Made by a program: the position numbers and the translations under genes. Below the pieces are notes generated by a model. That model saw only the letters and a list, made by a program, of their open reading frames with translations, was not told the origin of the DNA and did not search any database. DNA of 51,777 nucleotides from Escherichia phage FritzSarasin: sequence record MZ501069; one strand, given 5' to 3'. Positions 1 through 51,777 of the stretch are shown here, piece after piece. Positions within the stretch are counted from its first letter, which is position 1; each line of letters begins with the position of its first letter.

Positions 1-528
1 ATGGCTAAAAATGTTGAGCCTGCTGTAAAGGCATTAAATTTCAAAGAGTTATACAATAAAACTTATGGCGATATTGTCACGCTAAATAACCGCCACAAGT
101 ACACGCCGGAACAGGTTTTTGATATGGCGATCCGCTATTTCACTTGGGCCGAAGAGAATCACATCCAGGCGGCTGAAACTGCTTCCTTTCAGGGTGACGT
201 GTACGAGAGCAGAGTTTACAAGCCTCGCGTTTTCACGGTTAACGGATTCAGCTTGTATCTCGGCGTTACTGAGGCTGCTGTAAGCAAATGGCGTAAAGAG
301 CCTGGATTCTGCGATGTGATGGAGTTTGTTGATAAAGTAATTTACGAGCAAAAATTCCAGCTTGCGGCAAATAACATGATTAACGCTGGATTTATCGGTA
401 AAGAGATCGGAGTGGAGAAGCCAGCAACAGTGAGCGTTGAAGCGAGCGCGGCAGCTAATGCAAGCATTGACGCAGTAACTGCCGATGAGGTGAAAGAGGC
501 TGTGATTGATATTCTGGAGCAACTTTAA
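1..528 (+). CDS. putative terminase small subunit
   Basis: 175-aa ORF at window start; stop overlaps start of large terminase (TAATG at 526-530); its RBS lies at the window end (AGGAGG 51766-51771). Assigned by position only. Confidence 0.5.
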   Translation: MAKNVEPAVKALNFKELYNKTYGDIVTLNNRHKYTPEQVFDMAIRYFTWAEENHIQAAETASFQGDVYESRVYKPRVFTVNGFSLYLGVTEAAVSKWRKEPGFCDVMEFVDKVIYEQKFQLAANNMINAGFIGKEIGVEKPATVSVEASAAANASIDAVTADEVKEAVIDILEQL

Positions 529-2096
529 TGATCATATGGGAAGATTTGACGGCGGCGCAAAAGCGAGCCATTAAAGAAATCAGTGAGCATTCATTCGAAA
601 AGATGATCAGAATCTGGTTCCAATTATTGCAGGGGCAAAAATTCCAGAGCAACTGGCATTTTAGCTTATTGTGCAGTGAGGTAGAGAAGATCATCAATGG
701 AGAGTCGCAGAATGTGATTTTCAACATTACGCCAGGTAGCGGCAAGACTGAGATTTTCTCGATCCACATGTCACCCTACGCGTCATTGAAAAGCCGGAAA
801 GTGAGAAACCTTAACCTTTCGTTTAGTGATGGCCTTGTCCAGCAAAACAGCAACCGGATAAAGGAGATTATCGGTTCTCCTGAGTGGCAAGAGCTATGGC
901 CTGGAAAACTGGCAAAGGCGAGCGCTAAAGATCTGATAGTCACCGAAGGCGGCAAGGTTAAATTGCAGGTTAACTCACGTTCTATTGGCGGCCAGGTAAC
1001 AGGTTTGCGTGGCGGCTATATGGATGATGGTTTTACTGGTATGCTGGTTCTTGACGATCCAGACAAGCCGGATGATATGCTTTCTAAGGTCAAGCGCGAG
1101 GCTATTCACATGCGGTTAAAAAACACAGTGCGATCGCGTCGAATGAAAGACACCACGCCAATTGTTATGGTGCAACAGCGACTACACGTTAATGATTCCA
1201 CCTGGTTCATGCTTAATGGCGGGATGGGTGGTATTGAGTTTAAAGTCGTGAGCATTCCGGCGCTGGTTACGAAAGAATACCGCGAAACGCTTCCTGATTG
1301 GTTGAAGCCTGAATTTGATCGTGATGTGCTGTCAAGTAAGCCAGTGATGATAGATGGCGTCGCTCATTATTCATTTTGGCCTGCGAAGGAAAGCGCGGAT
1401 GAGTTGCTTGCATTGCGCAATGCAGATCCTTACACGTTCGCCAGCCAATACCAACAGCAACCAATCGCGCTTGGCGGGAACGTGTTTAAAACAGAGTGGT
1501 TCCAGTATTACGGCAGCGGCGAAAAGTGCGCACTACCAAAACCGGATCGCTTTGAATACACATTTATTACTGGAGATACCGCGCAGAAGGCCGGAGAGCT
1601 TAACGACTATTCGGTTTTTTGTTATTGGGGGATGTATAAGAATCGCGTTTACTTCATTGATGGCATTCGCGGAAAGTGGGAAGCGCCGGATCTTGAATTA
1701 AATTTTATTGCCTTCGTTAACCAGTGCTGGAAGCGCAATAAGGAGTGTGGCAGCTTGCGACGTATCCACATTGAGGATAAGGCCAGCGGCACGGGTTTGA
1801 TTCAGGGGGCCAAAAAGAAGATCCCGATTGATATAAATCCCGTTCAGCGAAGCAATGACAAGGTAACGCGAGCAATGGACGCCGCGCCAGTGATGAGGGC
1901 CGGACGTGTGGCACTGCCAGAAAATCACCCCATGCTGCCTGAGATACTGGCAGAGGTTGCAGCATTCACTTTTGATGATTCTCATCCCCATGATGATATT
2001 GTCGATAATATAGTTGATGCTGTTAACGTCGAAATGAATTTGGCAGATGATCCGGTAGCAAGAATGAAAAAGCTGGCAGGTCTACGCAATAAATAG
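528..2096 (+). CDS. terminase large subunit
   Basis: 522 aa; Walker A-like GSGKT near N-terminus; size and position ahead of portal typical of TerL. Confidence 0.85.
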   Translation: MIIWEDLTAAQKRAIKEISEHSFEKMIRIWFQLLQGQKFQSNWHFSLLCSEVEKIINGESQNVIFNITPGSGKTEIFSIHMSPYASLKSRKVRNLNLSFSDGLVQQNSNRIKEIIGSPEWQELWPGKLAKASAKDLIVTEGGKVKLQVNSRSIGGQVTGLRGGYMDDGFTGMLVLDDPDKPDDMLSKVKREAIHMRLKNTVRSRRMKDTTPIVMVQQRLHVNDSTWFMLNGGMGGIEFKVVSIPALVTKEYRETLPDWLKPEFDRDVLSSKPVMIDGVAHYSFWPAKESADELLALRNADPYTFASQYQQQPIALGGNVFKTEWFQYYGSGEKCALPKPDRFEYTFITGDTAQKAGELNDYSVFCYWGMYKNRVYFIDGIRGKWEAPDLELNFIAFVNQCWKRNKECGSLRRIHIEDKASGTGLIQGAKKKIPIDINPVQRSNDKVTRAMDAAPVMRAGRVALPENHPMLPEILAEVAAFTFDDSHPHDDIVDNIVDAVNVEMNLADDPVARMKKLAGLRNK

Positions 2097-2112
2097 CACT
2101 AATTGCTAAAAA
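2092..2112 (+). promoter_or_regulatory. conserved promoter-module motif, variant copy (rightward)
   Basis: AATAGCACTAATTGCTAAAAA; followed by TATATAAT and a hairpin; portal ATG 75 nt downstream. Confidence 0.5.
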
Positions 2113-2125
2113 GTTATATAATCAA

Positions 2126-2150
2126 GGCTGGATTTTTCCAGCCTTTTTTA
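2126..2150 (+). terminator. rho-independent terminator-like hairpin
   Basis: GGCTGG-ATTTTT-CCAGCC followed by TTTTTTATT. Confidence 0.55.
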
Positions 2151-2166
2151 TTATGGAGATTTGACT

Positions 2167-3459
2167 ATGAGCGAAAAAACAAGGCTAGTTAAGGCCGATG
2201 GATACAACGAGATTTTCAAGGGTAGCAAGGGTAATGGGCGTGTGGAGTTGCCTTTCTTTATGCAAGGGTTCGAATACACCACGCACGCTGATTTTTACAT
2301 TCGCGACGGCCTAGCAAAAAGAATCATCGACGTTGTTCCAGAGGAAATGGTAACGCCTGGATTTAATATTGATGGCGTGGAAGATGAGGAAAGTTTCAGA
2401 TCTTTGTGGGATGAGAAGCGACTAAACGATAAAATCATTGATGCGCTTTGCTGGTCGCGTCTTTTTGGTGGCGCTGCAATCGTGGCAATCGTTCAGGATG
2501 GCAGGGCATTAAAGTCACCTGTAGCGCCTGGTGCAATCCTTGAAGATGTTCGCGTTTACGATCGCTTTCAGGTTCGCGTAGAAAAGCGCGAAACTAATCC
2601 ACGTAAGGTAAGATATGGCGAGCCGTTAATTTACACCATTTCACCTGGTGCGGACTTGCCAGAATATCAGGTTCACTATTCGCGAGTCTGTATTATCGAC
2701 GGTGAGCGGCTACCAAATCAGCGACGTCAATCAAATGATGGTTGGGGTGAGTCAATCCTGAATAAGCGATTGGTTGAGGCTATTTGTGATTACAACTACT
2801 GCGAAAACTTAGCAACTCAATTGTTGCGACGTAAGCAACAGGCGGTATGGAAGGCTAAAGGTCTTGCTGATCTTTGTGATGATGATGATGGTGTTAGCGC
2901 CGCACGTTTGCGCCTTGCTCAAGTTGATGATGAGGGTGGAGTAGGCCGTGCGATCGGCATTGATGCGGAAGATGAGGAATATGATGTTTTAAACTCTGAT
3001 ATTTCCGGCGTCGATTCATTCCTGGAAAAGAAGATGGATCGCATTGTATCTCTTTCCGGCATCCATGAAATCATCCTCAAAAACAAGAACGTTGGCGGTG
3101 TTAGTGCGAGCCAAAACACGGCGCTTGAAACCTTCTACAAGCTGATCGATAGAAAGAGAAAGGAGGAATACAAACCAATCCTTGAATTTCTGATCCCATT
3201 CCTGATTCAAGAGGAAGAATGGAGTATTCAGTTTGCGCCGTTAAGCGTTCCCAGCGAAAAGGACCAGGCCGAGATCTTGAACAAGAACATTGATTCTTTG
3301 AGCAAGGCTATTGACGGTCAATTCATGGATACAGAGGAGGCGCGCGACACATTGCGAGCCATTGCGCCTAACGTTAAACTAAAAGACGGCAATAACATTA
3401 AATTACCTGAGCAGGACGTAGAGCCGGAGCCAGGAACAACCGAGGGTAGCAATCAATGA
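2167..3459 (+). CDS. portal protein
   Basis: About 430 aa directly after TerL; GGAG RBS 8 nt upstream of ATG 2167 (track ORF starts at TTG 2161); acidic C-terminus. Confidence 0.7.
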   Translation: MSEKTRLVKADGYNEIFKGSKGNGRVELPFFMQGFEYTTHADFYIRDGLAKRIIDVVPEEMVTPGFNIDGVEDEESFRSLWDEKRLNDKIIDALCWSRLFGGAAIVAIVQDGRALKSPVAPGAILEDVRVYDRFQVRVEKRETNPRKVRYGEPLIYTISPGADLPEYQVHYSRVCIIDGERLPNQRRQSNDGWGESILNKRLVEAICDYNYCENLATQLLRRKQQAVWKAKGLADLCDDDDGVSAARLRLAQVDDEGGVGRAIGIDAEDEEYDVLNSDISGVDSFLEKKMDRIVSLSGIHEIILKNKNVGGVSASQNTALETFYKLIDRKRKEEYKPILEFLIPFLIQEEEWSIQFAPLSVPSEKDQAEILNKNIDSLSKAIDGQFMDTEEARDTLRAIAPNVKLKDGNNIKLPEQDVEPEPGTTEGSNQ

Positions 3460-4211
3460 TAGTGAAAGGCGTCGTTAAACAATGGCGCTTTCCTGAAGCA
3501 AGCGAGCGGCAATTGCGCCGCTCAATTCAGGAGGCGATAAGGGATCTTGTTGTGCTGATGCGCAGCAAAACAAAGGGGATGAAATTTGACGCGGACACCG
3601 AAGAAATCAACGCCGCAGAGGATGAGATTAGTAGCTTCGCGTTAAAGCTAATAGCTGGCATCGCCGCATCACTTCCGGCTATCGGCCTTGCTGTTTATAA
3701 ATTCAACGCAAAGCAATTTATTAACGTAGCGAAATCAACGGGAGGTAAGTCAAATTCAGCCGTTATCATCCTTATGGCTATTGGGGCCAATGCGAATGAG
3801 AGTTGGTATAGGACGCTATACGGTCAATGGCATGACATGACGATCGCATCTCTTCAAAAACTATTTGGAAACATCGTGTCTGACTGGTCAACCAATATTA
3901 GATCGGCAAACTTTCGCGGAATGAGAGATAGTCAGGTTAATGAATTGGCTGGTAAGAGATTTGCAGTGTATAGCTCTTGGGGTAAGACAAGGGCTGAAAA
4001 TATCATAGGCGCTTGGAATAGTAGACTCATGCGCCAGCGTCTTTATGATGCAAAAGTAACTCATTATTTTTGGCATGGTATGCTTGATGACAGAGAACGA
4101 TTGCAGCATGTACAATGGGAAGGTAAGCGCATTGCGCTAGATTCTGAACATGATTTTCCTGGTGAGCCTTTCGGTTGTCGTTGTTGGGCCATACCAGATT
4201 GGAACAGTTAA
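3456..4211 (+). CDS. head morphogenesis protein (Mu F / SPP1 gp7-like)
   Basis: 251 aa overlapping portal stop; C-terminal HYFWHGMLDDRER...CRCW motif block typical of F-like minor head proteins. Confidence 0.7.
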   Translation: MIVKGVVKQWRFPEASERQLRRSIQEAIRDLVVLMRSKTKGMKFDADTEEINAAEDEISSFALKLIAGIAASLPAIGLAVYKFNAKQFINVAKSTGGKSNSAVIILMAIGANANESWYRTLYGQWHDMTIASLQKLFGNIVSDWSTNIRSANFRGMRDSQVNELAGKRFAVYSSWGKTRAENIIGAWNSRLMRQRLYDAKVTHYFWHGMLDDRERLQHVQWEGKRIALDSEHDFPGEPFGCRCWAIPDWNS

Positions 4212-4221
4212 GAGGTGTTAA

Positions 4222-5337
4222 ATGAAGGCAAAACAAAGATTTGATAGCGCCAAAGTAAAGGCGCACTTTGATGATAACGGGTTTTTAGTTGATCGCCCTA
4301 TCGTGGCGCGAATTGGTTTACAAGTCTATCAGACTCCTTTCGGTGAGCGCAGAGAATTTCGTCCGGCGTCCGAAGTATTCAAGGCCGACTCACTCGCCAC
4401 CTTCGCAGGGAAGCCAGTCACGGTTGGTCACGTTACGGTAACTCCAGAAAACGCCGAAAAGGTTGTGGTTGGTTCTTGTGCTGGCGCTGGTGTGCCGAAC
4501 GGGATCGGCGTAGAGGTTCCGTTAAGCATTTACTCAAAACGAGCAATCGAAAGCGCGAAGAAGCGAGACACGGCTGAAATTTCAGTTGGTTACACATCGG
4601 TTGATATTGATAAACCAGGCTGGGGAAATAATAAAACTGGTGAGTACGTTTTCGATGAGGATGTTAGCGAAGACTGGAAACCTGACTCTCCTGATTGGGT
4701 TAAGTTTGATGCAATCCAGACTGAAATCAAGGTAAACCACATCGCTTTAGTTTTCCGAGGTCGAGCCGGTATTGCAAAATTAAACCTTGATAGCCAGCAA
4801 GATTTTCCGTATAGTGACGACGTTATTAACAACAAAGAGGATCAAATCATGACTGTAAAAATTAAACTGGATGGCGCTGTAGAATTTGATGTGCCGAAAG
4901 CAGTTGCGGATCACATTGAAACGCTTAAAGCTGATGCCAAAGCACAGAAAGAAAAGGCGGATGGCCTGGAAGCTGAGCGCGATGCGCTGCAAACCAAAGT
5001 AGATGGCATTCAGGATCAGATTGATGCCGCAGTCAAGAAGGCCAAAGAAGATGCCGAGCAATATGCTCAATTAGTGGCAGACGCCAAAGAGTTAGGCATC
5101 AAGTGCGACGGCCTGGATGCGAAAGCAATCAAGGTTGCATACATCAAAGAAGTTATGGGCAATGACGTTTCCGATAAAACTGATGCCTATATCGAAACAG
5201 CTTTCGACATCGCCAAAAACTCTGATAAAATGGCGGCGCAGCGTAAGAGCATTAAGGGTGACTCTTTCGCGAATGAAAAACAGGATGAAGCAGGTTCTAA
5301 GCTGAATCCTAACGCTCGTTTTGAGAAACTGAAATAA
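4222..5337 (+). CDS. putative scaffolding/prohead protein
   Basis: 371 aa; C-terminal half rich in K/E/A/D coiled-coil-like sequence; position between head morphogenesis and capsid genes. Confidence 0.45.
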   Translation: MKAKQRFDSAKVKAHFDDNGFLVDRPIVARIGLQVYQTPFGERREFRPASEVFKADSLATFAGKPVTVGHVTVTPENAEKVVVGSCAGAGVPNGIGVEVPLSIYSKRAIESAKKRDTAEISVGYTSVDIDKPGWGNNKTGEYVFDEDVSEDWKPDSPDWVKFDAIQTEIKVNHIALVFRGRAGIAKLNLDSQQDFPYSDDVINNKEDQIMTVKIKLDGAVEFDVPKAVADHIETLKADAKAQKEKADGLEAERDALQTKVDGIQDQIDAAVKKAKEDAEQYAQLVADAKELGIKCDGLDAKAIKVAYIKEVMGNDVSDKTDAYIETAFDIAKNSDKMAAQRKSIKGDSFANEKQDEAGSKLNPNARFEKLK

Positions 5338-5349
5338 GGAGTAATTAAA

Positions 5350-5859
5350 ATGGCTAAAATTGGAGCAAGTTATTTTGACACTATGGCGCGTGCGCTTCCT
5401 GGTCAGGTATCCGACACGTCAGCATATAACATCGACGGCGCTTGCGTTCTTGACAAGGAAGACGGCATCCCAATCCTGGTTGGCGTGGCTGTTAAGCTAA
5501 AAGGCGTTGACTCAATGGGTAATAAGCTGATCGACGCTATTTCTGGTGGTGGTGATGTTCCTTATGGCGTTGGCGTTCGTTCGCACTTTCAAACTACGGC
5601 TGATAATGGTCGAATGGTTTATGAGGCTGGCGGCGGAATCAACGTTATGACTGAGGGCCGTGTCTGGATGATTGGCGATGATTCCGATAAAAGCAAAAAG
5701 CCAGAATATCGTGAGCCTGTAAAAATTGATGAAAACTCTGGCAAGGTGAAAAGTGCTGGCGCTATCAATACAAACTGGGTTTACACTGGCGATAAAACCA
5801 CTTTTGGAACTGGCAATAATATGTTGACTTTGTTTGAAGTTCAGGTCTTCCCAAGCTAA
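5350..5859 (+). CDS. putative capsid structural/decoration protein (paralog A)
   Basis: 169 aa; shares YNIDG, AGVA and WxxTGD blocks with the next ORF. Confidence 0.5.
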   Translation: MAKIGASYFDTMARALPGQVSDTSAYNIDGACVLDKEDGIPILVGVAVKLKGVDSMGNKLIDAISGGGDVPYGVGVRSHFQTTADNGRMVYEAGGGINVMTEGRVWMIGDDSDKSKKPEYREPVKIDENSGKVKSAGAINTNWVYTGDKTTFGTGNNMLTLFEVQVFPS

Positions 5860-5864
5860 AATCA

Positions 5865-5890
5865 AGGCGCTCGCTTGAGCGCCTTTTTTA
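5865..5890 (+). terminator. rho-independent terminator-like hairpin
   Basis: AGGCGCTC-GCTT-GAGCGCCT followed by TTTTTTATT. Confidence 0.6.
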
Positions 5891-5909
5891 TTATGTAAGG
5901 AGAAATGAA

Positions 5910-6692
5910 ATGGCTAAAGATTATTCATCTGTTATGGGTCTTTCTTGCCCTGGTTGTTTGGTTGATTCTACTCGCTACAATATTGATGGTACTGGCGTTT
6001 GTGGTTCTGAATCGATCATTGCTGGTAAGGTTGTTTTCTTTAAGGAGAGAATCGACGGCTACAACATATTTGTTGACCACAAAGAGGGTGGTGCTGTGGT
6101 TGCGGGTGTTGCGCTAAGAAGCAACATAACAACGACAGTTAACGAGGAAGACGGGTATTCCGACTACAAGGAAGGAGACGCCATCAACATTTTGACAAGA
6201 GGTGTTGTATGGTGTGTAACTCAAACAATTGAATCTCCCCCTGAGCATGGGGATCTTGTTTATGTTAACAATGATGGTTTTGTAGCAAAGAGTGATGGCG
6301 ATGAAATCGTCGATGGCTGGATTTTTACTGGTGACTTCTACAAGTTTGATGAAACAATAAACATAGTCGGAGTCAGAATAACGCCGCTTTATCATAGAAA
6401 ATATCTTCTCACTGGTGCGATCATTGAGGCTGAAAATGGATACATAGAGGGAACAGAGACGATCAATAACGTTCAATTAAAGGTAACAGTTGTTCCAACT
6501 TGGGCTGATGACAAAACGGGTCAGTGGACAATTACAAATCCACAAGATCCAAGTGTTGCCAGTGTTAGCCGCACAGGTCTTGTTGTTCCTACTGGTGTAG
6601 GAGGTAGAGTTAACGTCAACTGGACTGCTAATGATGGTTCTGGAGTTGCTGACCAGTTTGATATTGTATTTACGAAAACCGCTGGCGAATAA
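5910..6692 (+). CDS. putative capsid decoration protein (paralog B) with Ig-like C-terminal extension
   Basis: 260 aa; N-terminal 150 aa paralogous to 5350-5859; C-terminal beta-rich region (VTVVPTWADD...VNVNWTANDG) resembles Ig-like domains. Confidence 0.5.
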   Translation: MAKDYSSVMGLSCPGCLVDSTRYNIDGTGVCGSESIIAGKVVFFKERIDGYNIFVDHKEGGAVVAGVALRSNITTTVNEEDGYSDYKEGDAINILTRGVVWCVTQTIESPPEHGDLVYVNNDGFVAKSDGDEIVDGWIFTGDFYKFDETINIVGVRITPLYHRKYLLTGAIIEAENGYIEGTETINNVQLKVTVVPTWADDKTGQWTITNPQDPSVASVSRTGLVVPTGVGGRVNVNWTANDGSGVADQFDIVFTKTAGE

Positions 6693-6717
6693 CTAATAGC
6701 ATAAAAAAACATTGCAC

Positions 6718-6736
6718 GTTTAACAAAAAGTGCTAT
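6718..6736 (-). promoter_or_regulatory. conserved motif copy, reverse orientation, upstream of capsid gene
   Basis: GTTTAACAAAAAGTGCTAT; pairs with partial AATAGCATAAAAAAAC at 6695-6710 as an inverted repeat. Confidence 0.45.
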
Positions 6737-6742
6737 CATCTA

Positions 6743-6769
6743 GGCCGTTACATTTAACGGCCTTTTTTA
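6743..6769 (+). terminator. rho-independent terminator-like hairpin
   Basis: GGCCGTTA-CATT-TAACGGCC followed by TTTTTTAT. Confidence 0.6.
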
Positions 6770-6782
6770 TGGAGGAAACAAA

Positions 6783-7754
6783 ATGGCTAAAAAATATGAT
6801 GAACTAGATGCTACGATTGTAGCGAATCATTTGCAGATTCAGGGTGTTAAGACCGACGCTTCTGATATGGGTATTTGGACCGCTCAAGAGCTACACAAGA
6901 TCCGCTCTACCGCATACGAGAAAGAGTATCCGGCAGGTTCCGCGCTTCGCGTATTCCCTGTAACAAACGAGCTTTCTGATACTGACAAGACTTTCGAATA
7001 TCAGACTTTTGATAAGGTTGGCTACGCGAAAATTATCGCCGACTACACCGATGATCTGCCGACTGTGGACGCGTTGATGACTTCTGAGTTTGGCAAAGTG
7101 TTCCGCCTGGGTAACGCTTATCTGATCTCCATTGATGAGATTAAAGCAGGTCAGCGAACTGGCAAGAGCCTGTCAACTCGCAAGGCTAACGCTGCGCAAA
7201 ATGCGCATGATCAGTTGATTAACTTCCTGGTGTTCAAAGGTTCCAAGCCTCATAAGATCGTTTCCGTTTTCGATCATCCTAACCTTACGAAAATTGCATC
7301 CAAAGGCTGGATGAGCAATGACGGCAATACCAAGTTCCCGCAGGTAGCAAGCGATGAACTGGAGGCCGCAATCGAAACGATCGAGGAAGTAACCAAAGGT
7401 CAGCACCGCGCGACCAATATCCTGATCCCGCCGTCCATGCGCAAAGTCCTGACGGTTCGAATGGAAAATACCACTGAAAGTTATCTGGAATACTTCCAGA
7501 AGCAAAACGGCGGTATCACTATCGACTCTATCGCAGAGCTTGAGGATATTGACGGCAAAGGTACGAAAGGTTGCTTGGTTTACGAAAAAGATCCAATGAA
7601 CATGAGCATTGAGATTCCAGAAGCGTTTAACATGCTTCCGGCGCAGCCAAAAGACCTACATTTCAAGGTTCCTTGCACTTCCAAGTGTACTGGCCTTACG
7701 ATTTATCGTCCGTTTACGATGGTGCTCATTACCGGCTTGAAAAAAGCTGAGTAA
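6783..7754 (+). CDS. major capsid protein
   Basis: 323 aa; strong RBS GGAGG; position and size typical of a siphovirus major capsid protein. Confidence 0.6.
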   Translation: MAKKYDELDATIVANHLQIQGVKTDASDMGIWTAQELHKIRSTAYEKEYPAGSALRVFPVTNELSDTDKTFEYQTFDKVGYAKIIADYTDDLPTVDALMTSEFGKVFRLGNAYLISIDEIKAGQRTGKSLSTRKANAAQNAHDQLINFLVFKGSKPHKIVSVFDHPNLTKIASKGWMSNDGNTKFPQVASDELEAAIETIEEVTKGQHRATNILIPPSMRKVLTVRMENTTESYLEYFQKQNGGITIDSIAELEDIDGKGTKGCLVYEKDPMNMSIEIPEAFNMLPAQPKDLHFKVPCTSKCTGLTIYRPFTMVLITGLKKAE

Positions 7755-7765
7755 TTAGATAACAT

Positions 7766-7794
7766 GGGGAGCCTTAAGGGTTCCCCTTTTTTTT
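7766..7794 (+). terminator. rho-independent terminator
   Basis: GGGGAGCCTTAAGGGTTCCCC followed by TTTTTTTT. Confidence 0.65.
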
Positions 7795-7812
7795 ATTTAT
7801 GGAGTGCATAAA

Positions 7813-8079
7813 ATGAGCAAAAATTTAAAACTTAAAGTAACTGGCGTTTGCATGATTATTATTGACGGTAAGCGTTATCATCCTGGTGATGAAATTGAAA
7901 TTGAATCTGAACGCATTAATGATTCCGCAATTGAATACCTGATCGCTCGCGGTGATGTGGAAGTTAAAGACAATTCCGAAATTAACGAGCAAATCAAGGC
8001 GAAAGCGGAGAAGAAGCGCAAAAAAGATCCTACCGAGGGCAAGAGCCGCAAAGAGCTAGAGGACGGCGGCGAATATTAA
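7813..8079 (+). CDS. hypothetical protein (head region)
   Basis: ATG 7813 with GGAG 8 nt upstream; 88 aa; K/E-rich C-terminus. Confidence 0.5.
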
Positions 8080-8125
8080 TAATTGGGGCGCTTATGCGCC
8101 CTTTGTCACATCTGGAGAAAACAAA

Positions 8126-8545
8126 ATGGTAGATGAATTTTACACAGACGCTGAAATCATGCAGCAAATCGTAAAGTTAGCGCCGCCAATGCAACAAGTT
8201 GATCCCGATTTAATTGTGGCATGGATTGAGCTTGCTAAAGAGTTTGTTTGCAAAAAGCGGTTTAAAAACTCATACCCGAAAGCGGTTGCGCTTTACACTC
8301 TTCACCTTATGACCTTAGACGGGGCAATGAAACAGGATGGTGAAAGCGTAGAAAGCTATTCCCGCCGCGTCGCCTCGTTCACTCTGACTGGTGAGTTTAG
8401 TCAGACGTTTGATCGAATCTCTTCCGATACAAGCGGAAAGCAGATCCGACAAACGCCGTGGGGCAAAATGTACGAAGTGTTAAACCGTAAGCACGGTGGC
8501 GGTTTTGGCCTTGTAACTGGATTGCGCCGGAGATGTTGCCGATGA
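8126..8545 (+). CDS. putative head-tail connector protein
   Basis: 139 aa with RBS; position between capsid and tail genes. Confidence 0.4.
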
Positions 8546-8913
8546 ACTACAATGAGATTGCAAGAATGGCTACGGCTGGGATTAACTTTTTCAGCGACGC
8601 TAACGGTATGTTTAAGTGCATCACGCAGCAGGGTGGAGTTGAGATTATCGGCGGAGAGGAAGTTACCAAGCCGGAGATTTCAGTGATGATAAAGGGGCTT
8701 GTTAGATCCCCTAGAACTAGAGAGGTTGACGGTGAAACAATCCGAGTAACCGACAAGTTGGGGATATTCACCAATGAAACTGAGATCAAAAATGGTTATC
8801 AGATTGAAATTGATGGCGAACGTTATGTTGTCGTTGAAGCAAGACCAGTCAGGCAGACTAACATCACGGCGGCTTATCGTCCGATATTAAGGAGGATTGC
8901 TGTGCATGGCTGA
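8533..8913 (+). CDS. putative head-tail adaptor protein
   Basis: 126 aa, overlaps previous gene; positional call. Confidence 0.4.
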
Positions 8914-9349
8914 TAACTATAAGATCAGGGAATTTCACGGTGATATAAGCAGGTGGATTGATTCAGTAAGCAGCGGCCTTGTTGATTGCGTTGAAATGTT
9001 CGCGACAAACGTCCACGAGGATCTTGTAAATCGCTCGCCAGTTGATACGGGCCGATATAAAGCCAACTGGCAGATAACAGCAAACAAGCCGCCGCTATAT
9101 GCGCTCAACCAATACGATCGCGATGGTAGTAAAACCATTGCAGAAGGCAAGCGAGCAATATATGCAATCATGCGTGGCGGTGGCGCGGTGCGGTCAATCT
9201 ATTTTTCAAACATGCTCATTTACGCCAACGCGCTTGAATACGGTCATTCAAAACAAGCGCCGTCCGGCGTACTTGGAATCGTGGCGGTAAAGCTGCGATC
9301 TTATATGGCTAAGGCAATAAAGGATTCGAGGGCAAAAAATGCACTATGA
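8906..9349 (+). CDS. putative tail completion protein
   Basis: ATG 8906 preceded by AGGAGG 8891-8896; 147 aa; positional call. Confidence 0.4.
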   Translation: MADNYKIREFHGDISRWIDSVSSGLVDCVEMFATNVHEDLVNRSPVDTGRYKANWQITANKPPLYALNQYDRDGSKTIAEGKRAIYAIMRGGGAVRSIYFSNMLIYANALEYGHSKQAPSGVLGIVAVKLRSYMAKAIKDSRAKNAL

Positions 9350-9740
9350 TTTAATGTTGGCGGCAAGAAAGGCGCTGGCGGCTGAATATGAATCACGATT
9401 TAAGATAGCATATGAAAACGTTGATTTTGTGCCGCCTGGAGATGGTTCTATGTGGTTAAAATTTGACTACATGGAAGCAGACACGGATCGCATATCTCTT
9501 GATAGAAAATGTGTTTCTTATATCGGTTTGGTTCAGGTTGGAATTGTCATTCCTCCTGGCGGCGGCACTGATAAAGCGCGTTTGCTGGCTAAAGAGATTG
9601 CGAGATTTTTCTATGATGGTAGAATGATTGAAACTGGCTATATTAGCGAGGGGGCAAACGTCCACACATTACTAAAAAGTGAAACAGGTTGGTTATTGCC
9701 GATCCGTTTCAGTGTTAGGCTTGATACAAAGGAGGAATAA
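9339..9740 (+). CDS. putative tail terminator protein
   Basis: 133 aa immediately upstream of the major tail gene; positional call. Confidence 0.4.
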   Translation: MHYDLMLAARKALAAEYESRFKIAYENVDFVPPGDGSMWLKFDYMEADTDRISLDRKCVSYIGLVQVGIVIPPGGGTDKARLLAKEIARFFYDGRMIETGYISEGANVHTLLKSETGWLLPIRFSVRLDTKEE

Positions 9741-9742
9741 TC

Positions 9743-10405
9743 ATGCACTTGCCTAATGGTTCTCAAATTTTCATCGGCGTTAATATGGGTGAGCCTATTA
9801 GCGCTACTCAAATCAGCAATGCTGATGATCCTGTTTTTACGACTGCAAACACTCAAAGCATCAAAAAAGGCGCTTATGTTCTTATTGAAACATCTTCTTG
9901 GGGTAAACTTGTTAGTCGCGTGCTTCGAGTTAAGGAAGTTTCAGATAATGCAAGTGTTACTCTTGAAGGTGTTAGCACTAAAGATACAAACGTATTTCCA
10001 GAAGGAGAGAACACAGCAACTTTCCGAGAGGTGAAATCTTGGGTAGAGATTCCTTGCGTACAGGATCTTGCGCAGGACGGCGGCGAACAACAGTATTACA
10101 CTTATCAGTGTTTGGCTGATGACCAGGAGCAGCAGTTACCGACCTATAAGAGCGCCGTTTCTCTTACCTACACTTTCGCGCATGAATATGATAACCCGAT
10201 TTATCCGATCTTGCGCGAGGCTGAGGAATCCGGCGACGTAACCGCTTTGCGTATGTACGTTCCGAAAGCTAAAGAGATGCGTTGCTGGGCTGGCGTATTG
10301 TCATTTAATGACATTCCGCAAACCACTATGAACGAAATGGAAACTGTTTCCCTTTCCGTATCTCTGAAAGGTCGATTTACGTTCTTATCTTCCGACATCA
10401 ATTAA
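9743..10405 (+). CDS. putative major tail protein
   Basis: 220 aa; strong RBS AAGGAGG; immediately before the G/G-T chaperone pair and tape measure, as in lambda-like tails. Confidence 0.55.
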   Translation: MHLPNGSQIFIGVNMGEPISATQISNADDPVFTTANTQSIKKGAYVLIETSSWGKLVSRVLRVKEVSDNASVTLEGVSTKDTNVFPEGENTATFREVKSWVEIPCVQDLAQDGGEQQYYTYQCLADDQEQQLPTYKSAVSLTYTFAHEYDNPIYPILREAEESGDVTALRMYVPKAKEMRCWAGVLSFNDIPQTTMNEMETVSLSVSLKGRFTFLSSDIN

Positions 10406-10410
10406 AACAA

Positions 10411-10431
10411 GGGGCGTTGCGCCCCTTTTTT
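10411..10431 (+). terminator. rho-independent terminator
   Basis: GGGGCG-TTG-CGCCCC followed by TTTTTT. Confidence 0.65.
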
Positions 10432-10471
10432 CATTCCTGTAAAATCAATCTATCAAATAAATCAATTCCAC

Positions 10472-10490
10472 TTTTAACAAAAAGTGCTAT
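10472..10490 (-). promoter_or_regulatory. conserved motif copy, reverse orientation, abutting RBS of chaperone gene
   Basis: TTTTAACAAAAAGTGCTAT directly followed by AAGGAG and ATG 10505. Confidence 0.45.
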
Positions 10491-10504
10491 AAGGAGATCT
10501 TGAG

Positions 10505-10822
10505 ATGGCAAAGATGAAACTAACGTTAGGCCCACTGCCTGATTTTAAGCTACCTGTTTCTTTTGTGCTTCCAAATGGTGATGAGCAAGTTATTGTTTTT
10601 ACCGTGCGCCACAAGAAGGCAAGCGAGATTCACGAACGATACACGGCAGAAAAGCCGATGAGCGACGTAGAAATGATCACCTTCCTTGCTTCCGGTTGGG
10701 ATCTGGAAGATGAATTTAACGAGGAAAACGTTGCTAAATTGCTGGATTATTACCCTTCTGCGTCATTATCGCTGACTGGTCATTATATGAAAGCACTTGC
10801 GGGGCAGCGGGTAAAAAACTAA
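10505..10822 (+). CDS. tail assembly chaperone (lambda G-like)
   Basis: 105 aa immediately upstream of tape measure; ends just after a slippery heptamer. Confidence 0.7.
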   Translation: MAKMKLTLGPLPDFKLPVSFVLPNGDEQVIVFTVRHKKASEIHERYTAEKPMSDVEMITFLASGWDLEDEFNEENVAKLLDYYPSASLSLTGHYMKALAGQRVKN

Positions 10823-11139
10823 AGCGGGCGGTTTACCTGTTTTACCTCAAGCCGCCAACTGACGCACAATTAGAGGCCGTCGGCCTATCCCGTTCAGACT
10901 ACGAAGGGGAGGAGCCGCCGGAGGTAATTTTTGATGAATCAATGTTTCAATCTTGGGATCTGTTTTGCGCTATGCAGACGCAATGGAGATCGACTAGCGG
11001 CAGTGTGTATGGGTTCGACTATAACGTTTTGCCTATGCTTTTTGACATTTACAAGATTGAGGATCGGGAGATGGCGCTAAATGATTTGCGCATCATGGAA
11101 CAAAAGGCGCTAGAAATGATTCATTCAAACAAAACATAA
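10505..11139 (+). CDS. tail assembly chaperone G-T fusion (via -1 frameshift)
   Basis: G frame to 10819, then -1 frame to stop at 11139; about 212 aa fusion; same arrangement as lambda G/GT. Confidence 0.55.
10813..10819 (+). other. programmed -1 ribosomal frameshift site (A AAA AAC)
   Basis: Heptamer A_AAA_AAC in the G frame, 3 nt before the G stop; the -1 frame is open with no stop from 10819 to 11139. Confidence 0.6.
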
Positions 11140-11159
11140 GCGCCGCAAGGCGCTTTTTT
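11139..11159 (+). terminator. terminator-like hairpin
   Basis: AGCGCCGCAAGGCGCT followed by TTTTTT. Confidence 0.5.
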
Positions 11160-11178
11160 AATATCTGGAGGTTTTAAA

Positions 11179-13860
11179 ATGGCTGAGAAATACGCTGGCC
11201 TAACGCTAGGCGTTGACGTGTCGCAGGTCAACAATGCTGTTAAATCATTGCAGCAATTCAAGAAGGCAAACGACGACGCAAAAAAAAGCGTTAATGAATT
11301 TGTTGATTCTGAGGTTGTGGCGCGACAGCAAGCTAAACAGTTTGCCGAAGAACTGGCGCGCCAGAAAGCAGAGTTTAAGAAAATCCAGGAGTCAATTGAT
11401 CCCACAGCGTCAAAGATGGATAAGCTGCGAAAAGCAGCGACACAGCTTGATGCGCTATGGAAAAAAGGCGTTGTTCCTGATGAGACTTTTTTTGAGCTTG
11501 GGGCAATTCTTGAGACACAGCAAAACAAGCTGATCGCAACCAAAAAGGCGATGACAGAGGAAGGCCGCGCGGCGCTTGAGGAATCAAAGAACAAGGCGCG
11601 TGCAGCGGAAGAGGCTAAAAAATTCATCCAGGCTTTGCGTGAGCAGGAAGAAGCAGCCGGAAAAAGCAAGTCTGAATTGCTGGAAATGAAAGCGGCACAG
11701 CTTGGAGTTAGCCAGGAGGCGGCGCCTTACATCGCAAGACTGAAAGAGCAGGAAAAGCAGATTCAAAAACTTGGGATTTCTACAGGCCAATACAATCAAG
11801 CAATGAAGCTATTGCCAATGCAGATCACAGACGTGGTGACTTCACTTGCTTCTGGTATGCCTGTTTGGCTGGTCGCAATCCAGCAGGGCGGACAGATTAA
11901 GGATTCTTTTGGTGGCGCATCCAATGCTTTAAAAGCGTTGCTATCTTTCCTGAATCCGGTAAACGTGGCTTTTGGCTTGCTTTCCGGCACGCTGGCAATT
12001 GCTGCATATAATGCCTACAAAACACAGACAGAGTTTGAGGCAATTAAAAAAACCGTTCAGGAAACAACTGGCTTGACTGGTGATTTTGCCGAAAAGATTG
12101 CTACAGGAATCCAGGAGCTTTCCGACAAGACGGGAGAAAGCGCAGAAGATCTGGCAAAGGCTTACATCACCACGAAAGACGGCGCGAGCGAGGCGATTAA
12201 AAAACTGGTTGACGTTGGCATGACTTATGATGATGCAAAAAAGAAAGTCAACGAGTACAAAGGCGCGTCTAGCTTTGTCAGCTTGAATAACGAAATTGCA
12301 AACCACAAAAACAAAGTCCTTGAGTTGGGCGACTCGTGGTATGAAGTTTTGAAAGCGAAGCGTGATTACGCTTCCCCGTCCGGCGGCCTGTTAGGTAAAG
12401 AGCTTGGCTATGTTAATCCTATGCTTAAGTTTGCACTTAACACTTATGAAGACATTGGAAAGGTCGTAAAAGATGCGAATAAGGACATGGCTGAACGAGC
12501 GGAGCGAATCGACAAAGAAAACCTTGCATTGAACAGAGTGAGAGCAGCGCAGGAGGCTTTAAACAAAGCCATTGAGGATCAGAAGGGTGTGGCGCGTTCG
12601 GCTGATGAAGAACTGAAAAAGCGTGCGGCTGAAAACGTGGAGTTCAGACGCAAAGAGCTTGAGGAGATCAAGAAGCAGGAGCAGAAAAAGAAAGAGGCTA
12701 AAGGCGGAATAGTTCGCGGACCAACTGAGCAGCTTGATAAAGAGTTGTACGTTTTAAAAGCGCAACTGGAAACGCTTAAAGAGCATCGCACTGTTAACGA
12801 TGTTATTTCTCGCCAGCGTAAATCTTTATGGAGCATCGAAAAGCAGATCGAGATCCTAGAGGATGCGCAGAGCAAGCGTAAATTGACCGGAGCGGAACAG
12901 GCGCTACTAAACGAGCAAAAAGCCGTTTTGGAAATGGCAAGGCAAAAGGCTGAATTAGGGGATCAGATTGTTTTGCAGGAGCGCAAAAACAAGCTGGAGC
13001 AAGATAGCATTAAGTTTATCCGTGAAACGCAGGCGGCTATTGATGTGCTTGGCCTTAAGCAACTTGGCTACACTGAAAAGCAGATCGAGCGTGAGCTAGA
13101 GTTACGCAAGCTGCGCACCGACTACGAGGCGCAAGGAGGAAGCGTTAGCGATGAAGTTTTTCAGCAAATGGGGGCGAAACTTAAGCAGTATTATCAGACA
13201 CAGGATGAGGTTCAAGGCAACTGGTTGGCAGGAGCAAAAAACGCATGGGAGCTATTCGCGGAAGATGCAAACAATGCCTATGGCAATGTTCAGCAGATCG
13301 CAAGCGAGGCGTTAAACGGCCTTACAAACCAATTAGCGAATTTTATCGCTACTGGCAAGGCAAACTTTAAAGACTTCTCGACGGCTATCATCAAAATGAT
13401 TATTCAGATGATCACGAAAATGGTTGTCTTTAATGCGTTATCTGGCCTGATGGGTGGTCAAACCTGGACGATGGGGAGCTTGCTTAAGAACATTGGCGGA
13501 TTTGCTGGCGGTGGATACACTGGCGACGGCGGGAAGTATGAGCCAGCCGGAATTGTCCATAAAGGTGAATTTGTCATGACGAAGGAGGCGACGCAGCGTA
13601 TCGGGGTAGGCAACTTGTACCGCATGATGCGAGGCTATGCTAACGGCGGCGTTGTTGGTAGTTCCGGCTATACTGGCGGTGGCGCTGTCACTGGTGGAGC
13701 ACCTCAATTTAACATTGGTGGGATTGATGTTAGCATCAATAACGGCAGCGATCCGAAGGGCATCGAAACTGGCGTTAAGATGATCTTTACTGATATGATT
13801 AAACGTTCCTGTATGCAGGGCGGAGAGGTTTACGAATTTGTTATGAGCAAGCGAGGTTGA
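11179..13860 (+). CDS. tail tape measure protein
   Basis: 893 aa; long coiled-coil-rich region, hydrophobic segments, glycine-rich C-terminus; position after G/G-T. Confidence 0.9.
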   Translation: MAEKYAGLTLGVDVSQVNNAVKSLQQFKKANDDAKKSVNEFVDSEVVARQQAKQFAEELARQKAEFKKIQESIDPTASKMDKLRKAATQLDALWKKGVVPDETFFELGAILETQQNKLIATKKAMTEEGRAALEESKNKARAAEEAKKFIQALREQEEAAGKSKSELLEMKAAQLGVSQEAAPYIARLKEQEKQIQKLGISTGQYNQAMKLLPMQITDVVTSLASGMPVWLVAIQQGGQIKDSFGGASNALKALLSFLNPVNVAFGLLSGTLAIAAYNAYKTQTEFEAIKKTVQETTGLTGDFAEKIATGIQELSDKTGESAEDLAKAYITTKDGASEAIKKLVDVGMTYDDAKKKVNEYKGASSFVSLNNEIANHKNKVLELGDSWYEVLKAKRDYASPSGGLLGKELGYVNPMLKFALNTYEDIGKVVKDANKDMAERAERIDKENLALNRVRAAQEALNKAIEDQKGVARSADEELKKRAAENVEFRRKELEEIKKQEQKKKEAKGGIVRGPTEQLDKELYVLKAQLETLKEHRTVNDVISRQRKSLWSIEKQIEILEDAQSKRKLTGAEQALLNEQKAVLEMARQKAELGDQIVLQERKNKLEQDSIKFIRETQAAIDVLGLKQLGYTEKQIERELELRKLRTDYEAQGGSVSDEVFQQMGAKLKQYYQTQDEVQGNWLAGAKNAWELFAEDANNAYGNVQQIASEALNGLTNQLANFIATGKANFKDFSTAIIKMIIQMITKMVVFNALSGLMGGQTWTMGSLLKNIGGFAGGGYTGDGGKYEPAGIVHKGEFVMTKEATQRIGVGNLYRMMRGYANGGVVGSSGYTGGGAVTGGAPQFNIGGIDVSINNGSDPKGIETGVKMIFTDMIKRSCMQGGEVYEFVMSKRG

Positions 13861-13862
13861 TA

Positions 13863-14213
13863 ATGAAGCTGGATCAGTTTAAGTGGTGTACGCAGGTTCA
13901 GAATGGCGGCGGGGCCATGACGTCATCGAATAACGATCGAGAGATTGCATTCGGTAACGGATACACACAGGTAGCATCTGGAGGTTTTAACACAATCCGG
14001 CGAGAGTTTAGCATTGTTTACGTTGGGCTTGACTACAGAGATGTTGTCAATTTCCTGAATGAGCACAGGCTAAAACCTTTCTTGTGGATCATGCCTGATG
14101 GAAGCCCTGGACTGTTCAGGGTGAAAAGCGGTAGCGTCGGCCTTACTCCACTGTCGCCAACCGTTCAGGAAGTAAAAGCCACTTTTACGGAGCAATTTAC
14201 ATCAATGCAGTAA
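13863..14213 (+). CDS. minor tail protein (lambda M-like)
   Basis: About 117 aa right after tape measure; order M-L-K-I-J. Confidence 0.75.
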   Translation: MKLDQFKWCTQVQNGGGAMTSSNNDREIAFGNGYTQVASGGFNTIRREFSIVYVGLDYRDVVNFLNEHRLKPFLWIMPDGSPGLFRVKSGSVGLTPLSPTVQEVKATFTEQFTSMQ

Positions 14214-14217
14214 TTTA

Positions 14218-14242
14218 AAGCCGCCTTTGTGCGGCTTTTTTA
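14218..14242 (+). terminator. terminator-like hairpin
   Basis: AAAGCCGC-CTTTGT-GCGGCTTT followed by TTTTATT. Confidence 0.5.
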
Positions 14243-14275
14243 TTGATGTTACAATGAGCAAAAAGGAGGTAGAAA

Positions 14276-15037
14276 ATGGCTAATAAAGAATCAGGTAGAG
14301 TTGAATTTGAGAACTGCCTACAAAGTTTGTACCCAGGAGAAATTATAACGCTTGTAGAGATTGACGGGACGAAGTTCGGGGCAAATATTTACCGATTTCA
14401 CAATGAGAACATCTCTTATACTGCCGAAGAATTAATGCAAGCGCAGCAAACCGGAATCTTGCCGCCGAAAGATATTATTTTCCGTGGTGAGGTTTACGGA
14501 GCGCGGCCTTTCGGTGTGAGCGGGATTAACTTCACAAGTAACGGCAGGGCAGATAAGCCTCAGCTTATAGTGTCAAACCTTGACAGCAGGGTTAGCTCCA
14601 TGATCAGAAATTACAATGGCATGATGCAAGCAAAGGTGACTTTCTGGATCACGGCAAGGGAATTTATCGGAGAAGACGGAGCAATCAAAGATGGCGCTTA
14701 CAGAAAATTGGTTTATTACATTGAGCGCCCAAGCCAGTACAATAGAGAGGTGGCGAAATTTGATCTGACATCGCCTTACGATATGGATGGATTAATGATC
14801 CCGCCTCGCATCACTCAAAGCGTTTGCTATTGGGCGCAAAGGGGGTGGTACAGGAGCGGAAAGGGTTGCTCTTATAACGGATCGGCAATGTTCGATAAAG
14901 ACAATAAGCCAGTAACAGATCCATCACAAGACTATTGCGCCGGAACTGTAACGGCTTGCAAATTGAGATTCGGTCAGCAAAACGAGTTGGATTTCGGCGG
15001 TTGCGCGGTGGCGTCACTGCTACGGAGGAATCAATAA
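14276..15037 (+). CDS. minor tail protein (lambda L-like)
   Basis: 253 aa; C-terminal cysteine cluster (C..C..C) as in the Fe-S-binding gpL family. Confidence 0.8.
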   Translation: MANKESGRVEFENCLQSLYPGEIITLVEIDGTKFGANIYRFHNENISYTAEELMQAQQTGILPPKDIIFRGEVYGARPFGVSGINFTSNGRADKPQLIVSNLDSRVSSMIRNYNGMMQAKVTFWITAREFIGEDGAIKDGAYRKLVYYIERPSQYNREVAKFDLTSPYDMDGLMIPPRITQSVCYWAQRGWYRSGKGCSYNGSAMFDKDNKPVTDPSQDYCAGTVTACKLRFGQQNELDFGGCAVASLLRRNQ

Positions 15038-15768
15038 TGATTAGTGCAAAAATTAAACTTGAAATAATGCAGCACGTTAAAGAGGAATACCCTAAAGAGG
15101 CTTGCGGCGTCATAACTCAAAAGTCACGGGTACAGAAATATCACCGCATAACCAACGTGCATGACGATCCAGAAAATCATTTTGAAATGGACGCCGTAGA
15201 ATACGCTGAATCGCTCGACAAAGGCGAATTAGTCGCGGTGGTGCATTCCCATTGCGGGGATGGTGCTAGTACGATACCGAGCGCGCACGACTCATGTATG
15301 TGCGATGAAATGGGTGTGTCGTGGATTATAGTGTCATGGCCCGAAGGTGATATGAGAATTGTCGAGCCGCAGGAGAGGCCGCTTATCGGTCGCCCGTGGT
15401 CGCTTGGGTCGTTCGATTGCTGGGGTCTTATCATGGCGTGGCATAAACAGCACGGAGTAGTATTGAATGACTTCCGAAAGCCTTACGAGTGGTGGAAGTC
15501 AGAATATGGTGAAAATCTTTACCAGGATAATTATTTAAAAGAGGGATTTATTGAAACTAACGAGCCTCCAAAACCTGGCGATATGGTGATTATGCAGCTA
15601 TCATCGCCAGTCTGGAATCATGCGGGGATTTATTTGGGTAACAACCAGCTATTACATCATGCGTTTGGAAAGTTATCTCGCATCGACTTGTATTCTGGAT
15701 GGTATCAGGAGCACACTGTAAAAATTTGCCGACATAAGGATCTGAAATATGACATTGAAAGTAATTAA
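15037..15768 (+). CDS. tail assembly protein (lambda K-like, MPN/JAB + NlpC/P60)
   Basis: ATG 15037 overlaps L stop (TAATG); JAB motif VVHSHCGDGASTIPSAHD; later Cys/His residues consistent with NlpC/P60. Confidence 0.8.
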   Translation: MISAKIKLEIMQHVKEEYPKEACGVITQKSRVQKYHRITNVHDDPENHFEMDAVEYAESLDKGELVAVVHSHCGDGASTIPSAHDSCMCDEMGVSWIIVSWPEGDMRIVEPQERPLIGRPWSLGSFDCWGLIMAWHKQHGVVLNDFRKPYEWWKSEYGENLYQDNYLKEGFIETNEPPKPGDMVIMQLSSPVWNHAGIYLGNNQLLHHAFGKLSRIDLYSGWYQEHTVKICRHKDLKYDIESN

Positions 15769-16348
15769 GTTATCTGGTTCCCTGGGTCGTAGATTTGGCG
15801 TCTTTCACAAAATGGCGGTTGACTCATACCCCGAGGCAATACGCGCGTTATCTTCCCAGGTTGAAGGGTTCAAAGACTACATGCAAAGCGAGGTTGGGTC
15901 GCGTATGCGTTACGCTGTTATTGTTGACGGCAAAGAGATTAGCCAGCATGACGAACGCACTTGGAAATGCGCGAAAGAGGTCAGGATAATTCCAATTCCC
16001 ACGGGGTCGAAGTCAGGAGGGCTGTTCCAATCCATACTTGGTGTTACCATCATGGCGGTGGCAGTGATTGCAAGTGGCGGCGTGGCGGCAATGATGGCTA
16101 GTTCGTTTGCGTCTTCTGCTTTCCTCATGGGTGGTGCTATCGCGCTTGGCGGTGTCATGCAAATGATCTCGCCGCAGCAGGGCGGAATGAAACTGCAAAG
16201 CCAATCAGCAGAAAACAGGCCTTCTTACGCTTTCGGCGGTGCAGTAAATACCACGGCGGCAGGTTATCCGGTTCCTTTGCCATATGGATATAGGACGGTA
16301 GGCGGCGCGATCTGGTCGGCTGGAAGCTACGCAGAAGATAAAGCATAA
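15749..16348 (+). CDS. tail assembly protein (lambda I-like)
   Basis: 199 aa; hydrophobic glycine/alanine-rich C-terminal region; between K and J. Confidence 0.7.
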   Translation: MTLKVIKLSGSLGRRFGVFHKMAVDSYPEAIRALSSQVEGFKDYMQSEVGSRMRYAVIVDGKEISQHDERTWKCAKEVRIIPIPTGSKSGGLFQSILGVTIMAVAVIASGGVAAMMASSFASSAFLMGGAIALGGVMQMISPQQGGMKLQSQSAENRPSYAFGGAVNTTAAGYPVPLPYGYRTVGGAIWSAGSYAEDKA

Positions 16349-16354
16349 AAAAAT

Positions 16355-16377
16355 ACCCGCCTTGCGCGGGTTTTTTT
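16355..16377 (+). terminator. rho-independent terminator
   Basis: ACCCGCC-TTG-CGCGGGT followed by TTTTTTT. Confidence 0.6.
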
Positions 16378-16426
16378 GTGCCTTTATAATGTGCAAACCA
16401 AGAAACAGCACAAAAGGTTAAAAGTC

Positions 16427-19400
16427 ATGGCTAAATATATGATAAGCGGCAGTAAGGGAGGCGGTCAAAAGCCCTACGTGCCAAAAGAGATGGAAGATAA
16501 CCTGATCTCGATAAACAAGATTAAAGTTTTGCTGGCTGTATCTGATGGCGAGTGCGATCCAGATTTTACGTTGCGCGATCTTTATCTTGATGATGTTCCG
16601 GTTATTGCCAGCGATGGCACTGTTAACTACGAGGGAGTTACGGCTGAATATAGACCAGGTACGCAGACGCAAGATTACATCCAGGGTTTTACTGACACAT
16701 CAAGTGAGGTTACAGTTGCCAGAGATATTACCGGAGACAATCCTTATGTTATTTCTGTTACAAATAAAAACCTATCTGCGGTAAGAATAAAGATCCTGAT
16801 GCCAGTAGGCATTAAGCAGGAGGATAACGGCGATCTTGTTGGCGTAAGGGTTGAGTATGCCGTAGATATGGCTGTTGATGGCGGTTCTTATAGCGAGGTT
16901 ATGAGAGATGTAATTGACGGCAAGACAAGATCAGGATACGACCGCAGCAGAAGGATTGATCTTCCTAAGTTTGATGAGCGCGTTTTAATCAGGGTTAAGC
17001 GACTTACCCCAGACAGCACATCTTCAAAGGTGACTGATAAAATCAAACTGCAAAGTTACGCTGAGGTTGTGGATGCAAAATTCCGTTATCCTCTGACTGG
17101 CCTTGTATTTGTAGAATTTGACAGCGAATTGTTTCCTACACAAATCCCTAACATTTCTATAAAAAAGAAATGGAAGATTATTAATGTGCCAAGCAACTAT
17201 GATCCAATATCAAGAGAATATCACGGGTCATGGGATGGGACTTTTAAAAAAGCGTGGTCAAATAATCCTGCATGGGTTCTTTATGATCTGGTGACGAATC
17301 AGCGTTATGGACTTGACCAGCGAGAGTTAGGAATACAGATCGACAAGTGGAGCTTATACGAGGCAGGCGTTTACTGTGATCAGAAAGTTCCAGACGGCAA
17401 GGGCGGTACAGAGCCTCGCTACCTATGCGATGTGGTGATCCAGAATCAGGTTGAGGCTTATCAGCTAATCCGTGACATTTGCTCAATCTTTCGCGGAATG
17501 AGCTTTTGGAATGGAGAGAGCTTATCAATCGTAATTGATAAACCGCGCGATCCATCATACGTGTTTACTAATGAAAACGTCATCAACGGTGATTTTCAGT
17601 ACACAGCAGCAAGCGAAAAAAGCATGTACACGCAATGTAATGTGACGTTTGACGACGAACAAAACATGTATCAGCAGGACGTAGAGGGGGTTTTTGATAC
17701 TGAGGCGGCATTACGATTTGGATACAATCCAACAAGCATTACAGCGATCGGGTGTACACGCAGGAGCGAAGCGAATCGTCGCGGTCGGTGGGTTTTGAAA
17801 ACAAACCTTAGAAGCACTACTGTAAACTTTGCTACCGGACTAGAGGGGATGATTCCATCCATAGGTGATGTGATTGCTATCGCTGATAATTTTCAGAGCA
17901 GCAATATAACGTTAAATCTTTCGGGCCGAGTAATGGAAGTTTCAGGCTTGCAAGTTTTCGTTCCGTTTAAAGTTGATGCGCGCCCTGGTGATTTTATTAT
18001 CATCAATAAGCCGGACGGCAAGCCAGTTAAGCGAACGATCTCAAAGGTGAGCGCAGACGGAAAAACCATTGAGTTAAATATTGGCTTTGGTTTTGATGTT
18101 AAGCCTGATACTGTTTTTGCGATTGACCGTACTGACCTTGCGTTGCAGCAATACGTTGTGACAACTATCAGCAAGGGTGATGACGAAAACGAGTTTACCT
18201 TTTCAATCACGGCTGTGGAGTACGATCCGAACAAATACGACGAGATTGATTATGGCGTAAACATTGATGACAGGCCAACTTCAATTGTTCAGCCTGACGT
18301 GATGGCAGCGCCGGAGAATGTTCAGATCTCATCTTATTCTCGCGTCGTGCAGGGTGTTAGCGTTGAAACTATGGTTGTTTCATGGGATAAGGTTCCTTAC
18401 GCATCGCTTTATGAAATGCAGTGGCGAAAAGGTGATGGTAACTGGCTGAATACGCCGCAGACCGCTAACAAAGAGATAGAGGTAGAAGGAATTTATTCAG
18501 GCAACTACCAAGTAAGGGTTAGATCTGTTTCTGCAAGTGGGAACACCTCCCCGTGGTCAAAGATTGTAACCGCCACCCTGACAGGTAAAGTTGGCGAGCC
18601 AGGAGCGCCGATTAATCTTACAGCTTCTGATAATGAAGTTTTTGGCATTCGTGTCAAATGGGGTATGCCGGAAGGATCAGGAGATACGGCTTACATTGAG
18701 CTTCACCAATCGCCAGATGGAACGGTGGAAAACTCAAGTTTGCTTACGCTGATCCCGTATCCTCAATATGAGTATTGGCATAGTACGTTACCAGCGGGGA
18801 AAGTTGTATGGTATAGAATCCGTAGCGTTGACAGAATAGGAAACGTTTCCGGCTGGACTGACTTTGTTCGTGGCATGGCGTCAGATGATGTTGAATCTGT
18901 TTTAGGCGACATTCTGGACAAGATTTTTGATACCGAAGCTGGTCAAGAAATCAAAGAGAACGCCATAGACAGTGCCAACAAAATCAAAGACCAAGCGCAA
19001 TCAATCATCCAGAACGCTTTGGCAAATGATTCTGATGTTAGAGTTATGAGAAAGGAGAATGGGAAACGGAAAGCTGAATTTAGGCAATCTATACAGATGA
19101 TTGCTGATGAAACAGAGGCAAGGGTAACAGCGTTAACGCAATTAAAAGCAGAATTTGATGAGGAGATAACTAGCGAAGTAACAAGACTTGATCAGGCGAT
19201 CGCAACAGAATCAGAAACGCGAGCAACAGCTATAGAGGAATTAAAATCACAGATTGGTGATGATATACAGGGGCAGTTAACGAGAGTTGAGGAAGCGATT
19301 GCAAGCGAAACAGAGGCGCGCGTTTCTGCCGATACTGCATTAACGGCAAAGTTTGGTGATCTTGAGTCGGCACTTACTGAAAAACTTGATTCATGGGCTG

Positions 19401-19852
19401 GCGTTGATTCCGTTGGTGCTCAATATTCAATGAAGCTGGGCCTAACCTATAACGGTCAGCAGTACAGCGCCGGAATGGTTATGCAGTTAACGCAATCACC
19501 GCAAGGATTAATATCACAGATTCTGTTTGACGCTAACAGATTCGCGATCATGACAAGTTCTAGCGGCGGGGCATATACGCTTCCTTTCGTGGTTGAGAAT
19601 AACCAGGTTTTCATCAATAGCTTACTTGTGAAAGATGGTTCAATAACTAATGCCATGATTGGAAACTTTATTCAGTCAAACAATTTTGTTCAAAATCAGC
19701 AAGGTTGGAGGCTTGATAAAAACGGAACATTTGAAAACTACGGATCAACTCCAGGAGAGGGAGCTACTAAATTCACCAACGAAGGATTGAAGGTAAAAGA
19801 TGCAAACGGAGTATTGAGGGTTGAAGTCGGAAGGATTACCGGAAGCTGGTAA
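16427..19852 (+). CDS. host specificity protein / central tail fibre (lambda J-like)
   Basis: About 1140 aa from ATG 16427 (track start 16376 lies inside the terminator); last gene of the tail module. Confidence 0.85.
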   Translation: MAKYMISGSKGGGQKPYVPKEMEDNLISINKIKVLLAVSDGECDPDFTLRDLYLDDVPVIASDGTVNYEGVTAEYRPGTQTQDYIQGFTDTSSEVTVARDITGDNPYVISVTNKNLSAVRIKILMPVGIKQEDNGDLVGVRVEYAVDMAVDGGSYSEVMRDVIDGKTRSGYDRSRRIDLPKFDERVLIRVKRLTPDSTSSKVTDKIKLQSYAEVVDAKFRYPLTGLVFVEFDSELFPTQIPNISIKKKWKIINVPSNYDPISREYHGSWDGTFKKAWSNNPAWVLYDLVTNQRYGLDQRELGIQIDKWSLYEAGVYCDQKVPDGKGGTEPRYLCDVVIQNQVEAYQLIRDICSIFRGMSFWNGESLSIVIDKPRDPSYVFTNENVINGDFQYTAASEKSMYTQCNVTFDDEQNMYQQDVEGVFDTEAALRFGYNPTSITAIGCTRRSEANRRGRWVLKTNLRSTTVNFATGLEGMIPSIGDVIAIADNFQSSNITLNLSGRVMEVSGLQVFVPFKVDARPGDFIIINKPDGKPVKRTISKVSADGKTIELNIGFGFDVKPDTVFAIDRTDLALQQYVVTTISKGDDENEFTFSITAVEYDPNKYDEIDYGVNIDDRPTSIVQPDVMAAPENVQISSYSRVVQGVSVETMVVSWDKVPYASLYEMQWRKGDGNWLNTPQTANKEIEVEGIYSGNYQVRVRSVSASGNTSPWSKIVTATLTGKVGEPGAPINLTASDNEVFGIRVKWGMPEGSGDTAYIELHQSPDGTVENSSLLTLIPYPQYEYWHSTLPAGKVVWYRIRSVDRIGNVSGWTDFVRGMASDDVESVLGDILDKIFDTEAGQEIKENAIDSANKIKDQAQSIIQNALANDSDVRVMRKENGKRKAEFRQSIQMIADETEARVTALTQLKAEFDEEITSEVTRLDQAIATESETRATAIEELKSQIGDDIQGQLTRVEEAIASETEARVSADTALTAKFGDLESALTEKLDSWAGVDSVGAQYSMKLGLTYNGQQYSAGMVMQLTQSPQGLISQILFDANRFAIMTSSSGGAYTLPFVVENNQVFINSLLVKDGSITNAMIGNFIQSNNFVQNQQGWRLDKNGTFENYGSTPGEGATKFTNEGLKVKDANGVLRVEVGRITGSW

Positions 19853-19875
19853 AAAAAAGGGGGCGTAGCCCCCTT
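19853..19875. terminator. bidirectional terminator
   Basis: AAAAAAAA-GGGGGCGTAGCCCCC-TTTAATT between convergent genes. Confidence 0.6.
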
Positions 19876-19880
19876 TAATT

Positions 19881-20507
19881 TTAATCATAGTGTGATGCAT
19901 TTATAACCAAAACAGATGAAGCGGTGTAAATACCAACAGGTCCAGGGGTTTGTGCAACCTGCCTAGAAAAAGAGTAGATCCCGTTACCATACGCGGCAGC
20001 TTGAGACTCAAAAATCATAAATCCACCTAAAGCCGGATTAGGTACAGAGTTTAACGCTGTTAGTGATGGCATTATTGCGCAAGGGTAGCCCAGGTTAACA
20101 TCAAACGCGATCCCGCTCACACCAACTTGCTTTGCATCAAGCGGCCTCATTTTTCCATGATAAACCATTTCACCATGAGCGTTATAAAACGCTATGCCGT
20201 GACTACCTGGAGGAGTCACCATGTTACTAAAAGCATAAACAATAACCTCCCCTTGATTATCAGATCTATCAATTCTTATTGCGTGCCTTCCACCATTGTT
20301 AAATTGCGTAAATGATATGTATGATTTAGCAGTCAATCTAACAAAGAAAAAACATACCCTATCAACAGGAATTGACGAAGTAAAAACGGTTCCGGTATTA
20401 GCAGATATTACGGCCCGATCAATTAGATTAACTGGAGTGAAATCTGGACTTAACCATAACGATCCGTCTGGTTTTTTTATGCTCATCCCGTACATTATCA
20501 CCCCCAA
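19881..20507 (-). CDS. hypothetical protein (cor-like operon, distal gene)
   Basis: 208 aa; start overlaps stop of upstream ORF by 10 nt. Confidence 0.55.
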   Translation of the reverse strand: MGVIMYGMSIKKPDGSLWLSPDFTPVNLIDRAVISANTGTVFTSSIPVDRVCFFFVRLTAKSYISFTQFNNGGRHAIRIDRSDNQGEVIVYAFSNMVTPPGSHGIAFYNAHGEMVYHGKMRPLDAKQVGVSGIAFDVNLGYPCAIMPSLTALNSVPNPALGGFMIFESQAAAYGNGIYSFSRQVAQTPGPVGIYTASSVLVINASHYD

Positions 20508-20776
20508 AAAGTATATATATATCTTGAATCAGATCCAGAAAGTCCACTCCATGTAACGGTGTCGCCACTTACTCCTAAGCTTGGTGCGCCAGGGTCGCCA
20601 CCGCGCCAGGAATTCATGCCAACATATATTGCTTTCAATGATTTACCTGGCGGCCTGTTTTGGTAAGTCTTGCTACCTGATGGCTGAGTGAATTTATCAA
20701 GAAAGAAAACAGGCGTTAAAAGTCCTGTAACTTCCCTCCCTCGATCGTCATATATTGCATAACCATATTGCGCCAT
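20498..20776 (-). CDS. hypothetical protein (cor-like operon, middle gene)
   Basis: 92 aa; start overlaps lipoprotein stop by 1 nt (TAATG). Confidence 0.5.
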   Translation of the reverse strand: MAQYGYAIYDDRGREVTGLLTPVFFLDKFTQPSGSKTYQNRPPGKSLKAIYVGMNSWRGGDPGAPSLGVSGDTVTWSGLSGSDSRYIYTFWG

Positions 20777-21051
20777 TAATTACACCTCAAATCAATAAAT
20801 TTACTTTCATTTTGCCAGCGGTTGATAAATTTAACTTCTTTATTGTCAACGCTCAACCTGTATTGCTTTTGGCTGAATCTGTTTTCGCGGACTGCATTAA
20901 TTTTGACCTCATGGAATCCGTTAACAGGGAATGTTTTAACGTTAAATTTTGCCGTGCAATCGATCTCTTTGAAGCCGCCAGTAGGCGACGCTGCGCATCC
21001 GGTCAGAGCGGCTACGGTGGCGATAACTGCGATTAATTTTTTCATCTTCAA
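20776..21051 (-). CDS. small lipoprotein, Cor-like superinfection-exclusion candidate
   Basis: 91 aa; signal peptide with lipobox LTGC; Cor-like by size, lipoprotein character and proximity to tail genes; homology not verified. Confidence 0.5.
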   Translation of the reverse strand: MKMKKLIAVIATVAALTGCAASPTGGFKEIDCTAKFNVKTFPVNGFHEVKINAVRENRFSQKQYRLSVDNKEVKFINRWQNESKFIDLRCN

Positions 21052-21100
21052 TACTCCTTAGTTGTCGTTGCCTGTAACTATACACGATCCGACAAGCGGC

Positions 21101-21120
21101 GTTTAGCAAAAAGTGCTACT
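21101..21120 (-). promoter_or_regulatory. conserved promoter-module motif, variant copy (leftward)
   Basis: Minus-strand reading AGTAGCACTTTTTGCTAAAC, about 21 nt, then TATAGT; lipoprotein ATG about 70 nt downstream. Confidence 0.5.
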
Positions 21121-21488
21121 TGTTATTTTTTGTTTTTCGGTGTTATCGAATTTAAGACGGCGTAAATTTAGCTCAAATTTTAGCCAACATGAGAGCGATA
21201 AACAATCAATAAAATAGATATATACATATAAAATCAATAGTTTATTTATTTATGTATGTATATTTGTTTTTTCTTGTTATCTGTGTTTCTTGTGGTTTTG
21301 GTTGTTTGTGGTGATTTTTCTTTCTGAGTATCTGTATGTGCCATCATTCATGTGTATGTATATAATCCGGCGTATCTGAGAGAACAAGGGAACAAGAAAA
21401 ATAACACATATTAATCATTGACTTACATTTCAAATTTGTTTTCTTGCAATCTAAGAACGTTTAGAAAACAGAAAAAACAAAACAACTA

Positions 21489-21516
21489 TTGACTAAATCA
21501 ACCAAATGGCTACAAT
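21489..21516 (+). promoter_or_regulatory. sigma70-type promoter (TTGACT-N16-TACAAT)
   Basis: Near-consensus -35 and -10 about 30 nt upstream of exonuclease ATG. Confidence 0.55.
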
Positions 21517-21546
21517 GCACACACAAAGCAACAAGGAGCATCAAAG

Positions 21547-22602
21547 ATGAGTGATTTTAACGCCTACACTAGCGAAGAAATGAGCAATGAGCTTTATCAT
21601 GATCCTAACGCGTGGACGGCTGAATACGTCAGCGGTTCCAGCTTGGCGGAGATTTACAGCACTTGCCCGGCGTACTGGAAGTACAAGCCTCGCCAGGAAA
21701 CTAAGGCACTTGTTTTCGGTACGCAGTCGCATACCAATTTTGAAAGCAATGAGTTATTCGAAAAAACATATCGCCGCGCACCGTCGCAGGATGATTTTAA
21801 AGATCTGATCACAAGTCAAACGGCGTTAGCCTCAAAGCTGAAATCTTTTGGCCTGAAAGGTACAACGGGTAAGCAATACCCAGAATTGCTGGAAATGCTG
21901 TACAAGTGCGGTGAGGATCTCAATGTATGGTGGCTTATCGAAATGATGGCAGAATGCCAGGCCGCAGCGGACGGCGTGCAGTTAATCGACGCGAAAGATT
22001 ATGATGCCTGTGTAGCGATGCGGCGCGTACTTGAGGCAATACCTGAGCATAATGCTTGCATGAATAGCCCAACCGCGCAGCGTGAAATGTCAATATTCGG
22101 GATCATCAATGGCGTAAAAGTTAAAGTGCGCCTTGATCACGTTGACGTAAACAAGGATGTAAAGGCCACAATCATTAACGGTTACGACGAAAAAGGCCGA
22201 CCGATTTATGAAGAAGTCATCTATCCAGAAGCTGTGATTATCACTGACTATAAAACAACGGTTAGCGCAAATCCGGTTGACTTCCAGCGCCTGGCTTACA
22301 ATCACGGCTATTATCTCAAAATGGCTTTGCAGCATGATTTATTTAAAAAGGCGTATCCAGACGAGGAAAGGCCAGTAATTGTGAGATTGCTTGCTCAAGA
22401 GAAGAAAGAGCCTTACTTGCCGCTCGCATTCCGCATGAACATTGAGCAATTGAAGATCGGGCGTATCCAGTACATGAGCGTGATCAACAAGTTCAACGTT
22501 TGCCAACAGTTAGATGAATGGCCTTCGTATGCAAACGGGCAGCCAGAAATTGATCTTGATACTCCTGATTGGGTGCGCGCTCAATTCAGGCAGTATCTAT
22601 GA
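21547..22602 (+). CDS. putative recombination exonuclease (PD-(D/E)XK type)
   Basis: 351 aa; block VIITDYKTT resembles the D...(D/E)xK nuclease core; first gene of an exo-Erf-SSB module. Confidence 0.5.
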   Translation: MSDFNAYTSEEMSNELYHDPNAWTAEYVSGSSLAEIYSTCPAYWKYKPRQETKALVFGTQSHTNFESNELFEKTYRRAPSQDDFKDLITSQTALASKLKSFGLKGTTGKQYPELLEMLYKCGEDLNVWWLIEMMAECQAAADGVQLIDAKDYDACVAMRRVLEAIPEHNACMNSPTAQREMSIFGIINGVKVKVRLDHVDVNKDVKATIINGYDEKGRPIYEEVIYPEAVIITDYKTTVSANPVDFQRLAYNHGYYLKMALQHDLFKKAYPDEERPVIVRLLAQEKKEPYLPLAFRMNIEQLKIGRIQYMSVINKFNVCQQLDEWPSYANGQPEIDLDTPDWVRAQFRQYL

Positions 22603-22677
22603 CAAACTAAACAAATAGCTAAACTTTTATAATGGTTGGTGATATAATTCGCCAACCAGATAACGGGAGAATGAGAG

Positions 22678-22935
22678 ATGACAGATAAAGACAATGCCAC
22701 ATTATTGCATTTAGAGCGATTCATTGATCGAGTAACCATTGCAATGAAAGAATTTATTAAGCCGATGAACATTAAAGAGTCGGAAGAAATGAAGACTTAC
22801 ATCAAGGACGTGGTTGCATCCATTGACAACGTTATCCTTGTTGCAACGATGAGCAAGGGAAACAAAGAGCGCGAGAGGTTGGTTGCTGAATCAACAGAAG
22901 AATTTATTAAAATGCTTGAAAGCGAGAAGGAATAA
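22678..22935 (+). CDS. hypothetical protein
   Basis: 85 aa with RBS GGGAGAATGAGAG upstream; between exonuclease and Erf. Confidence 0.5.
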   Translation: MTDKDNATLLHLERFIDRVTIAMKEFIKPMNIKESEEMKTYIKDVVASIDNVILVATMSKGNKERERLVAESTEEFIKMLESEKE

Positions 22936-23592
<657 letters not shown>

Positions 23593-23635
23593 TAAACGGG
23601 GCGCTTGCGCCCCTTTTGTCATAGGAGAAAACAAA

Positions 23636-24082
23636 ATGCACGTTATTACAGGTGAGATCCGAAAAGAGCCAAAAGTAAAGCAAATGCCTAACGGTAGCAC
23701 GCTATATGTTGTTGAGCTTTCCGAACGATATAAAGACCGTGAAGGCAATTGGCAGTATACAAACTATGTATTTTTCTTTAACGCGAAAACAGACGGCCTG
23801 AATGGTTGGTATGCTGAGGCGTTCCAGGTAGGCAAGGTTATTTCTGTTTCCTGCGATACCTTGCGAGTTGAAACGCGAGAATACAACGGAAAGATTTACA
23901 GCACCGTGCAGCCTGGCGGATTTGCAAACTTGCTATTTAGCCAGCGTGGGGAAAGCCAGCAACAATATCAGCAGCGCACTCAAGGTGGATGGGGGCAACC
24001 ACAACAGCAACAAATCCCTCAACAGCAACCACAGCAAAGCAATCAGCCGCCGATTGACTTTGATGACGATATACCTTTCTGA
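23636..24082 (+). CDS. ssb: single-stranded DNA-binding protein
   Basis: 148 aa; OB-fold-like N-terminus, Q/G/P-rich linker, acidic tail ending DFDDDIPF. Confidence 0.85.
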   Translation: MHVITGEIRKEPKVKQMPNGSTLYVVELSERYKDREGNWQYTNYVFFFNAKTDGLNGWYAEAFQVGKVISVSCDTLRVETREYNGKIYSTVQPGGFANLLFSQRGESQQQYQQRTQGGWGQPQQQQIPQQQPQQSNQPPIDFDDDIPF

Positions 24083-24083
24083 T

Positions 24084-24113
24084 AAAAAGCCCCGCACATG
24101 CGGGGCTTTTTTT
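24084..24113. terminator. bidirectional terminator
   Basis: AAAAA-GCCCCGCACATGCGGGGC-TTTTTTT between convergent SSB and tail-fibre genes. Confidence 0.65.
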
Positions 24114-26721
24114 AGTCTGTATCTGTTGGATTGTTGATTAATTTCGCTACCGCTTTTCTTAGATCATCTATCTCTTTCTCCATTTTCTCAATTTTCCCCC
24201 CCATGTAGACCATAGCGCAAGCCATATCTGTTAGCATAACATTGCTATCTAGCGCCAATGTGTCATCATTTCTGTCAGTTTCAATCTGACGATCAATGTA
24301 TTCCTCACCATTTTCATCAACTCCAATCACATCCTCAAATACCGGCGAGCCTGGAACTAGCTTTACATATTGTGGATCGATTTTTAACAGATCTTGAGCT
24401 ATCAGGCCAAAACGTTGAACATCAGATCCGTTATATTTAAACATAGCAGGCAACCATTGCATTACGCGATCGTAGCTTTCCTTTCCGTCTGTGTATTTAA
24501 TGTCGTGTTTCAAATCACGATCGGACGTTGGGTTTTTTGCGAAAATAAAAGCACCTCCGCCGAAACCTTGCTCCCATGTAGTAATGTCACCAGCATATGT
24601 AAAATGATAAGCACGATGAAAACGACCATCACCATTTAACTTTAGCGCTACATCAGGCCACGCGGCATTTCCGTTTGATACAACACCAAGCCCAACTCGC
24701 ATATGATAACCGCCAGTTGATAAAGAGCCACCAGAAACAACAGGACTCCAACCAGAGTCATTGTTTGTAACTGAGTTTGCGTAGTATGGCGCCCCCATGT
24801 GATCCCATTCAAGACCCCATGCGCCTTGTACACACTGACCATTAAAACCACGCTGCGCAGTCATGTATCCACCGTAATCATTGTGGAATCTAAACTCTTT
24901 GACGTCAGATCCTTGATTATTAACCAATACTTTTACATGGGCTATATCAGTAGAGCCGCCTCTTACAGCGCCAAATTGCCAGAATCCACCGTACCAGTTG
25001 CCTTGTAGCAAGTTTACCCATCCATAAGCTCCACCATCTCCTGATGCGTTTGTCAGGTAAATATCTTTATCACCTCCTTCGGCAGTTCCGCAGCCAACTC
25101 GCATTGCCTGTTTTGCAGTAATCCACCCGTTAGAGTAAAGCCCACCAGTTCCATTGATTTCAACATGATGTAGACCTGATAACTTTGAGTTTTCATCAAA
25201 TTGCAGGTATCCGTGCTTGTCTCCTTCATTGTTTGCTGTATGTATTGTTGTTTTCCATAATCCGCCTTGCTTTTCAGCGTATACCCGAGAATAACCCCGA
25301 GAAACACCATCATCACCCTTTGCGTGTAAATTCAAGATTCCACTAAGCTCAGCAGCTCCAGCATATTGATGAACAAGATCTAGATCGGAAAATCTTGGTG
25401 TTTGTCTCTCACCCAATCCAAGACCATCCCTAAACAAAAGAATATCGCGGATAACATAATCATTAATCGCATAGAATCCTGTGTTAGTTAAAACCATTGC
25501 CCTTACTTCTGTACATTCAGCGGCAGGATCTGTCGCACCAAACTTAAAAACTGTTGCGTTTTCAACAAAACCATCTGGCGCATAATCTGATGTTGGGACA
25601 ACAACATCAATATTGCTTTCACAGTGAATGCTAACAGGAAATGCGCCGCCTCGAATGTAAACTGCAAACGCCTTTTGTGTTGCTTTCGCTGGCATCAAAA
25701 TAGAATCAATAGTTCTTTCATCTTTCTGATAGATGGTGAAATTACCATAAACGCTATCAACGCCGTCAGACCATCCAGAAGTACGAGCATAGCCAGCAAA
25801 TGACGCTGAATTATAAGGATAATCACCAGTCCTATTACTAGTTGAGATCTGGAAGAAAACGCCTAATTGACTCATATCACCAACGTTCTTTTCTTGGAAG
25901 ATCACAGGGTAATATTTTGCATCTTCCGCACCCGCTGGAGCGTTTACAGTTCTTTCGTATTTCCAGCCCTGATAACCTACAACTGCTTGATGCGCTCTAT
26001 CAGCTTCCATTTCGGCGCGGTTTGCTTGCTGCAATGCGTTGGCTGAATGGTTAGCAGCCTGATCTCGCGCACTTTCTGCGCCTGTTTTAGCCTCAATCGC
26101 CTGATCTTTTAGCGACGATGTATCGCTTTTAATCTGATTCATTTCAACAACAGCTTGATCTTTAGTCTGGTTTACAGTCAGCACACCCTGATCTCGCGCC
26201 GAGTTAATTTCCGCTACCGCTGAATCTTTGATCTGTTGCGTTTGTTGCATGTAGCCTTTTGCTGATTCAGCATGATTAAAAGATTGACCAGCCCATGTTT
26301 GCGCGTTTTGTTCGCTTTGTGCTGCTGATGCCGCATTTCTCACTGTTTCATCACGTAAGTCAATCAGCTTTTGCAGATCAAAGTTCCTGAAAAATTCAAT
26401 TGCTTCCTCTATCTGCGTTTCCTTGCTTTGATAGTAGCGCAGCGTTTCAGCTACATCTTGCGCCAGACCGTCAACAGTGATCGAGTCATGCAGTAAAATG
26501 ATGTAATTGCTTCGCGCAATTTCAGATCCGCCAGTTGTGATGGCGCGGATTTGCGTATCACTAATAACCTCACTGATTACCGCCGCCTGAAAAGGGGCGT
26601 CAATAAAAAATATTGTCGCACCTGGGCGAATCAAGGTTAATTGCTCACGCCATTTTGTGTCGTAACCAGTTACATAACCTTGCGCGTCCATAGACGCTTG
26701 GCCTTGTCTGTAAATTGCCAT
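24112..26721 (-). CDS. tail fibre protein with C-terminal intramolecular chaperone (S74-like) domain
   Basis: 869 aa from ATG at 26721 (AGGAGG RBS); C-terminal block DLKHDIKYTD...RFGLIAQDL...LINNPTDTD resembles self-cleaving chaperone domains. Confidence 0.8.
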   Translation of the reverse strand: MAIYRQGQASMDAQGYVTGYDTKWREQLTLIRPGATIFFIDAPFQAAVISEVISDTQIRAITTGGSEIARSNYIILLHDSITVDGLAQDVAETLRYYQSKETQIEEAIEFFRNFDLQKLIDLRDETVRNAASAAQSEQNAQTWAGQSFNHAESAKGYMQQTQQIKDSAVAEINSARDQGVLTVNQTKDQAVVEMNQIKSDTSSLKDQAIEAKTGAESARDQAANHSANALQQANRAEMEADRAHQAVVGYQGWKYERTVNAPAGAEDAKYYPVIFQEKNVGDMSQLGVFFQISTSNRTGDYPYNSASFAGYARTSGWSDGVDSVYGNFTIYQKDERTIDSILMPAKATQKAFAVYIRGGAFPVSIHCESNIDVVVPTSDYAPDGFVENATVFKFGATDPAAECTEVRAMVLTNTGFYAINDYVIRDILLFRDGLGLGERQTPRFSDLDLVHQYAGAAELSGILNLHAKGDDGVSRGYSRVYAEKQGGLWKTTIHTANNEGDKHGYLQFDENSKLSGLHHVEINGTGGLYSNGWITAKQAMRVGCGTAEGGDKDIYLTNASGDGGAYGWVNLLQGNWYGGFWQFGAVRGGSTDIAHVKVLVNNQGSDVKEFRFHNDYGGYMTAQRGFNGQCVQGAWGLEWDHMGAPYYANSVTNNDSGWSPVVSGGSLSTGGYHMRVGLGVVSNGNAAWPDVALKLNGDGRFHRAYHFTYAGDITTWEQGFGGGAFIFAKNPTSDRDLKHDIKYTDGKESYDRVMQWLPAMFKYNGSDVQRFGLIAQDLLKIDPQYVKLVPGSPVFEDVIGVDENGEEYIDRQIETDRNDDTLALDSNVMLTDMACAMVYMGGKIEKMEKEIDDLRKAVAKLINNPTDTD

Positions 26722-26737
26722 TTGTAAAATCCTCCTA

Positions 26738-26755
26738 AATAGCACTTTTTGCTAA
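26738..26755 (+). promoter_or_regulatory. conserved motif copy abutting RBS of tail-fibre gene (reverse relative to gene)
   Basis: AATAGCACTTTTTGCTAA on the plus strand; on the minus strand it sits directly 5' of AGGAGG and the tail-fibre ATG. Confidence 0.45.
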
Positions 26756-26785
26756 TGACAATGCAGATAATAGCATTTTCAAATG

Positions 26786-26811
26786 CAAAAAAAAACCCCG
26801 CATAAGCGGGG
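26786..26811 (-). terminator. rho-independent terminator (minus strand)
   Basis: On the minus strand CCCCGCTTATGCGGGG followed by a T9 run, downstream of the primase gene. Confidence 0.65.
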
Positions 26812-26827
26812 TAATACTAGCGGAGTT

Positions 26828-27784
26828 TTATAGCAGTGATTCGGGCTTGTAGAGTTTTCTTTCTACGCCCTGTTTAAAATTATCGTTAACAGGCATCATT
26901 ATGTCAAGACCTCTTTCCTCTGCCGCGATTATCACATCACGATCATCCTTCCGGCAGACTACGCGCATTCTTCTTTCTCCTTTATATCTATGCGCAACCA
27001 TTTCAAGATTTGAAGGAGTAAAGCAAGCCCACACCTCTTGACCAGTTGATAAATGAACATGCTGGGAATCAACCCAATCAAGGCACAAATAGATCGTCTT
27101 ATCCGTGCTACCTGTTTTAACAACAGATCCGCGCGTGTAGTCGCGAGCTAAAAACCAATCCTTTCCATCCTCATCAATGAAAAGCACGTTACACATTTCA
27201 TCATCCAGCCCGTCATCATGCACCAGGTGACAAGGTAGCGCGTGAATGTATCGACCATCCTTGACGCCGCAATCATAATGACAATCTTCCGGCGGATATA
27301 TCCCCTCATAAACGCTTAAGGGTGTGCGATCGAATTTTAATGTTTTTGCCATCACTTTTTCGCAGCATTCATGACTTGCCTGTTTCCCGAACGAGTAGCC
27401 AGAAGAACGTGAAGCGCGCTTGTTTGCTCTGATCCTGTAATCTTGTGGCACTTTGCCGAGGAAGCGGCCCAAAATGTTGATGGCCTCGCTGTAAGGTTCG
27501 CCAGTTAATTTCATTAACCAACCGATCCCTGTGTCGTTACCGCATACGTTGCAGATCGCGCCGCCGTCGCCCTCTTCATTTAGCTTATCAGTCCATCTAA
27601 AACGATCCTTACCGCCGCAGTGTGGGCAAGGCTGATGCTTTTTGTTGAAAACATCGCTATGCAGTCCGCAAATGCTTTGTAGTGCTTCACGCCATAACCC
27701 CTTCATATATGGCAAAACATCTTCTTTCTGATAGGTCATAAAGTTTTCAGTATTCATAGCAACCTCAATAAAAAAGCCCAGCAA
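26828..27784 (-). CDS. putative DNA primase (zinc-ribbon type)
   Basis: 318 aa; CPHCGG...CNVCG zinc-ribbon motif near N-terminus; adjacent to helicase region. Confidence 0.55.
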   Translation of the reverse strand: MLGFFIEVAMNTENFMTYQKEDVLPYMKGLWREALQSICGLHSDVFNKKHQPCPHCGGKDRFRWTDKLNEEGDGGAICNVCGNDTGIGWLMKLTGEPYSEAINILGRFLGKVPQDYRIRANKRASRSSGYSFGKQASHECCEKVMAKTLKFDRTPLSVYEGIYPPEDCHYDCGVKDGRYIHALPCHLVHDDGLDDEMCNVLFIDEDGKDWFLARDYTRGSVVKTGSTDKTIYLCLDWVDSQHVHLSTGQEVWACFTPSNLEMVAHRYKGERRMRVVCRKDDRDVIIAAEERGLDIMMPVNDNFKQGVERKLYKPESLL

Positions 27785-27811
27785 ATATTATCATTTCGCT
27801 GGGCCTTATCA

Positions 27812-28288
27812 TTAGCTATTCGTGCTGTTATCACCTTTGTAGAATCGTCCGCCTGGTTCGTAGTCTGAATTTTTGACTACGCGCAACATTTCGTATTTGT
27901 CGCAACGGGTAGTAAGAGGCTTGCCGTTAGAATCAAACCGCAGATCTGGACGACAAAACGAGGCGCGGTATCCTTTGCATCCATTATATTTGTAGTCGTT
28001 ATGCACCTTTTGTGCTCCAGCGGCTGAAATCATACCACGCTTTCGCCATTGGTTAACAACTTGCTGAGATACGCGCAGACGTCGAGCCATAGCAGGAACG
28101 CCGCCGTAATACTCGATCAGAATGTCAAGGCGAGATTTCAGGCTTGCTTTTACCTCATCTCGCAGGATAAGAAATCCGGTTCGGTGTTTTCGTGGCTTTT
28201 TGTCTTTACCTCGTCGCGTTCCGTTGTTACCGTTAATAGTGCGCTTGTCGATCTCACCCGTAGATACTGCAATTCGTGCATCTTTCAT
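27812..28288 (-). CDS. putative HTH DNA-binding protein
   Basis: 158 aa; basic N-terminus and HTH-like segment RRLRVSQQVVNQWRKRGMIS; RBS GAGGTGA. Confidence 0.45.
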   Translation of the reverse strand: MKDARIAVSTGEIDKRTINGNNGTRRGKDKKPRKHRTGFLILRDEVKASLKSRLDILIEYYGGVPAMARRLRVSQQVVNQWRKRGMISAAGAQKVHNDYKYNGCKGYRASFCRPDLRFDSNGKPLTTRCDKYEMLRVVKNSDYEPGGRFYKGDNSTNS

Positions 28289-28299
28289 CTAGTCACCTC

Positions 28300-28319
28300 A
28301 TAGCATTTTTTGTTAAAAC
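28300..28319 (+). promoter_or_regulatory. conserved promoter-module motif copy (rightward)
   Basis: ATAGCATTTTTTGTTAAAAC, 22-nt spacer, TATTAT; helicase ATG 77 nt downstream. Confidence 0.55.
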
Positions 28320-28375
28320 AGTTTATTGTAATGAGTCTATTATATACTCCAAATGGCATTTTTTAAAGGTTTAAG

Positions 28376-30373
28376 ATGATTCCAAATATCGAAAAACAAA
28401 TATCAGCGTTAGGCGAGGCAGTAATAAAAAGCATCCAAGAGCGATTCACGGTTGGCAATATAGTGCCTTATCCTTATCAGTGCGTTGCGTATGCCGAGAT
28501 CGCAAAGCGCATGAAAAACTATGAGCATCCTTTCTTTGTTAAGGCTTCTGTGTCGGCTGGCAAAACATTGATGTTTGCGATGGTTGCTGCGCAATGCCGC
28601 AAAATGGGATTGAAAATGATGGTCCTTGCTCGCCAGGCTGAAATTGTTGATCAGGATTCGGAAGAGATCAGCAATCTTGGCGTGCCAAACTCAATCTATT
28701 GCGCCGGACTGAAAACAAAAAGCGCATACTTTCCGATCGTAGTCGGTTCTGAGGGCACTGTAGTAAACGGATTGTTTAAGTCGTTAGGTGATTATGTTCC
28801 GCACGTTATCGGTATTGATGAATGTCACCAGGTGGATTGGGAGGATCTCGCCGACGCGATAGAAAATAATGAATCTTACCAGCAGATGACCACTAAGAAG
28901 GATTTGCCTGTACTGATTGGAGAAGAACAGCAATTTGATTCCAATGGCGATCCAATGTTCGGAACAGGGCGCACACAGTACACCGTAATAATCATGGAAA
29001 TGATGCGCAGGTGTCGCGAGGCATACGGGCACGAATTGCGAATATTCGGTATGACTGGATCTGAGTTTCGCGGCGTGGTTCCAATACTGGTCGAAGATAA
29101 GAACAAAAAGGGATTCTGGCGTGAGCAGGTGACTAACATAGACACAAACTACTTAATCAAATTTGGTTCGGTAGTGCCAACAAATTTCGGCGACGTAGGC
29201 GACCTGGGGTATGACCTTTCAGAGTTCGAAGCCAGTAGCGAGGATGGCGTTTCAGACTTTGACGCTAAAACATTGCGCAAGATGGAAGAAAAAATCCATC
29301 AAGACGCAACAATGACACAGAAAATCATGGCTAAAGTCCATGAGATATGCAAAGACAGGAACGGAGTTTTAGTTACATGCGCAGGGGAAAGACATTGCAA
29401 GGAGGCCGCCGCCGCACTGCCGCAAGGCGTTGAATACAGGATCATAACTGGCAAAACTGGAGATAATCAGCGTAAAGAGTGGCTGAGGGAGGCATACGAG
29501 GGGAAAGTAAAATACATCTTCCAGGTACAGGCGCTTACCACTGGCGTTAACGTTCCGTTTTGGGATACTTCGGTAATACTGAGAAAGATAGGATCTCTAA
29601 CATTGCTTATCCAGCTTTTGGGGCGCGGTATGCGACTGCTTAAGCAATGGCACATTGAGCAGGGATTCAAGAAAAAAGACCATCTTGTATTGGATTTTGC
29701 CGGTACTATGGATGAGTTAGGGGATTTGTATTTCGATCCAATCCTTGAGCAAGCGCAATTCCAAAAGAGATTTACAAACGGGAAAGAGCCTAAGACTTGT
29801 CCGATATGTGGAACGCTAAACAGCTTTTACGCTCGCCGATGTATGCACGTAGACGATAACGGGAAGAGATGCGAGCATTTTTGGACTTACAGAATTTGCG
29901 AGGACCAGGTAGATCCGAGAACGAAAAAGATAATCAAGCGCGGTTGCGGAACAAAAAACGACGTAGTGGCGAGAGTTTGCCGTTGTTGCGATATTTCTCT
30001 TGTCGATCCTAACGAGAAGTTAAGCGGTAAGCACTACACCAAAAACGATTGGTGCAACGTTAAATCTTTCCGCGTTGATATGACGAAAAACCAGAAAGGA
30101 ATTGTTTTTTGCTATGAGCTTGAGGCCAACGGCGACACGTTCAAGGCATACGAAAGATTTTTCCCTGAGTCAGAAAGCAACATTTGCCGGACGATATGGA
30201 GAAAAATAGCATTGCAGCACATACCGGATCGCAAGATTGCTGGTATGGTGGCGAGCTATAGAAATGCGCGTAAAATAATGTCATACGCTCATCACATCAT
30301 GCCTCCTGTACGCGTAACGCATCGCAAAAACGGCAAAGGTGAGGATAACATTGCAAAACGGGAGTTTGTTTAA
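28376..30373 (+). CDS. SF2 DEAD/DEAH-box-like helicase
   Basis: 665 aa; Walker A ASVSAGKT, motif II IGIDECHQ (DExH); Cys-rich C-terminal region. Confidence 0.8.
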   Translation: MIPNIEKQISALGEAVIKSIQERFTVGNIVPYPYQCVAYAEIAKRMKNYEHPFFVKASVSAGKTLMFAMVAAQCRKMGLKMMVLARQAEIVDQDSEEISNLGVPNSIYCAGLKTKSAYFPIVVGSEGTVVNGLFKSLGDYVPHVIGIDECHQVDWEDLADAIENNESYQQMTTKKDLPVLIGEEQQFDSNGDPMFGTGRTQYTVIIMEMMRRCREAYGHELRIFGMTGSEFRGVVPILVEDKNKKGFWREQVTNIDTNYLIKFGSVVPTNFGDVGDLGYDLSEFEASSEDGVSDFDAKTLRKMEEKIHQDATMTQKIMAKVHEICKDRNGVLVTCAGERHCKEAAAALPQGVEYRIITGKTGDNQRKEWLREAYEGKVKYIFQVQALTTGVNVPFWDTSVILRKIGSLTLLIQLLGRGMRLLKQWHIEQGFKKKDHLVLDFAGTMDELGDLYFDPILEQAQFQKRFTNGKEPKTCPICGTLNSFYARRCMHVDDNGKRCEHFWTYRICEDQVDPRTKKIIKRGCGTKNDVVARVCRCCDISLVDPNEKLSGKHYTKNDWCNVKSFRVDMTKNQKGIVFCYELEANGDTFKAYERFFPESESNICRTIWRKIALQHIPDRKIAGMVASYRNARKIMSYAHHIMPPVRVTHRKNGKGEDNIAKREFV

Positions 30374-30792
30374 TGGCTATAACTGATAAAGGCGATTATC
30401 TTGAGTTTTACGAAAGGGATCCAACCGACACGAGAAGGGAAGTTAATCACCAGATAGATAGTTTTCAGTGGTTGACTTATGCTCATCCTTATTTGCTGGC
30501 GTGGCATACGGTAAACGAGAATGAGAAGTCTAAAGTAACGGCGATGATTGATCAGCAGTCCGGCTTGGTTAAGGGAGTAAGCGATTTCATCATCCTGATT
30601 GGTTTAAACGGAAAATACCCCTTTGCAGCGATTGAGATCAAACGAGTGAATAAATCAGGCAAGGGGAAAGCATCACCAGTCAGCGATGAACAAAAGGCTT
30701 TTTTGCGTCGCGTTCGCAGCTTAGGAGGATTCGCTGCGGTAGCCTACGGATTCAATCAGTTTAAGTTGGCTATTGAATACATGCTTAAATAG
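30373..30792 (+). CDS. VRR-NUC domain nuclease
   Basis: 139 aa; core GVSDFIILIGLNGKYPFAAIEIKR fits the D...E.K pattern; start overlaps helicase stop. Confidence 0.55.
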   Translation: MAITDKGDYLEFYERDPTDTRREVNHQIDSFQWLTYAHPYLLAWHTVNENEKSKVTAMIDQQSGLVKGVSDFIILIGLNGKYPFAAIEIKRVNKSGKGKASPVSDEQKAFLRRVRSLGGFAAVAYGFNQFKLAIEYMLK

Positions 30793-30808
30793 CACTTTTT
30801 GTTAAAAC
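30788..30808 (+). promoter_or_regulatory. conserved promoter-module motif copy (rightward)
   Basis: AATAGCACTTTTTGTTAAAAC, inverted repeat GGCGCGATGGATTGCGCC, CATAAT; contains stop TAG of the upstream gene; Dam ATG 85 nt downstream. Confidence 0.6.
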
Positions 30809-30872
30809 TGGCGCGATGGATTGCGCCATAATTCAATAACACGAGATGGCTTTTAATAGCGGAGAAATGAAA

Positions 30873-31598
30873 ATGGCTAAAGATATTTTAGATAAAGACA
30901 CCCATGACGCATTCGTTAGCTTTGAGCAGTTGGAGAGAGAAACGTTTATAGGGAATGCCCTTGCAACTGGAGGCCATTACCAGGCAGTAAAGCCAAATCA
31001 ATATTATAAGGTAAGCGGAAACCGATACGCTGGAAGCACTACGCCGGACGTTGTGCGCGATATGTGGAGTACGCCTCAAGAGATCGTGGAGTGGATGGAA
31101 TCAGAATTTGGTGAATACGATCTCGACGCGGCAGCAAGCCAGGAAAACGCAGTTTGCGAGAAGTTCTATAGCAAGGAGACAAACTGCTTAAAGCGTTGGT
31201 GGGGTAGCAACAAGCACGTATGGCTTAACCCGCCGTACAGCAACCCAACTCCATTTATCAAGAAAGCAATTGAGCAAATGGAGCACAACAACCAAATTGA
31301 TGTTTTGTTGCCAGCAGACAACTCTACAGCATGGTTTTATGAGGCGCAGAAAAACGCGGCTGAAATCATCTGGATCACTGGTGAGGTTTACGAAGAGGGT
31401 GGAGTAGAATACTCCCGCACCGGAAGAATCGCCTTTGTGTCTGGATTGACTGGCGAGCCTGTGCAGGGCAACAACAAGGGAAGCGTGATTTTTGTCATGC
31501 GCAAACTTAAAGAAGGCGAGGAGCAGAAAACGCGATACGTTAAGATCAGCGATATTTGCCCTTCTGTAACCGAACGTCGCGCACGCAAACGGAGCTAA
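30873..31598 (+). CDS. dam: DNA N6-adenine methyltransferase (Dam-like)
   Basis: About 241 aa from ATG 30873 (GGAG RBS); NPPY catalytic motif and DLDAAAS block. Confidence 0.75.
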   Translation: MAKDILDKDTHDAFVSFEQLERETFIGNALATGGHYQAVKPNQYYKVSGNRYAGSTTPDVVRDMWSTPQEIVEWMESEFGEYDLDAAASQENAVCEKFYSKETNCLKRWWGSNKHVWLNPPYSNPTPFIKKAIEQMEHNNQIDVLLPADNSTAWFYEAQKNAAEIIWITGEVYEEGGVEYSRTGRIAFVSGLTGEPVQGNNKGSVIFVMRKLKEGEEQKTRYVKISDICPSVTERRARKRS

Positions 31599-31602
31599 CA
31601 CG

Positions 31603-31860
31603 ATGGAAAAAGAGAGAAGCGTTTATTTAAATGAAACTGGCGAGTGGTTGTTATTTCGCGCTATGGTGTGCGATGCACTTGATAAAAACCCTAACGTGAA
31701 AAAGATGATTGATTGCGATCCGTGGGAATTTTCAAGCGCATTAGATATGAGCTTTGAGGAGACAAGAAAACTCCCGCTTGAAAAATGGCACGAACAAATC
31801 AGAAATGACATGCAAGAGTTTGTCGATTCGTGGAATTTTCAGCACGGAATGATCCACTAA
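31603..31860 (+). CDS. hypothetical protein
   Basis: 85 aa with GGAG RBS; stop TAA embedded in the next motif copy. Confidence 0.55.
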   Translation: MEKERSVYLNETGEWLLFRAMVCDALDKNPNVKKMIDCDPWEFSSALDMSFEETRKLPLEKWHEQIRNDMQEFVDSWNFQHGMIH

Positions 31861-31879
31861 TAGCACTTTTTGTTAAAAC
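31859..31879 (+). promoter_or_regulatory. conserved promoter-module motif copy (rightward)
   Basis: AATAGCACTTTTTGTTAAAAC, hairpin GCCCGGCCTAGTGTCGGGC, CATAAT; ATG 77 nt downstream. Confidence 0.6.
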
Positions 31880-31935
31880 GCCCGGCCTAGTGTCGGGCAT
31901 AATTATTTCAACGAAGCAAACATGAGGAAATAAAA

Positions 31936-32115
31936 ATGGTGGTATTCGATAAACGCGCTTTTAATCTTGCTCAAGAAGTAGCAAAAGGTTCAGTGGATGG
32001 CGGTTCAAAGGAAGGATTCCAGTTTGATTGGGAGATCGCAATGTTTTTACTGAAAGTTGCATACGGTCACGCACCAATTGAACAAGCGGAGGCATATTAT
32101 AAGCATGAAGGTTGA
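31936..32115 (+). CDS. hypothetical small protein (not in ORF track)
   Basis: 59-aa ORF with GAGGA RBS at the expected distance from the motif copy. Confidence 0.4.
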   Translation: MVVFDKRAFNLAQEVAKGSVDGGSKEGFQFDWEIAMFLLKVAYGHAPIEQAEAYYKHEG

Positions 32116-32347
32116 GCAAGGAAGAGATGCGGTATGGAATCACGCTAAAGAATGCGGTATTGCCGACGATATAAAGAAGATCGCGCAATACTTTGATATT
32201 GCAGATGTGAGCATAATTAGCGGCGACAAGATGACTTTCCTCAAGGAAAGGCCGCGAAAAATGGTAAGAGTTCCAGCAGTTCCAACAAAAATTGATTTCA
32301 AAGAGGCAATGGCTAAAATCCGAGAGCCTCGCAAATATTATAAATGA
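32105..32347 (+). CDS. hypothetical protein
   Basis: 80 aa from ATG 32105 (MKVEQGRD...); overlaps previous small ORF. Confidence 0.4.
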   Translation: MKVEQGRDAVWNHAKECGIADDIKKIAQYFDIADVSIISGDKMTFLKERPRKMVRVPAVPTKIDFKEAMAKIREPRKYYK

Positions 32348-32441
32348 GGATAGTTATCATGTGGCGCTTGTTTGTTCTACCGTTACCCGTTATCATCGCT
32401 GTTACAGTTATGTACCATATAGTGATGAGATAGGTAGCAGA

Positions 32442-33557
32442 ATGAAAAATGTAAAAATTACAGATGAGCAATTCAAGATCGAACGGGCGGCAGGTAAGAC
32501 ATATAAACAGATCGCTCAAGAGTACGGGATGAATGTGAGAAGCGTCGAGCGTCGCGCGGCGCGTCTTGCAAAGCAAGGACAGTTATCGACCATCGGAGCG
32601 CCTGGTTTTGGTGTTCATGGTGAGTCAGTAATGACTGACAAAGAAGGAAATATAATCCTCAAGTGGACCAAAACCAGCAAGGATAAAGAGCAATTAGAGG
32701 CACTGATGCGCGCAGCTATGGAGGCGTTTAGCGAGGAAGTGCCGCGATTAGATCCAGTTCCATTTCAGGAGCGTAATTATAATGAAACGCTTTCATTGTA
32801 TCCGATCTTTGACATGCACTTAGGAGCTATGGCCCATAAGCACGAATGCGGCGAAAATTGGGATACTGCGACGGCAGAGCGCGTTATGAATAACTTTATC
32901 GACTATGCTTTGATGTGCGCGCCGGACAGCGAAAAGGCTGTTATCCTGATTGGTGGCGATATGCTTCATAGCGATGGCCTGGAGGCTGTGACACCTGCAA
33001 GCGGTCACGTACTTGATCAAGATAGCCGATATGCAAAATTGGTTTACGTTGCAATCCGTGCAATGCGTCGCGCAATTAATAAAATGCTGTTAAAGCATAA
33101 ACATGTTGAGGTCCAGATCGTAGAGGGGAATCACGACCAATCAGGAATGATTTGGCTACGCGCAGCAATGGCGGCAGCATATGAGAACGAGCCGCGCGTT
33201 TACGTTGATGTTTCTCCTCGCGTTGTTCACCACACGCAATACGGAAAAACTTTCCTTGCGTACCATCACGGGCACACAGTGCGTAAACCGGAGGCTTTGC
33301 TAATGATGTGCGCGTCAGATTGGCGGGAGGACTTCGGAAACTCAAAAACGATGTATGCGCACGTAGGGCACTGGCATCACCAGACCGTGACAGAAACGTC
33401 GCTTGGCATCGTGGAGGTGCATAGCACCCTGGCGGCAAAAGACGCATACGCCGCGCGAGGTGGCTGGAGATCTCGACGCCGTGCGGCGGTTATCATTTAC
33501 GACAAAGAGCATGGAGAAGTCGGGCGATTTGTTCACTATCCAGAAATGATGAATTGA
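32442..33557 (+). CDS. calcineurin-like metallophosphoesterase with N-terminal HTH-like region
   Basis: 371 aa from ATG 32442; motifs DMHLG, GGDMLHSD, GNHD, HHGH, GHWHH match the metallophosphoesterase series (SbcD/Mre11-like); N-terminal KQIAQEYGMNVRSVERRAARL resembles an HTH. Confidence 0.6.
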   Translation: MKNVKITDEQFKIERAAGKTYKQIAQEYGMNVRSVERRAARLAKQGQLSTIGAPGFGVHGESVMTDKEGNIILKWTKTSKDKEQLEALMRAAMEAFSEEVPRLDPVPFQERNYNETLSLYPIFDMHLGAMAHKHECGENWDTATAERVMNNFIDYALMCAPDSEKAVILIGGDMLHSDGLEAVTPASGHVLDQDSRYAKLVYVAIRAMRRAINKMLLKHKHVEVQIVEGNHDQSGMIWLRAAMAAAYENEPRVYVDVSPRVVHHTQYGKTFLAYHHGHTVRKPEALLMMCASDWREDFGNSKTMYAHVGHWHHQTVTETSLGIVEVHSTLAAKDAYAARGGWRSRRRAAVIIYDKEHGEVGRFVHYPEMMN

Positions 33558-33604
33558 TGAATTTTTATTTAACTCAATGACAAATTAAATCAAAAACTTG
33601 CAAA

Positions 33605-33632
33605 GGGGCGGCGTTTGTCGCCTCTTTTTTTT
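33605..33632 (+). terminator. rho-independent terminator
   Basis: GGCGGCG-TTTGT-CGCCTC followed by TTTTTTTTG. Confidence 0.55.
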
Positions 33633-33704
33633 GTTTAAATTTTTATCATGTGCGTTTATTATGCGGTTAATATATTGACTTTTAATTAATATGGAGCATT
33701 AAAA

Positions 33705-33920
33705 ATGAAAGATTTTATTAACGCAGCTACCGCCGGATCTGGCGGTTCATCTATCGCAAGCGCCGCTACAGGTCAGTTAACCATTGCTATTGCCAGCTTT
33801 GTTTTAATGGCTGCATTCGGTGCGTGGGGCGCTTACCTTCGCTGGCGTGATAGTAAAAAATTCCACGAGGCGATCGAAAAAGGTGATATTCAAAAAGCTA
33901 TTGAAATCAGGGGCAAGTAA
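33705..33920 (+). CDS. putative holin
   Basis: 71 aa; one hydrophobic transmembrane stretch and charged C-terminus; directly precedes endolysin with overlapping TAATG. Confidence 0.6.
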
Positions 33921-34411
33921 TGAGCATCAAGAACAGGGTGGCGGCGGCGGCCTTTGGCGTTGCGGTTGCCTTGACTTCTCCACTTCTTGAAGAGATCGAA
34001 GGGGTAAGATACAAGCCATACAAAGATATTGCGGGAGTATGGACGGTTTGCGCAGGAATCACCGGACCCGATGTTATCCTGGGGAAAACGTACACTAAAA
34101 AAGAGTGTGATGATTTGTTGGCTAAGCATATCCAGGTTGCTAAAAAGGAAGTTGACAAGCAAGTTAAGGTTGACATTCCTGATAGTATGCGTGCAGCAAT
34201 GTACTCATTCACTTACAATGCAGGTGTGGGAGCTTTCAGAAATTCAACAATGCTGAAACTCATCAACCAGGGGAAATTAAAAGATGCTTGCGATCAGCTT
34301 TATCGTTGGACGTATTACCATAACCCCAAAACAGGAAAGCGCGAGAAGTCTAAAGGCTTACTTAACAGGCGCAAGGTCGAATACAAATATTGCACAATGG
34401 ATCTGAAATGA
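33920..34411 (+). CDS. endolysin (lysozyme-like, probable signal-anchor-release type)
   Basis: 163 aa; hydrophobic N-terminal segment [17 protein letters not shown] followed by a lysozyme-like catalytic region; lysis-cassette position. Confidence 0.8.
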
Positions 34412-34803
34412 TGAAGAAATTTTTACTTACACCAATCGCAATGGCGGTGATCTTGTCTGGATGTTCAAGCGTTACGCCACTGACCGGATTAATCGGCAGT
34501 AAGCCGGAAATCACAGCACAGGCTGGCGCGGAGAACGTGAGGCAGACAGTTGGCATTACAGCAAAGCAGGACGCCAGCACAAAACAGGAAACCACAATAA
34601 AGGAATCTGCGGTTGACAAGGTGGACACGTCCAGCAAGAAGGATTTCACAACATCAACCATTCAGGCCAATACCATCAAGGCAGACAAAATTCAGATCGT
34701 GCAGGGTAATAACGGCAGATGGTACGATCCAATAATCATATGCGTGGTTGTGTTAATTGTGCTGATTTGTCTTTACTGGAGAGAAAAGAAAAAGGAGGCT
34801 TAA
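34408..34803 (+). CDS. unimolecular spanin
   Basis: ATG 34408 overlaps endolysin stop; N-terminal lipoprotein signal with lipobox ILSGC and C-terminal transmembrane helix [16 protein letters not shown]. Confidence 0.75.
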
Positions 34804-34819
34804 TGCCTCCTTTATTTTT
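34794..34819. terminator. bidirectional terminator
   Basis: AAAAA-GGAGGCTTAATGCCTCC-TTTATTTTT between convergent spanin and leftward gene. Confidence 0.6.
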
Positions 34820-35042
34820 ATGCGTCGGGCCACATATGAGTTTCGTTTGTTGGCTTGTTCGATTCGTCATACTGCCTTACTTCAATGCTGCAAGTGTCGC
34901 CATACATTTCTGCAATCTTGCGCTCATTTTCAACAGCCGATTGCTCACTCCATCCAAAATCCCTGTCATAAATTGTCGGGATTTCAGCAGAAGATCCGTT
35001 GTCATGATTATATACGCGAACTACTAAAAACTTGCTGGACAT
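34818..35042 (-). CDS. hypothetical protein
   Basis: 74 aa; driven by the leftward motif module at 35103-35123. Confidence 0.55.
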   Translation of the reverse strand: MSSKFLVVRVYNHDNGSSAEIPTIYDRDFGWSEQSAVENERKIAEMYGDTCSIEVRQYDESNKPTNETHMWPDA

Positions 35043-35102
35043 AATTTTACCTTTTGGTTGTTTCGTTTCGATGAAACAAATATACCCGACACTAGGCCGG
35101 GC

Positions 35103-35123
35103 GTTTTAACAAAAAATGCTATT
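35103..35123 (-). promoter_or_regulatory. conserved promoter-module motif copy (leftward)
   Basis: Minus-strand reading AATAGCATTTTTTGTTAAAAC + GCCCGGCCTAGTGTCGGG + TATAT; nearly identical to the inverted copy at 31859. Confidence 0.6.
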
Positions 35124-35239
35124 CCATACGCTTTACCGTAACCAGTAATACACCATCATCATTGCATAAAACATGTTCAGTGGTGCTAAAAGCGCGCATA
35201 TCTGAATAAAGTATCGTAAGTAAAGCATGAATAAAATCC

Positions 35240-35635
35240 TCATGTGATATTGAATTTACGGCGCAGTGCTTCAAGATCTTGTCTATTAGCTTTTGCCTGG
35301 AACAATTCATCATCGCCCATCTCCCCTATTCTAGCCATATCCCTGATCCAGTCGTTGCGCATACCATCCAGGCTATACAATTCGAATCCGAAAGGCCGCT
35401 TTGACGATCCTTTGGACCAGTATTTACCGCAGACCCCATCTATATAGCCAGCCGTCATCATTCTTGCGCAAAATTCCTTAGATGCAAGGCTGGCGAACAT
35501 TCGCGGCGTAAGTCCGGCGGCCCGTGCGAGCCGCTCACATTCTCTATGATGATAGATAAATTTGGCTATGTGCTGCCTGTTAAACCAGTCGTATGACTCA
35601 CACCATTTATACAGATCAAGCAAAAACATAATCAT
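35240..35635 (-). CDS. hypothetical protein, coupled to upstream P-loop ATPase
   Basis: About 131 aa; start overlaps stop of the ATPase gene (ATGA); no recognisable motif. Confidence 0.5.
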   Translation of the reverse strand: MIMFLLDLYKWCESYDWFNRQHIAKFIYHHRECERLARAAGLTPRMFASLASKEFCARMMTAGYIDGVCGKYWSKGSSKRPFGFELYSLDGMRNDWIRDMARIGEMGDDELFQAKANRQDLEALRRKFNIT

Positions 35636-37212
35636 CCCAGCAGTATTGGATTGACAAAAATAACACCATTAATCACACAAACATAATTTCTTTCTTCCAG
35701 CATTGGCAGCAAGTGCCCTTCTATCCTCTTCATTACGCCAGCTTGACCAACGAAAGGTTTTACCTTTCTCGCTGATTCGTACAGGGCGCGAATATTCAGA
35801 ATCCCTTTATTAGCCTTGCCGTGTCTAGTGATCAATTCAATCAATTTGCCCATTTCAGCATCATCACCAGCATAACCAGAAGCATTGGCGGCGCTAATGT
35901 ATGTTTTGCTCAATTCCTGAAACATGATCAGCGCCTCTTGCATTGTTTCCACGTCGATCTCTTTCGACTTCTGCGGGTATCCAGCAGGATTAAACCAGTT
36001 GCGGATAACATGCAGGACGGAAGCAAGCCTGATCACCTGTTTATCCATTTTACCCAGCGCACCGCGTAACATTGTATGAGAATACTTTCCGCCGTCTGCA
36101 AGATGCGGTTCCATATCCTGGCGAGCAATGTTGAGCACTCGCATAGCTGAACGGCTTATTTTCAGCGATATATTTGATTCGCTCATGATGTTATGCACCA
36201 ATTGATAATATTGGGCCTTCAATTCAGGATCCACCGCCTCATAGGTAGAATCACCATTTTCATCAATGAATGAGCGACGGCCTAAGAATGATTCCTCACG
36301 GACCAACAAAAAGCGCTCACTCACACCGATACCGCGCGATCCAGCGTCCATGATTCCGCTTATCGTTTCATCCTGGGCTATAACGCTCATACATCCAAGT
36401 GCGCGAAAACTCATGTTATTGTCAGCATTAGCACGGGCAATTGATACGTGACCATTATCCCACGCCTTAAGCACTAGCTCGCTGTTAGTCTTCCTTTCGC
36501 TATTGGCATAGGTCAAGCCTAACAGGCTGTTAATACTTGTTGCTTCGTCAGATATTACGGCAAAGTTACCTTGCTTGTTGTTGATTTTCGCCAAGCCTTC
36601 TGGAGTGGTATCTGAAACAGGGAAAGTTATATCACACATCTTTTCCAGCTTCTCCTCCAGATCCTCTTTTTCCTGGTATAGAGATTCCATATCAGCGCCT
36701 GATCTTTCGCTTTTCATCTCCTTTGCAAGACCTGCCAACTTTGCCTGTATTTTCTTTCTTTCCTTGCGGCGTTGCTCGTTGATCTTCTCAACTTCCGCAA
36801 TCATCGGAGCAATAGCCATACTGTTGATCGCAGATTTACCAGTTGACGGCGGCTGGCTTGTAACTACGTAAAGCGCAGTCGGCTGATCGGTTCCGTGATA
36901 GTCAACTGTAAAGCGCCCAAGCATAGCGGCAGAAATGCAGCCGATAAAGTGCATGTAAGCCGATGATTCAGGGAATTGAACTGATCGCGCAATGCTGCGT
37001 GATAACTTGCCGACAACATCAATATCATTACCAAGAGAAATTACGGGGTAGCGATCGTGACCGCTATTTACATCCTTTACGTCGCCCCAAAAGCTGGACG
37101 ACTGGCGATAGCCGTTAGCCTGAATTGATACGCGAACTGGCGAAAGGTTCTGGCTTTCAGCCATAGCGATTATTTGCTGTGGAGTTAATTTGTTCGTTTC
37201 TAATGAAAACAT
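35632..37212 (-). CDS. P-loop NTPase of unknown function (DUF3987-like, unverified)
   Basis: 526 aa; Walker A-like PPSTGKS and Walker B-like AVISDEA; charged coiled-coil segment; long C-terminal domain with no recognisable motif. Confidence 0.6.
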   Translation of the reverse strand: MFSLETNKLTPQQIIAMAESQNLSPVRVSIQANGYRQSSSFWGDVKDVNSGHDRYPVISLGNDIDVVGKLSRSIARSVQFPESSAYMHFIGCISAAMLGRFTVDYHGTDQPTALYVVTSQPPSTGKSAINSMAIAPMIAEVEKINEQRRKERKKIQAKLAGLAKEMKSERSGADMESLYQEKEDLEEKLEKMCDITFPVSDTTPEGLAKINNKQGNFAVISDEATSINSLLGLTYANSERKTNSELVLKAWDNGHVSIARANADNNMSFRALGCMSVIAQDETISGIMDAGSRGIGVSERFLLVREESFLGRRSFIDENGDSTYEAVDPELKAQYYQLVHNIMSESNISLKISRSAMRVLNIARQDMEPHLADGGKYSHTMLRGALGKMDKQVIRLASVLHVIRNWFNPAGYPQKSKEIDVETMQEALIMFQELSKTYISAANASGYAGDDAEMGKLIELITRHGKANKGILNIRALYESARKVKPFVGQAGVMKRIEGHLLPMLEERNYVCVINGVIFVNPILLG

Positions 37213-37264
37213 TCGTTAGCTTCTCCTTTGTGGGCCGTAAATTTTAACGGCCCAATACTACCCC

Positions 37265-37285
37265 GTTTTGTCAAAAAGTGCTATT
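37265..37285 (-). promoter_or_regulatory. conserved promoter-module motif, variant with TTGACA (leftward)
   Basis: Minus-strand reading AATAGCACTTTTTGACAAAAC, 22 nt, TAAAAT inside hairpin GGGCCG...CGGCCC; ATPase ATG 74 nt downstream. Confidence 0.55.
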
Positions 37286-37502
37286 TGATCCGCTCTATTG
37301 CAACCAGAAGTCGATCAGGCTGGCGGTCGCTGTAGCATTCTCCTGTAATCCCATCCTTAAACGTAAAGTAAAGCGCCTTATGATATGAAAAACCAATCAG
37401 CCAACCTACCGCCGTTTTTTTGATGGGCCTGACTATATCGCCAGGCTTGAAAGTCTTTGTGGTAGAATTCGTTACTTTGTAACGGTTTTCACTGTTTATC
37501 AC
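37281..37502 (-). CDS. hypothetical small protein (KxGD motif)
   Basis: 73 aa; contains FKPGDIV motif. Confidence 0.5.
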   Translation of the reverse strand: MINSENRYKVTNSTTKTFKPGDIVRPIKKTAVGWLIGFSYHKALYFTFKDGITGECYSDRQPDRLLVAIERIK

Positions 37503-37885
37503 AGATATTTGCCCTCAAACAGATAACAGCCGCCAGCAGAGAATCCGACCTCTTCACGGTACAGGTTCCAGCGGTCGCCGCACTCATCAAAAACATAACC
37601 CGCAACGCTTCCAAGCGGTCGCCCTTTCTCGATCTGGTATCGCTTGCCCTGCTTAAAGTGCTTTTTGCACGGCATGTTATGATCTACAAACGTGCAAAGA
37701 ACGGTTTTTGTGTTAATGGCGCGGTAATCATCTCGGTTTGCTGGAATCCAGCGACTACCCTTAACAAGCGTCTTAACTTGGAACTCTTCCACCTCGATCA
37801 CATCATCACTTCCTGCAATCTTCTGATAAACCGTTTTAAAACGGCCTTTCATCAATACGTTGGTTTCATTACAGATAACATTCAT
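37499..37885 (-). CDS. hypothetical protein
   Basis: 128 aa; driven by motif module at 37939-37959. Confidence 0.55.
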   Translation of the reverse strand: MNVICNETNVLMKGRFKTVYQKIAGSDDVIEVEEFQVKTLVKGSRWIPANRDDYRAINTKTVLCTFVDHNMPCKKHFKQGKRYQIEKGRPLGSVAGYVFDECGDRWNLYREEVGFSAGGCYLFEGKYL

Positions 37886-37938
37886 GATCAGATCTCCTTT
37901 GTTTGTTCGATGTGATTATGCCAGGTTTTTACACCTGG

Positions 37939-37959
37939 CTTTTAACAAAAAGTGCTATT
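37939..37959 (-). promoter_or_regulatory. conserved promoter-module motif copy (leftward)
   Basis: Minus-strand reading AATAGCACTTTTTGTTAAAAG + hairpin CCAGGTGTAAAAACCTGG + CATAAT. Confidence 0.6.
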
Positions 37960-38662
37960 TTGAGTTTGACTCAAAGACGGCGCGAGCAAATCCGCGCGGA
38001 GTGAGGGAGCGGATCATCTTTGTGCGCGATGACTTACCGCCAGTTTTGGCCCAGCCTGGATTATCTTTGTCTTCCTCTTTCGGCAGGATTAAAGCGCGCG
38101 GAGGAATAACAAAGCCGTTGCCAGTCCAGAGGCACGTTTTCTTAAAATAGCGATCCCGTGCCGGAATAATATCAGGGAAGTCGGGATGTTTATCATCTTC
38201 CGGCAGATAGCCAGCGTAATCGCACGGATGGAACGTATAATCAGGCTTTCGCCATAACGTTGACAACTTGCCAACCGGATTTTCGATCATGTAAGGAACA
38301 CCGAAATAATCAGCTATATCAGCCGCGATTCTGCAAGTGTCGGCGGCCTCATCCTGGAACGATGGATTCTCAAGGCGTTTTTTGGCCCAATGGCGAGATC
38401 CGCTATTTGCAAGGTCGGTGCATGGTGGGAAGGCCATAATAAAATCAGGATTGCCCCACTCATTATTGATTGCCTTAACATAAAAAGCATCATCAATCCA
38501 GACGTTAACGTATTCGATATTCTCATGCTGTATGCGCACTGACTGGTAATCACCGTGATCGCCGCCGTCAGCATTAAAGCAAATGCACTTATAGCCATTA
38601 TCAGCCCAATCTTTAACAGCTTTACCAGATCCATCAAATAGGGAGAATATTAAACCTTTATA
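37955..38662 (-). CDS. compact DNA (cytosine-5)-methyltransferase-like protein
   Basis: About 236 aa from ATG 38662 (MYKGLIFSLFDGSGK); motif I FSLFDGSG, PC motif AFPPCTD, ENV-like MIENPVG; shorter than typical C5 methyltransferases. Confidence 0.55.
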   Translation of the reverse strand, partial: YKGLIFSLFDGSGKAVKDWADNGYKCICFNADGGDHGDYQSVRIQHENIEYVNVWIDDAFYVKAINNEWGNPDFIMAFPPCTDLANSGSRHWAKKRLENPSFQDEAADTCRIAADIADYFGVPYMIENPVGKLSTLWRKPDYTFHPCDYAGYLPEDDKHPDFPDIIPARDRYFKKTCLWTGNGFVIPPRALILPKEEDKDNPGWAKTGGKSSRTKMIRSLTPRGFARAVFESNSK

Positions 38663-38675
38663 CATCGTAATTACC

Positions 38676-38900
38676 TCAAAACGGAAAACAGCGCGCACAA
38701 CCATGATCGAAATCGCATCCACAATCATTAACAATCATAGTGGGATCTGCAAATATTGCGCTTGATTCAAGATCCATATCCATATCACCTAAAGCCTCAT
38801 CAAGAGTCTTAATTTTATATGCCACTTCAAGCGCCGCCTCTTTATTTAGTCCGGCATCTTCTGCCATTTGAAGGCGCTCAAAAAAACCGTCCTGACTCAT
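38676..38900 (-). CDS. hypothetical acidic protein with C-terminal cysteine cluster
   Basis: 74 aa; about 16 acidic versus 5 basic residues; ends CGCDFDHGCARCFPF. Confidence 0.5.
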   Translation of the reverse strand: MSQDGFFERLQMAEDAGLNKEAALEVAYKIKTLDEALGDMDMDLESSAIFADPTMIVNDCGCDFDHGCARCFPF

Positions 38901-39013
38901 CGCATAACTCCCTTAATAACAGCCAAGATAATAGCCAGGCCAGCAGCAGTAACCAAAAATCCAACCGCGCCAATAATCGAATAAAAAAAGAAATCAATAG
39001 CTTTATCTATCAT
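38897..39013 (-). CDS. putative small membrane peptide (not in ORF track)
   Basis: 38-aa hydrophobic ORF MIDKAIDFFFYSIIGAVGFLVTAAGLAIILAVIKGVMR with RBS GAGGTGA; stop overlaps next ATG. Confidence 0.3.
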   Translation of the reverse strand: MIDKAIDFFFYSIIGAVGFLVTAAGLAIILAVIKGVMR

Positions 39014-39055
39014 TTTTCACCTCATTTAAAAGGCGGCAAAACGCCGCCAGATTAA

Positions 39056-39283
39056 TTAAAGAGCGCGCCAACTTTGAATATAGAAAGCGTTTTCTTCCAG
39101 TAATTCTTTTACCTGATCTTTATTGTATTTGCGCACCTTACCGCCTGGATGGATACCAATAAGATAGCCGCCTTTGCCCTCGGTGATAGTGATTTGGCTA
39201 ATTCCGCAGGACTTATCAAGTTTTACAGCCACGCGGTGATGAGCGTCAATAGTTGCCATAATGTTTAAAACTTTTGCTTTCAT
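39056..39283 (-). CDS. hypothetical protein
   Basis: 75 aa ORF in leftward operon. Confidence 0.5.
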   Translation of the reverse strand: MKAKVLNIMATIDAHHRVAVKLDKSCGISQITITEGKGGYLIGIHPGGKVRKYNKDQVKELLEENAFYIQSWRAL

Positions 39284-39391
39284 TTAAATATCCTCAATTG
39301 AAATATGAATGACGTGGCGCTCTTTTTCCGTCGCCGCCGTAATGGTCATTTGCAACCGCCACCATCCAAGCGTTTTTGAAAATAAATAGCC

Positions 39392-39604
39392 TCATTTCTT
39401 ATTTTTCAGCTTAAATTTATGACCTGGAACACCAGCGCCAATATACCCATCGTTGTATTCCATTAAATAAAGGTGAAGACCATTATCTGAAATTAAATGA
39501 GGATCTTCTTTGATATTTCCCATTAGCGGGTATTCTTTTCCGCGCGTAAATTTCCAAATTGAGTTATAAGTTTCTACGCATTTAAGTTTTAATTGCTTTG
39601 CCAT
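39392..39604 (-). CDS. hypothetical small protein (FxRGxEY motif)
   Basis: 70 aa; contains WKFTRGKEY. Confidence 0.5.
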   Translation of the reverse strand: MAKQLKLKCVETYNSIWKFTRGKEYPLMGNIKEDPHLISDNGLHLYLMEYNDGYIGAGVPGHKFKLKNKK

Positions 39605-39885
39605 TATGCGATCCCAGTTACGTTAAAACTTACAGCCCTTGTTGCGCTAAATACATAAGCATCAACAGCGCCGCCAAATACACGAATTTTACCCTGGCCG
39701 TACTGCGCATTCATATTTCGCCAAACCGTTCTATTAGAGCAGAATGCGCTACCAGTCTTAATAAGCATATCCATCTCTTTTCTTAGATCGCGATAGTCAA
39801 GCCAGAATCTAAAGGCGCGCTGTTTAATTCGCGCCGCCTTGATTTTTTCTCTTGCGCTATTGAAATCATTCTTTTCGTATGCCAT
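39604..39885 (-). CDS. hypothetical protein
   Basis: 93 aa; start overlaps upstream stop. Confidence 0.5.
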   Translation of the reverse strand: MAYEKNDFNSAREKIKAARIKQRAFRFWLDYRDLRKEMDMLIKTGSAFCSNRTVWRNMNAQYGQGKIRVFGGAVDAYVFSATRAVSFNVTGIA

Positions 39886-40082
39886 TAAATGATCTCCATG
39901 TATGTTTCAAAGCCATTTAACTTGAACAGGCCGTTTTCACATTTGCGCACGTTCCAAGTTAGCCCTGAGTGGTACGCCTCCATATCATCAAGGTCAATGG
40001 TGATTTCAGCACCTTTCTTAAATAAACCTTTTTCGTGAGACTTGTCGCGCTTAACAACTTTAACATCAACCTGATTTTCCAT
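39885..40082 (-). CDS. hypothetical small protein (FKKGAE motif)
   Basis: 65 aa; internal repeat GLFKKGAE / GLFKLNGFE. Confidence 0.5.
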   Translation of the reverse strand: MENQVDVKVVKRDKSHEKGLFKKGAEITIDLDDMEAYHSGLTWNVRKCENGLFKLNGFETYMEII

Positions 40083-40137
40083 CTTTAAATCCTCGTTTGT
40101 TGTCGATGCGGTAAATATACCAACTTACCGCATACGA

Positions 40138-40158
40138 CTTTTAACAAAAAGTGCTTTT
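40138..40158 (-). promoter_or_regulatory. conserved promoter-module motif, variant copy (leftward)
   Basis: Minus-strand reading AAAAGCACTTTTTGTTAAAAG + hairpin GCGGTAAGTTGGTATATTTACCGC (TATATT in loop). Confidence 0.55.
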
Positions 40159-40565
40159 TATTCCGTGGTGTCGATAGTGATTGGCCGCAACTCCTGGAGC
40201 GTCACACGATGATCGCGAATAATTGATTCTTTATCTTTCAGGCCATTGTAGCAATTTTGCGCTCTCTCTTTAAATCGGCCTGCATAACAAAGGGTGGCCC
40301 GTCCATTCTCGCGATTCGTTGCAATTACGCGGTAAATAGGCCGTAATTCCTCTTCAAATACTGGTCGGAAAGCGTAACTTTCAAAGCCAGTGCCATAGAA
40401 TCGGTTATCATCGTCACGCGAGATGTAAAGAGGTTCGCGATAATCATCAAGAACATACTCATCGCCATATTTTTCATCGCGCAATACGGCGTATTCAGCG
40501 CCTTTTGTGAAAGTCCATGCGTGACTGGTGTTTTCGCCAATGAATTTAAGAGACTGCGATACCAT
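40158..40565 (-). CDS. hypothetical protein (FTKGAEY motif)
   Basis: 135 aa; contains WTFTKGAEY. Confidence 0.55.
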   Translation of the reverse strand: MVSQSLKFIGENTSHAWTFTKGAEYAVLRDEKYGDEYVLDDYREPLYISRDDDNRFYGTGFESYAFRPVFEEELRPIYRVIATNRENGRATLCYAGRFKERAQNCYNGLKDKESIIRDHRVTLQELRPITIDTTE

Positions 40566-40579
40566 TTTTTGATCTCCTG

Positions 40580-40807
40580 TTAGTAAGTGATTGAAGAAAT
40601 ATCATCAAAGCCCTGGAATTCCGCATTCCATACCAGGAAGTTTGAGAGATTCTCACAACGATACCAGCCGCCGCTCAATTCCATGTATGTAGCATAACCG
40701 CCAGGGATAGCCTTAACAGCGTAGCGCTTATGGTTGCGAGTGATGAAAATCGCAAAACGTTTGTCGTTTGTCTGGTCGATTGCTTTCTGGTTGGCGACTA
40801 CTGACAT
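40580..40807 (-). CDS. hypothetical protein
   Basis: 75 aa; driven by motif module at 40864-40885. Confidence 0.55.
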   Translation of the reverse strand: MSVVANQKAIDQTNDKRFAIFITRNHKRYAVKAIPGGYATYMELSGGWYRCENLSNFLVWNAEFQGFDDISSITY

Positions 40808-40863
40808 TTTGAAAATCCTCTGTTTCGTTTCGATGCGCTTACTATACCAATCAGCAGCGCATC

Positions 40864-40885
40864 GTTTTTAACAAAAAGTGCTATT
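40864..40885 (-). promoter_or_regulatory. conserved promoter-module motif copy (leftward)
   Basis: Minus-strand reading AATAGCACTTTTTGTTAAAAAC + hairpin GATGCGCT...AGCGCATC with TATAGT. Confidence 0.6.
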
Positions 40886-41148
40886 TAGTCCAGGAATTCG
40901 ATTTCACGCTCTCCAGTTAACGGATCCACAAGCCAGAATCCGAGCGCTTCGCCGTGAACACCGCCATAGAATCCAAGAGCCGTCAGATCTTCACCTTTAA
41001 CGAATACCAGGTTTCCGCTACGGCTTACGTGAGACACGTTAACGATAACCGGAAATGTGCGATCCTTAAATGCTGGCCGCAGGGCGTAACACCCGTTATT
41101 GAGCAAACGTGCTTTGCGCTTAACTGGAATAGGTGCATTAATTTTCAT
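40885..41148 (-). CDS. hypothetical protein (FVKGEDL motif)
   Basis: 87 aa. Confidence 0.55.
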   Translation of the reverse strand: MKINAPIPVKRKARLLNNGCYALRPAFKDRTFPVIVNVSHVSRSGNLVFVKGEDLTALGFYGGVHGEALGFWLVDPLTGEREIEFLD

Positions 41149-41160
41149 GGTTATTACTCC

Positions 41161-41586
41161 TTATCGTAAAGATTTAAAGACGTATAGTTTATTGCGGTAA
41201 CTATATATCCGCATTGTTATTTCTCGCAGTGCAATATATTCCTTCCTGTTTTCCGGCAGACTGGCGAGCAATAACAGGCAGTATTTATAAGCGCGGTCAA
41301 GATTCCTTTCCGTGCCCCTGCAATATCCCTTGTTGCGCCTAGAGCGGTACAGCCATAACAATTTCTTGAACATTTCAGATACGCCCATACAGATCACAGA
41401 CTTCGTTGATAAAACAGCGTTGAGACTCTTTATCCTGTTTCTCAAACATCGCACGGCACTCATAGCGGTGATTATGCACGATGACAACAACCATATTTCA
41501 GGCGCTGACGGGTGACGCGCGGAAGCGTCGCAGATTGAAACATCCATACCCATCTCATGTGCTTTCTTGATCACATCCAACATTTT
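41161..41586 (-). CDS. hypothetical protein
   Basis: About 141 aa from ATG 41586 (RBS AGGAG); unusual composition, coding status less certain. Confidence 0.4.
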   Translation of the reverse strand, partial: KMLDVIKKAHEMGMDVSICDASARHPSAPEIWLLSSCIITAMSAVRCLRNRIKSLNAVLSTKSVICMGVSEMFKKLLWLYRSRRNKGYCRGTERNLDRAYKYCLLLLASLPENRKEYIALREITMRIYSYRNKLYVFKSLR

Positions 41587-41837
41587 TTCTTCTCCTGCAA
41601 TAAGCAAACATCATTGATAAAATCAGCACGGCCCTTAATGTTGCTGATGTGGAACGTCTTTTCAGCGTACAGGCCATCACCTTCAATCACGATCATTACG
41701 CGAGTCGGTTTATTCACGGGCGCACACGAAAAGAGTGGTCGCGCCGGAAGAAATTTAGTAGCCACATCCAGGTTAGCCCTGGCGGCCCTGCAAAACGCCT
41801 CCGCCAGATCCAAATCATTTTCGGTAATCACCGCCAT
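41571..41837 (-). CDS. hypothetical protein
   Basis: 88 aa; start overlaps upstream stop. Confidence 0.45.
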   Translation of the reverse strand: MAVITENDLDLAEAFCRAARANLDVATKFLPARPLFSCAPVNKPTRVMIVIEGDGLYAEKTFHISNIKGRADFINDVCLLQEKKKCWM

Positions 41838-42109
41838 TACTTCTTGATCTCCTCACTGATAAATTTCAGCACCTGACGCAAGAAAACCTCGTTGTTGATG
41901 GTCGCTGGCAATTCTTCTTTCACTTCTTGCGGCAGATAGATATTGCCGTGCCAGGTCAAGCAATCGTAGTTGATACGATAAGAGCAAAGCCACTCGCAAT
42001 CGTTATCTGCTTCCCAAATGCAGAGTTGCAGAACATCGCCAAAATCTTCAACAGTCAGATCCAGACCGTGACGCTTAGCGAAGTTGAAAGTGGTTTTGCT
42101 GATGTTCAT
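41837..42109 (-). CDS. hypothetical protein
   Basis: 90 aa; first gene of leftward unit from the 42168 module. Confidence 0.55.
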   Translation of the reverse strand: MNISKTTFNFAKRHGLDLTVEDFGDVLQLCIWEADNDCEWLCSYRINYDCLTWHGNIYLPQEVKEELPATINNEVFLRQVLKFISEEIKK

Positions 42110-42167
42110 TGCTATCTCCTGAGCGGTTCGTTTCGATGTGTGTAATGTACCCGATCAGACGGCCTGA

Positions 42168-42188
42168 GTTTTAACAAAAAGTGCTATT
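42168..42188 (-). promoter_or_regulatory. conserved promoter-module motif copy (leftward)
   Basis: Minus-strand reading AATAGCACTTTTTGTTAAAAC, about 22 nt, TACATT; ATG about 80 nt downstream. Confidence 0.55.
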
Positions 42189-42742
42189 TGACGGTTAGCG
42201 CCAGGATTGTGATCGAAATAATCAAAAGTAATCATTCGTAATCAAATCAAGTCAAAATGATGATTGCCTTTGCAAATTTGATGAGAAAAGTAATCACGTT
42301 TAATCATTGGTTGCAGGGGAGATAGTGAAACCTTCCCCTCTTGCCTCACTTTTTTGCCTGGCTGTCAGTGGTTGTTGTCTTTTGTTCACCCCTGTTACCG
42401 ATTTCAGGCGGCGTGTTTCCGCGCGGTTTTCCGGTGTAGCGAAAACGGAAAAAACAAAGAAAATCCTTTATAATACATTGAAAATAAAGATTATTTATTT
42501 ATATATATCTATAATGTTTTCTTTTTGTTCTCACTGTTACAGTGCTTTTTGTTGGTTATGGTGTGGTTGTGTGTGGGCATATATGGATAGTTGCGCGCGC
42601 GGCGGATTGCATATGTATATATACTTTTTCCGGCGGATTGCGTTAACAGCGTGAACAGAAAAATAACAGCCGTGAAATCAATAACTTGCGCATGATTTTG
42701 TAGTTTTTTGATATTGGTAACGTTTTGAATACAACAAAAACA

Positions 42743-42770
42743 TTGACACGCACCAAATAGCTTTTATAAT
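42743..42770 (+). promoter_or_regulatory. consensus sigma70 promoter (TTGACA-N16-TATAAT)
   Basis: Perfect -35 and -10 hexamers about 30 nt upstream of ATG 42802. Confidence 0.65.
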
Positions 42771-42801
42771 GCGCCAACAGTCAACAACTGGAGGAAAGGA
42801 A

Positions 42802-43266
42802 ATGGAACAGAAGACCACTAAGGACTATTGCGATTGGCTTCGCGAGCTTGGTCGCCGCCTGGCTAGTGGCGATATTGAAGAGTATAAAATGTCACTAATT
42901 GACCTGGCCGGAATGTTAAGCGGTGACGACTGCTACAAGATCACGCGCAGTTCATCCTACAGCCGGACCATTATCAACCGCGTTCCAGAAGTAAGGGCCG
43001 CAGGTCGGGTAAGTATCAAGGTCGAGGAAACGGAAGATGATAAATTTTACGTTTTCCGCATGGTGCGCGAATCGAAAAGGAAAATCATCACACCCGAAGA
43101 ATTGCCAGCCATAAAGGCAAGGGCGATCAAAAAGTTTGCCGATCGCTTACTGGCAGCAATCCCGAACATCGTGGACCTGGAGGGTGATAAACTGGCTGGA
43201 GCTTGTGAGGGCGTAAGCCGCTACCAGGATATGATTCGCGAAATCATCAAAGAGGAGGAGCAATAA
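42802..43266 (+). CDS. hypothetical early protein
   Basis: 154 aa from ATG 42802 (RBS GGAGGAAAGG); track start 42769 lies inside the -10. Confidence 0.55.
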   Translation: MEQKTTKDYCDWLRELGRRLASGDIEEYKMSLIDLAGMLSGDDCYKITRSSSYSRTIINRVPEVRAAGRVSIKVEETEDDKFYVFRMVRESKRKIITPEELPAIKARAIKKFADRLLAAIPNIVDLEGDKLAGACEGVSRYQDMIREIIKEEEQ

Positions 43267-43526
43267 TGAAAAAGGCATTAATCGGCGTTTTGGCGGCAAT
43301 GACACTCCTGACCGGATGCGAAAAGGCATCAGAATCAACGGTTGTCGTAGGCGTGGAGTCAGATTTCAAAGTCGGTCGCCTGTTCACTGTTGACGGATGC
43401 ACAGCATACAGATTCTATGATAACGGTCGCGCGATCTATTACACCAATTGCAAAGGCGCAACGGATAGCACGTACAACAGCGGAAAGAACGTAATGCACC
43501 AGCAAGTCACAACAGATATTAAATAG
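43266..43526 (+). CDS. putative lipoprotein
   Basis: 86 aa; signal peptide with lipobox LLTGC; stop TAG embedded in the next motif copy. Confidence 0.6.
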   Translation: MKKALIGVLAAMTLLTGCEKASESTVVVGVESDFKVGRLFTVDGCTAYRFYDNGRAIYYTNCKGATDSTYNSGKNVMHQQVTTDIK

Positions 43527-43542
43527 CACTTTTTGTTAAAAC
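43522..43542 (+). promoter_or_regulatory. conserved promoter-module motif copy (rightward)
   Basis: AATAGCACTTTTTGTTAAAAC + hairpin GCCAGGCGCAAAGCCTGGC + CATAAT; ATG 77 nt downstream. Confidence 0.6.
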
Positions 43543-43598
43543 GCCAGGCGCAAAGCCTGGCATAATAGCCTCATCGAAACGAGATTGAGGAAACAAAA

Positions 43599-43784
43599 AT
43601 GGCACGTCGCATCACCAAAGACCTTAAAGTCCTGAACAAAGAAAACGTAGTTAAAATCCTAGTTATCTGGGGCTACAACGAAGAAACAGCAAAGCAGAAG
43701 GTAGAGGCGGGTTATGACCTGGCTGTAAAAGCAATGCCAAACGACGACGCCAAAGGCATTGCAAACTATGTAGCTTTCTTTTAA
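43599..43784 (+). CDS. hypothetical small protein
   Basis: 61 aa with RBS GAGG. Confidence 0.5.
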   Translation: MARRITKDLKVLNKENVVKILVIWGYNEETAKQKVEAGYDLAVKAMPNDDAKGIANYVAFF

Positions 43785-43799
43785 TTAGCAGGTGAATAA

Positions 43800-43985
43800 A
43801 TGAAAACGAAATTAGTCCATAAATCAGAAATCAAGATCGGCGATACTGTGATTCACAACGGAGAGCTTAGAACGGTTGGCAAAGAGTCAATAAGCCACGA
43901 TGAATTTATGGGGATCTTGTTGTTCGGTGACTCTTATCGTCTTGGTTACAAGATGGTTGAGCTTGTGGAAGAAGTGAAATTCTAA
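43800..43985 (+). CDS. hypothetical small protein
   Basis: 61 aa; stop TAA embedded in the next motif copy. Confidence 0.5.
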   Translation: MKTKLVHKSEIKIGDTVIHNGELRTVGKESISHDEFMGILLFGDSYRLGYKMVELVEEVKF

Positions 43986-44005
43986 ATAGCACTTTTTGTT
44001 AAAAC
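43985..44005 (+). promoter_or_regulatory. conserved promoter-module motif copy (rightward)
   Basis: AATAGCACTTTTTGTTAAAAC then CCAGGCATAAT. Confidence 0.55.
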
Positions 44006-44084
44006 TCAAAAACGATAACCAGGCATAATAAATCACATAGGGCGGCACGGCGTCGCCCAGTTAAACCAATCAGGAGAAAGCACC

Positions 44085-44978
44085 ATGTTAAAACTTGCTG
44101 ACATTAAATTCCCGATCACCTTCGAATCTCGTGGTGTTGGTCATTACGTTTTTACCGATGAGAAAACATGCCATAACGTTTGGTTGCACAGCGATAAGTT
44201 AAGCCCATCAACAATGGAGATTCAGCACTTTATTGATGCGCATAATCAGCACTACAACTCAATCCGTGACTACGGCTACGCAATGCCAGGCTACACATGC
44301 TTGCACTACAAGCCATATAAGGGCCAGGTGTTACCAGTGCGCTCACCGGAACGTGCAGAGATTCCGATGGTCCACATGAAAACCTGCGACTACAAAAAGC
44401 TGTGGTGCTTAAGTGTGGACAATATCAAGTATCCGATCACGTTCTACACGGTTGGTAATTCAACGATTCGCTTCACATCGCGCGACAATGGCGTTTATAG
44501 CGATGGTACGAAATCAGAGTTGAAAGTTGATTTCTTTGTCAACGGTCACAACAAATTCAATCCGCACAACGAAGAGGATAAAGTGTACTACGTGGAAGAC
44601 ATTACAAAACACTTGTTTGGAGAAACTCCATTCGGCGGCGGAAAGACGTCAATTCAAAAAATCATTGGCGAGGAGATCCACAAAGCGGCTGCCGAAATGA
44701 AAGCGCCTGGAGGCTGGCGTATTGATAAGAGCGCCTTTGCAAATCAAGAAATCGTAACGCAGGGCGCGATTGAAGATATGCCAGTTGCAGCCACGCTAAA
44801 AGGAGTCCGGCTTGATGATGGTGTGTGGTTTGAAGTAACGGCCACACCAAAGACGATCGAGATTCATGATGATGTTGTTATCCTCCTGCTTCACTACGGC
44901 GGCACTAAAAATCGGACTGTTGCAGGTGAGATCAGCATCAAGCGCGGAACGATGGTTAAGTGGAAGGTGAAGATTTGA
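44085..44978 (+). CDS. hypothetical protein with internal tandem repeat
   Basis: 297 aa; N-terminal repeats IKFPITFESRGVGHYVFTDEKT and IKYPITFYTVGNSTIRFTSRDNG. Confidence 0.6.
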   Translation: MLKLADIKFPITFESRGVGHYVFTDEKTCHNVWLHSDKLSPSTMEIQHFIDAHNQHYNSIRDYGYAMPGYTCLHYKPYKGQVLPVRSPERAEIPMVHMKTCDYKKLWCLSVDNIKYPITFYTVGNSTIRFTSRDNGVYSDGTKSELKVDFFVNGHNKFNPHNEEDKVYYVEDITKHLFGETPFGGGKTSIQKIIGEEIHKAAAEMKAPGGWRIDKSAFANQEIVTQGAIEDMPVAATLKGVRLDDGVWFEVTATPKTIEIHDDVVILLLHYGGTKNRTVAGEISIKRGTMVKWKVKI

Positions 44979-45054
44979 GTTTGTTCACTGCGGCGCACGT
45001 CGCCGCATGGATCGGATTGTTTGCCTACCTGTTTAGCTTTTATTGAGGTGAGAG

Positions 45055-45207
45055 ATGGCTACCTGGATTTTGCTGATTCTTATGATTGATGGCGGCGTTG
45101 ACCATATCGAAATGAATAGCCAGCAATCTTGCATTGAGGCACGAGAACAGATCAAGAACGACAACAGGTTTTATGCGTACACTCACACGCTATGTATTAA
45201 GAAATAG
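45055..45207 (+). CDS. putative small membrane peptide (not in ORF track)
   Basis: 50-aa ORF with RBS GAGGTGAGAG; hydrophobic N-terminus; stop TAG embedded in the next motif. Confidence 0.35.
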   Translation: MATWILLILMIDGGVDHIEMNSQQSCIEAREQIKNDNRFYAYTHTLCIKK

Positions 45208-45223
45208 CACTTTTTGTTAAAAC
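45203..45223 (+). promoter_or_regulatory. conserved promoter-module motif copy (rightward)
   Basis: AATAGCACTTTTTGTTAAAAC + GGGGCCAGG TATAAT GGCC; ATG 74 nt downstream. Confidence 0.6.
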
Positions 45224-45276
45224 TCAAATGTGGGGCCAGGTATAATGGCCTCACTTTCAACGAAGGAGATAAAACG

Positions 45277-45507
45277 ATGTACATTAAAAAGAAGATGAAA
45301 TGCGTTTCCGTTAACTATGCTTGCTCTGGTATGTTCAAGCCTGGCGAAATCTATACAGCGCAAAAACTGAAATCATCAACCGGATCTTTTTACGTGAGCA
45401 ATAGTAAGGGGCATCGCATGTTCCTGAACGGCGGCGAAGGCACTAAGGTTATGGCACACGCTATGGTAATGGCTGAATTTGAGGAAGTGAAAGATGAAAA
45501 CAAATAA
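45277..45507 (+). CDS. hypothetical small protein (FKPGEIY motif)
   Basis: 76 aa from ATG 45277 (RBS AAGGAG); track start 45214 lies inside the promoter module. Confidence 0.5.
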   Translation: MYIKKKMKCVSVNYACSGMFKPGEIYTAQKLKSSTGSFYVSNSKGHRMFLNGGEGTKVMAHAMVMAEFEEVKDENK

Positions 45508-45715
45508 TCGCGTCAAGCACAGGTTTACTGATAACCACGGCGACGCGATTGATGTATACAAGTTCGGCGATCGCGTGTTTATTGATGGCACGTTTGAAGG
45601 TGGGCGCAGGCCGGATTTTAGGTCGATACTTACCGTTGACCAAGTGCGCAAGCTGGCAGATAAGTTAAATGATCTGGCAGATGAAATAGAATACAAGCAA
45701 ATCCATTTTAATTGA
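45494..45715 (+). CDS. hypothetical small protein
   Basis: 73 aa; overlaps upstream gene. Confidence 0.5.
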   Translation: MKTNNRVKHRFTDNHGDAIDVYKFGDRVFIDGTFEGGRRPDFRSILTVDQVRKLADKLNDLADEIEYKQIHFN

Positions 45716-45726
45716 TAGGTTTGATA

Positions 45727-46269
45727 ATGAAAAAATACACTTTCGAACTGTGGGGCAAAAAGTACGAATTAATCACCAGCAAGCCGATTGTTATCGTTGA
45801 CCTGGACGGCACACTATCGGACGGATCGCATCGTTTGCATTTGCTGCCAACTGAAAACTTGCACCTTACGGAATCGTGGCGCGAGTTTAACAGGGCCGCC
45901 GCCGGAGATTCACCTATTAAAAGCACTATCGCGGTTATTAACGGTTTATGGGTGTCGGGATTTGCCATCGTCATCTTGACCGGACGCAGCGACGAGGTTC
46001 GCTATGAAACCTGCAAATGGTTGAATGAGAACGGCGTGAAGTTTGACGAAATCATCATGCGCCGCCAGGAGGACAACCGAAAGGATACGGTTATCAAAGA
46101 AGAAGCCTTGCGCGCTATTGGCCTGGACAACATTGTTTGCGCCTTTGACGATTCGCCGAACGTGGTTAAGCACTTCCGCAGCCTGGCAATCACAACCTAT
46201 CAGGTCACGGAATACGACAAGCCGCACGCTCACCTGCAATCTCACGGCGTGGAGGAGTTGCAGAAATGA
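45727..46269 (+). CDS. HAD-superfamily phosphatase (nucleotidase / polynucleotide 3-phosphatase-like)
   Basis: About 180 aa; HAD motif I IVIVDLDGTLSDG, motif II ILTGR, C-terminal FDDS. Confidence 0.6.
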   Translation: MKKYTFELWGKKYELITSKPIVIVDLDGTLSDGSHRLHLLPTENLHLTESWREFNRAAAGDSPIKSTIAVINGLWVSGFAIVILTGRSDEVRYETCKWLNENGVKFDEIIMRRQEDNRKDTVIKEEALRAIGLDNIVCAFDDSPNVVKHFRSLAITTYQVTEYDKPHAHLQSHGVEELQK

Positions 46270-46475
46270 TCCTGAATGTAGCATATGCTAACCCTCGCGG
46301 CTGCAATATATACGGCTTTAAGGTTGGCGCGATGGTCAACGCCAGGATAAACGAAAAAGGCGTATTAGTTGTCAAGTCCCCTAAAACTGGCATGGATATG
46401 CGCATCAAGGAGAACGGCGGAAGATTGTTTATCAGGTCAATATCTGGTCAAACGCTCGCAACGTTCACAAAATAG
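46266..46475 (+). CDS. hypothetical small protein
   Basis: 69 aa; stop TAG embedded in the next motif copy. Confidence 0.5.
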   Translation: MILNVAYANPRGCNIYGFKVGAMVNARINEKGVLVVKSPKTGMDMRIKENGGRLFIRSISGQTLATFTK

Positions 46476-46491
46476 CACTTTTTGCAAAAAC
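46471..46491 (+). promoter_or_regulatory. conserved promoter-module motif copy (rightward)
   Basis: AATAGCACTTTTTGCAAAAAC + hairpin GGGCTTGCGGTATAGTAAGCCC. Confidence 0.6.
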
Positions 46492-46546
46492 AGATTATCG
46501 GGCTTGCGGTATAGTAAGCCCATCGACAACGAAAGAGGAAGCGGCG

Positions 46547-46846
46547 ATGTTAGTACGCAATGCGATTTATAAATTCACAAACGAGATGGGGGTTCACCTT
46601 TACCACGTAAACCATCAAGGCAACACCTCAATCGCGATGTATCGCGACGCTCGCGGGAAGTGTAGGCCTTCTCTGCGTGGCAGAATTTCTCCTGCGTTCT
46701 TCATGTTTAGATGGTATGCAACAGAACAAAGCAACCATAACCATTGGAATAAAGTATTGATTGCAGGAGGCCGAATTGTTGCCAGTCACGTAGTCGATCC
46801 TTGCAAACTAACCAGTCGCCAGCTTCGCAAAATGGCGCGCAAATAG
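46547..46846 (+). CDS. hypothetical protein
   Basis: 99 aa; flanked by near-identical modules at 46471 and 46842. Confidence 0.5.
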   Translation: MLVRNAIYKFTNEMGVHLYHVNHQGNTSIAMYRDARGKCRPSLRGRISPAFFMFRWYATEQSNHNHWNKVLIAGGRIVASHVVDPCKLTSRQLRKMARK

Positions 46847-46861
46847 CACTTTTTGTTAAAA
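46842..46861 (+). promoter_or_regulatory. conserved promoter-module motif copy (rightward)
   Basis: AATAGCACTTTTTGTTAAAA + hairpin CGGCTTGCGGTATAGTAAGCCC. Confidence 0.6.
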
Positions 46862-46917
46862 TCAACTTTACGGCTTGCGGTATAGTAAGCCCATCAACAA
46901 CAAACGAGGATTAAATC

Positions 46918-47181
46918 ATGGCTAACAAGATCGAGTTTTTTAAAGCGGTAGACATTATCGACGGCGCGCCTAGCTTCTTTGCCATCCATTCTATTGACGG
47001 CAAGGATATTGGGTACAACGTTATCCGTCGAGATGGAATCTCAAAACTTAGTGATCTGGTAGGTCATGTTGTGGCAAACGGTAAATGTGCATGGCCCGAT
47101 TCACCGCGAGAGCCACGCCGCCGCGACATGGTAGAGCCTGTTCTGCTTTACACTCTGTTAGTAGAAGGAGAAAATAAATGA
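46918..47181 (+). CDS. hypothetical protein
   Basis: 87 aa with RBS GAGGA. Confidence 0.5.
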   Translation: MANKIEFFKAVDIIDGAPSFFAIHSIDGKDIGYNVIRRDGISKLSDLVGHVVANGKCAWPDSPREPRRRDMVEPVLLYTLLVEGENK

Positions 47182-47363
47182 TTTGGTTACTTGCTTTTTT
47201 GGTTGTTTTTCTTTACATTTCAGGCTTATTCACGTTCCGCGCGTTGGTGAAATATTCTGACACGACAGACAAGGACGATAAAATCGTTCTCGCTTTCTGG
47301 TTTGTTTGGGTGTGGTTAGCAATTTACGAGATCATCAGAGACAAACAGAAATTTGAGTGGTGA
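47178..47363 (+). CDS. putative small membrane protein
   Basis: 61 aa with two hydrophobic helices. Confidence 0.45.
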   Translation: MIWLLAFLVVFLYISGLFTFRALVKYSDTTDKDDKIVLAFWFVWVWLAIYEIIRDKQKFEW

Positions 47364-47423
47364 TTCTTGCTATGGCGCATTCATGCAGTGCGCCATGTTG
47401 AGAAAACCTAAAGGGGGGGGGGA

Positions 47424-47576
47424 ATGATGCGTAACTTTGAAAAAATCATTACCAAAAAGAAGCTTCGCGGGTACGATGAGCATGTGGAGCTTGTGAAAAA
47501 GCAACGCAAGAAGCGCAACGAAGACAAGAAGCGCGGGAAAAAATTTAATGCGATTTTTCGCTATGGAGGAAACTAA
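47424..47576 (+). CDS. putative small basic protein (not in ORF track)
   Basis: 50-aa K/R-rich ORF directly after a G10 homopolymer; stop abuts next ATG. Confidence 0.3.
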   Translation: MMRNFEKIITKKKLRGYDEHVELVKKQRKKRNEDKKRGKKFNAIFRYGGN

Positions 47577-47768
47577 ATGCAATTGCCACCATTTAACGAA
47601 AAAAGCGAAGAGATTGCCAAAACTGCATGTCACCTTCGAGAGCTTGCCGACATGATAGAGCGCGGTCAGGTTATGATTGTCAATATGACTATCAAAAGCG
47701 AGAATAGAAATTTCAAGGTTTTAAGCGAGACAACAGAAATTACCGTCTTGAAAGCAAGGGGAGAGTAA
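47577..47768 (+). CDS. hypothetical small protein
   Basis: 63 aa with RBS GGAGGA. Confidence 0.45.
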   Translation: MQLPPFNEKSEEIAKTACHLRELADMIERGQVMIVNMTIKSENRNFKVLSETTEITVLKARGE

Positions 47769-47770
47769 TC

Positions 47771-48361
47771 ATGAAACGAGACATTATCATCCTTAATGGG
47801 CCTCCAGGTTGCGGGAAGGACACTATTGCAGCTTACCTAACGGGCCATCGTTACCCAGCGGTTAAGGCATCGTTCAAGCAACCTATGTTCGACATTGCTT
47901 TTTCTATGCTTGGCCCGACTCGATACGATGAATTTATGGATCTGTACAACGACCGAGAGCAAAAAGAAAAGCCTCAAGTTATCTTAGGCGGCAAGTCACC
48001 TCGACAATTCATGATCTGGATTAGCGAGGATGTAATGAAGCCAGTTTTTGGGGATCACTATTTCGGGCGTCGAATGGTTGAAGAGATTCACGAGATGTAC
48101 CGAGATTTGGCGGTTGTGATCAGTGATGGCGGATTCCCCGAAGAAATCAAGCCGCTTGTTAAGGAAGGGCATGAAGTGCATATTTGCCGATTGCATCGCG
48201 ACGGCTTCACGTTTGCTGGCGATTCGAGAGACTACATTGACCTGAGCGGTTATCACTATCGAATCCATCACTATGACTTCCAATTGCAGGACGGCAAGCC
48301 GGAAATGGCTGTAAACGAGATCGTCAATACGGTCAAATGGAAGCACACACAGATTAAATAG
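47771..48361 (+). CDS. P-loop kinase, dNMP-kinase-like
   Basis: 196 aa; N-terminal P-loop ILNGPPGCGKDT; later VISDGG and HICRLHR blocks resemble phage dNMP kinases (from memory). Confidence 0.55.
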   Translation: MKRDIIILNGPPGCGKDTIAAYLTGHRYPAVKASFKQPMFDIAFSMLGPTRYDEFMDLYNDREQKEKPQVILGGKSPRQFMIWISEDVMKPVFGDHYFGRRMVEEIHEMYRDLAVVISDGGFPEEIKPLVKEGHEVHICRLHRDGFTFAGDSRDYIDLSGYHYRIHHYDFQLQDGKPEMAVNEIVNTVKWKHTQIK

Positions 48362-48376
48362 CACGAATTGCTAAAC
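48357..48376 (+). promoter_or_regulatory. conserved promoter-module motif, variant copy (rightward)
   Basis: AATAGCACGAATTGCTAAAC + hairpin GCGGGGTTATCTGCCCCGC + TATAAT; ATG 75 nt downstream. Confidence 0.55.
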
Positions 48377-48431
48377 GCGGGGTTATCTGCCCCGCTATAA
48401 TGCGCACATCAACAAGCAAGAGGAAATTACA

Positions 48432-48812
48432 ATGGTTAACATCCGAAAAATCCGCGTCGGCACTAAATTCTTAGTTACTTATGCAATTCCCGATAGCGGA
48501 ATGAAGAAGGGCCAGATTGTTAAGGTTGATAGCAAAAGGTTCGGAATCCCTGGTATCAATGGCTATCTAATCAATAAAGATCTTGGATTCGACGGCTTCG
48601 CTATCCGTGCGCTTGAGGGTATTGTTGCCACTCTTAAGCGAATCACTAATCATCGCGGTTGTCCAATCAAGACGATTAAAGCGCCAATAAATTACGGCAA
48701 ACTGGATAATCGTCGAATCCGCCGCCTGGCGCGTAACGCGTTAAAATTCCGTGGCGTAGGCGATGATTTCTACTATGGATACAAGAGGATTGCGCGCAAT
48801 GCTGGGAAATAA
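48432..48812 (+). CDS. hypothetical protein
   Basis: 126 aa; basic. Confidence 0.55.
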   Translation: MVNIRKIRVGTKFLVTYAIPDSGMKKGQIVKVDSKRFGIPGINGYLINKDLGFDGFAIRALEGIVATLKRITNHRGCPIKTIKAPINYGKLDNRRIRRLARNALKFRGVGDDFYYGYKRIARNAGK

Positions 48813-48911
48813 CAATAACGCAACGAATCCTAAGCCACCTTTTGATTTTCATTCCGCAATGATTGCGGTATTATCAATGCTACTTTTTCTTTATAGCATG
48901 AGGGCGCTACT

Positions 48912-49160
48912 ATGGTTTTTAACGCATTGAAACGACTGTTTAAGCCGGAATACCGGATCGTATTTTGCCGCGACTGTTCTACTTATCATGTGCAGCGACG
49001 CAGCTTAGGCGGCAATTGGCACTATGTTACAGACGACTTTTTCGGCATCATTGCCACTGAATTTAAGTATTACAGTGATGCTTATATGTACGTCAAGAAT
49101 CGCCACCGCTTACGCAAGTGTCGTTTTTCCGTGCTGATTCACGTTAATGATTGTTACTGA
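48912..49160 (+). CDS. hypothetical protein
   Basis: 82 aa ORF. Confidence 0.45.
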   Translation: MVFNALKRLFKPEYRIVFCRDCSTYHVQRRSLGGNWHYVTDDFFGIIATEFKYYSDAYMYVKNRHRLRKCRFSVLIHVNDCY

Positions 49161-49167
49161 GGTGAAA

Positions 49168-49350
49168 ATGAAAACTGGCATTATTATTCTTTTTCTGATC
49201 CTTTTCGGCAGCTATTTAACCATTAACTATGAGGGCATTATGGCCTTTTGGGGCAACTTGATGATGTTTACCGCTGGTTCGATTGCTGGCTACTCTGACG
49301 GGAAAAAGGATGGCGTTCGCAAGATGCTGATGGGGCTTAAACAAAAATAA
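49168..49350 (+). CDS. putative small membrane protein
   Basis: 60 aa from ATG 49168 (RBS GAGGTGAAA); two hydrophobic segments. Confidence 0.4.
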   Translation: MKTGIIILFLILFGSYLTINYEGIMAFWGNLMMFTAGSIAGYSDGKKDGVRKMLMGLKQK

Positions 49351-49361
49351 GGGGATCTGAA

Positions 49362-49652
49362 ATGGCAAACAAAACTTACCGCAAACTACTGGTTAACGCT
49401 TTTGAAAATATCGCGCAGTGTAACAAGTGGAACGACTCTAAACACTCGCCAATCACAATGAAGCGCGCCGGATTCAAAAATGCTCGTTCATGGGCGCGAG
49501 CTTTCGCAGCTTGCTATATGCCGGATGGTGGACTAGGAGCGATGAACGAGTTTTTGATCAACATGATAGAGGAAGCTGCGCGAGAGGATCGACCGCTGAC
49601 ACAGCGAGATTTTGATGATTTCGCGCGCGATGAGCTTTACTATCTGAGCTAA
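49362..49652 (+). CDS. hypothetical protein
   Basis: 96 aa; stop TAA embedded in the next motif copy. Confidence 0.5.
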   Translation: MANKTYRKLLVNAFENIAQCNKWNDSKHSPITMKRAGFKNARSWARAFAACYMPDGGLGAMNEFLINMIEEAAREDRPLTQRDFDDFARDELYYLS

Positions 49653-49671
49653 TAGCACTTTTTGTTAAAAC
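49651..49671 (+). promoter_or_regulatory. conserved promoter-module motif copy (rightward)
   Basis: AATAGCACTTTTTGTTAAAAC + hairpin GGGCATTTGGTAAAGTGCCC; ATG 77 nt downstream. Confidence 0.6.
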
Positions 49672-49727
49672 TTCCGCAAGGGCATTTGGTAAAGTGCCCT
49701 TATTGAAGCGAAACAGAGGAAAGCGCA

Positions 49728-49940
49728 ATGAAAATCAAAATCACCAAAATCGACACTATCAACGGCGACGGATCAATCACTCTTGAGCAATGCGGTTTGG
49801 TTGTTGGTGATGTGCTGGAAGTTGACGGACATTTCAGCGACGGATCTTATTGTGTTATTGCGCCGCGTAACAGCGAGTTTATCAAGGCTGGCGACAATAT
49901 TAGTGTTAACCATGACGAATGCGAGGTAGTAGAAGAATGA
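49728..49940 (+). CDS. hypothetical small protein
   Basis: 70 aa with RBS GAGGAAAG. Confidence 0.5.
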   Translation: MKIKITKIDTINGDGSITLEQCGLVVGDVLEVDGHFSDGSYCVIAPRNSEFIKAGDNISVNHDECEVVEE

Positions 49941-50200
49941 TCACGATTAACCTGTCAGAGCAGCAAGCGCGCATTATGTTGTCGGCCTTCGGTTGGCGAG
50001 ACAATGACGGTTTACAGGCCACAGTTAAAATTTATGAGCCAGTGGCGCGTGAAGTTTTCAGCCAGCTAGAACACGCATTTGATCCTGCTGGGACTGAGCA
50101 AGCGGAAACTGCCGCATGGTTCGGAGAGAACGGATACAGAGATCAGCAAGTCGAAAACTGGAAGCGCATAAACGAGACTATGGAGGAATCAGGTTTATGA
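49937..50200 (+). CDS. hypothetical protein
   Basis: 87 aa from ATG 49937 (RBS GAGGTAG); overlaps upstream stop. Confidence 0.5.
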   Translation: MITINLSEQQARIMLSAFGWRDNDGLQATVKIYEPVAREVFSQLEHAFDPAGTEQAETAAWFGENGYRDQQVENWKRINETMEESGL

Positions 50201-50511
50201 TTTACATTCACTACTACCAAATCGGAACTAACGAGAACAAAAAAGAGCATCGTTTCATCCACGATGATTTGGACAAGGCAAAGGCCCAGCAACAGGTTTT
50301 AGGCGGCGTCATTCAGGCTTTTGAGCCTGTAGAAGATATTGAGTACCGCGAGAATTTAAAAGATGTTGTTATTGATGAGATCTCTTGCTTGATTGATGAT
50401 ATGACAAATCACGGCCCTGGTTCCCCGTGGGAAGATGCAGGATCTGTAACGTGGGATAAGGCAAAAGTTAAGACGCTAAACAACTTTCGAGAGATTCTCG
50501 ACGGTTTTTAA
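50197..50511 (+). CDS. hypothetical protein
   Basis: 104 aa from ATG 50197 (RBS GGAGGA); overlaps upstream stop. Confidence 0.5.
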   Translation: MIYIHYYQIGTNENKKEHRFIHDDLDKAKAQQQVLGGVIQAFEPVEDIEYRENLKDVVIDEISCLIDDMTNHGPGSPWEDAGSVTWDKAKVKTLNNFREILDGF

Positions 50512-50581
50512 TTAAAAACGCATAGCCGTTAGAGCGCCTCAATCGCATTCTAACGAGCTATTTTTCTGGTAAGGTGATTTA

Positions 50582-50710
50582 ATGGATGAGTACAAACAAC
50601 CTTCGCAGTGGTGCAAAGAGAAGCAAGAAGAGGCACTGGAGCGCGGAGATGTGGAAGAAGCTATGAACTATTTCAAACTTGCGGAAGAATGGAAGGGGAG
50701 AGGATACTGA
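50582..50710 (+). CDS. putative micro-ORF (not in ORF track)
   Basis: 42-aa ORF with RBS AAGGTGA; stop overlaps next ATG. Confidence 0.3.
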   Translation: MDEYKQPSQWCKEKQEEALERGDVEEAMNYFKLAEEWKGRGY

Positions 50711-50940
50711 TGTTCGGCATGAATGAGGCGCAATTCAACGCAGCTAAACGCCAGGCTAAAAAGTGCGGCGAGGCGATGAAAGCGGATGTGGAAAAGCGCG
50801 GGAAGTATGTTGATGAAGTAATGAAGGGCATCATTGCAGAACACTACCAGCCAATCGCGCCAATGTTGACGATCACTCAATTCATTTGGCTATGTGGTTA
50901 CTTGCGTGGACGTTGGGGGAACGCTTTCGACAGGGAATGA
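50710..50940 (+). CDS. hypothetical protein
   Basis: 76 aa from ATG 50710 (RBS GGGGAGAGGA). Confidence 0.45.
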   Translation: MFGMNEAQFNAAKRQAKKCGEAMKADVEKRGKYVDEVMKGIIAEHYQPIAPMLTITQFIWLCGYLRGRWGNAFDRE

Positions 50941-51102
50941 TTGACAACTCTTTCCTGATTGGTTAGCATGGCGTCGTTTACATAAGAGCGGCTTAGTCCG
51001 AACGCGTGACGCGATAGTCACACAACAACGGCGATATGCAGGAGGTTTTTGCAACGCAAAATAATCCATAAGACGTATCGCCTTTTTTAATGGAGATCCA
51101 AA

Positions 51103-51336
51103 ATGATTAAATACAAATTAACAGTTTCTTTCCGTGATACCGTTATTCATCCTTTCTACAATAGCTTTGTTAACAGCTTTACGGTAGAGGCGACAGAGGA
51201 TCAGCTGGACGGTGACGAAACTTGCATTTCTATTGGAAATGTTGCCTACCCGATTCACAACATTACCAGCATTAAGCGTGAGGTTGTCGCTGATGAATTA
51301 CAAAGTGAAGATGACGATCCGGCGAATGGGGCGTAA
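51103..51336 (+). CDS. hypothetical protein
   Basis: 77 aa with RBS GGAGA. Confidence 0.45.
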   Translation: MIKYKLTVSFRDTVIHPFYNSFVNSFTVEATEDQLDGDETCISIGNVAYPIHNITSIKREVVADELQSEDDDPANGA

Positions 51337-51474
51337 TTGCCAATCATGCAAACAGGAATATGAATGCGTAGTTGATGCTCTTGATGAACTGGAAGCAGTA
51401 GCAAAAGCAAAAGAGCAATCGGGCGCTAATCCTGAAACACATCAATTTTCAATTAATCTTGTGAGGGCTTTACA

Positions 51475-51699
51475 ATGATCGCATTATCTTTCTGCATTGG
51501 TTTTATCATGGCTATCATTATCTTTTCCGTTGTCATGCGCTTTGTTTATAAGTTCGTGATTAATAAAGGTTGGTACGCTTCTGCCATCTGGAGCGAAAAA
51601 CAAAAGAAATGGCTTGTTCGTGGTCAATACCTGACAATCGGTAGCAAGATCCTAAATTCCATTCGAGCCAAAGATGGAAAAGTAAAATATACAGCTTAA
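51475..51699 (+). CDS. putative membrane protein
   Basis: 74 aa; N-terminal hydrophobic helix; followed by terminator. Confidence 0.45.
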   Translation: MIALSFCIGFIMAIIIFSVVMRFVYKFVINKGWYASAIWSEKQKKWLVRGQYLTIGSKILNSIRAKDGKVKYTA

Positions 51700-51704
51700 A
51701 AATT

Positions 51705-51728
51705 ACCCGCCGCACGGCGGGTTTTTTA
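51705..51728 (+). terminator. rho-independent terminator
   Basis: ACCCGCCGCACGGCGGGT followed by TTTTTTATT; then TGGTATAAT and AGGAGG feed the terminase gene at position 1. Confidence 0.65.
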
Positions 51729-51777
51729 TTGCCCGTTGTCTGGTATAATCAGGCATCTAACCAAAGGAGGATTAATA

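What the first reader, a model, noticed from the sequence alone, without database searches (positions are those of the whole stretch)
38676..39013. Small acidic protein with a C-terminal cysteine cluster, coupled to a hydrophobic micro-ORF
The 74-aa protein (38676-38900) has about 16 acidic and 5 basic residues and ends CGCDFDHGCARCFPF. Strongly acidic small phage proteins are often DNA mimics that inhibit restriction or other DNA-binding defence proteins. Directly upstream and overlapping its start is an unannotated 38-aa hydrophobic ORF (38897-39013) with a good RBS.
Basis: inference. Interest (0 to 1): 0.45.

Follow-up and report, generated by a model that had tools for sequence, protein, structure and literature searches.

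The report
Acidic T1-phage protein with SSB-like tail
A small, very acidic protein conserved in T1-like phages is real and under strong selection; it looks less like a DNA mimic than like a floppy acidic arm ending in the kind of docking peptide that bacterial single-strand-binding protein uses to recruit partners. Its function is untested.

Summary
Both ORFs are present exactly as described, in a Warwickvirus (T1-like, Drexlerviridae) genome about 99% identical to phage tonijn.

**The 74-aa gene is real.** pN/pS is 0.19 overall and 0.09 over the Cys-rich C-terminus. It belongs to an uncharacterised family that includes T1 gene ST6, with no Pfam, NCBIfam or PDB relative.

**Family hallmarks:**
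- a three-helix N-terminal module (AGLN…ALGDMDMDxES);
- an acidic linker predicted to be disordered;
- an extreme C-terminal [I/F/L]-P-[F/W] tip, found in 181 of 185 distinct members.

The Cys4 cluster is only a subfamily insert.

**The tip resembles the SSB tail.** In this window and in T1, the phage SSB (…DFDDDIPF) is the only other ORF with this type of ending. My best model (confidence about 0.3) is an SSB-tail-type docking adaptor or competitor.

**Evidence against that model:** this clade's tip is RCFPF, and tips vary by clade while SSB tails do not.

**The DNA-mimic anti-restriction reading is not supported.** There is no homology and no compact acidic fold, and Drexlerviridae are reported to be very RM-sensitive.

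**A link to the downstream methylase is not obligate.**

**The 38-aa micro-ORF** is probably a real accessory membrane-peptide gene. Three sequence types occupy this spot in 13 of 58 loci. It is not functionally tied to the acidic protein.

The parts
38676..38900 (-). 74-aa acidic protein gene (net charge -11), phrog_9323; orthologue family of phage T1 ST6
   Evidence: ORF. PHROG hit at 3.5e-36. 97 close homologues. pN/pS 0.19. T1 ST6 identified.
38766..38885 (-). Residues 6-45: N-terminal three-helix module with the family signature AGLNxE..L.VA....TL.EALGDMDMDxES
   Evidence: AF2 helices at residues 6-15, 20-27 and 33-38, block-mean pLDDT 66-78. Invariant columns. The same module is embedded in 160-310-aa proteins of other phages.
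38724..38783 (-). Residues 40-59: acidic linker predicted to be disordered (MDMDLESSAIFADPTMIVND)
   Evidence: AF2 block-mean pLDDT 51-59 for residues 41-60. Highest pN/pS of the gene, 0.32 for residues 46-57. Length and sequence vary across the family.
38679..38723 (-). Residues 60-74: C-x-C-x5-C-x2-C cluster ending in the extreme C-terminal tip F-P-F (CGCDFDHGCARCFPF). Contains DFD and FPF, compared with DFDDDIPF in SSB
   Evidence: C60, C62, F64, D65, C68, R70, C71 and P73 are invariant in 34 sequences. pN/pS 0.089. The tip [ILVFMT]P[FW], with or without one extra residue, occurs in 181 of 185 distinct members; Cys4 occurs in 152 of 185.
38897..39013 (-). 38-aa hydrophobic micro-ORF: probably a single-pass membrane peptide, and accessory
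   Evidence: ORF. tblastn hits in 105 phage records. Alignment and 3n indels. Maximum hydropathy 2.5 over 19 residues. Three sequence types at this position in 13 of 58 loci.
39018..39023 (-). Shine-Dalgarno-like GAGGTG of the micro-ORF
   Evidence: Read directly.
38908..38914 (-). Shine-Dalgarno-like AAGGGAG of the 74-aa gene, lying inside the micro-ORF
   Evidence: Read directly.
39032..39048 (-). Terminator-like hairpin GGCGGCGTTTTGCCGCC followed by TTTT, between the upstream 75-aa gene and the micro-ORF
   Evidence: 7-bp stem with 6 G-C pairs. This is a consensus match only.
23636..24082 (+). Comparator, not part of the locus: the phage SSB, which ends PPIDFDDDIPF
   Evidence: It is the only other stop-to-stop ORF of at least 40 aa in the window that ends in [ILVFM]P[FW].

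Best explanation
The 74-aa ORF encodes a real cytoplasmic protein that is a conserved, syntenic gene of T1-like phages (Drexlerviridae).

**Shown (from sequence comparison and AF2 prediction):**
- It consists of a small three-helix N-terminal module, an acidic linker predicted to be disordered, and a strongly constrained extreme C-terminus ending in Pro-Phe.
- In this clade a four-cysteine cluster sits directly in front of that ending.

**Inferred:**
- The protein works by protein-protein docking, not by mimicking DNA.
- The acidic flexible arm presents a C-terminal peptide of the same type as the SSB C-terminal tip (acidic run plus I-P-F-COOH).
- That peptide inserts into a partner's tail-binding pocket while the N-terminal module holds or blocks something else.
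- The protein would then act as an adaptor or a competitor in the network of proteins that read SSB-type tails during phage DNA replication and recombination.
- The Cys4 cluster probably binds zinc and stiffens the tip.
- Because the tip differs between phage clades while SSB tails do not, the partner is more likely a clade-specific phage or variable host protein than the whole invariant set of host SSB partners.

**The 38-aa micro-ORF** upstream is probably a separate accessory membrane-peptide gene inserted at a hot spot. It is not a functional subunit of the acidic protein.
For: **The gene is real and strongly constrained.**
- pN/pS is 0.19 overall and 0.089 over residues 58-74. The alternative frames give values above 1.8.

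**Architecture.**
- AF2 predicts helices at 6-15, 20-27 and 33-38.
- Block-mean pLDDT is 51-59 for residues 41-60 and 74 for residues 61-70.

**Family-wide tip.**
- Of 185 distinct short members, 168 end exactly in [ILVFMT]P[FW] and 13 more carry one extra residue.
- 33 members lack Cys4 and still keep the tip. Examples are T1 ST6 …DVDDYIPW, …KFDDGIPF, …FDFDQLPF and …DFDNNHLPF.
- Median net charge is -10.

**Resemblance to SSB-Ct.**
- The window SSB ends DFDDDIPF.
- Among 601 stop-to-stop ORFs of at least 40 aa in the window, only the SSB and this protein end in [ILVFM]P[FW]; 0.53 would be expected by composition.
- The same is true in the diverged T1 genome, for SSB and ST6 among 540 ORFs.
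- The window protein also carries DFD (residues 63-65) upstream of FPF. This echoes the proximal DFDD and distal DIPF halves of SSB-Ct as defined in PMC10143822.
- IPF is required for SSB function and is the part seen bound in ExoI and RecO crystals (PMC10143822; PMC5872125).

**Genomic context.**
- The gene always lies in the block p75 -> acidic protein -> (methylase) -> p128 -> DUF3987 helicase.
Against: - No binding or phenotype data exist. The resemblance rests on a 3-8-residue motif.
- In this window's clade the tip is A/K-R-C-F-P-F. It has Phe where SSB has Ile, and Arg-Cys where SSB has Asp-Asp.
- Thirteen members carry an extra residue after Phe (IPFW, VPFL). That would bury the alpha-carboxylate that SSB partners are known to read.
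- SSB tails are invariant (FDDDIPF in 58 of 63 Drexlerviridae loci), whereas the acidic protein's tip changes by clade, with no covariation. This argues against a simple decoy for conserved host pockets.
- The 175-185-aa Ackermannviridae relatives keep the N-terminal module but have no such tip. The module may therefore be the primary functional unit.
- The neighbouring gene p128 is dispensable in the lab: a frameshift in it lets phage SECphi27 escape the Mokosh defence system. The block is therefore not purely an essential replication module.
- AF2 confidence for this protein is only moderate (mean pLDDT 67).
Confidence: 0.3

Rival explanations
1. DNA or nucleic-acid mimic that inhibits restriction or another DNA-binding defence protein. 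One variant: an Arn-like inhibitor of type IV restriction that protects DNA modified by the phage's own cytosine methylase.
For: - Net charge is -11 in 74 aa.
- The gene lies in an early region rich in small host-interaction genes. A Gp54-family gene is at 39885-40082, and the Mokosh type I trigger orthologue p128 is two genes downstream.
- A C5-methylase-like gene is immediately downstream, and its Shine-Dalgarno sequence overlaps the stop codon of the acidic gene.
Against: - No homology to any known family.
- The acidic stretch is predicted to be disordered rather than forming a rigid array.
- The constrained features are the helices and the C-terminal Pro-aromatic tip.
- The gene is kept in T1-type phages and others with no adjacent methylase.
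- Most Drexlerviridae are reported to be very sensitive to RM systems, including type I (PMC8594841).
Confidence: 0.12
2. Partner or regulator of the downstream 236-aa C5-methyltransferase-like enzyme. For example, a zinc-knuckle subunit that times, targets or restrains methylation.
For: - The gene is immediately upstream of the methylase-like gene, with 10 nt between them and the methylase Shine-Dalgarno sequence overlapping the acidic gene's stop codon.
- This adjacency holds in most clades.
- The enzyme is short and so divergent that Pfam and NCBIfam miss it. It could plausibly need a helper.
Against: - The acidic gene persists without an adjacent methylase in the T1 clade, L060, L149 and L011.
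- Cys4 presence and methylase presence are not linked. L011 has Cys4 and no methylase. L059, L150 and L151 have a methylase and no Cys4.
- Adjacency in a densely packed phage operon is weak evidence.
Confidence: 0.12
3. The N-terminal AGLN…ALGDMDMD module is the active part and binds a host hub of unknown identity for host takeover. The C-terminal tip would then be a stability or turnover signal, or a clade-specific add-on unrelated to SSB-type docking.
For: - The module alone is conserved in larger proteins of Ackermannviridae and other phages that lack the tip.
- ALGxMD is the most invariant stretch of the whole family.
- Tips diverge between clades.
Against: - The tip is the most strongly constrained segment within the clade, with pN/pS 0.089.
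- It is present in 181 of 185 short members across very divergent clades. That is hard to square with an optional add-on.
Confidence: 0.2
4. Precursor of a ribosomally made, modified peptide: a helical leader plus a Cys-rich core, modified by the neighbouring methyltransferase-like enzyme.
For: Small size, a conserved N-terminal helical part, a Cys-rich C-terminus and an adjacent enzyme gene.
Against: - No cyclase, radical-SAM enzyme, protease or exporter is nearby.
- Cys-less members and methylase-less loci exist.
- The neighbouring enzyme carries the motif pattern of C5 DNA methylases (FDGSG, PPC, ENP).
Confidence: 0.02

Closest known systems
C-terminal tip of bacterial and phage SSB (SSB-Ct, DFDDDIPF), the docking peptide for ExoI, RecQ, PriA, RecO, DnaG, Pol III chi and others
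   Same: - An acidic flexible segment that ends at the very C-terminus in hydrophobic-Pro-aromatic.
- Pro and the terminal aromatic are nearly invariant.
- Cys-less relatives read DDDDYIPW, KFDDGIPF and FDFDQLPF.
- The window protein carries DFD…FPF.
   Different: - The protein has no OB fold and is not an SSB.
- This clade's tip is RCFPF, with a Cys4 cluster inserted before it.
- Some relatives end IPFW.
- The tip varies by clade, whereas real SSB tails in the same phages are invariant.
- Binding is untested.
Acidic C-terminal tails of phage T7 gp2.5 (SSB) and gp4 (helicase-primase), both ending in Phe and docking on T7 DNA polymerase (recalled from the literature, not tested here)
   Same: A precedent for a phage giving an SSB-type acidic, aromatic-terminated tail to a protein that is not the SSB, so that the two share or compete for one docking site.
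   Different: - T7 gp4 is a large enzyme with the tail appended. Here the tail-bearing protein is only 74 aa.
- T1-like phages show no DNA polymerase gene in the tonijn annotation.
DNA-mimic anti-restriction proteins (T7 Ocr, ArdA, T4 Arn)
   Same: Small, strongly acidic, phage-encoded and expressed from an early region.
   Different: - No sequence or profile similarity.
- No predicted rigid fold displaying carboxylates.
- The conserved features are helices and a terminal peptide.
- The host phage family is reported to be RM-sensitive.
Phage T1 ST6 (YP_003939.1) / PHROG families 9323, 9085 and 4823
   Same: True homologues, with the same N-terminal module, the same position after the p75 homologue (T1 ST5) and before the p128 homologue and the helicase, and the same type of tip.
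   Different: - All are annotated only as hypothetical, or wrongly as 'putative cytosine DNA methylase'.
- T1 ST6 lacks the Cys4 cluster and ends DVDDYIPW.

Membership tests
SSB-Ct-type C-terminal docking tail | The motif sits at the extreme C-terminus with a free carboxylate on the aromatic residue | tested here: met
   The window protein ends …CFPF followed by the stop codon. 168 of 185 members end exactly in x-P-[FW]; 13 have one extra residue.
SSB-Ct-type C-terminal docking tail | Ile/Leu-Pro-Phe tripeptide (IPF is required for SSB function; PMC10143822) | tested here: inconclusive
   Pro-Phe is present and nearly invariant. The third-last residue is Phe in this clade, and Ile in most other clades.
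SSB-Ct-type C-terminal docking tail | A run of Asp immediately before IPF (DFDD + DIPF) | tested here: not met
   The window has A-R-C before FPF, and DFD lies 7-9 residues upstream of the tip. The feature is met in T1-type relatives (DDDDYIPW). D/E at position -4 is present in most non-Tempevirinae members.
SSB-Ct-type C-terminal docking tail | The tip is carried on an intrinsically disordered linker | tested here: inconclusive
   AF2 block-mean pLDDT is 51-59 for residues 41-60, and the linker varies in length and sequence. This is a prediction only.
SSB-Ct-type C-terminal docking tail | Binds the hydrophobic pocket and basic ridge of SSB-interacting proteins | not testable with these tools
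   No complex prediction or binding assay was available. An alignment built around a fusion of p75 and the 74-aa protein, intended for complex prediction, misaligned and was dropped.
SSB protein family | OB-fold ssDNA-binding domain | tested here: not met
   The AF2 model is all-helical plus coil. There is no Pfam SSB hit. The adjacent p75 is not an OB fold either.
DNA-mimic anti-restriction proteins (Ocr / ArdA / Arn) | Sequence or profile homology to a known mimic family | tested here: not met
   No Pfam, NCBIfam or PDB sequence match at E<=1, apart from two insignificant PDB hits at E 0.2 and 1. PHROG hits are only to families of unknown function.
DNA-mimic anti-restriction proteins (Ocr / ArdA / Arn) | Compact fold displaying a DNA-like array of carboxylates | tested here: not met
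   AF2 gives three short helices and a low-confidence acidic segment. Foldseek finds no PDB match with E<=0.001.
DNA-mimic anti-restriction proteins (Ocr / ArdA / Arn) | Confers resistance to restriction | not tested
   Indirect evidence only: most Drexlerviridae, which carry this core gene, are very RM-sensitive (PMC8594841).
Cys4 zinc knuckle | Four conserved Cys in two close pairs | tested here: met
   C60, C62, C68 and C71 are invariant in 34 sequences. The C-x-C-x(4-6)-C-x2-C pattern occurs in 152 of 185 members.
Cys4 zinc knuckle | Binds a metal ion | not testable with these tools
   Needs metal analysis of purified protein.
Small single-pass membrane proteins (micro-ORF) | One hydrophobic helix of about 20 residues with flanking charges, and a conserved open frame | tested here: met
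   Hydropathy reaches 2.5 over 19 residues. The frame is open in two genera, with 3n indels. tblastn finds it in 105 records. Translation itself was not tested.

The most novel reading that the evidence does not exclude
T1-like phages encode a dedicated 'tail-only' protein. It would be a small helical handle carrying a free-standing SSB-type C-terminal docking peptide, zinc-stiffened in this clade. The phage would use it to plug, or to recruit, proteins that normally read the SSB tail. That would rewire the replication, repair or defence machinery organised around SSB without the protein binding DNA at all. This would be the first described non-SSB viral mimic of the SSB C-terminal tip.
Probability: 0.2. 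Interest if true: 0.7.

Novelty: new variant of a known kind. Interest (0 to 1): 0.42.

Why it matters
The SSB C-terminal tip is the central hub through which more than a dozen bacterial replication, recombination and repair enzymes are recruited, and it is a drug target. A phage protein that carries only the tip on a small handle would be a natural inhibitor or adaptor of that hub. It would give a function to a core gene of the T1 phage family that has had none, including T1 gene ST6, sequenced in 2004. It would also offer a simple peptide-level handle for experiments. Even if the SSB analogy fails, the family has three clear modules and a very strongly constrained terminal peptide, so the partner should be straightforward to find. 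The work also corrects database annotation: the protein is not a cytosine methylase, and the extended methylase ORF that overlaps it is not supported.

Tried and rejected
1. **Known-family searches.**
   - Pfam, NCBIfam and PDB sequence searches gave no significant hit; PHROGs matched only families of unknown function.
   - Foldseek against the PDB found nothing, and BFVD returned only the protein's own uncharacterised family.
   - Rfam found nothing in the whole window.

2. **Extended methylase ORF** (TTG at 38734, annotated in some GenBank records, overlapping the Cys-rich end). Rejected: that frame has pN/pS above 1.8 and is interrupted by stop codons in relatives.

3. **'Split SSB' idea** (p75 as the DNA-binding half, the acidic protein as the tail). 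Dropped.
   - p75 folds confidently (pLDDT 90) into an alpha/beta sandwich.

4. **Cys4 cluster tied to the methylase.** Rejected by counter-examples in both directions.

5. **Covariation between the phage SSB tail and the acidic protein's tip.** None found: SSB tails are invariant. This counts against a simple host-pocket decoy.

6. **dN/dS as proof that the micro-ORF is coding.** Not discriminating, at 0.56-0.65 in all three frames.

7. **Complex prediction from a fused p75-linker-74-aa sequence.** The alignment placed the p75 homologues wrongly, and the tool reports no contacts, so I abandoned it.

8. **Literature searches** for SSB-tail mimics in phages, for the motif strings, and for Drexlerviridae anti-defence genes. 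No report on this protein was found.

9. **RiPP-precursor idea.** No supporting genes nearby.

Full report
**What the window is.** The region is about 99% identical to Escherichia phage tonijn (Warwickvirus, Tempevirinae, Drexlerviridae), a T1-like virulent siphovirus. It is also 98.6% identical to the laboratory phage SECphi27.

**Gene order on the minus strand**:
- 75-aa gene 'p75' (39056-39283, phrog_4344)
- terminator-like hairpin (39032-39048)
- 38-aa micro-ORF (38897-39013)
- 74-aa acidic gene (38676-38900, phrog_9323)
- 236-aa C5-methyltransferase-like gene (37955-38665, phrog_757)
- 128-aa gene 'p128' (37499-37885, phrog_2684)
- 73-aa gene (37281-37502)
- DUF3987 helicase (35632-37212)

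**Observation check.** Both ORFs exist at the stated coordinates with the stated sequences.
- The 74-aa protein has 16 acidic and 5 basic residues and four cysteines.
- The ORFs overlap by ATGA, and each has its own purine-rich Shine-Dalgarno sequence.
- The micro-ORF is unannotated in the tonijn RefSeq record. It is annotated in JLBYU26 (fancifully, as a 'translocation/assembly module'), in MikeNSara and in grams.

**Is the 74-aa ORF a gene?** Yes.
- A word-indexed search found 97 proteins, all at least 66% identical.
- An exhaustive profile search of 1.84 billion representatives found 30 more distant relatives.
- Across 25 distinct 74-codon orthologues, pN/pS is 0.19. It is lowest (0.089, with pS 0.89) in the last 17 codons, which encode the cysteine cluster and the terminus. 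The other two frames over that stretch give 2.4 and 1.8.
- Some GenBank records extend the methylase ORF upstream from a TTG so that it overlaps these codons. That frame is interrupted by stop codons in several relatives, so it is not supported.

**Anatomy of the family.** Alignments show three parts.

1. *N-terminal module.* It carries the signature AGLNxE(W/A)ALKVAxxxx(T/S)LxEALGDMDMDxES. AF2 models it as three short helices at residues 6-15, 20-27 and 33-38, with block-mean pLDDT of 66-78.

2. *Acidic linker.* It varies in length and sequence, has block-mean pLDDT of 51-59, and has the highest pN/pS of the gene.

3. *Extreme C-terminus.*
   - Among 185 distinct short members, 168 end exactly in [ILVFMT]-P-[FW] and 13 end in that motif plus one residue. 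Only four deviate, each by a single substitution.
   - Cys-less examples include phage T1 gene ST6 (…DDINEDVDDYIPW), …KFDDGIPF, …FDFDQLPF and …DFDNNHLPF.

The cysteine cluster is therefore a subfamily insert, plausibly a zinc knuckle. The Pro-aromatic tip is the family hallmark. Larger proteins of Ackermannviridae-sized phages (175-185 aa, phrog_4823) and two 217-309-aa proteins contain the N-terminal module and the DMDMD patch but not the tip.

**The resemblance I followed.** An acidic, flexible segment ending in I-P-F-COOH is the definition of the SSB C-terminal tip.
- The octapeptide is DFDD + DIPF. IPF is required for function and is the part seen bound in ExoI and RecO crystals (PMC10143822).
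- DDDIPF engages many essential partners (PMC5872125).
- The phage's own SSB (23636-24082, + strand) ends PPIDFDDDIPF.
- Of 601 stop-to-stop ORFs of at least 40 aa in the window, only two end in [ILVFM]P[FW]: the SSB and the 74-aa protein. Composition predicts 0.53 across all frames.
- In the diverged T1 genome, the same two genes, SSB (ST27) and ST6, are the only ones among 540 ORFs.
- The window protein also carries DFD at residues 63-65, with F64 and D65 invariant in its clade, upstream of FPF.

**Tests that cut against a simple reading.**
- I paired SSB tails with acidic-protein tips from the same contigs. SSB ends FDDDIPF (twice FDADIPF) in 58 of 63 Drexlerviridae loci. The acidic protein's tip, by contrast, is clade-specific: RCFPF, DDYIPW, ECIPFW or ECMPF. 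There is no covariation.
- In this window's clade the residues before the tip are Arg-Cys rather than Asp-Asp, and Phe replaces Ile.
- A decoy for the invariant host pockets would be expected to copy the invariant tail.
- I therefore keep 'SSB-tail-type docking peptide' as the mechanism class, but consider a clade-specific partner, either phage-encoded or a variable host protein, more likely than the whole host SSB interactome.
- Confidence is about 0.3.

**Context.** The block p75 -> acidic protein -> (methylase) -> p128-like -> DUF3987 helicase is conserved across Drexlerviridae.

The methylase is optional.
- It is absent from that position in the T1 clade, L060, L149 and L011.
- Cys4 presence does not track methylase presence. 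L011 has Cys4 and no methylase. L059, L150 and L151 have a methylase and no Cys4.

This weakens the methylase-partner rival.

The methylase-like protein itself is very divergent.
- It has no Pfam or NCBIfam hit.
- Its best PDB match is the DNMT3B catalytic domain, motifs I-IV, at E = 0.6.
- It does carry FDGSG, PPC and ENP motifs.

p75 folds confidently into an alpha/beta sandwich.
- AF2 gives pLDDT 90.
- It is not an OB fold, so a 'split SSB' idea was dropped.

**The DNA-mimic idea.**
- There is no homology to any known family.
- There is no predicted compact acidic surface.
- Selection is focused on the helices and the terminal peptide rather than on charge.
[quoted passage not shown] It found no genomic feature that explains the exceptions (PMC8594841).
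- Since this gene is present across the family, an Ocr-like role is unlikely, though it has not been tested.

**The micro-ORF.**
- tblastn finds it in 105 phage records, all from T1-like phages of the Warwickvirus and Hanrivervirus type except one weak Bacillus phage hit (E = 5), at 49-100% identity.
- The frame stays open, length differences are whole codons, the ATGA overlap with the next gene is kept, and the product is a single hydrophobic helix with charged ends.
- pN/pS (0.56-0.65) does not separate the coding frame from the others, as can happen for short membrane helices.
- Two other, apparently unrelated transmembrane micro-ORFs occupy exactly the same slot in other clades (L029-31, L034 and L036; and L052). 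In all, 13 of 58 loci have one.
- I read this as a hot spot for small accessory membrane-peptide genes. It is probably translated (about 0.65), and it is physically but not functionally coupled to the acidic protein.

**Novelty and verdict.**
- No paper in the searchable library describes this protein, its motifs, or any non-SSB phage protein that imitates the SSB tip.
- Its database names, 'hypothetical' or 'putative cytosine DNA methylase', are uninformative or wrong.
- The object is real, conserved and uncharacterised.
- The alternative I propose rests on a short motif, on its family-wide conservation, and on a replicated coincidence with the SSB tail. One of my own tests limits it.
- Interest is moderate, and the hypothesis is cheap to test at the peptide level.

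Noticed in passing
window 37499-37885 (-): The 128-aa gene two genes downstream of the finding is the orthologue of the SECphi27 'protein of unknown function (128aa)'. Expression of that protein triggers the Mokosh type I defence system, and a frameshift in it (E7fs) lets the phage escape. The supplementary table of bioRxiv 10.1101/2022.08.27.505566 gives its start as atgaatgttatctgtaatgaaaccaacgta, which translates to MNVICNETNV and is identical to the window ORF.
   Followed up: partly
window 39885-40082 (-): This 65-aa ORF is a full-length member of Pfam PF25180, 'Phage antiviral trigger protein Gp54' (E = 1.7e-38). That is the family of the Bas11 protein that directly activates CapRel-SJ46 (PMC11578894).
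   Followed up: partly
window 37955-38665 (-): The 'DNA methyltransferase' is only 236 aa and has no Pfam or NCBIfam hit. Its best PDB match is the DNMT3B catalytic domain at E = 0.6, although it does carry FDGSG, PPC and ENP motifs. It seems to lack a normal target-recognition domain. Some GenBank records extend it by 23 codons into the 74-aa gene, which comparative data do not support.
   Followed up: partly
[not shown]
   Followed up: partly
window 39032-39048 (-): A strong terminator-like hairpin (GGCGGCGTTTTGCCGCC followed by TTTT) sits between p75 and the micro-ORF. No recognisable sigma-70 promoter follows it. This suggests attenuation or read-through control inside the operon.
   Followed up: no
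window 23636-24082 (+); loci L086-L148: The SSB proteins of T1-like phages keep a C-terminal tail identical to that of the host E. coli SSB (FDDDIPF) in 58 of 63 loci. This fits with no DNA polymerase gene being listed in the tonijn annotation, so these phages presumably need to plug into host replication proteins.
   Followed up: partly
phage records MG065640, MG065641, MG065657, MG065665, MG065667, MG065685, MG065687 (hits H42-H44, H94-H97, H101-H102): Twenty GenBank records named 'Campylobacter phage', with host given as C. jejuni, are T1-like coliphage-type genomes that carry this locus at 78-79% identity. The records may be mislabelled, or may derive from contaminating Drexlerviridae.
   Followed up: no
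L006 / L051 / L146 (Shigella phage 2019SD1, NC_049820): In this record the acidic gene is truncated after 46 codons, the methylase is split into two CDS, and the SSB loses its IPF tail. Frame errors in three genes suggest sequencing or assembly errors rather than biology.
   Followed up: no
L005 (Escherichia phage PGN590, NC_049830) 1513-1958: RefSeq annotates two antisense ORFs (gp12, gp13) over the micro-ORF and acidic-gene region instead of the sense genes. The pN/pS analysis supports the sense frame.
   Followed up: no
L074 3800-4252 (-), Ackermannviridae-type contig: Near the 175-aa relative of the acidic protein lies a 150-aa, extremely acidic ORF ending …AEVDDDDDFWE. This is another acidic tail with aromatic residues next to the C-terminus.
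   Followed up: no

What the first reader, a model, noticed from the sequence alone, without database searches (positions are those of the whole stretch)
42110..42801. AT-rich divergent regulatory hub II resembling hub I
A second roughly 690-bp non-coding region between the leftward and rightward early arrays. It shares sequence character with hub I: ATTATTTATTTATATATATCTATAAT, GT-rich GGTGTGGTTGTGTGTGGG, GAAAAAACAAAG, TAATCATTG. It ends with a perfect TTGACA-N16-TATAAT promoter (42743-42770). It also holds repeated TAATCA units (AAATAATCAAAAGTAATCATTCGTAATCAAATCAAG) that look like iterons. Two similar hubs about 21 kb apart suggest two origin or regulatory centres.
Basis: seen in the sequence. 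Interest (0 to 1): 0.6.

Follow-up and report, generated by a model that had tools for sequence, protein, structure and literature searches.

The report
Duplicated origin-like early-promoter module, T1-like phage
The 690-bp gap is genuine non-coding control DNA of a T1-like coliphage. It holds a leftward phage-type promoter, the stretch where relatives' DNA-packaging ends map, and a 430-bp module found twice per genome across the family that ends in a strong host-type early promoter and looks like the still-unmapped replication origin.

Summary
Every quoted motif sits at the stated coordinates, and hub II really is homologous to hub I rather than merely AT-rich (local alignment z = 24.7). A profile built only from hub I of 42 other phages finds hub II at E = 2.8e-35.

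The window is a Warwickvirus-like Drexlerviridae genome. Hub II has three parts:
- **42110-42195:** a leftward promoter of the known 21-nt "DR" class.
- **42196-42372:** a hub II-specific segment holding the phased TAATCA repeats. It is positionally equivalent to where the T1 and TLS records place pac, the genome left end.
- **42373-42801:** a 430-bp module paralogous to hub I and present twice in all Drexlerviridae examined.

The module contains five copies of a ~26-bp T-rich repeat in a → ← [AT core] → ← ← layout. Its AT core is one of the two least stable duplex segments of the genome, as also in T1 and TLS. It also carries an IHF consensus site, a UP-like tract and the TTGACA-N16-TATAAT promoter.

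My best reading (about 0.45) is an early promoter coupled to an iteron/AT-rich replication origin. A purely transcriptional role (about 0.35) is not excluded. The TAATCA units are more likely packaging sites than replication iterons. The ORF annotated here in relatives is spurious.

The parts
42110..42195 (-). Leftward DR-type promoter unit for gene 41837..42109. It comprises the DR box at 42169-42189 (rc AAATAGCACTTTTTGTTAAAA), a -10-like TACATT (rc) at 42144-42149, the conserved 5'UTR CATCGAAACGAA (rc) at 42127-42138, and an SD (rc) at 42116-42121.
   Evidence: This is one of 19 units in the window sharing the same layout: DR, then N17-18, a TATAAT-like hexamer, CATCGAAACGA, and GAGGA-ATG. 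It matches the TLS 21-nt repeat aaATAGCACnnnTTGnTAAAA, which lies about 76 nt upstream of start codons.
42196..42372 (.). Hub II-specific segment, absent from hub I, and a candidate pac (packaging-initiation) region. It holds five phased TAATCA repeats, AATGATGATTG at 42256-42266, TTTGATGAG at 42277-42285, and the G-rich hairpin GGGGAGATAGTGAAACCTTCCCC at 42316-42338.
   Evidence: It appears as a gap in the hub I/hub II alignment. All genera have a segment of about 200-260 bp here; its sequence varies, but most contain TGATT/AATCA repeats and several have a GGGGA..TAGTGAAAC-like block. T1 record position 1, the start of the 2.8-kb terminal repeat, and TLS position 1, the restriction-mapped pac, both fall in the equivalent segment about 11 nt after ATGATGA. 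The SU57 paper places pac in this untranslated region.
42219..42306 (+). TAATCA x5 (42219, 42229, 42239, 42291, 42301), in roughly 10.4-bp helical phase, flanking the ATGATGATTG...TTTGATGAG centre.
   Evidence: 5 copies in 88 bp against about 0.06 expected. The repeats are conserved in close relatives L051 and L079.
42373..42398 (+). Repeat unit c1 (TGTTGTCTTTTGTTCACCCCTGTTAC). It contains an exact copy of the P4 type I iteron word TGTTCACC at 42383-42390.
   Evidence: the repeat finder family D2 shows 73% identity to c3.
42407..42415 (+). GGCGGCGTG box, the first copy of the conserved CCGGCGTAAAT-type box.
   Evidence: It is a conserved block in the 68-module alignment. CCGGCG is 58-fold enriched in hub I modules.
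42441..42464 (-). Repeat unit c2, inverted and weaker: GAAAACGGAAAAAACAAAGAAAAT.
   Evidence: Inverted repeat I7 spans 42448-42463 and 42517-42532 at 81% complementarity. It is a conserved A-rich block in all groups.
42467..42515 (.). AT core (about 90% A+T), a candidate DNA-unwinding element.
   Evidence: 42466-42526 and 21205-21265 are the two least stable 60-bp duplex segments of the window (z = 4.9, next 3.4). The same holds for the two hub cores in T1 and TLS (z = 5.1-5.8, next no more than 3.75). The TATA..A positions are nearly invariant in 68 modules.
42515..42540 (+). Repeat unit c3 (TGTTTTCTTTTTGTTCTCACTGTTAC).
   Evidence: D2 (direct with c1), I1 (80% complementary to c4), I2 (71% to c5).
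42554..42577 (+). GT-rich tract GGTTATGGTGTGGTTGTGTGTGGG; function unknown.
   Evidence: It aligns with GTGGTTTTGGTTGTTTGTGGTG in hub I at 21292-21313.
42630..42638 (+). CCGGCGGAT box, the second (direct) copy of the CCGGCGTAAAT-type box.
   Evidence: The hub I equivalents are at 21156-21167 and 21367-21372.
42642..42669 (-). Repeat unit c4, inverted: GTTAACAGCGTGAACAGAAAAATAACAG.
   Evidence: inverted repeat I1. Its layout resembles the P4 ori GGTGAACAG triplet. Its submotifs covary with c1 and c3 across lineages.
42676..42688 (+). IHF consensus site AATCAATAACTTG (WATCAANNNNTTR).
   Evidence: The window has only 6 strict matches, 2 of them in the hubs. The site recurs at the same module position in many lineages.
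42717..42744 (-). Repeat unit c5, which doubles as an A-rich UP-element-like tract abutting the -35.
   Evidence: inverted repeat I2 (71% with c3). It is the conserved block aaaCa.aaa.AAca in all groups.
42743..42770 (+). Sigma70 early promoter TTGACA-N16-TATAAT. The inferred transcription start is about 42777.
   Evidence: At the same position, 43 of 44 hub I modules match at least 10 of 12 hexamer positions, and 21 of 24 hub II modules match at least 9 of 12. It corresponds to TLS P01.
42790..42804 (+). SD GGAGGAAAGG and the ATG at 42802 of the first rightward early gene (DUF7174).
21121..21546 (+). Hub I, the paralogous copy of the module, upstream of the recE-like exonuclease/erf/ssb operon. 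Units: c1 21129-21147, c2 21189-21212, c3 21263-21281, c4 21380-21410, c5 21465-21482. IHF-type sites at 21232 and 21413. Promoter TTGACT-N16-TACAAT at 21489-21516.

Best explanation
Hub II is the composite cis-acting control region of a T1-like (Drexlerviridae, Warwickvirus-like) phage. It has three juxtaposed elements.

(1) A leftward DR-class promoter, probably dependent on a phage factor, drives the leftward array.

(2) A 177-bp segment unique to hub II carries the phased TAATCA/TGATT repeats. It most likely holds the pac site, where small terminase binds and the first headful cut is made.

(3) A 430-bp module is an ancient paralogue of hub I. Its right end is an immediate-early sigma70 promoter with a UP-like tract and an upstream IHF site. 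Its left two-thirds look like an iteron-type replication origin: ~26-bp T-rich repeat units, each made of three TGTxxxC submotifs about one helical turn apart, are arranged → ← around the most easily melted AT tract of the genome and again → ← downstream.

Inferred mechanism, not shown. A phage-encoded sequence-specific protein occupies the inverted units. Candidates are the MCM-like DUF3987 helicase with its C-terminal winged helix, or the conserved HTH protein encoded between primase and helicase. IHF bends the DNA. Transcription leaving the hub on one or both sides adds negative supercoiling. The AT core then melts, and the helicase and the P4-alpha-like primase are loaded. The genome would thus have two such promoter-coupled origins about 21 kb apart.

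Sub-probabilities:
- The module's right end is a functional early promoter: about 0.9.
- The upstream part is an origin or a cis-acting replication element: about 0.45.
- The TAATCA segment serves packaging rather than replication: about 0.5.
For: Shown here:
- The two hubs are homologous over about 430 bp (z = 24.7; E = 2.8e-35 from an independent hub I profile).
- The two-copy arrangement is family-wide. Hub II equivalents were found in 24 further distinct loci fetched through the helicase, in TLS (E = 7e-21) and in T1 (E = 1e-4).
- The non-coding module is about as conserved as the neighbouring coding DNA. Hub I is 66-75% identical between genera whose exonuclease is 61-81% identical.
- The repeat units and their orientation were confirmed by an independent tool in both hubs.
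- Submotif words differ by lineage: TGTTCAC, TGTTACCG, TGTTATC, TGTAAC plus GTCTA, CGTTTCC. They match among units of the same module better than across lineages (permutation p = 0.0002, 26 lineages).
- The AT cores of both hubs are the two least stable duplex segments in this genome, in T1 and in TLS.
- IHF consensus sites recur at two fixed module positions.
- The sigma70 promoter is conserved and equals TLS P01/P51. TLS has only three predicted sigma70 promoters, and the third (P57) lacks the module.
- The phage encodes a primase homologous to the P4 alpha N-terminus (E = 5e-17). It also encodes a DUF3987 helicase whose high-confidence model (pLDDT 89) matches MCM2-7 subunits (Foldseek E = 2e-5, probability 1.0) and ends in a winged-helix-type fold.
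- No origin has been found for T1-like phages in the literature I could search.
- For pac, the T1 and TLS record starts and the SU57 statement place it in the equivalent segment. TerS is only 47-53% identical among the three phages, which is compatible with a fast-evolving recognition segment.
Against: - There are no replication data of any kind. Nothing here distinguishes an origin from a protein-bound transcriptional control region.
- No binding protein has been identified.
- There are no DnaA boxes and no GATC cluster.
- Resemblance to the P4 origin is at motif level only. The best nhmmer hit of the module on P4 does fall on the crr iterons, but at E = 0.11, and the window has no homologue of the P4 alpha origin-binding domain.
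- A repeat-unit model built from other lineages is low in information. It finds the hub units only at E of about 0.5-1.
- In T1 the words in hub I (TGTAAC) and hub II (GTGTTAATC) differ. That fits intramodule concerted evolution at least as well as one shared binding protein.
- The dyad symmetry around the AT core gives no better hairpin than shuffled sequence.
- AA/TT helical periodicity is not a shared hallmark of the two hubs.
- The pac positions in T1 and TLS are approximate. They come from restriction mapping plus similarity to the P22 pac. No termini data exist for this phage.
Confidence: 0.45

Rival explanations
1. The role is transcriptional only. The whole 430-bp module is an extended immediate-early promoter region. 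The repeat units are operators or enhancer sites for a phage regulator, for example the conserved Cro-like HTH protein, which switches the two early operons off or on. IHF and the AT-rich tract would act as an upstream supercoiling-sensitive activating element. There would be no role in replication.
For: - Each module ends in a conserved sigma70 promoter directly upstream of an early operon.
- Unit c5 coincides with the UP-element position.
- IHF sites upstream of promoters are common (my own knowledge: lambda pL, ilvPG).
- A conserved HTH 'transcriptional regulator' is encoded in the genome.
- The T-rich core CTTTTTGTT of unit c3 also sits inside the DR promoter boxes: 13 of its 19 copies in the window are in DR boxes and 2 are in hub II.
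Against: - Conservation extends to about 400 bp upstream of the -35, far more than known sigma70 promoters need.
- The third sigma70 promoter (P57 in TLS; 28339-28366 on the - strand here) has no module.
- Inverted site arrays flanking the genome's least stable AT tract, with no promoter inside it, are typical of origins.
Confidence: 0.35
2. The TAATCA units are replication iterons, and hub II's left part is the origin.
For: There are five copies in helical phase, highly non-random. They are conserved in close relatives.
Against: - The segment is absent from hub I, so it does not explain the resemblance between the two hubs.
- Other genera carry different short repeats there.
- The equivalent segment holds the T1 and TLS genome starts, that is pac.
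- It has no adjacent AT-rich unwinding tract of its own; the AT core lies about 160 bp beyond the last repeat, on the far side of unit c1.
Confidence: 0.08
3. The module is a fossil mobile element, MITE-like, with inverted ends c1/c4, or a recombination hotspot. Its second copy arose by transposition and has no present function beyond the promoter.
For: Units c1 and c4 form an imperfect inverted repeat of about 26 bp flanking about 240 bp. There are two copies per genome.
Against: - There are exactly two copies, at orthologous positions, in the three subfamily-level lineages examined.
- Within a genome the copies are about 56% identical, so the duplication is ancient and both copies are under purifying selection.
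- No copies occur elsewhere in the phage genome or in plasmids.
- Conservation also covers the interior blocks.
Confidence: 0.04
4. The region is protein-coding (ORF 42307/42325-42654, annotated 'hypothetical protein' in Poky and others), or it encodes a structured RNA.
For: A 115-codon ORF exists and is annotated in several GenBank relatives.
Against: - The ORF is broken or shifted even in close relatives, and no frame is conserved across hub II orthologues.
- Its translation is low-complexity and has no Pfam hit.
- T1 and TLS annotate nothing there.
- There are no Rfam hits at gathering level or at E no greater than 1, apart from a chance snoRNA match.
- There are no tRNA genes, and folding is no better than for shuffled sequence.
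Confidence: 0.03

Closest known systems
Phage TLS predicted promoters P01 and P51 and the 21-nt intergenic direct repeats (PMC11447400)
   Same: Hub II's TTGACA-N16-TATAAT promoter is the positional equivalent of TLS P01 (523-549). Hub I's promoter equals P51 (29110-29137). The left end of hub II carries one copy of the aaATAGCACnnnTTGnTAAAA repeat, oriented with transcription and about 80 nt from the start codon.
   Different: The TLS paper treats these as isolated promoters and repeats. It does not describe the roughly 430-bp paralogous module upstream of P01/P51, it reports finding no origin-type repeats, and it lists the function of the 21-nt repeat as an open question.
pac / genome left end of phages T1 and TLS
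   Same: The location is the same: the large divergent non-coding region about 9 kb upstream of terS. T1 position 1, the start of the annotated 2.8-kb repeat, and TLS position 1 both lie between the leftward DR box and the module, inside a cluster of TGATTG repeats and just after ATGATGA. The window has AATGATGATTG at 42256-42266, flanked by TAATCA (the reverse complement of TGATTA) repeats.
   Different: The segment's sequence is poorly conserved between genera. The repeat orientation is inverted in the window relative to TLS. The published positions are approximate, and nothing has been mapped for this phage or its genus.
Satellite phage P4 ori and crr (type I iterons TGTTCACC bound by the alpha primase-helicase)
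   Same: - There are two separated cis elements per genome.
- GTGAACA-type words sit 9-12 bp apart in both orientations; the window has one exact TGTTCACC (42383) and GTTAACAGCGTGAACAG (42642-42658).
- A-rich AAACAAACAG-type flanks are shared.
- The phage primase is homologous to the alpha N-terminus.
- The best hit of the module profile on P4 falls on the crr iterons.
   Different: That hit is not significant (E = 0.11). The window has no homologue of alpha's C-terminal origin-binding domain. The helicase is DUF3987/MCM-like, not the D5_N/Pox_D5 type of alpha. In the T1 lineage the word is TGTAAC, not TGTTCAC.
Herpes simplex virus oriS/oriL (architecture recalled from my own knowledge, not tested here)
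   Same: An AT-rich centre is flanked by inverted initiator-binding boxes. It lies between divergently transcribed early genes. It is present in more than one copy per genome, one of them next to the ssDNA-binding-protein gene.
   Different: There is no sequence or protein relationship. This is an analogy of layout only. The HSV palindrome is near-perfect, whereas the dyad symmetry here is loose.
Iteron-type origins of lambda and of plasmids (pSC101, R6K, P1); SPP1 oriL/oriR as a two-origin phage (my own knowledge)
   Same: Multiple phased binding repeats lie next to an AT-rich unwinding tract with IHF sites. SPP1 also has two related origin copies far apart.
   Different: The units here are longer (about 26 bp, tripartite) and occur in both orientations. 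There are no DnaA boxes. No initiator of the O/Rep/G38P type is recognisable.
Phage P1 pac site (hexamer repeats flanking the cut region, with IHF; my own knowledge)
   Same: Short hexamer repeats are split into two groups (3 + 2 TAATCA) on either side of a central stretch that corresponds to the T1/TLS ends.
   Different: The hexamer differs: there is no GATC inside it, and the segment holds a single GATC. Cleavage has not been mapped.

Membership tests
Sigma70 (host RNA polymerase) promoter | -35 and -10 hexamers close to TTGACA/TATAAT, 16-18 bp apart | tested here: met
   A 12/12 match with a 16-bp spacer at 42743-42770; it is unique in the window.
Sigma70 (host RNA polymerase) promoter | Conservation of the hexamers at the same position in orthologues | tested here: met
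   43 of 44 hub I modules match at least 10/12 and 21 of 24 hub II modules match at least 9/12. The promoter equals TLS P01/P51.
Sigma70 (host RNA polymerase) promoter | Mapped transcription start and early timing | not testable with these tools
   I found no transcriptome for Drexlerviridae.
Iteron-type replication origin | Several copies of a repeated binding sequence, phased | tested here: met
   There are five ~26-bp units in each hub. GAACAA/TTGTTC is 11-fold and GTGAACA 28-fold over expectation; in the T1 lineage TGTAAC is 24-fold over. The units covary within modules (p = 0.0002). Caveat: a cross-lineage unit model is weak.
Iteron-type replication origin | Adjacent AT-rich DNA-unwinding element | tested here: met
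   The hub AT cores are the two least stable 60-bp segments in the window, in T1 and in TLS.
Iteron-type replication origin | Host-factor sites (IHF, DnaA) | tested here: inconclusive
   An IHF consensus is present and positionally conserved, but there are no DnaA boxes and no GATC cluster.
Iteron-type replication origin | A cognate initiator binds the repeats, and replication starts there | not testable with these tools
   There are only candidates: the MCM-like helicase with a winged-helix end and the HTH protein.
P4-type ori/crr | Multiple copies of the octamer TGTTCACC | tested here: inconclusive
   There is one exact copy (42383) plus degenerate GTGAACAG/GTTAACAG. TGTTCAC occurs 7 times in the window, 2 of them in hub II and none in hub I.
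P4-type ori/crr | An alpha protein with a C-terminal origin-binding domain | tested here: not met
   Only the primase part of alpha has a homologue. phmmer with the alpha C-terminus against all window ORFs finds nothing, and hhalign against the helicase aligns only the Walker A motif.
P4-type ori/crr | Sequence homology of the element itself | tested here: not met
   nhmmer of the module profile against P4 gives a best E of 0.11.
T1-like pac region | Lies in the divergent non-coding region where the T1 and TLS genome ends map | tested here: met
   Synteny and record starts agree, as do the literature statements.
T1-like pac region | A shared recognition or cut motif | tested here: inconclusive
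   ATGATGA followed by TGATTG-type repeats is present in the window, TLS and T1, but the segment is otherwise variable.
T1-like pac region | Virion DNA ends or TerS binding at this site in this phage | not testable with these tools
   No read data or biochemistry are available.
Drexlerviridae 21-nt DR element (TLS-type) | Consensus aaATAGCACnnnTTGnTAAAA, oriented with transcription, about 76 nt from the start codon | tested here: met
   The box is at 42169-42189 on the - strand, 80 nt from the start codon at 42109. Eighteen further units have the same layout.
Protein-coding gene (ORF 42307-42654) | Reading frame conserved in relatives, with a recognisable family | tested here: not met
Known RNA family (Rfam) | A match to a covariance model | tested here: not met

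The most novel reading that the evidence does not exclude
The two modules are the long-sought replication origins of T1-like phages. In this reading they form a pair of promoter-coupled origins, each built of inverted ~26-bp tripartite units around a melting core. An MCM-like AAA+ helicase with a winged-helix tail assembles head-to-head on these units, as eukaryotic and viral initiator-helicases do. The T-rich core CTTTTTGTT, shared with the 19 DR promoter boxes, would tie replication and the middle/late transcription switch to one phage factor.
Probability: 0.25. Interest if true: 0.75.

Novelty: new member of a known kind. Interest (0 to 1): 0.5.

Why it matters
T1-like phages are classic models, notorious laboratory and fermenter contaminants, generalized transducers and therapy candidates. 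Even so, the accessible literature says their replication origin has not been found (TLS 2024, SU57 2020). That literature lists the function of their intergenic repeats as an open question and locates pac only roughly.

This analysis turns one vague AT-rich gap into a precise, testable map. It gives two candidate origins with defined repeat units and melting cores. It also gives a candidate pac segment with phased repeats, the family's main host-type early promoters, and the full anatomy of the DR promoter class.

If confirmed, these elements would allow T1-based replicons and packaging vectors and rational genome engineering. They would also provide a bacterial-virus example of MCM-like helicase loading at a defined origin.

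Tried and rejected
- **Chance or AT-richness as the source of the hub I/hub II similarity.** Rejected (z = 24.7; independent profile E = 2.8e-35).
- **A third copy in the genome.** None.
- **Coding ORF.** Rejected.
- **RNA gene or structured RNA.** No Rfam match and no tRNA. The hub II-specific segment folds no better than shuffles.
- **Cruciform at the AT core.** The loose dyad symmetry folds no better than shuffles in the window, TLS or T1.
- **Intrinsic curvature as the shared property.** AA/TT 10-11-bp periodicity is high only at 42271-42430 (z = 5.2) and is moderate in hub I (z = 2.8).
- **Homology to the P4 origin.** Motif-level only. No alpha origin-binding domain. The DUF3987 helicase is not alpha-like by BLAST or hhalign. 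PDB sequence searches were uninformative.
- **DnaA boxes or GATC clusters.** Absent.
- **Linking the lineage-specific words to the recognition helix of the HTH protein.** Three sequences only, with no clear pattern.
- **Concerted evolution between the two hubs.** Not seen. Hub I copies are closer to each other across genomes (mean 58%) than to hub II of the same genome (about 56%); the hub I-hub II mean is 47%.
- **The module outside Drexlerviridae.** There are no plasmid hits. The 78-kb 'Enterobacter phage N5822' hit is itself a Drexlerviridae record.
- **Cross-lineage repeat-unit model.** Too low in information to be independent evidence.
- **Literature.** Searches for transcriptomes, origin mapping or pac mapping in Drexlerviridae gave only the TLS and SU57 papers. 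Searches were uninformative. The T1 genome paper is not held.
Full report
**Identity of the window.** The window is a complete, circularly permuted genome of a T1-like siphovirus. It is 97-99% identical over the region to Escherichia phages JLBYU26, vB_EcoS-95, SECphi27, Poky and others (Drexlerviridae, Tempevirinae, Warwickvirus). It starts at the small-terminase gene.

**The observation.** The non-coding gap runs from 42110 to 42801, between a leftward gene (41837..42109) and a rightward DUF7174 gene (ATG 42802). Its GC is 0.389 against 0.448 for the genome. TAATCA occurs five times on one strand within 88 bp, all close to a 10.4-bp phase, where about 0.06 copies are expected.

"Hub I" is the gap at 21047-21546, between a leftward lipoprotein gene (Cor-like by synteny with T1) and the recE-like exonuclease gene. 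The two hubs align collinearly over about 430 bp. The local score is 88 against 22.2 +/- 2.7 for dinucleotide shuffles (z = 24.7), and BLAST finds no third copy. The resemblance is therefore real homology, not composition.

**Family-wide conservation.** I fetched the region upstream of the exonuclease gene from 43 IMG/VR loci covering T1 itself, TLS and many genera. The roughly 430 bp upstream of the gene align throughout. A profile built from these hub I sequences alone, with the window's hub II excluded, finds the following:
- hub II of the window at 42376-42794 (E = 2.8e-35, profile positions 7-418 of 428);
- hub II equivalents in 24 further distinct loci fetched through the DUF3987 helicase gene;
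- TLS hub II (E = 7e-21);
- T1 hub II (E = 1e-4).

Complete T1, TLS and window genomes each contain exactly two copies. Hub I copies are on average 58% identical across genomes and hub II copies 51%. Hub I against hub II averages 47%, and about 56% within the window and within TLS. The duplication is therefore ancient and both copies are under selection. There is no sign of recent gene conversion between them.

**Part 1: the left end (42110-42195).** The genome carries 19 units of a highly stereotyped element. Its layout is AAATAGCACTTTTTGTTAAAAC, then 17-18 nt (often an inverted repeat), then a TATAAT-like hexamer, about 7 nt, CATCGAAACGA, GAGGA and ATG. All but four units sit directly upstream of, and oriented with, a gene. 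This is the 21-nt direct repeat that Kropinski, Misra and colleagues described in TLS, T1 and Rtp; they list its function as an open question. Its full layout identifies it as a promoter class whose upstream box replaces a -35 element. This is an inference, by analogy with activator-dependent phage middle promoters. Hub II's copy (box at 42169-42189, - strand) drives the leftward array.

**Part 2: the hub II-specific segment (42196-42372).** This is the large gap in the hub I/hub II alignment, and it contains the TAATCA units. All genera have a segment of 200-260 bp at this place. Its sequence is variable, and each lineage has its own short repeats. Recurrent features are TGATT(G)/AATCA pentamers, an ATGATGA motif and a G-rich GGGGA..TAGTGAAAC block.

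The RefSeq record of T1 starts inside its equivalent segment. Position 1 is annotated as the start of a 2,800-bp repeat region, which is the terminal redundancy that begins at pac. The TLS record also starts there. Its authors mapped pac by restriction analysis of the submolar pac fragment and fixed the exact base by similarity to the P22 pac. In both records base 1 lies about 11 nt after an ATGATGA motif, within a cluster of TGATTG repeats. The SU57 paper states that pac lies in this untranslated region in T1 and other T1-like phages.

In the window the corresponding centre is AATGATGATTG...TTTGATGAG (42256-42285). Three TAATCA repeats lie on its left and two on its right. TerS is only 47-53% identical among the window, TLS and T1, which is compatible with a fast-evolving recognition segment. 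I therefore read the TAATCA units as probable terminase (pac) recognition repeats rather than replication iterons (probability about 0.5). Nothing has been mapped for this genus.

**Part 3: the shared module (42373-42801).** Its right end is the sigma70 promoter. At that position 43 of 44 hub I modules match at least 10 of 12 hexamer positions, and 21 of 24 hub II modules match at least 9 of 12. In TLS the only three predicted sigma70 promoters are P01 (hub II), P51 (hub I) and P57, which serves the regulator/primase operon.

Upstream of the -35 lie, in order:
- an A-rich UP-like tract;
- an IHF consensus site (42676-42688). The window has six strict matches in all, two of them in the hubs, and IHF-type sites recur at two fixed module positions in many lineages;
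- a repeated architecture that an independent repeat finder recovers in both hubs.

The repeated architecture is a ~26-bp T-rich unit, TGTTnTCTTTT(T)GTTCnC(n2-3)CTGTTAC. It is made of three TGTxxxC submotifs about one helical turn apart, and it occurs as follows:

| Unit | Strand | Coordinates |
|---|---|---|
| c1 | + | 42373-42398 |
| c2 (weaker) | - | 42441-42464 |
| c3 | + | 42515-42540 |
| c4 | - | 42642-42669 |
| c5 (overlaps the UP position) | - | 42717-42744 |

Two direct copies of a CCGGCGTAAAT-type box (42407, 42630) and a GT-rich tract (42554-42577) complete the conserved blocks.

Between c2 and c3 lies the AT core (42467-42515). With its hub I counterpart, it is the least stable 60-bp duplex segment of the whole genome (z = 4.9 against 3.4 for the next). 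The same is true of both hub cores in T1 and in TLS (z = 5.1-5.8 against no more than 3.75).

**Lineage-specific words.** The submotif differs between lineages while its position and orientation are kept. The words seen are TGTTCAC/GAACA in most Tempevirinae, TGTAAC and GTCTA in the T1 lineage, and TGTTACCG, TGTTATC or CGTTTCC in others. Over 26 lineage representatives, units c1, c3 and c4 of the same module resemble each other more than units paired across lineages (permutation p = 0.0002 for each of the three comparisons). This points to a sequence-specific, co-evolving ligand, or to concerted evolution among the units. The second reading cannot be dismissed, because T1's two hubs use different words.

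**Relation to P4.** The P4 record confirms that its type I iteron is TGTTCACC and that its ori carries GGTGAACAG three times at 10-11-bp spacing. Hub II has one exact TGTTCACC, and also GTTAACAGCGTGAACAG. The best hits of the module profile on P4 fall on the crr and ori iterons, but at E = 0.11 or worse.

The window's primase is homologous to the N-terminal primase of P4 alpha (E = 5e-17). No ORF resembles alpha's origin-binding C-terminus, and the helicase is of a different family. The module is therefore not a member of the P4 ori family, though it may work in a similar way.

**Candidate trans-acting factors.** The DUF3987 helicase gave a confident AlphaFold model (pLDDT 89.3, pTM 0.87). Its best PDB matches are MCM2-7 subunits (E = 2e-5, probability 1.0). 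Its last ~80 residues have helix-strand-helix-helix-strand-strand order, which is winged-helix topology. A 157-aa protein with a Cro/YdaS-type HTH is encoded between primase and helicase and is 50-58% identical to its counterparts in TLS and T1. Which protein, if either, binds the units cannot be decided here.

**Interpretation.** The promoter function of the right end is well supported (about 0.9). For the upstream 350 bp, two readings remain.

The origin reading (about 0.45) rests on four points:
- inverted site arrays flank the genome's most meltable tract;
- IHF sites sit at fixed positions;
- conservation extends far beyond what a promoter needs;
- the third sigma70 promoter has no such module, and no origin is known for these phages.

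In this reading, transcription leaving the hub would help to open the core. That step is an inference from the twin-supercoiled-domain model and from known transcriptional activation of origins.

The transcription-only reading (about 0.35) rests on the strict coupling to early promoters, on c5 doubling as the UP tract, and on the T-rich core CTTTTTGTT being shared with the DR promoter boxes.

Evidence that weakens the origin reading:
- there are no DnaA boxes or GATC clusters;
- the dyad symmetry gives no stable cruciform;
- the cross-lineage unit model is weak;
- no binding protein has been identified.

**Other readings excluded.** The ORF annotated in Poky and other records is not conserved. 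No RNA family, tRNA or unusual fold is present. No copies of the module exist in plasmids.

**Novelty.** The DR repeat, the P01/P51 promoters and the approximate pac location are already in the literature. I found no description of the 430-bp module as a conserved paralogous pair, of its repeat-unit architecture or of its melting core. It is best filed as a new member of a known kind: a promoter-coupled, iteron/AT-rich origin-like control region. The function still needs experimental proof.

Noticed in passing
window, 19 sites: + strand 2093, 26739, 28300, 30789, 31860, 43523, 43986, 45204, 46472, 46843, 48358, 49652; - strand 42187, 40884, 40157, 37958, 35122, 10490, 6736: The known 21-nt DR repeat is only the upstream box of a longer stereotyped unit: box, N17-18 (often a GC-rich inverted repeat), a TATAAT-like hexamer, the CATCGAAACGA leader, then SD and ATG. 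This marks it as a phage-specific promoter class without a normal -35. Copies 6736 and 10490 lie on the - strand inside the rightward late-gene region, and 26739 on the + strand lies at the end of a leftward gene. None of these three is followed by the leader or a start codon.
   Followed up: partly
window 35632-37212 (- strand): The DUF3987 'helicase' of T1-like phages gives a confident model (pLDDT 89). Its closest solved structures are MCM2-7 subunits (Foldseek E = 2e-5), and it has a C-terminal winged-helix-type domain. It therefore looks like an MCM-like AAA+ replicative helicase.
   Followed up: partly
window 42307-42654 (+ strand): This ORF is annotated as a 'hypothetical protein' in several GenBank relatives (for example Poky gp62). 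It lies entirely in the conserved non-coding module and is not conserved as a reading frame, so it is probably a false gene call.
   Followed up: yes
window 28289-28375: A third divergent control region lies between the HTH-regulator/primase operon and the SNF2-type helicase gene. It has a leftward sigma70-like promoter (TTAAAA-N16-TATAAT, 28366-28339, equal to TLS P57), a rightward DR box (28300) and an AT-rich stretch (fifth least stable segment). It carries no copy of the hub module.
   Followed up: partly
GenBank records matched: Between 15 and 18 records named 'Campylobacter phage' (host C. jejuni) and one named 'Streptococcus phage MBBL140' carry these Drexlerviridae sequences at 72-90% identity. 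Their host labels look doubtful. Enterobacter phage N5822 is a 78-kb 'circular' Drexlerviridae record, probably a misassembly.
   Followed up: no
starts of GenBank records: Many Drexlerviridae records are linearized inside hub II (XY3, Jahat_MG145, PHB17, Pocis76, LL5, vB_GS156) or at hub I (BEK26), at differing bases. This could reflect the T1 numbering convention, PhageTerm calls, or assembly breaks at the AT-rich repeats.
   Followed up: no
L049 (T1) 48675-48836 + 1-541: T1's hub II has two leftward DR boxes. One is next to gene ST1 and the other directly abuts the module, with the pac-containing segment between them. This looks as if the pac segment had been inserted into an ancestral 'DR box + module' hub like hub I.
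   Followed up: no
L045 (IMGVR_UViG_2974632794, Shigella phage 2019SD1, UNVERIFIED_ASMBLY): The hub I module is hit twice, about 400 bp apart, and the exonuclease match is 100 nt too long. This is probably an assembly artefact or a local duplication.
   Followed up: no
window 42521, 42545 and the DR boxes: The 9-mer CTTTTTGTT occurs 19 times in the window. Thirteen copies are inside DR boxes and two are in hub II (unit c3 and just after the small hairpin at 42532-42544). This hints that the DR boxes and the hub repeat units share a recognition core.
   Followed up: partly
window 42271-42430: Strong 10-11-bp AA/TT periodicity (fourth highest in the genome, z = 5.2) spans the junction between the pac-candidate segment and unit c1, which suggests intrinsically bent DNA there. 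Hub I has no equivalent peak.
   Followed up: no

What the first reader, a model, noticed from the sequence alone, without database searches (positions are those of the whole stretch)
43266..43526. A second lipoprotein encoded in the early region
An 86-aa protein with a signal peptide and lipobox (LLTGCEKAS), located right after the first gene behind the consensus early promoter. An early lipoprotein besides the Cor-like one could block a different receptor or protect against lysis inhibition, as described for some other phages.
Basis: inference. Interest (0 to 1): 0.4.

Follow-up and report, generated by a model that had tools for sequence, protein, structure and literature searches.

The report
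Early phage lipoprotein of unknown function
The gene is real and almost certainly encodes a small outer-membrane lipoprotein made early by a T1-like coliphage; it belongs to a large, uncharacterised phage family (DUF4884), and its variants do not track the phage's own receptor, so what it targets remains unknown.

Summary
Observation confirmed. ORF 43266-43526 (+) encodes 86 aa with a canonical lipoprotein signal (K2K3, hydrophobic core, lipobox L-T-G-C18, Glu at +2). It has a strong Shine-Dalgarno sequence, and its ATG overlaps the stop of the upstream DUF7174 gene. It is the second gene behind the only perfect sigma-70 consensus promoter in the window.

The window is a Warwickvirus (Drexlerviridae) genome, probably BASEL Bas04 FritzSarasin, whose receptor is BtuB. 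The protein belongs to DUF4884: at least 1229 clusters at 50% identity. The lipid cysteine is kept in 260 of 261 aligned members and a co-varying Cys45-Cys62 pair is present. Every context inspected was a phage or prophage early/accessory region.

A confident AF2 model (pLDDT 87) is a six-strand beta meander with no match in the PDB. There is no sequence relation to Cor, and no chain in the PDB copy matched, so no link to Llp or Rtp45.

The mature part is an exchangeable cassette. Tonnikala is 96-100% identical in the flanks, the receptor-binding locus and the tail fibre, yet only 47% identical in this protein. FhuA-using phages carry a 92-98% identical copy. It is therefore not the cognate blocker of the phage's own receptor.

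An envelope-level exclusion or competition role against another target is plausible but untested.

The parts
42743..42770 (+). Sigma-70 consensus promoter (TTGACA, 16 nt, TATAAT) driving the two-gene operon
   Evidence: 12 of 12 matches. It is the only 12/12 site on either strand of the 51.8-kb window. It is 100% conserved in tonnikala and also present in MatMar.
42793..43266 (+). First gene of the operon: a DUF7174 protein (157 aa, no signal peptide, function unknown). Its stop codon overlaps the start of the lipoprotein gene.
   Evidence: Pfam PF23796 E 3.3e-51 and PHROG 4841. The same pairing occurs in Rtp (rtp1, then rtp3). The ATG at 42769 lies upstream of the predicted transcription start, so 42793, preceded by GGAGG, is the likely start.
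43252..43260 (+). Shine-Dalgarno sequence GAGGAGGAG, 5 nt upstream of the ATG
   Evidence: Read directly from the sequence.
43266..43526 (+). Lipoprotein gene (86-aa precursor, DUF4884 family), stop codon included
   Evidence: ORF list. Pfam DUF4884 E 2e-5. PHROG 6360 E 1.2e-11. It is 100% identical to Poky gp64 and to the mar001J1 copy.
43266..43316 (+). Signal peptide (residues 1-17); the lipobox L-T-G-C is encoded at 43308-43319
   Evidence: The lipobox is invariant in the close homologues. The Cys is kept in 260 of 261 aligned family members, with LTG, LAG and LSG the commonest -3 to -1 triplets. NCBIfam lipoprotein models match only residues 1-25.
43317..43523 (+). Mature lipoprotein (69 aa, Cys18 to Lys86). 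The conserved core is residues 34-64 (FxVxxLFTVDGCTxYRFxDxGxxxYxTNCxG) with a Cys45-Cys62 pair. The N-terminal segment (19-33) and the C-terminal hairpin (65-86) are variable.
   Evidence: Column conservation. Cys45/Cys62 covariation: both present in 239 sequences, both absent in 21, one discordant. The AF2 model has pLDDT 86.8 and six beta strands.
43300..43516 (+). Allelic-replacement cassette: the only stretch where the window and phage tonnikala diverge in this region
   Evidence: In 50-nt windows, identity is 0.92-1.00 in the flanks and 0.32-0.76 inside the cassette. Fulano1 is a chimera of allele A (N-terminal part) and allele B (C-terminal part).
43543..43561 (+). GC-rich hairpin (GCCAGGC-GCAAA-GCCTGGC) just after the gene, with no following T-run. 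It lies in the spacer of the next promoter-like motif (43525-43567).
   Evidence: RNA fold -16.4 kcal/mol, z = -3.2. It was not reported by the terminator scan.

Best explanation
The gene encodes a small lipoprotein. It is probably transcribed by host RNA polymerase immediately after infection and translated in tandem with the upstream DUF7174 gene. I infer the following steps. It is exported by Sec, lipidated at Cys18, and cleaved by signal peptidase II. Because residue +2 is Glu and not Asp, the Lol pathway should deliver it to the inner leaflet of the outer membrane. There, a 69-residue disulfide-stabilised beta-meander domain would face the periplasm.

The most likely role is a phage-encoded envelope factor used in competition, that is, exclusion of other phages or of colicin-like agents. 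It would bind the periplasmic side of an outer-membrane or periplasmic host component that is NOT the phage's own terminal receptor. The conserved central strands would form the scaffold or a common contact surface. The exchangeable N-terminal segment and C-terminal hairpin would set specificity.

What is shown: the gene, the signal and lipobox, family membership, phage-only contexts, allele swapping, and the lack of linkage to the adsorption genes. What is inferred: lipidation, sorting, timing, and the exclusion function and its target.

Confidence by layer: real lipoprotein gene about 0.9; outer-membrane periplasmic location about 0.75; envelope-level exclusion or competition function about 0.35.
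For: Gene and signal.

Promoter uniqueness.

Family size and cysteine covariation: 1229 clusters at E<=1e-3, and 138 of the top 150 representatives have a lipobox. Cys45/Cys62 are present together or absent together in 260 of 261 sequences.

Every genomic context inspected is a phage or prophage early/accessory region:
- Rtp rtp1-rtp3.
- Serratia MTx and Pseudomonas Dolphis.
- A Pantoea lambdoid prophage, in the nin region between P and NinH.
- A Pseudomonas prophage.
- Jumbo-phage contigs, next to rIIB and Band_7 genes.

All named hosts are diderm bacteria.

Size, lipid anchor, disulfide and all-beta build resemble the known exclusion lipoproteins Llp and Rtp45 as described in PMC12685063.

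Cassette-like allele exchange is confined to the mature part, with old alleles (dS > 1.4, dN/dS 0.23-0.38) and natural chimeras. This fits a specificity determinant under frequency-dependent selection.

In the same genomes the Cor-type lipoprotein changes with the receptor-binding locus and receptor, whereas this one does not.
Against: There is no experimental datum for any DUF4884 member.

No sequence or fold similarity to the known exclusion proteins was found: PHROG Cor gave no hit; the PDB profile search found nothing; Foldseek's best E-values were 0.57 and 1.9; hhalign against the window's Cor-like protein gave 0.2% probability.

Known exclusion lipoproteins (Llp, Cor, Rtp45) sit next to the receptor-binding gene. 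This gene lies about 22 kb away and is unlinked to it.

The core is strongly conserved across phages of Enterobacteria, Pseudomonas, a Myxococcales MAG and, per Pfam's description recalled from memory, Bacteroides. That fits a conserved host machine as target at least as well as it fits a variable receptor.

The gene is absent from T1 and is deleted or truncated in some relatives, so it is dispensable.

Early timing is inferred, not measured.
Confidence: 0.4

Rival explanations
1. Host-takeover or anti-defence factor. The lipoprotein binds and inhibits (or hijacks) a conserved envelope machine or sensor, such as Tol-Pal, Lpt, Bam, Lol, an envelope-stress sensor, or a periplasmic or outer-membrane defence component. 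This would keep the infected envelope stable or silence an envelope-triggered response. It would not be there to exclude competitors.
For: The 31-residue core, including the polar residues R49, D52, T60, N61 and K74, is almost invariant across phages of very different diderm hosts. That is easier to explain with a conserved target. The gene sits among early accessory genes such as PNK and an Stp-like gene in Rtp, the nin region in a lambdoid prophage, and rIIB and Band_7 neighbours in jumbo phages. In TLS-like phages the same position after DUF7174 holds small transmembrane proteins, so this site collects envelope-directed accessory genes.
Against: No target is identifiable. There are no PADLOC, NCBIfam or Pfam functional matches. 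The sharp allele replacement with divergent edge strands suggests a variable partner, although the conserved residues may be purely structural in so small a fold.
Confidence: 0.25
2. The protein acts in the phage's own cycle at the envelope. For example, it could protect the infected cell from lysis-from-without or premature lysis, tune lysis timing, or reduce loss of progeny on cell debris by a route other than receptor masking.
For: Jumbo-phage copies lie beside rIIB-like and Band_7 genes. The product is predicted to be an outer-membrane lipoprotein.
Against: The gene is far from the lysis cassette (holin, endolysin and u-spanin lie at about 33.6-34.8 kb) and is transcribed from a different, host-type promoter. 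Lysis inhibition has not, to my knowledge, been described for T1-like phages. The allele diversity has no obvious explanation under this model.
Confidence: 0.12
3. A second, redundant blocker of the phage's own terminal receptor (BtuB if the window is Bas04), working like Cor or Llp.
For: It is a small periplasmic lipoprotein with a disulfide, like Llp and Rtp45. It appears to be expressed early.
Against: The same allele (92-98% identity) occurs in the FhuA phages PeterMerian and JakobBernoulli, whose receptor-binding proteins are at most 26% identical to the window's. The 47% allele occurs in tonnikala, whose receptor-binding/Cor cassette is 99.2% identical to the window's. Homologues at 52-55% identity occur in the LptD phages Rtp and JeanPiccard. 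All combinations of allele and cassette exist.
Confidence: 0.05
4. Not a functional lipoprotein: a chance ORF, or a soluble periplasmic protein cleaved by signal peptidase I.
For: No lipoprotein-prediction software or experiment was available. The Pfam score of 24.7 bits is below the gathering cut-off of 30.
Against: The Cys at +1 is kept in 260 of 261 homologues, together with a canonical -3 to -1 lipobox. The alleles are under purifying selection. There is a strong Shine-Dalgarno sequence, and a confident fold prediction.
Confidence: 0.03

Closest known systems
T5 Llp (FhuA-binding superinfection-exclusion lipoprotein; PDB 8A60 as cited in PMC13164509)
   Same: It is a small early-expressed phage lipoprotein with a periplasmic domain anchored to the outer membrane and stabilised by a disulfide.
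   Different: The PDB sequence-profile search and two Foldseek searches gave no match to any chain. Llp is encoded next to the receptor-binding gene and is specific for the phage's own receptor. This gene is about 22 kb from the receptor-binding locus, and its alleles are unlinked to it.
Cor (T1, phi80, N15) and the Cor-like lipoprotein of this window (20776-21045, -)
   Same: Both are small lipoproteins with an LTGC lipobox encoded in the same genome. Both signal peptides hit the same generic profiles (PHROG 902).
   Different: The finding does not match PHROG 1119 or NCBIfam lamb_exclu_cor. hhalign of the mature parts gives 0.2% probability. Cor varies with the receptor-binding locus, and this protein does not. 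Cor is driven by the phage-specific promoter-like motif, while this gene has a consensus sigma-70 promoter.
Rtp45 / SE_Oeko (LptD-binding exclusion lipoproteins; PDB 9RPS; PMC12685063)
   Same: It is a small (about 6-7 kDa) beta-rich periplasmic lipoprotein with one disulfide in a T1-like phage. A beta-hairpin is the element that reaches into the target.
   Different: It is a different gene. Rtp carries both Rtp45 (next to the receptor-binding gene rtp44) and the homologue of this protein, rtp3, at the left end of its genome. No sequence or fold match to any PDB chain was found.
Pfam DUF4884 (PF16225) / PHROG 6360
   Same: This is the family the protein belongs to. All 120 listed homologues carry PF16225. 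Some GenBank records already label the orthologue 'DUF4884 domain-containing protein'.
   Different: The family has no known function or solved structure. The window's protein scores below Pfam's gathering cut-off (24.7 against 30 bits). The Pfam model covers only 49 positions of the core.
T4 Spackle and Imm (early periplasmic or membrane exclusion proteins)
   Same: They are early envelope-located products of a virulent phage that act on superinfecting phages independently of receptor masking.
   Different: They are not lipoproteins, and no PDB match was found. The analogy is functional only and comes from general knowledge.

Membership tests
Bacterial lipoprotein (Lgt/LspA substrate) | N-terminal signal peptide with a positive n-region, a hydrophobic h-region and the lipobox [LVI][ASTVI][GAS]C | tested here: met
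   The sequence is M-KK-ALIGVLAAMTLL-TG-C18. The Cys is conserved in 260 of 261 homologues, with LTG, LAG and LSG the commonest triplets at -3 to -1. NCBIfam lipoprotein models align only to residues 1-25.
Bacterial lipoprotein (Lgt/LspA substrate) | Actual diacylglyceryl modification and cleavage by signal peptidase II | not testable with these tools
   This needs palmitate labelling, globomycin treatment or mass spectrometry.
Outer-membrane (Lol-sorted) lipoprotein of Enterobacteria | No Asp at position +2 (the inner-membrane retention signal) | tested here: met
   Residue +2 is Glu. Allele B has Lys, MatMar has Asn and Rtp3 has Lys. Asp occurs in only 12 of 261 family members. The sorting rule itself is established knowledge for E. 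coli.
Pfam DUF4884 (PF16225) | Match to the family HMM at or above the gathering score (30 bits) | tested here: inconclusive
   24.7 bits, E 2e-5, covering residues 32-60. This is below the cut-off.
Pfam DUF4884 (PF16225) | Continuous homology to accepted family members | tested here: met
   All hits carry a precomputed PF16225 domain. The best BFVD structural neighbours are a DUF4884 protein and a 'Lipoprotein' of uncultured phages. The core motif LFTVDGCTxYRF is shared.
Cor superinfection-exclusion lipoprotein (PHROG 1119 / NCBIfam NF047972) | Sequence match to the family profile | tested here: not met
   No hit for the finding, whereas the window's 20776-21045 protein does hit. hhalign gives 0.2% probability.
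Receptor-cognate exclusion lipoproteins (Llp, Cor, Rtp45) | Gene adjacent to the receptor-binding gene and co-varying with it and with the terminal receptor | tested here: not met
   The gene lies about 22 kb from the receptor-binding locus. Allele A is found with BtuB-type and FhuA-type loci, and alleles A, B and C are all found with the same locus.
Receptor-cognate exclusion lipoproteins (Llp, Rtp45) | Sequence or fold similarity to the solved structures (8A60, 9RPS) | tested here: not met
   The PDB profile search gave only one chance hit, at E 0.2. Foldseek with the pLDDT-87 model gave a best E of 1.9 and TM below 0.45. Caveat: I did not verify separately that both entries are in the library copies.
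Superinfection exclusion (functional class) | Expression reduces adsorption or DNA entry of a superinfecting phage | not testable with these tools
   No experiment on any family member was found in the literature.
Spanin (o-spanin or u-spanin) | Lipoprotein encoded in or next to the lysis cassette, with a C-terminal transmembrane domain (u-spanin) or an embedded or adjacent i-spanin partner | tested here: not met
   The lysis genes lie at about 33.6-34.8 kb and have their own u-spanin-like lipoprotein, 34411-34803. The finding has no C-terminal hydrophobic segment.

The most novel reading that the evidence does not exclude
DUF4884 proteins are a widespread, structurally new class of phage early outer-membrane lipoproteins that provide a receptor-independent exclusion system which can be re-specified by swapping alleles. 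A conserved beta-sheet core would dock onto a conserved periplasmic or outer-membrane machine. Interchangeable edge strands would decide which competitor (phage entry apparatus or bacteriocin import route) is blocked. Phages would then re-assort exclusion specificity independently of their own host range.
Probability: 0.2. Interest if true: 0.7.

Novelty: new variant of a known kind. Interest (0 to 1): 0.42.

Why it matters
Small phage lipoproteins such as Llp, Cor and Rtp45 are the best-understood way in which virulent phages close the door behind them. All known ones are tied to the phage's own receptor.

This family is much larger: over 1200 clusters at 50% identity, in siphophages, myophages, jumbo phages and prophages of many diderm hosts. 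It has a fold with no solved relative and is genetically uncoupled from the adsorption module.

If it excludes competitors or manipulates a conserved envelope machine, it would be a new and common layer of phage-phage or phage-host interaction. It could also be a useful probe or inhibitor of an outer-membrane process.

It is readily testable. The window phage (probably BASEL Bas04) and tonnikala differ locally almost only in the mature part of this gene: the 2-kb region around it, the receptor-binding/Cor cassette and the tail-fibre gene are 96-100% identical. BASEL lists tonnikala at 98% identity over 97% of the genome, so the pair is near-isogenic rather than isogenic. If the protein turns out to have no phenotype, it is just one more accessory ORF.

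Tried and rejected
1. Sequence links to known structures and families gave no informative match. I tried a PDB profile search, Pfam, PHROGs, NCBIfam and PADLOC, and hhalign against the Cor-like protein. The only hits were DUF4884, PHROGs of unknown function, and signal-peptide-only matches.

2. Fold searches found nothing. The first AF2 model (17 sequences, signal peptide included) was mediocre (pLDDT 65) and gave no PDB hits. A second model of the mature domain with 104 sequences was confident (pLDDT 86.8) but still matched nothing in the PDB. In BFVD only members of the same family matched.

3. I looked for a conserved gene partner. DUF7174 is adjacent only in Drexlerviridae and re-assorts independently: JakobBernoulli has a 39%-identical DUF7174 with a 92%-identical lipoprotein. 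There is no DUF7174 next to the gene in Serratia MTx or Pseudomonas Dolphis. I rejected the idea of an obligatory two-protein system.

4. I tested linkage to the receptor-binding/Cor cassette, to the lateral tail fibre and to the published receptors. None was found.

5. The genome-contig scan with a broad alignment failed because no stretch was conserved enough. A narrower pattern found only 5 loci; the one I inspected (L010) was prophage-like. The bacterial distribution is therefore undersampled.

6. The literature held no functional data: DUF4884, Drexlerviridae exclusion lipoproteins, and Bas04.

7. The hairpin after the gene lacks a T-run and was not called a terminator, so I rejected it as a canonical terminator.

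8. I considered distant Cor homology, because PHROG 902 and a family profile touch both proteins. I rejected it: the overlap is confined to the signal peptide and lipobox, and hhalign found no relation between the mature domains.
Full report
**What the window is.** The region around the finding is 98-99% identical to Warwickvirus phages (Drexlerviridae, Tempevirinae) such as Poky, vB_EcoS-95 and JLBYU26, and the window is collinear with Poky. It is 51,777 bp long with 44.8% G+C. That matches the entry for BASEL phage Bas04 FritzSarasin (MZ501069): 51,777 bp, GC 0.448, closest relative tonnikala, terminal receptor BtuB (S5 table of PMC8594841). That accession is missing from the searchable phage collection. 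I therefore infer, but cannot prove, that the window is Bas04.

**Check of the observation.** The ORF 43266..43526 (+) encodes 86 residues: MKKALIGVLAAMTLLTGC|EKASESTVVVGVESDFKVGRLFTVDGCTAYRFYDNGRAIYYTNCKGATDSTYNSGKNVMHQQVTTDIK.
- It has two lysines in the n-region, a 12-residue hydrophobic core, the lipobox L-T-G-C18, and Glu at +2.
- A GAGGAGGAG Shine-Dalgarno sequence lies 5 nt upstream, and the ATG overlaps the TAA of the preceding gene.
- The promoter at 42743-42770 is TTGACA-16-TATAAT. My scan of both strands shows it is the only 12/12 consensus site in the genome; only two other sites reach 11/12.
- The first gene behind it is a DUF7174 protein (ATG 42793; Pfam E 3e-51). The lipoprotein gene is the second and last gene of this short unit.
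- After the stop codon come a stable hairpin without a T-run (43543-43561, -16.4 kcal/mol, z -3.2) and the promoter-like motif of the next unit.
It sits beside the two proteins of the receptor-binding cassette (PHROGs 557 and 425).
- A rule-based scan finds one further lipoprotein candidate, the u-spanin-like protein of the lysis cassette (34411-34803). The finding is therefore one of three predicted lipoproteins, not two.

**It is a real, conserved gene.**
- Close homologues keep the lipobox LTGC and an invariant core, RLFTVDGCTAYRF...YYTNC.G.
- An exhaustive HMMER search of 1.84 billion representative proteins finds 1229 clusters at E<=1e-3 and 236 at E<=1e-10. Almost all are 76-120 aa long, and 138 of the top 150 have a lipobox.
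- In a 261-sequence alignment the lipid cysteine is present in 260 sequences. Cys45 and Cys62 are both present in 239, both absent in 21, and discordant in one, which is a deletion variant. A second pair (positions 72 and 76, motif CGKNC) is present together in 97 and absent together in 157.
- This covariation is good evidence for a Cys45-Cys62 disulfide, and hence for an oxidising, periplasmic location.
- dN/dS between alleles is 0.23-0.38.

**Family and structure.**
- The protein matches Pfam DUF4884 at E 2e-5, but at 24.7 bits it is below the 30-bit gathering score. It matches PHROG 6360, of unknown function, at 1.2e-11.
- All listed homologues carry PF16225, and some GenBank records already call the orthologue 'DUF4884 domain-containing protein'.
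- Only two papers in the library mention DUF4884, and neither is about it (the term occurs once in each, outside title and abstract; I did not open them).
- AF2 on the mature domain with a 104-sequence alignment gives a confident model (pLDDT 86.8, pTM 0.61). It has six consecutive beta strands, that is, a beta meander.
- Foldseek against the PDB finds nothing (best E 1.9, TM below 0.45). The PDB sequence-profile search also finds nothing. In BFVD only members of the same family appear.
- There is therefore no detectable relation to any solved structure, which should include Llp, Rtp45 and Spackle.
- hhalign against the mature Cor-like protein of this window gives 0.2% probability. The faint cross-hits between the two proteins are confined to the signal peptide.

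**Where the family lives.** In the phage collection, 118 records hold a homologue: Warwickvirus, Hanrivervirus, Rtp and Guelphvirus/Veterinaerplatzvirus, plus Serratia and Erwinia myophages, Pantoea AAS23 and Pseudomonas Dolphis. T1 itself has none. Contexts:
- In Rtp the gene is rtp3, behind rtp1 (DUF7174) at the extreme left of the genome, followed by PNK and an Stp-like gene.
- In a Pantoea chromosome it sits in the nin region of a lambdoid prophage, between P and NinH.
- In Pseudomonas it sits in a prophage early region.
- In jumbo-phage contigs it is close to rIIB-like and Band_7 genes.
- There is no conserved neighbour outside Drexlerviridae. Even within the family, DUF7174 and the lipoprotein re-assort independently.
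- In TLS-like phages the position after DUF7174 holds small transmembrane proteins instead.

The gene is thus a phage accessory gene of lytic-cycle early regions, and it probably acts on its own.

**The most informative result: allele swapping, unlinked to adsorption.**
- The window and tonnikala are 92-100% identical in every 50-nt window of a 2-kb region, except 43300-43516. There identity falls to 32-76%.
- That stretch is exactly the mature part of the lipoprotein. The signal-peptide codons differ at only 4 of 54 positions. The proteins are 47% identical.
- A third allele (MatMar type, 43%) exists. Fulano1 is a natural chimera with an allele-A N-terminal part and an allele-B C-terminal hairpin.
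- dS between alleles exceeds 1.4. These are therefore old lineages exchanged by recombination, not fast in-place evolution.
- The conserved part is strands 2-4. The variable parts are the N-terminal segment and the C-terminal hairpin.
- The receptor-binding/Cor cassette of the window is 99.2% identical to tonnikala (allele B), 98-99% to atuna, tiwna and mar001J1 (allele A), and 95% to MatMar (allele C). Phages with an 86%-identical cassette carry either allele A (vB_EcoS-95, JLBYU26) or allele B (JLBYU10, BEK12A).
- The lateral tail fibre is 99.9% identical to tonnikala and 99.1% to mar001J1.
- PeterMerian and JakobBernoulli use FhuA. Their receptor-binding loci differ in architecture, their receptor-binding proteins are at most 26% identical, and their Cor proteins resemble the window's only in the signal peptide. 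Yet their early lipoproteins are 97.7% and 91.9% identical to the window's.
- Rtp (for which PMC12685063 shows Rtp45 binding LptDE) and JeanPiccard (terminal receptor LptD in the BASEL table) carry 52-55% homologues.
- So in the same set of genomes the Cor-type lipoprotein tracks the receptor and the DUF4884 lipoprotein does not.

**Mechanism.**
- Shown: the gene, its signals, family membership, phage-only contexts, the cysteine covariation, and the allele cassette with its lack of linkage.
- Inferred from established rules: Sec export, Lgt/LspA processing, and Lol sorting to the outer membrane (no Asp at +2). Also inferred: early transcription by host polymerase from the consensus promoter.
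- Best guess, about 0.35: an envelope-level competition or exclusion factor whose target is not the phage's own receptor. The variable edge strands would set specificity.
- Nearly as good, about 0.25: an inhibitor or hijacker of a conserved envelope machine or sensor. The near-invariant polar core across very different hosts favours this.
- Less likely: a role in the phage's own lysis or timing (about 0.12), a redundant blocker of the phage's own receptor (about 0.05), or not a lipoprotein at all (about 0.03).

**Comparison with known systems.** In build and presumed location it works like Llp, Cor and Rtp45. It fails every testable membership criterion of those families: profile match, fold match, adjacency to the receptor-binding gene, and co-variation with the receptor. 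It is a member of DUF4884, a catalogued but uncharacterised family.

**Novelty and verdict.** The gene and its family label are already in the databases, so the bare observation is not new. Three points appear not to have been described in the searchable literature:
- The family is a very large, phage-borne group of lipoproteins with a fold that has no solved relative.
- It behaves as an exchangeable cassette in otherwise near-identical genomes.
- It is uncoupled from the adsorption module.

I rate it a new variant of a known kind (small phage early lipoproteins) and of moderate interest. It is worth a simple expression and plating screen, for which the window phage and tonnikala offer a near-isogenic natural comparison.

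Noticed in passing
window: 18 sites, e.g. 43525-43541 (+), 43988-44004 (+), 45206-45222 (+), 42169-42185 (-), 21101-21117 (-), 30791-30807 (+): The 17-mer AGCACTTTTTGTTAAAA occurs 18 times with at most 2 mismatches, against 0.04 expected by chance. Most copies are followed about 18-19 nt later by a TATAAT-like hexamer and point towards the downstream genes. One precedes the Cor-like gene and one follows the finding's stop codon directly. This looks like a phage-specific promoter class, distinct from the single consensus sigma-70 promoter of the finding's operon. T1 has 9 copies.
   Followed up: partly
window 43543-43561, 30809-30828, 31880-31898, and the sites at 35120 (-) and 37956 (-): Several of these promoter-like motifs carry a GC-rich hairpin in the spacer between the conserved 17-mer and the -10-like hexamer. 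The one at 43543-43561 folds at -16.4 kcal/mol (z -3.2). There is no T-run, so they are not canonical terminators. They may be combined 3'-end and promoter modules.
   Followed up: partly
whole window: Length (51,777 bp), G+C (0.448), genus and nearest relative all match BASEL phage Bas04 FritzSarasin (MZ501069), whose terminal receptor is BtuB. That accession is absent from the searchable phage collection.
   Followed up: partly
window 34411-34803 (+): A third predicted lipoprotein ([18 protein letters not shown]...) lies at the end of the holin-endolysin cassette. It gives a weak NCBIfam spanin2 match, which fits a T1 gp11-type unimolecular spanin.
   Followed up: partly
window 19881-21051 (-): The receptor-binding cassette has three minus-strand genes: the Cor-like lipoprotein, PHROG 557 and PHROG 425. 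In the FhuA phages PeterMerian and JakobBernoulli the two larger genes are on the plus strand and are unrelated in sequence. The Cor-like protein here matches the Cor profiles only weakly (PHROG E 1e-7; NCBIfam 17.9 bits against a cut-off of 31).
   Followed up: partly
window 42110-42740: A gene-poor, roughly 600-bp divergent region lies between the leftward and rightward transcription units. It has AT-rich repeats, a palindrome (42495-42514) and two exact copies of CGGCGGATTGC (42600 and 42631). Poky annotates a 115-aa TTG-start ORF here (gp62), which looks doubtful. The region may be regulatory or replication-related.
   Followed up: no
window 42769 versus 42793: Some relatives (for example Poky gp63) annotate the DUF7174 gene from the upstream ATG. 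That ATG lies inside or upstream of the -10 element of the consensus promoter. The ATG at 42793, preceded by GGAGG, is the more plausible start.
   Followed up: no
P0029 (metagenomic contigs up to 51 kb); phage aalborv MN850591 36116-36319: Natural degenerate copies exist. One is a 59-aa in-frame deletion joining the lipobox Cys directly to TAYRF, seen on 5 contigs. The other, in aalborv, is an unannotated copy that lacks the first 18 codons. The gene is therefore dispensable in some relatives.
   Followed up: no
L015 (U136B) 1043-1493; L016 (Samwise) 2253-2387: In TLS-like and Klebsiella Drexlerviridae, the position downstream of DUF7174 holds very small single-pass membrane proteins instead of the lipoprotein. 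This suggests a hot spot for envelope-directed accessory genes.
   Followed up: partly
L021 5838-7240; L023 7001-9329: In two unrelated large phage contigs the DUF4884 gene lies within about 1.3 kb of a Band_7 (SPFH) gene. In one of them it is next to rIIB-like genes and a prepilin-type N-terminal (N_methyl) protein.
   Followed up: no

What the first reader, a model, noticed from the sequence alone, without database searches (positions are those of the whole stretch)
44085..44978. 297-aa early protein with an internal tandem repeat and no recognisable domain
The N-terminal half contains two copies of a roughly 110-aa unit (IKFPITFESRGVGHYVFTDEKT... and IKYPITFYTVGNSTIRFTSRDNG...), suggesting an internally duplicated fold. 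It is the largest gene in the rightward early array and has its own promoter module.
Basis: seen in the sequence. Interest (0 to 1): 0.45.

Follow-up and report, generated by a model that had tools for sequence, protein, structure and literature searches.

The report
Two-copy variant of T1 gp70 protein
This is a real, conserved gene of a T1-like coliphage: it makes a three-domain version (two diverged copies of a small orphan domain plus a small beta-barrel) of the uncharacterised phage T1 gp70 protein, so the repeat is genuine but the protein is an ordinary accessory phage gene of unknown function.

Summary
The window is a T1-like siphophage genome (Drexlerviridae, about 96% nt identity to JLBYU26, vB_EcoS-95 and pSf-1). 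ORF 44085-44978 (+, 297 aa) is real: it has an AGGAG ribosome-binding site, more than 300 homologues, and dN/dS of about 0.23.

The repeat is real but smaller than described. It is a roughly 65-aa domain ("A", aa 1-67 and 109-172), not a 110-aa unit. An HMM built only from single-copy relatives hits both copies (4e-16 and 1e-25).

The two copies are only 22-24% identical to each other. Each is closer (38-48%) to A domains of other phages, so this is not a recent tandem duplication. It is either an old one or a fusion of diverged alleles.

The protein belongs to the T1 gp70 / PHROG 7116 family. That family has only 43 clusters at 50% identity among 1.84 billion proteins, no Pfam match and no published function.

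Domain shuffling, copy-number variation, mosaic alleles and a natural deletion point to a dispensable, non-enzymatic binding protein (host takeover or counter-defence). That function is inferred, not shown.

The parts
43985..44004 (+). Conserved 20-nt upstream motif AATAGCACTTTTTGTTAAAA. It starts at the stop codon of the preceding 61-aa gene.
   Evidence: 20 copies in the window at up to 3 mismatches against 0.02 expected. Copies point the same way as the downstream gene in the two early arrays. The motif is nearly invariant upstream of all 8 orthologues examined, and a related form (AGCACGAATTGTTAAAA) precedes T1 ST70 and the ADB-2 and Sazh genes.
44024..44029 (+). -10-like hexamer CATAAT of the module. 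It lies 19 nt after the motif, and 22 nt from the TTGTTA inside the motif, which is not canonical sigma-70 spacing.
   Evidence: Aligned modules show CATAAT, TATAAT, TATAGT or TAAAGT at the same distance, often preceded by TGG, which resembles an extended -10. The consensus promoter scan did not call it. Promoter function is inferred.
44040..44058 (+). GC-rich hairpin in the 5' leader (GGGCGGC-ACGGC-GTCGCCC).
   Evidence: Predicted RNA fold of -13.7 kcal/mol. The hairpin sequence itself (GGGCGGCACGGCGTCGCCC) is identical in all 8 orthologous loci. No T-run follows it, so it is not a classical terminator. Its role is unknown.
44072..44076 (+). Ribosome-binding site AGGAG, 8 nt before the ATG.
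   Evidence: Read directly from the sequence; the AGGAG itself is conserved in all orthologues.
44085..44978 (+). Coding sequence, 297 aa plus stop. Member of the T1 gp70 / PHROG 7116 family.
   Evidence: Overall dN/dS is 0.23 among 9 orthologues.
44085..44285 (+). A1, the first copy of the A domain (aa 1-67). It is a diverged subtype that lacks the NPxN motif.
   Evidence: HMM of single-copy A domains gives i-E 4.2e-16. Alignment A2 shows HNQH---YN in place of HNxxNPxN. The AF2 secondary-structure pattern is the same as for the second copy, but pLDDT is only 51-77 because the alignment is shallow there. dN/dS is 0.25.
44286..44408 (+). Segment between the two A copies (aa 68-108), basic, with three Cys residues.
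   Evidence: pLDDT is below 50, but only 2 sequences cover it in the alignment. It is well conserved among close orthologues (dN/dS 0.12) and replaced by different sequence in P0122. The pI is 9.2.
44409..44600 (+). A2, the second copy of the A domain (aa 109-172). It has the canonical motifs YPITF, TFTS and HNxFNPxN.
44601..44750 (+). Variable linker (aa 173-222).
   Evidence: Mostly low pLDDT. At least two unrelated allelic versions occur among close orthologues. dN/dS is 0.27.
44751..44975 (+). B domain (aa 223-297), a predicted SH3-like small beta-barrel with motifs IEDMPxGA, IE(I/V)HDD and GExxIKRGT.
44990..45006 (+). GC-rich hairpin just after the stop codon (GCGGCG-CACGT-CGCCGC), similar in sequence to the leader hairpin.
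   Evidence: Predicted fold of -15.1 kcal/mol. It is present only in those orthologous loci that also carry the downstream 50-aa ORF. In L004, L009, L010 and L012 the next promoter-like module starts directly at the stop codon.

Best explanation
**What it is (shown)**
- The gene encodes a three-domain protein, A1-A2-B, of the phage T1 gp70 (ST70) / PHROG 7116 family. This family is confined to T1-like phages.
- The standard family member is about 160-190 aa: one A domain (about 65 aa, three strands and a helix, no known fold relative), a variable linker, and one B domain (about 70 aa, SH3-like barrel).
- In this lineage (Warwickvirus/Hanrivervirus-like Tempevirinae) a second, diverged A domain plus a 41-aa connecting segment sits in front.

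**How it arose (inferred)**
- The two A copies are each closer to A domains of other phages than to each other.
- The extra copy therefore most likely came from an old duplication or from recombination between diverged alleles, not from a recent in-place duplication.

**How it most likely works (inferred)**
- It is a dispensable, non-enzymatic binding protein made from its own promoter-like module early in infection.
- The conserved B barrel would hold a conserved partner.
- The variable, copy-number-variable A domains would recognise a variable host or defence target.
- Two different A domains would give broader or stronger binding.
- This is the pattern expected of host-takeover or counter-defence accessory proteins.
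For: **Gene and family**
- Real gene under purifying selection in every segment (dN/dS 0.12-0.27), with a conserved ribosome-binding site and upstream module.
- Family membership: PHROG 7116 at 7.9e-77 and T1 ST70 at 6e-38.
- Same neighbourhood upstream of the pnk/phosphatase gene in JLBYU26, ADB-2, Sazh, KarlJaspers, LeonhardEuler and T1.

**Two A domains**
- HMM i-E values of 4e-16 and 1e-25.
- Copies not sisters: 22-24% identity to each other versus 38-48% to A domains elsewhere, and 0 of 500 bootstraps.

**Structure**
- A2 pLDDT 93-95 and B about 93.

**Modularity typical of accessory interaction proteins**
- Two A domains occur in at least three lineages: window/P0122, P0141/P0146, P0147/P0152.
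- A is joined to an unrelated C-terminus in P0154, an unrelated N-terminus is joined to B in P0161, and B occurs alone in P0151, P0155, P0156 and P0160.
- Allelic versions of the A1 loop, the linker and B are reassorted among close phages.

**Dispensability**
- P0153 is an in-frame fusion of the first 19 aa of the upstream 61-aa gene to the last 27 aa of this gene. That is a deletion of about 1 kb between short microhomologies.
- Some phages retain only fragments or only B (H72-H74).

**No sign of an enzyme**
- No enzyme family or catalytic signature was detected: Pfam gave nothing and PDB sequences gave nothing.
Against: - No experiment or published function exists for any member, so the function is inferred from architecture and evolutionary pattern alone.
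- B has several near-invariant acidic and His residues (E230, E259, H261-D262-D263, E282). These could be a metal or catalytic site rather than a binding surface.
- Early expression is assumed from position. The upstream module does not have canonical sigma-70 spacing, and the simple scan did not call it.
- P0153 comes from a metagenomic assembly, so viability of that deletion phage is not proven.
- The low confidence of A1 and of aa 68-108 in the model reflects a shallow alignment there, so their structure is not settled.
- The A1/A2 non-sister result rests on about 60 aligned columns. Accelerated divergence after an old in-place duplication cannot be excluded.
Confidence: 0.45

Rival explanations
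1. The protein is a nucleic-acid-binding or ribosome-binding regulator. The B barrel would work like the small barrels of translation factors and ribosomal proteins (EF-P/eIF5A domain I, uL2 C-terminal domain, Pelota N-terminal domain, Sm/LSm), binding RNA or the ribosome to redirect translation or mRNA fate. The A domains would add specificity.
Confidence: 0.17
2. The protein is a small metal-dependent enzyme. The near-invariant E230, E259, H261-D262-D263 and E282 of B would form a catalytic or metal site, for example for a phosphoesterase or nuclease-like activity acting with the neighbouring PNKP-type phosphatase gene.
For: E230 is invariant, and E259 and E282 are at least 90% conserved across the family. 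The HDD triplet (aa 261-263) is a conserved motif of the family consensus. A HAD phosphatase gene lies about 700 bp downstream in the same array.
Against: There is no similarity to any enzyme family in Pfam or the PDB. The fold is a 70-aa SH3-like barrel, which is rarely catalytic. HDD is replaced in several members: VDSE, VDGE, VDCN, INGN, SDG. B occurs alone as 66-81-aa proteins.
Confidence: 0.08
3. The extra N-terminal copy (A1 plus aa 68-108) is a functionless leftover of a recombination accident. Only A2-B, the gp70 equivalent, matters.
For: Most family members work with a single A domain. A1 has lost the NPxN motif. A1 is modelled with lower confidence.
Against: A1 and aa 68-108 are under purifying selection (dN/dS 0.25 and 0.12). 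The reading frame is kept in over 100 clusters at 87-96% identity. A1-type domains also function as the only A domain in P0123 and P0149. The low pLDDT is explained by only 2 sequences covering that region in the alignment.
Confidence: 0.08

Closest known systems
Phage T1 gp70 (ST70, YP_003874.1, 161 aa) and its relatives, PHROG 7116; labelled 'T1p70' in the Citrobacter phage Sazh annotation
   Same: Homologous over aa 109-296 (42% identity, E 6e-38; PHROG 7116 at 7.9e-77). Same A-linker-B order, same position in the array upstream of the pnk/phosphatase gene, and the same kind of upstream module. No known function.
   Different: The window protein carries an additional diverged A domain and a 41-aa connector at the N-terminus, giving 297 aa against 161-190.
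PHROG 10425: stand-alone B-domain proteins of 66-81 aa (for example P0151, P0156, P0160; Salmonella phage STSR3, Vibrio phage Vc1)
   Same: Same B domain with the same motifs (IEDMPxGA, IEVHDD, NIKRGT).
   Different: They have no A domain at all, which shows that B can act on its own.
SH3-like small beta-barrels of translation proteins (EF-P/eIF5A domain I, uL2 C-terminal domain, Pelota N-terminal domain)
Gp54 of phage Bas11, a 66-aa SH3-like beta-barrel protein of a Drexlerviridae phage that directly triggers the CapRel(SJ46) defence protein (PMC11578894)
   Same: A small, non-essential barrel protein of unknown primary function in a related Drexlerviridae phage, with its own promoter. The authors suggest it may inhibit another defence system. 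It is a useful functional analogy.
   Different: No sequence similarity: a family profile against all PDB chains found nothing at E<=10 (the paper reports crystal structures of Gp54, but I did not confirm that they are in this PDB copy). It is a different gene. No CapRel link is shown for the window protein.
Promoter-early stem-loop (PeSL) cassettes of T4-type phages (recalled from Arbiol et al. 2010, not checked here)
   Same: Repeated promoter-plus-hairpin modules stand in front of small early genes. Gene cassettes come and go between relatives, for example the 50-aa ORF downstream of this gene.
   Different: Different sequence and different phage family. Neither promoter activity nor a role in recombination was tested here.

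Membership tests
T1 gp70 / PHROG 7116 family | Significant match to the family profile | tested here: met
   PHROG 7116 at E 7.9e-77, profile positions 1-173 of 173 on aa 108-296.
T1 gp70 / PHROG 7116 family | Homology to the founding protein, T1 ST70 | tested here: met
   BLASTP E 6e-38, 42% identity over aa 109-296. A second local match of the T1 A domain to aa 1-56 has E 1e-5.
T1 gp70 / PHROG 7116 family | N-terminal A domain followed by C-terminal B domain | tested here: met
   A2 and B are in the family order, and one extra A domain is prepended.
T1 gp70 / PHROG 7116 family | Conserved genomic position: rightward array of small genes upstream of the pnk/phosphatase gene | tested here: met
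   Seen in JLBYU26, ADB-2, Sazh, KarlJaspers, LeonhardEuler and T1. In the window the phosphatase gene is at 45712-46269.
SH3-like small beta-barrel fold (B domain) | Five- to seven-stranded barrel of about 55-70 residues that superposes on known SH3-like barrels | tested here: met
KOW / EF-P N-terminal sequence families | Match to the Pfam profile above the gathering score | tested here: not met
   No Pfam family at E<=1 for the window protein. Among 22 diverse members no family is hit by more than one member.
Gp54(Bas11)-type CapRel trigger | Sequence homology to Gp54(Bas11), whose crystal structures are reported in PMC11578894 | tested here: not met
   A profile of 22 family members against all PDB chain sequences gave 0 hits at E<=10. 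I did not separately confirm that the Gp54 entry is in this PDB copy. Gp54 residues named in PMC11578894 (G24, I25, W43, W53) have no counterpart pattern in B.
Gp54(Bas11)-type CapRel trigger | Activates CapRel(SJ46) when co-expressed | not testable with these tools
   Requires an experiment.
Recent in-situ tandem duplication | The two copies are each other's closest relatives | tested here: not met
   A1 and A2 are 22-24% identical. A1 is 48-51% identical to P0123_a, and A2 is 43-46% identical to P0133_a and P0159_a. The A2 type was nearest to A1 in 0 of 500 bootstraps.
Known anti-defence or defence protein families | Match to a curated anti-defence or defence model | not tested
   PADLOC and NCBIfam were not scanned. 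Pfam and PHROGs gave no functional label. All source names are 'hypothetical protein'.

The most novel reading that the evidence does not exclude
The A domain is a previously undescribed small fold that serves as an exchangeable, copy-number-variable recognition module of a counter-defence (or defence-triggering) protein. Carrying two diverged A domains on one B barrel would let a single early protein engage two variants of a host immune sensor or takeover target. Repeated gain of a second A domain in at least three phage lineages would then record an arms race.
Probability: 0.12. Interest if true: 0.6.

Novelty: new variant of a known kind. Interest (0 to 1): 0.3.

Why it matters
About half of the genes of T1-like phages have no known function, and these phages are now standard tools for discovering bacterial immune systems (BASEL collection, SECphi27).

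**What this work adds**
- It gives one of the larger unknown early proteins a defined domain map: A, A, B.
- It links the protein to T1 gp70.
- It shows the A domain has no structural relative in the PDB.
- It shows the family evolves by domain gain, loss and allele shuffling.

That makes the protein a reasonable candidate for screens of phage proteins that inhibit or trigger host defences, and the A domain a candidate for structure determination.

In itself the finding is modest. The gene is already present, unremarked, in many deposited genomes, and no function can be assigned.

Tried and rejected
**Searches that found nothing**
- Pfam on the protein and on 22 diverse relatives: nothing consistent.
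- Family profile against PDB chain sequences: 0 hits at E<=10.
- Foldseek against the PDB with the full model: nothing below E 0.6.
- Profile search with a B-domain alignment in the 5.8-billion-protein set: only 11 close relatives, with no new architectures or names.
- The search for related loci with the diverse alignment failed because no stretch was conserved enough. The single-protein scan gave 10 loci.

**Literature**
- No paper on T1p70, PHROG 7116 or bas06_0069 gives a function.
- Known Drexlerviridae triggers are other proteins: Gp54 of Bas11 (66 aa), Gp77 of SECphi27 (Erf-like) and the 128-aa Mokosh trigger of SECphi27.
- The stand-alone SH3 of the T1 lysis module (PMC13164509) is a different gene in a different module.

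**Ideas rejected**
- A zinc site in aa 68-108. C72, H74, C100 and C107 are conserved only among close orthologues. The C100/C107 segment is replaced in P0122, and H74 is lost in P0123.
- An acidic DNA mimic. The pI is 7.7 and net charge about +2.
- A secreted or membrane protein. No N-terminal hydrophobic segment is seen in the sequence.
- The hits P0158 and P0163 (1309 and 729 aa), which are unrelated repeat proteins matched by chance at E of about 1e-4.
- P0121 / L014, which suggested a longer 375-aa form. It is a frameshifted, internally duplicated assembly.
- A first bootstrap script timed out. It was rerun in simpler form.

Full report
**Context**

The window is a complete or near-complete genome of a T1-like siphophage (Drexlerviridae, Tempevirinae). 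The 2 kb around the finding is 95-97% identical in nucleotides to Escherichia phages JLBYU26, vB_EcoS-95, tonnikala and tonijn and to Shigella phage pSf-1. In all of them the gene is annotated 'hypothetical protein'.

The gene lies in a rightward array of small genes (about 42.7-51.8 kb) that diverges from a leftward array. It is the largest ORF of that array. Its neighbours are all of unknown function (DUF7174, DUF4884-like, DUF7421, several PHROGs without function). The exception is a HAD phosphatase of the PNKP type about 700 bp downstream.

**The observation**

ORF 44085-44978 (+) encodes 297 aa. It starts with ATG and is preceded by AGGAG at 44072-44076.

A local self-alignment of the N-terminal part against the rest gives score 55 for aa 6-56 versus aa 113-160. 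Shuffles give 26.8 +/- 4.4 (maximum 49), and 0 of 1000 reach the observed score.

A stronger and independent test uses an HMM built only from the N-terminal domains of single-copy homologues. It contains no window-type protein. It hits the window protein twice:
- aa 1-67, i-E 4.2e-16
- aa 109-172, i-E 1.2e-25

Phage T1 gp70 also aligns to both places.

The repeat is therefore real. The homologous unit is about 65 aa with a period of 108 aa, not a 110-aa unit. The stretches aa 68-108 and aa 173-222 are unrelated to each other.

**Family**

PHROG 7116 (unknown function) covers aa 108-296 at 7.9e-77, and PHROG 10425 covers aa 228-294.

| Search | Result |
|---|---|
| Word-indexed search of 5.8 billion proteins | 311 homologues; the best 120 are 87-96% identical (one artefactual 374-aa cluster at 72%), and every name given is 'hypothetical protein' |
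| Exhaustive phmmer, 1.84 billion representatives at 50% identity | 43 hits at E<=1e-3, 27 at E<=1e-10 |
| tblastn of 50,697 phage records | 229 records, nearly all T1-like phages of Escherichia, Shigella, Salmonella and Citrobacter |

In the tblastn search, 113 records cover at least 80% of the query. Most of the lower-identity records listed cover only aa 109-296.

The family is therefore small and phage-restricted. The founding member is T1 ST70 (161 aa; 42% identity, E 6e-38). It is called T1p70 in the Sazh annotation. It sits in the same array upstream of the pnk gene in T1, ADB-2, Sazh, KarlJaspers (bas06_0069) and LeonhardEuler (bas13_0066).

**Anatomy**

Alignment of 22 diverse members and of 32 A-domain segments defines two domains joined by a variable linker.

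- **A (about 65 aa).** Motifs are (I/V)x(F/Y)PITF, TFxS, GxW, (Y/F)FxxxHNxxNPxN and DYxY.
- **B (about 70 aa).** Motifs are IEDMPxGA, RIE(V/I)HDD and GExNIKRGT. E230 and P233 are invariant in both family alignments. M232, A236, I258, E259 and E282 are at least 90% conserved in both, as are L268 and G288 in the full-length alignment and R287 in the B-domain alignment.

The window protein reads A1 (1-67), connector (68-108), A2 (109-172), linker (173-222), B (223-297). A1 is a diverged subtype in which NPxN is deleted.

**Structure prediction**

The AF2 model of the full protein has mean pLDDT 73 and pTM 0.37, which indicates independent domains.

| Region | pLDDT |
|---|---|
| A2 | about 95 |
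| B | about 93 |
| A1 | 51-77 |
| aa 71-104, 181-189 and 199-208 | below 50 |

The low values for A1 and the connector are at least partly technical, because only two sequences cover them in that alignment. A1 shows the same strand-strand-helix order as A2.

A2 modelled alone with 32 A-domain sequences gives pLDDT 93.4 and pTM 0.82, with three strands followed by an 11-residue helix.

**Fold comparison**

- Foldseek against the PDB finds nothing below E 0.6. The top weak hits are chromo, Cren7 and SAWADEE barrels.
- I attribute these roughly 55-residue alignments to B, the only barrel in the model, although the tool does not report which query residues aligned. B is thus a generic SH3-like small barrel. 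This is a fold resemblance, not evidence of homology.

**Origin of the second copy**

A1 and A2 are 22-24% identical to each other. By contrast:
- A1 is 48-51% identical to the single A domain of P0123 and 33-41% to those of P0134 and P0149.
- A2 is 43-46% identical to those of P0133 and P0159.

This holds after removing the shared N-terminal MLKLxDI. In 0 of 500 column bootstraps was an A2-type domain the nearest relative of A1. The two copies are therefore not a recent in-place duplication.

P0123 (210 aa) is an A1-type domain joined directly to the same linker and B. The window architecture therefore equals a P0123-like protein with an A2 inserted, or P0123 is a deletion of A2. Either way, recombination between diverged alleles is the simplest reading, and this is inferred.

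Two-A proteins also exist in two other, unrelated sub-lineages: P0141/P0146 and P0147/P0152. Other combinations occur as well:
- A with a different C-terminus (P0154)
- a different N-terminus with B (P0161)
- B alone (P0151, P0155, P0156, P0160)

**Selection and mosaicism**

dN/dS (Nei-Gojobori, ratio of means over all pairs) among nine full-length orthologues:

| Segment | dN/dS |
|---|---|
| Overall | 0.23 |
| A1 | 0.25 |
| Connector (aa 68-108) | 0.12 |
| A2 | 0.15 |
| Linker (aa 173-222) | 0.27 |
| B | 0.19 |

All parts, including the extra copy and the 'disordered' connector, are under purifying selection.

The orthologue alignment shows at least two very different allelic versions each of the A1 loop, the linker and B. 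These occur in different combinations in different phages, which indicates intragenic recombination.

**Dispensability**

P0153 (46 aa) is an exact in-frame fusion of the first 19 residues of the upstream 61-aa gene to the last 27 residues of this gene. The junction falls at TTCAC / ACGG microhomologies present at both sites in the window. This is a natural deletion of about 1 kb that removes almost the whole gene.

Some phage records retain only aa 1-38 or only B. This suggests the gene is not essential, though the deletion comes from a metagenomic contig.

**Expression signals**

The gene is preceded by a copy of a repeated module. The motif AATAGCACTTTTTGTTAAAA (43985-44004) begins at the previous stop codon, and CATAAT (44024-44029) follows 19 nt later.

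The 20-mer occurs 20 times in the window at up to 3 mismatches, against 0.02 expected. In the aligned copies a -10-like hexamer, often preceded by TGG, stands at the same distance. In many copies a hairpin fills the spacer and a CATCGAAACGAAAC-like leader follows.

The TTGTTA inside the motif is 22 nt from the hexamer, so this is not canonical sigma-70 geometry, and the simple scan did not call it. It may be an extended -10 promoter with an upstream factor site. This is untested.

The copy in front of this gene lacks the spacer hairpin. It has a GC hairpin in the leader instead (44040-44058, -13.7 kcal/mol). The hairpin itself is identical in all eight orthologous loci and the rest of the upstream region is nearly so. 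Related modules precede T1 ST70 and the ADB-2, LeonhardEuler and Sazh genes.

'Early' remains an inference from position.

**What it probably does**

Nothing links any member to a function. Searches of the paper library for T1p70, PHROG 7116, bas06_0069, Drexlerviridae early or anti-defence genes and SECphi27 escape mutants turned up only other proteins.

The evidence is as follows:
- two small non-catalytic-looking domains
- one conserved core barrel that can stand alone
- one variable domain that changes in copy number and partner
- mosaic alleles
- apparent dispensability
- a private promoter-like module in an array of small accessory genes

This fits best a non-enzymatic binding or adaptor protein acting on host or host-defence components early in infection. 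I hold the anatomy and family assignment at about 0.9. I hold this functional reading at about 0.35-0.45.

Rival explanations:

| Rival | Basis | Confidence |
|---|---|---|
| RNA- or ribosome-binding regulator | The barrels B resembles | about 0.17 |
| Small metal-dependent enzyme | The conserved E/H/D residues of B | about 0.08 |
| Functionless extra copy | Contradicted by dN/dS | about 0.08 |

**Comparison with known things**

It is a member of the T1 gp70 / PHROG 7116 family, and all four defining features tested were met. It is an N-terminally extended variant of that family.

It is not a member of KOW, EF-P or any Pfam family. It is not related in sequence to Gp54 of Bas11, a small barrel protein of a related Drexlerviridae phage that triggers CapRel (PMC11578894). 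Gp54 is only a functional analogy.

**Verdict**

The finding is real and the description is partly right. The object is an ordinary, already-sequenced but uncharacterised accessory gene. Its modest points of interest are the orphan A domain and the recurrent gain of a second A domain. Interest 0.3; new variant of a known kind.

Noticed in passing
window, 20 sites: 2092, 6718(-), 10472(-), 21101(-), 26738, 28299, 30788, 31859, 35104(-), 37266(-), 37940(-), 40139(-), 40866(-), 42169(-), 43522, 43985, 45203, 46471, 46842, 49651: A 20-nt motif, AATAGCACTTTTTGTTAAAA, occurs 20 times against 0.02 expected. It usually starts at the stop codon of the preceding gene. Then come a spacer of about 19 nt (often a GC hairpin), a TATAAT-like hexamer (often TGG-prefixed), a CATCGAAACGAAAC-like leader, a ribosome-binding site and the next gene. 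Spacing from TTGTTA to the hexamer is 22 nt, which is not canonical. On the opposite strand, hairpin plus TTTTAACAAAAAG looks like an intrinsic terminator. Three copies (6718, 10472, 21101) point against the large ORFs of the 0.5-22.6 kb block, which are all on the + strand. The arrangement resembles T4-type promoter-early stem-loop cassettes (from memory).
   Followed up: partly
window 44979-45207 (hairpin 44990-45006 plus 50-aa ORF 45055-45207): The hairpin and the 50-aa hydrophobic ORF (PHROG 5579) downstream of the target gene form an insertion/deletion cassette. They are present in L001, L006, L007 and L011. They are absent in L004, L009, L010 and L012, where the next promoter-like module starts directly at the stop codon.
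   Followed up: partly
protein P0153; window 43800-43856 joined to 44895-44978: This 46-aa metagenomic protein is an in-frame fusion of the upstream 61-aa gene (first 19 aa) with the last 27 aa of the target gene. It results from a deletion of about 1 kb between TTCAC/ACGG microhomologies.
   Followed up: yes
L014 3001-4452 (IMGVR_UViG_2974632794_000001) and protein P0121: This copy of the gene has a frameshift after aa 20 or so and a head-to-tail duplication of about 560 nt of A2-linker-B, with a frameshifted B. It is probably an assembly or sequencing artefact, or a pseudogene. It is not a longer natural isoform.
   Followed up: partly
window 45712-46269 (+): Relatives label this 185-aa gene 'polynucleotide kinase'. 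It matches only the HAD phosphatase domain of PNKP (PF25109, 3.1e-20) and no kinase domain. It starts with TTG in the ORF list.
   Followed up: no
window 42743-42770 (+), and divergent region 42190-42768: A perfect sigma-70 consensus promoter (TTGACA, 16 nt, TATAAT) stands just before the first gene of the rightward array (42769). It differs in type from the repeated modules used further along the array.
   Followed up: no
orthologue alignment of the target gene (window, L001, L004, L006, L007, L009-L012): At least two very different allelic versions each of the A1 loop (aa 24-42), the linker (aa 186-222) and the B domain occur in different combinations in closely related phages. This is a sign of intragenic recombination.
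   Followed up: partly
phage collection hits: 12-18 records named 'Campylobacter phage' (for example C4 and A14a, host Campylobacter jejuni) carry this E. coli T1-like gene. C4 is 83% identical in protein over the full length, and A14a keeps only the first 38 aa. The host labels look doubtful for T1-like coliphages.
   Followed up: no
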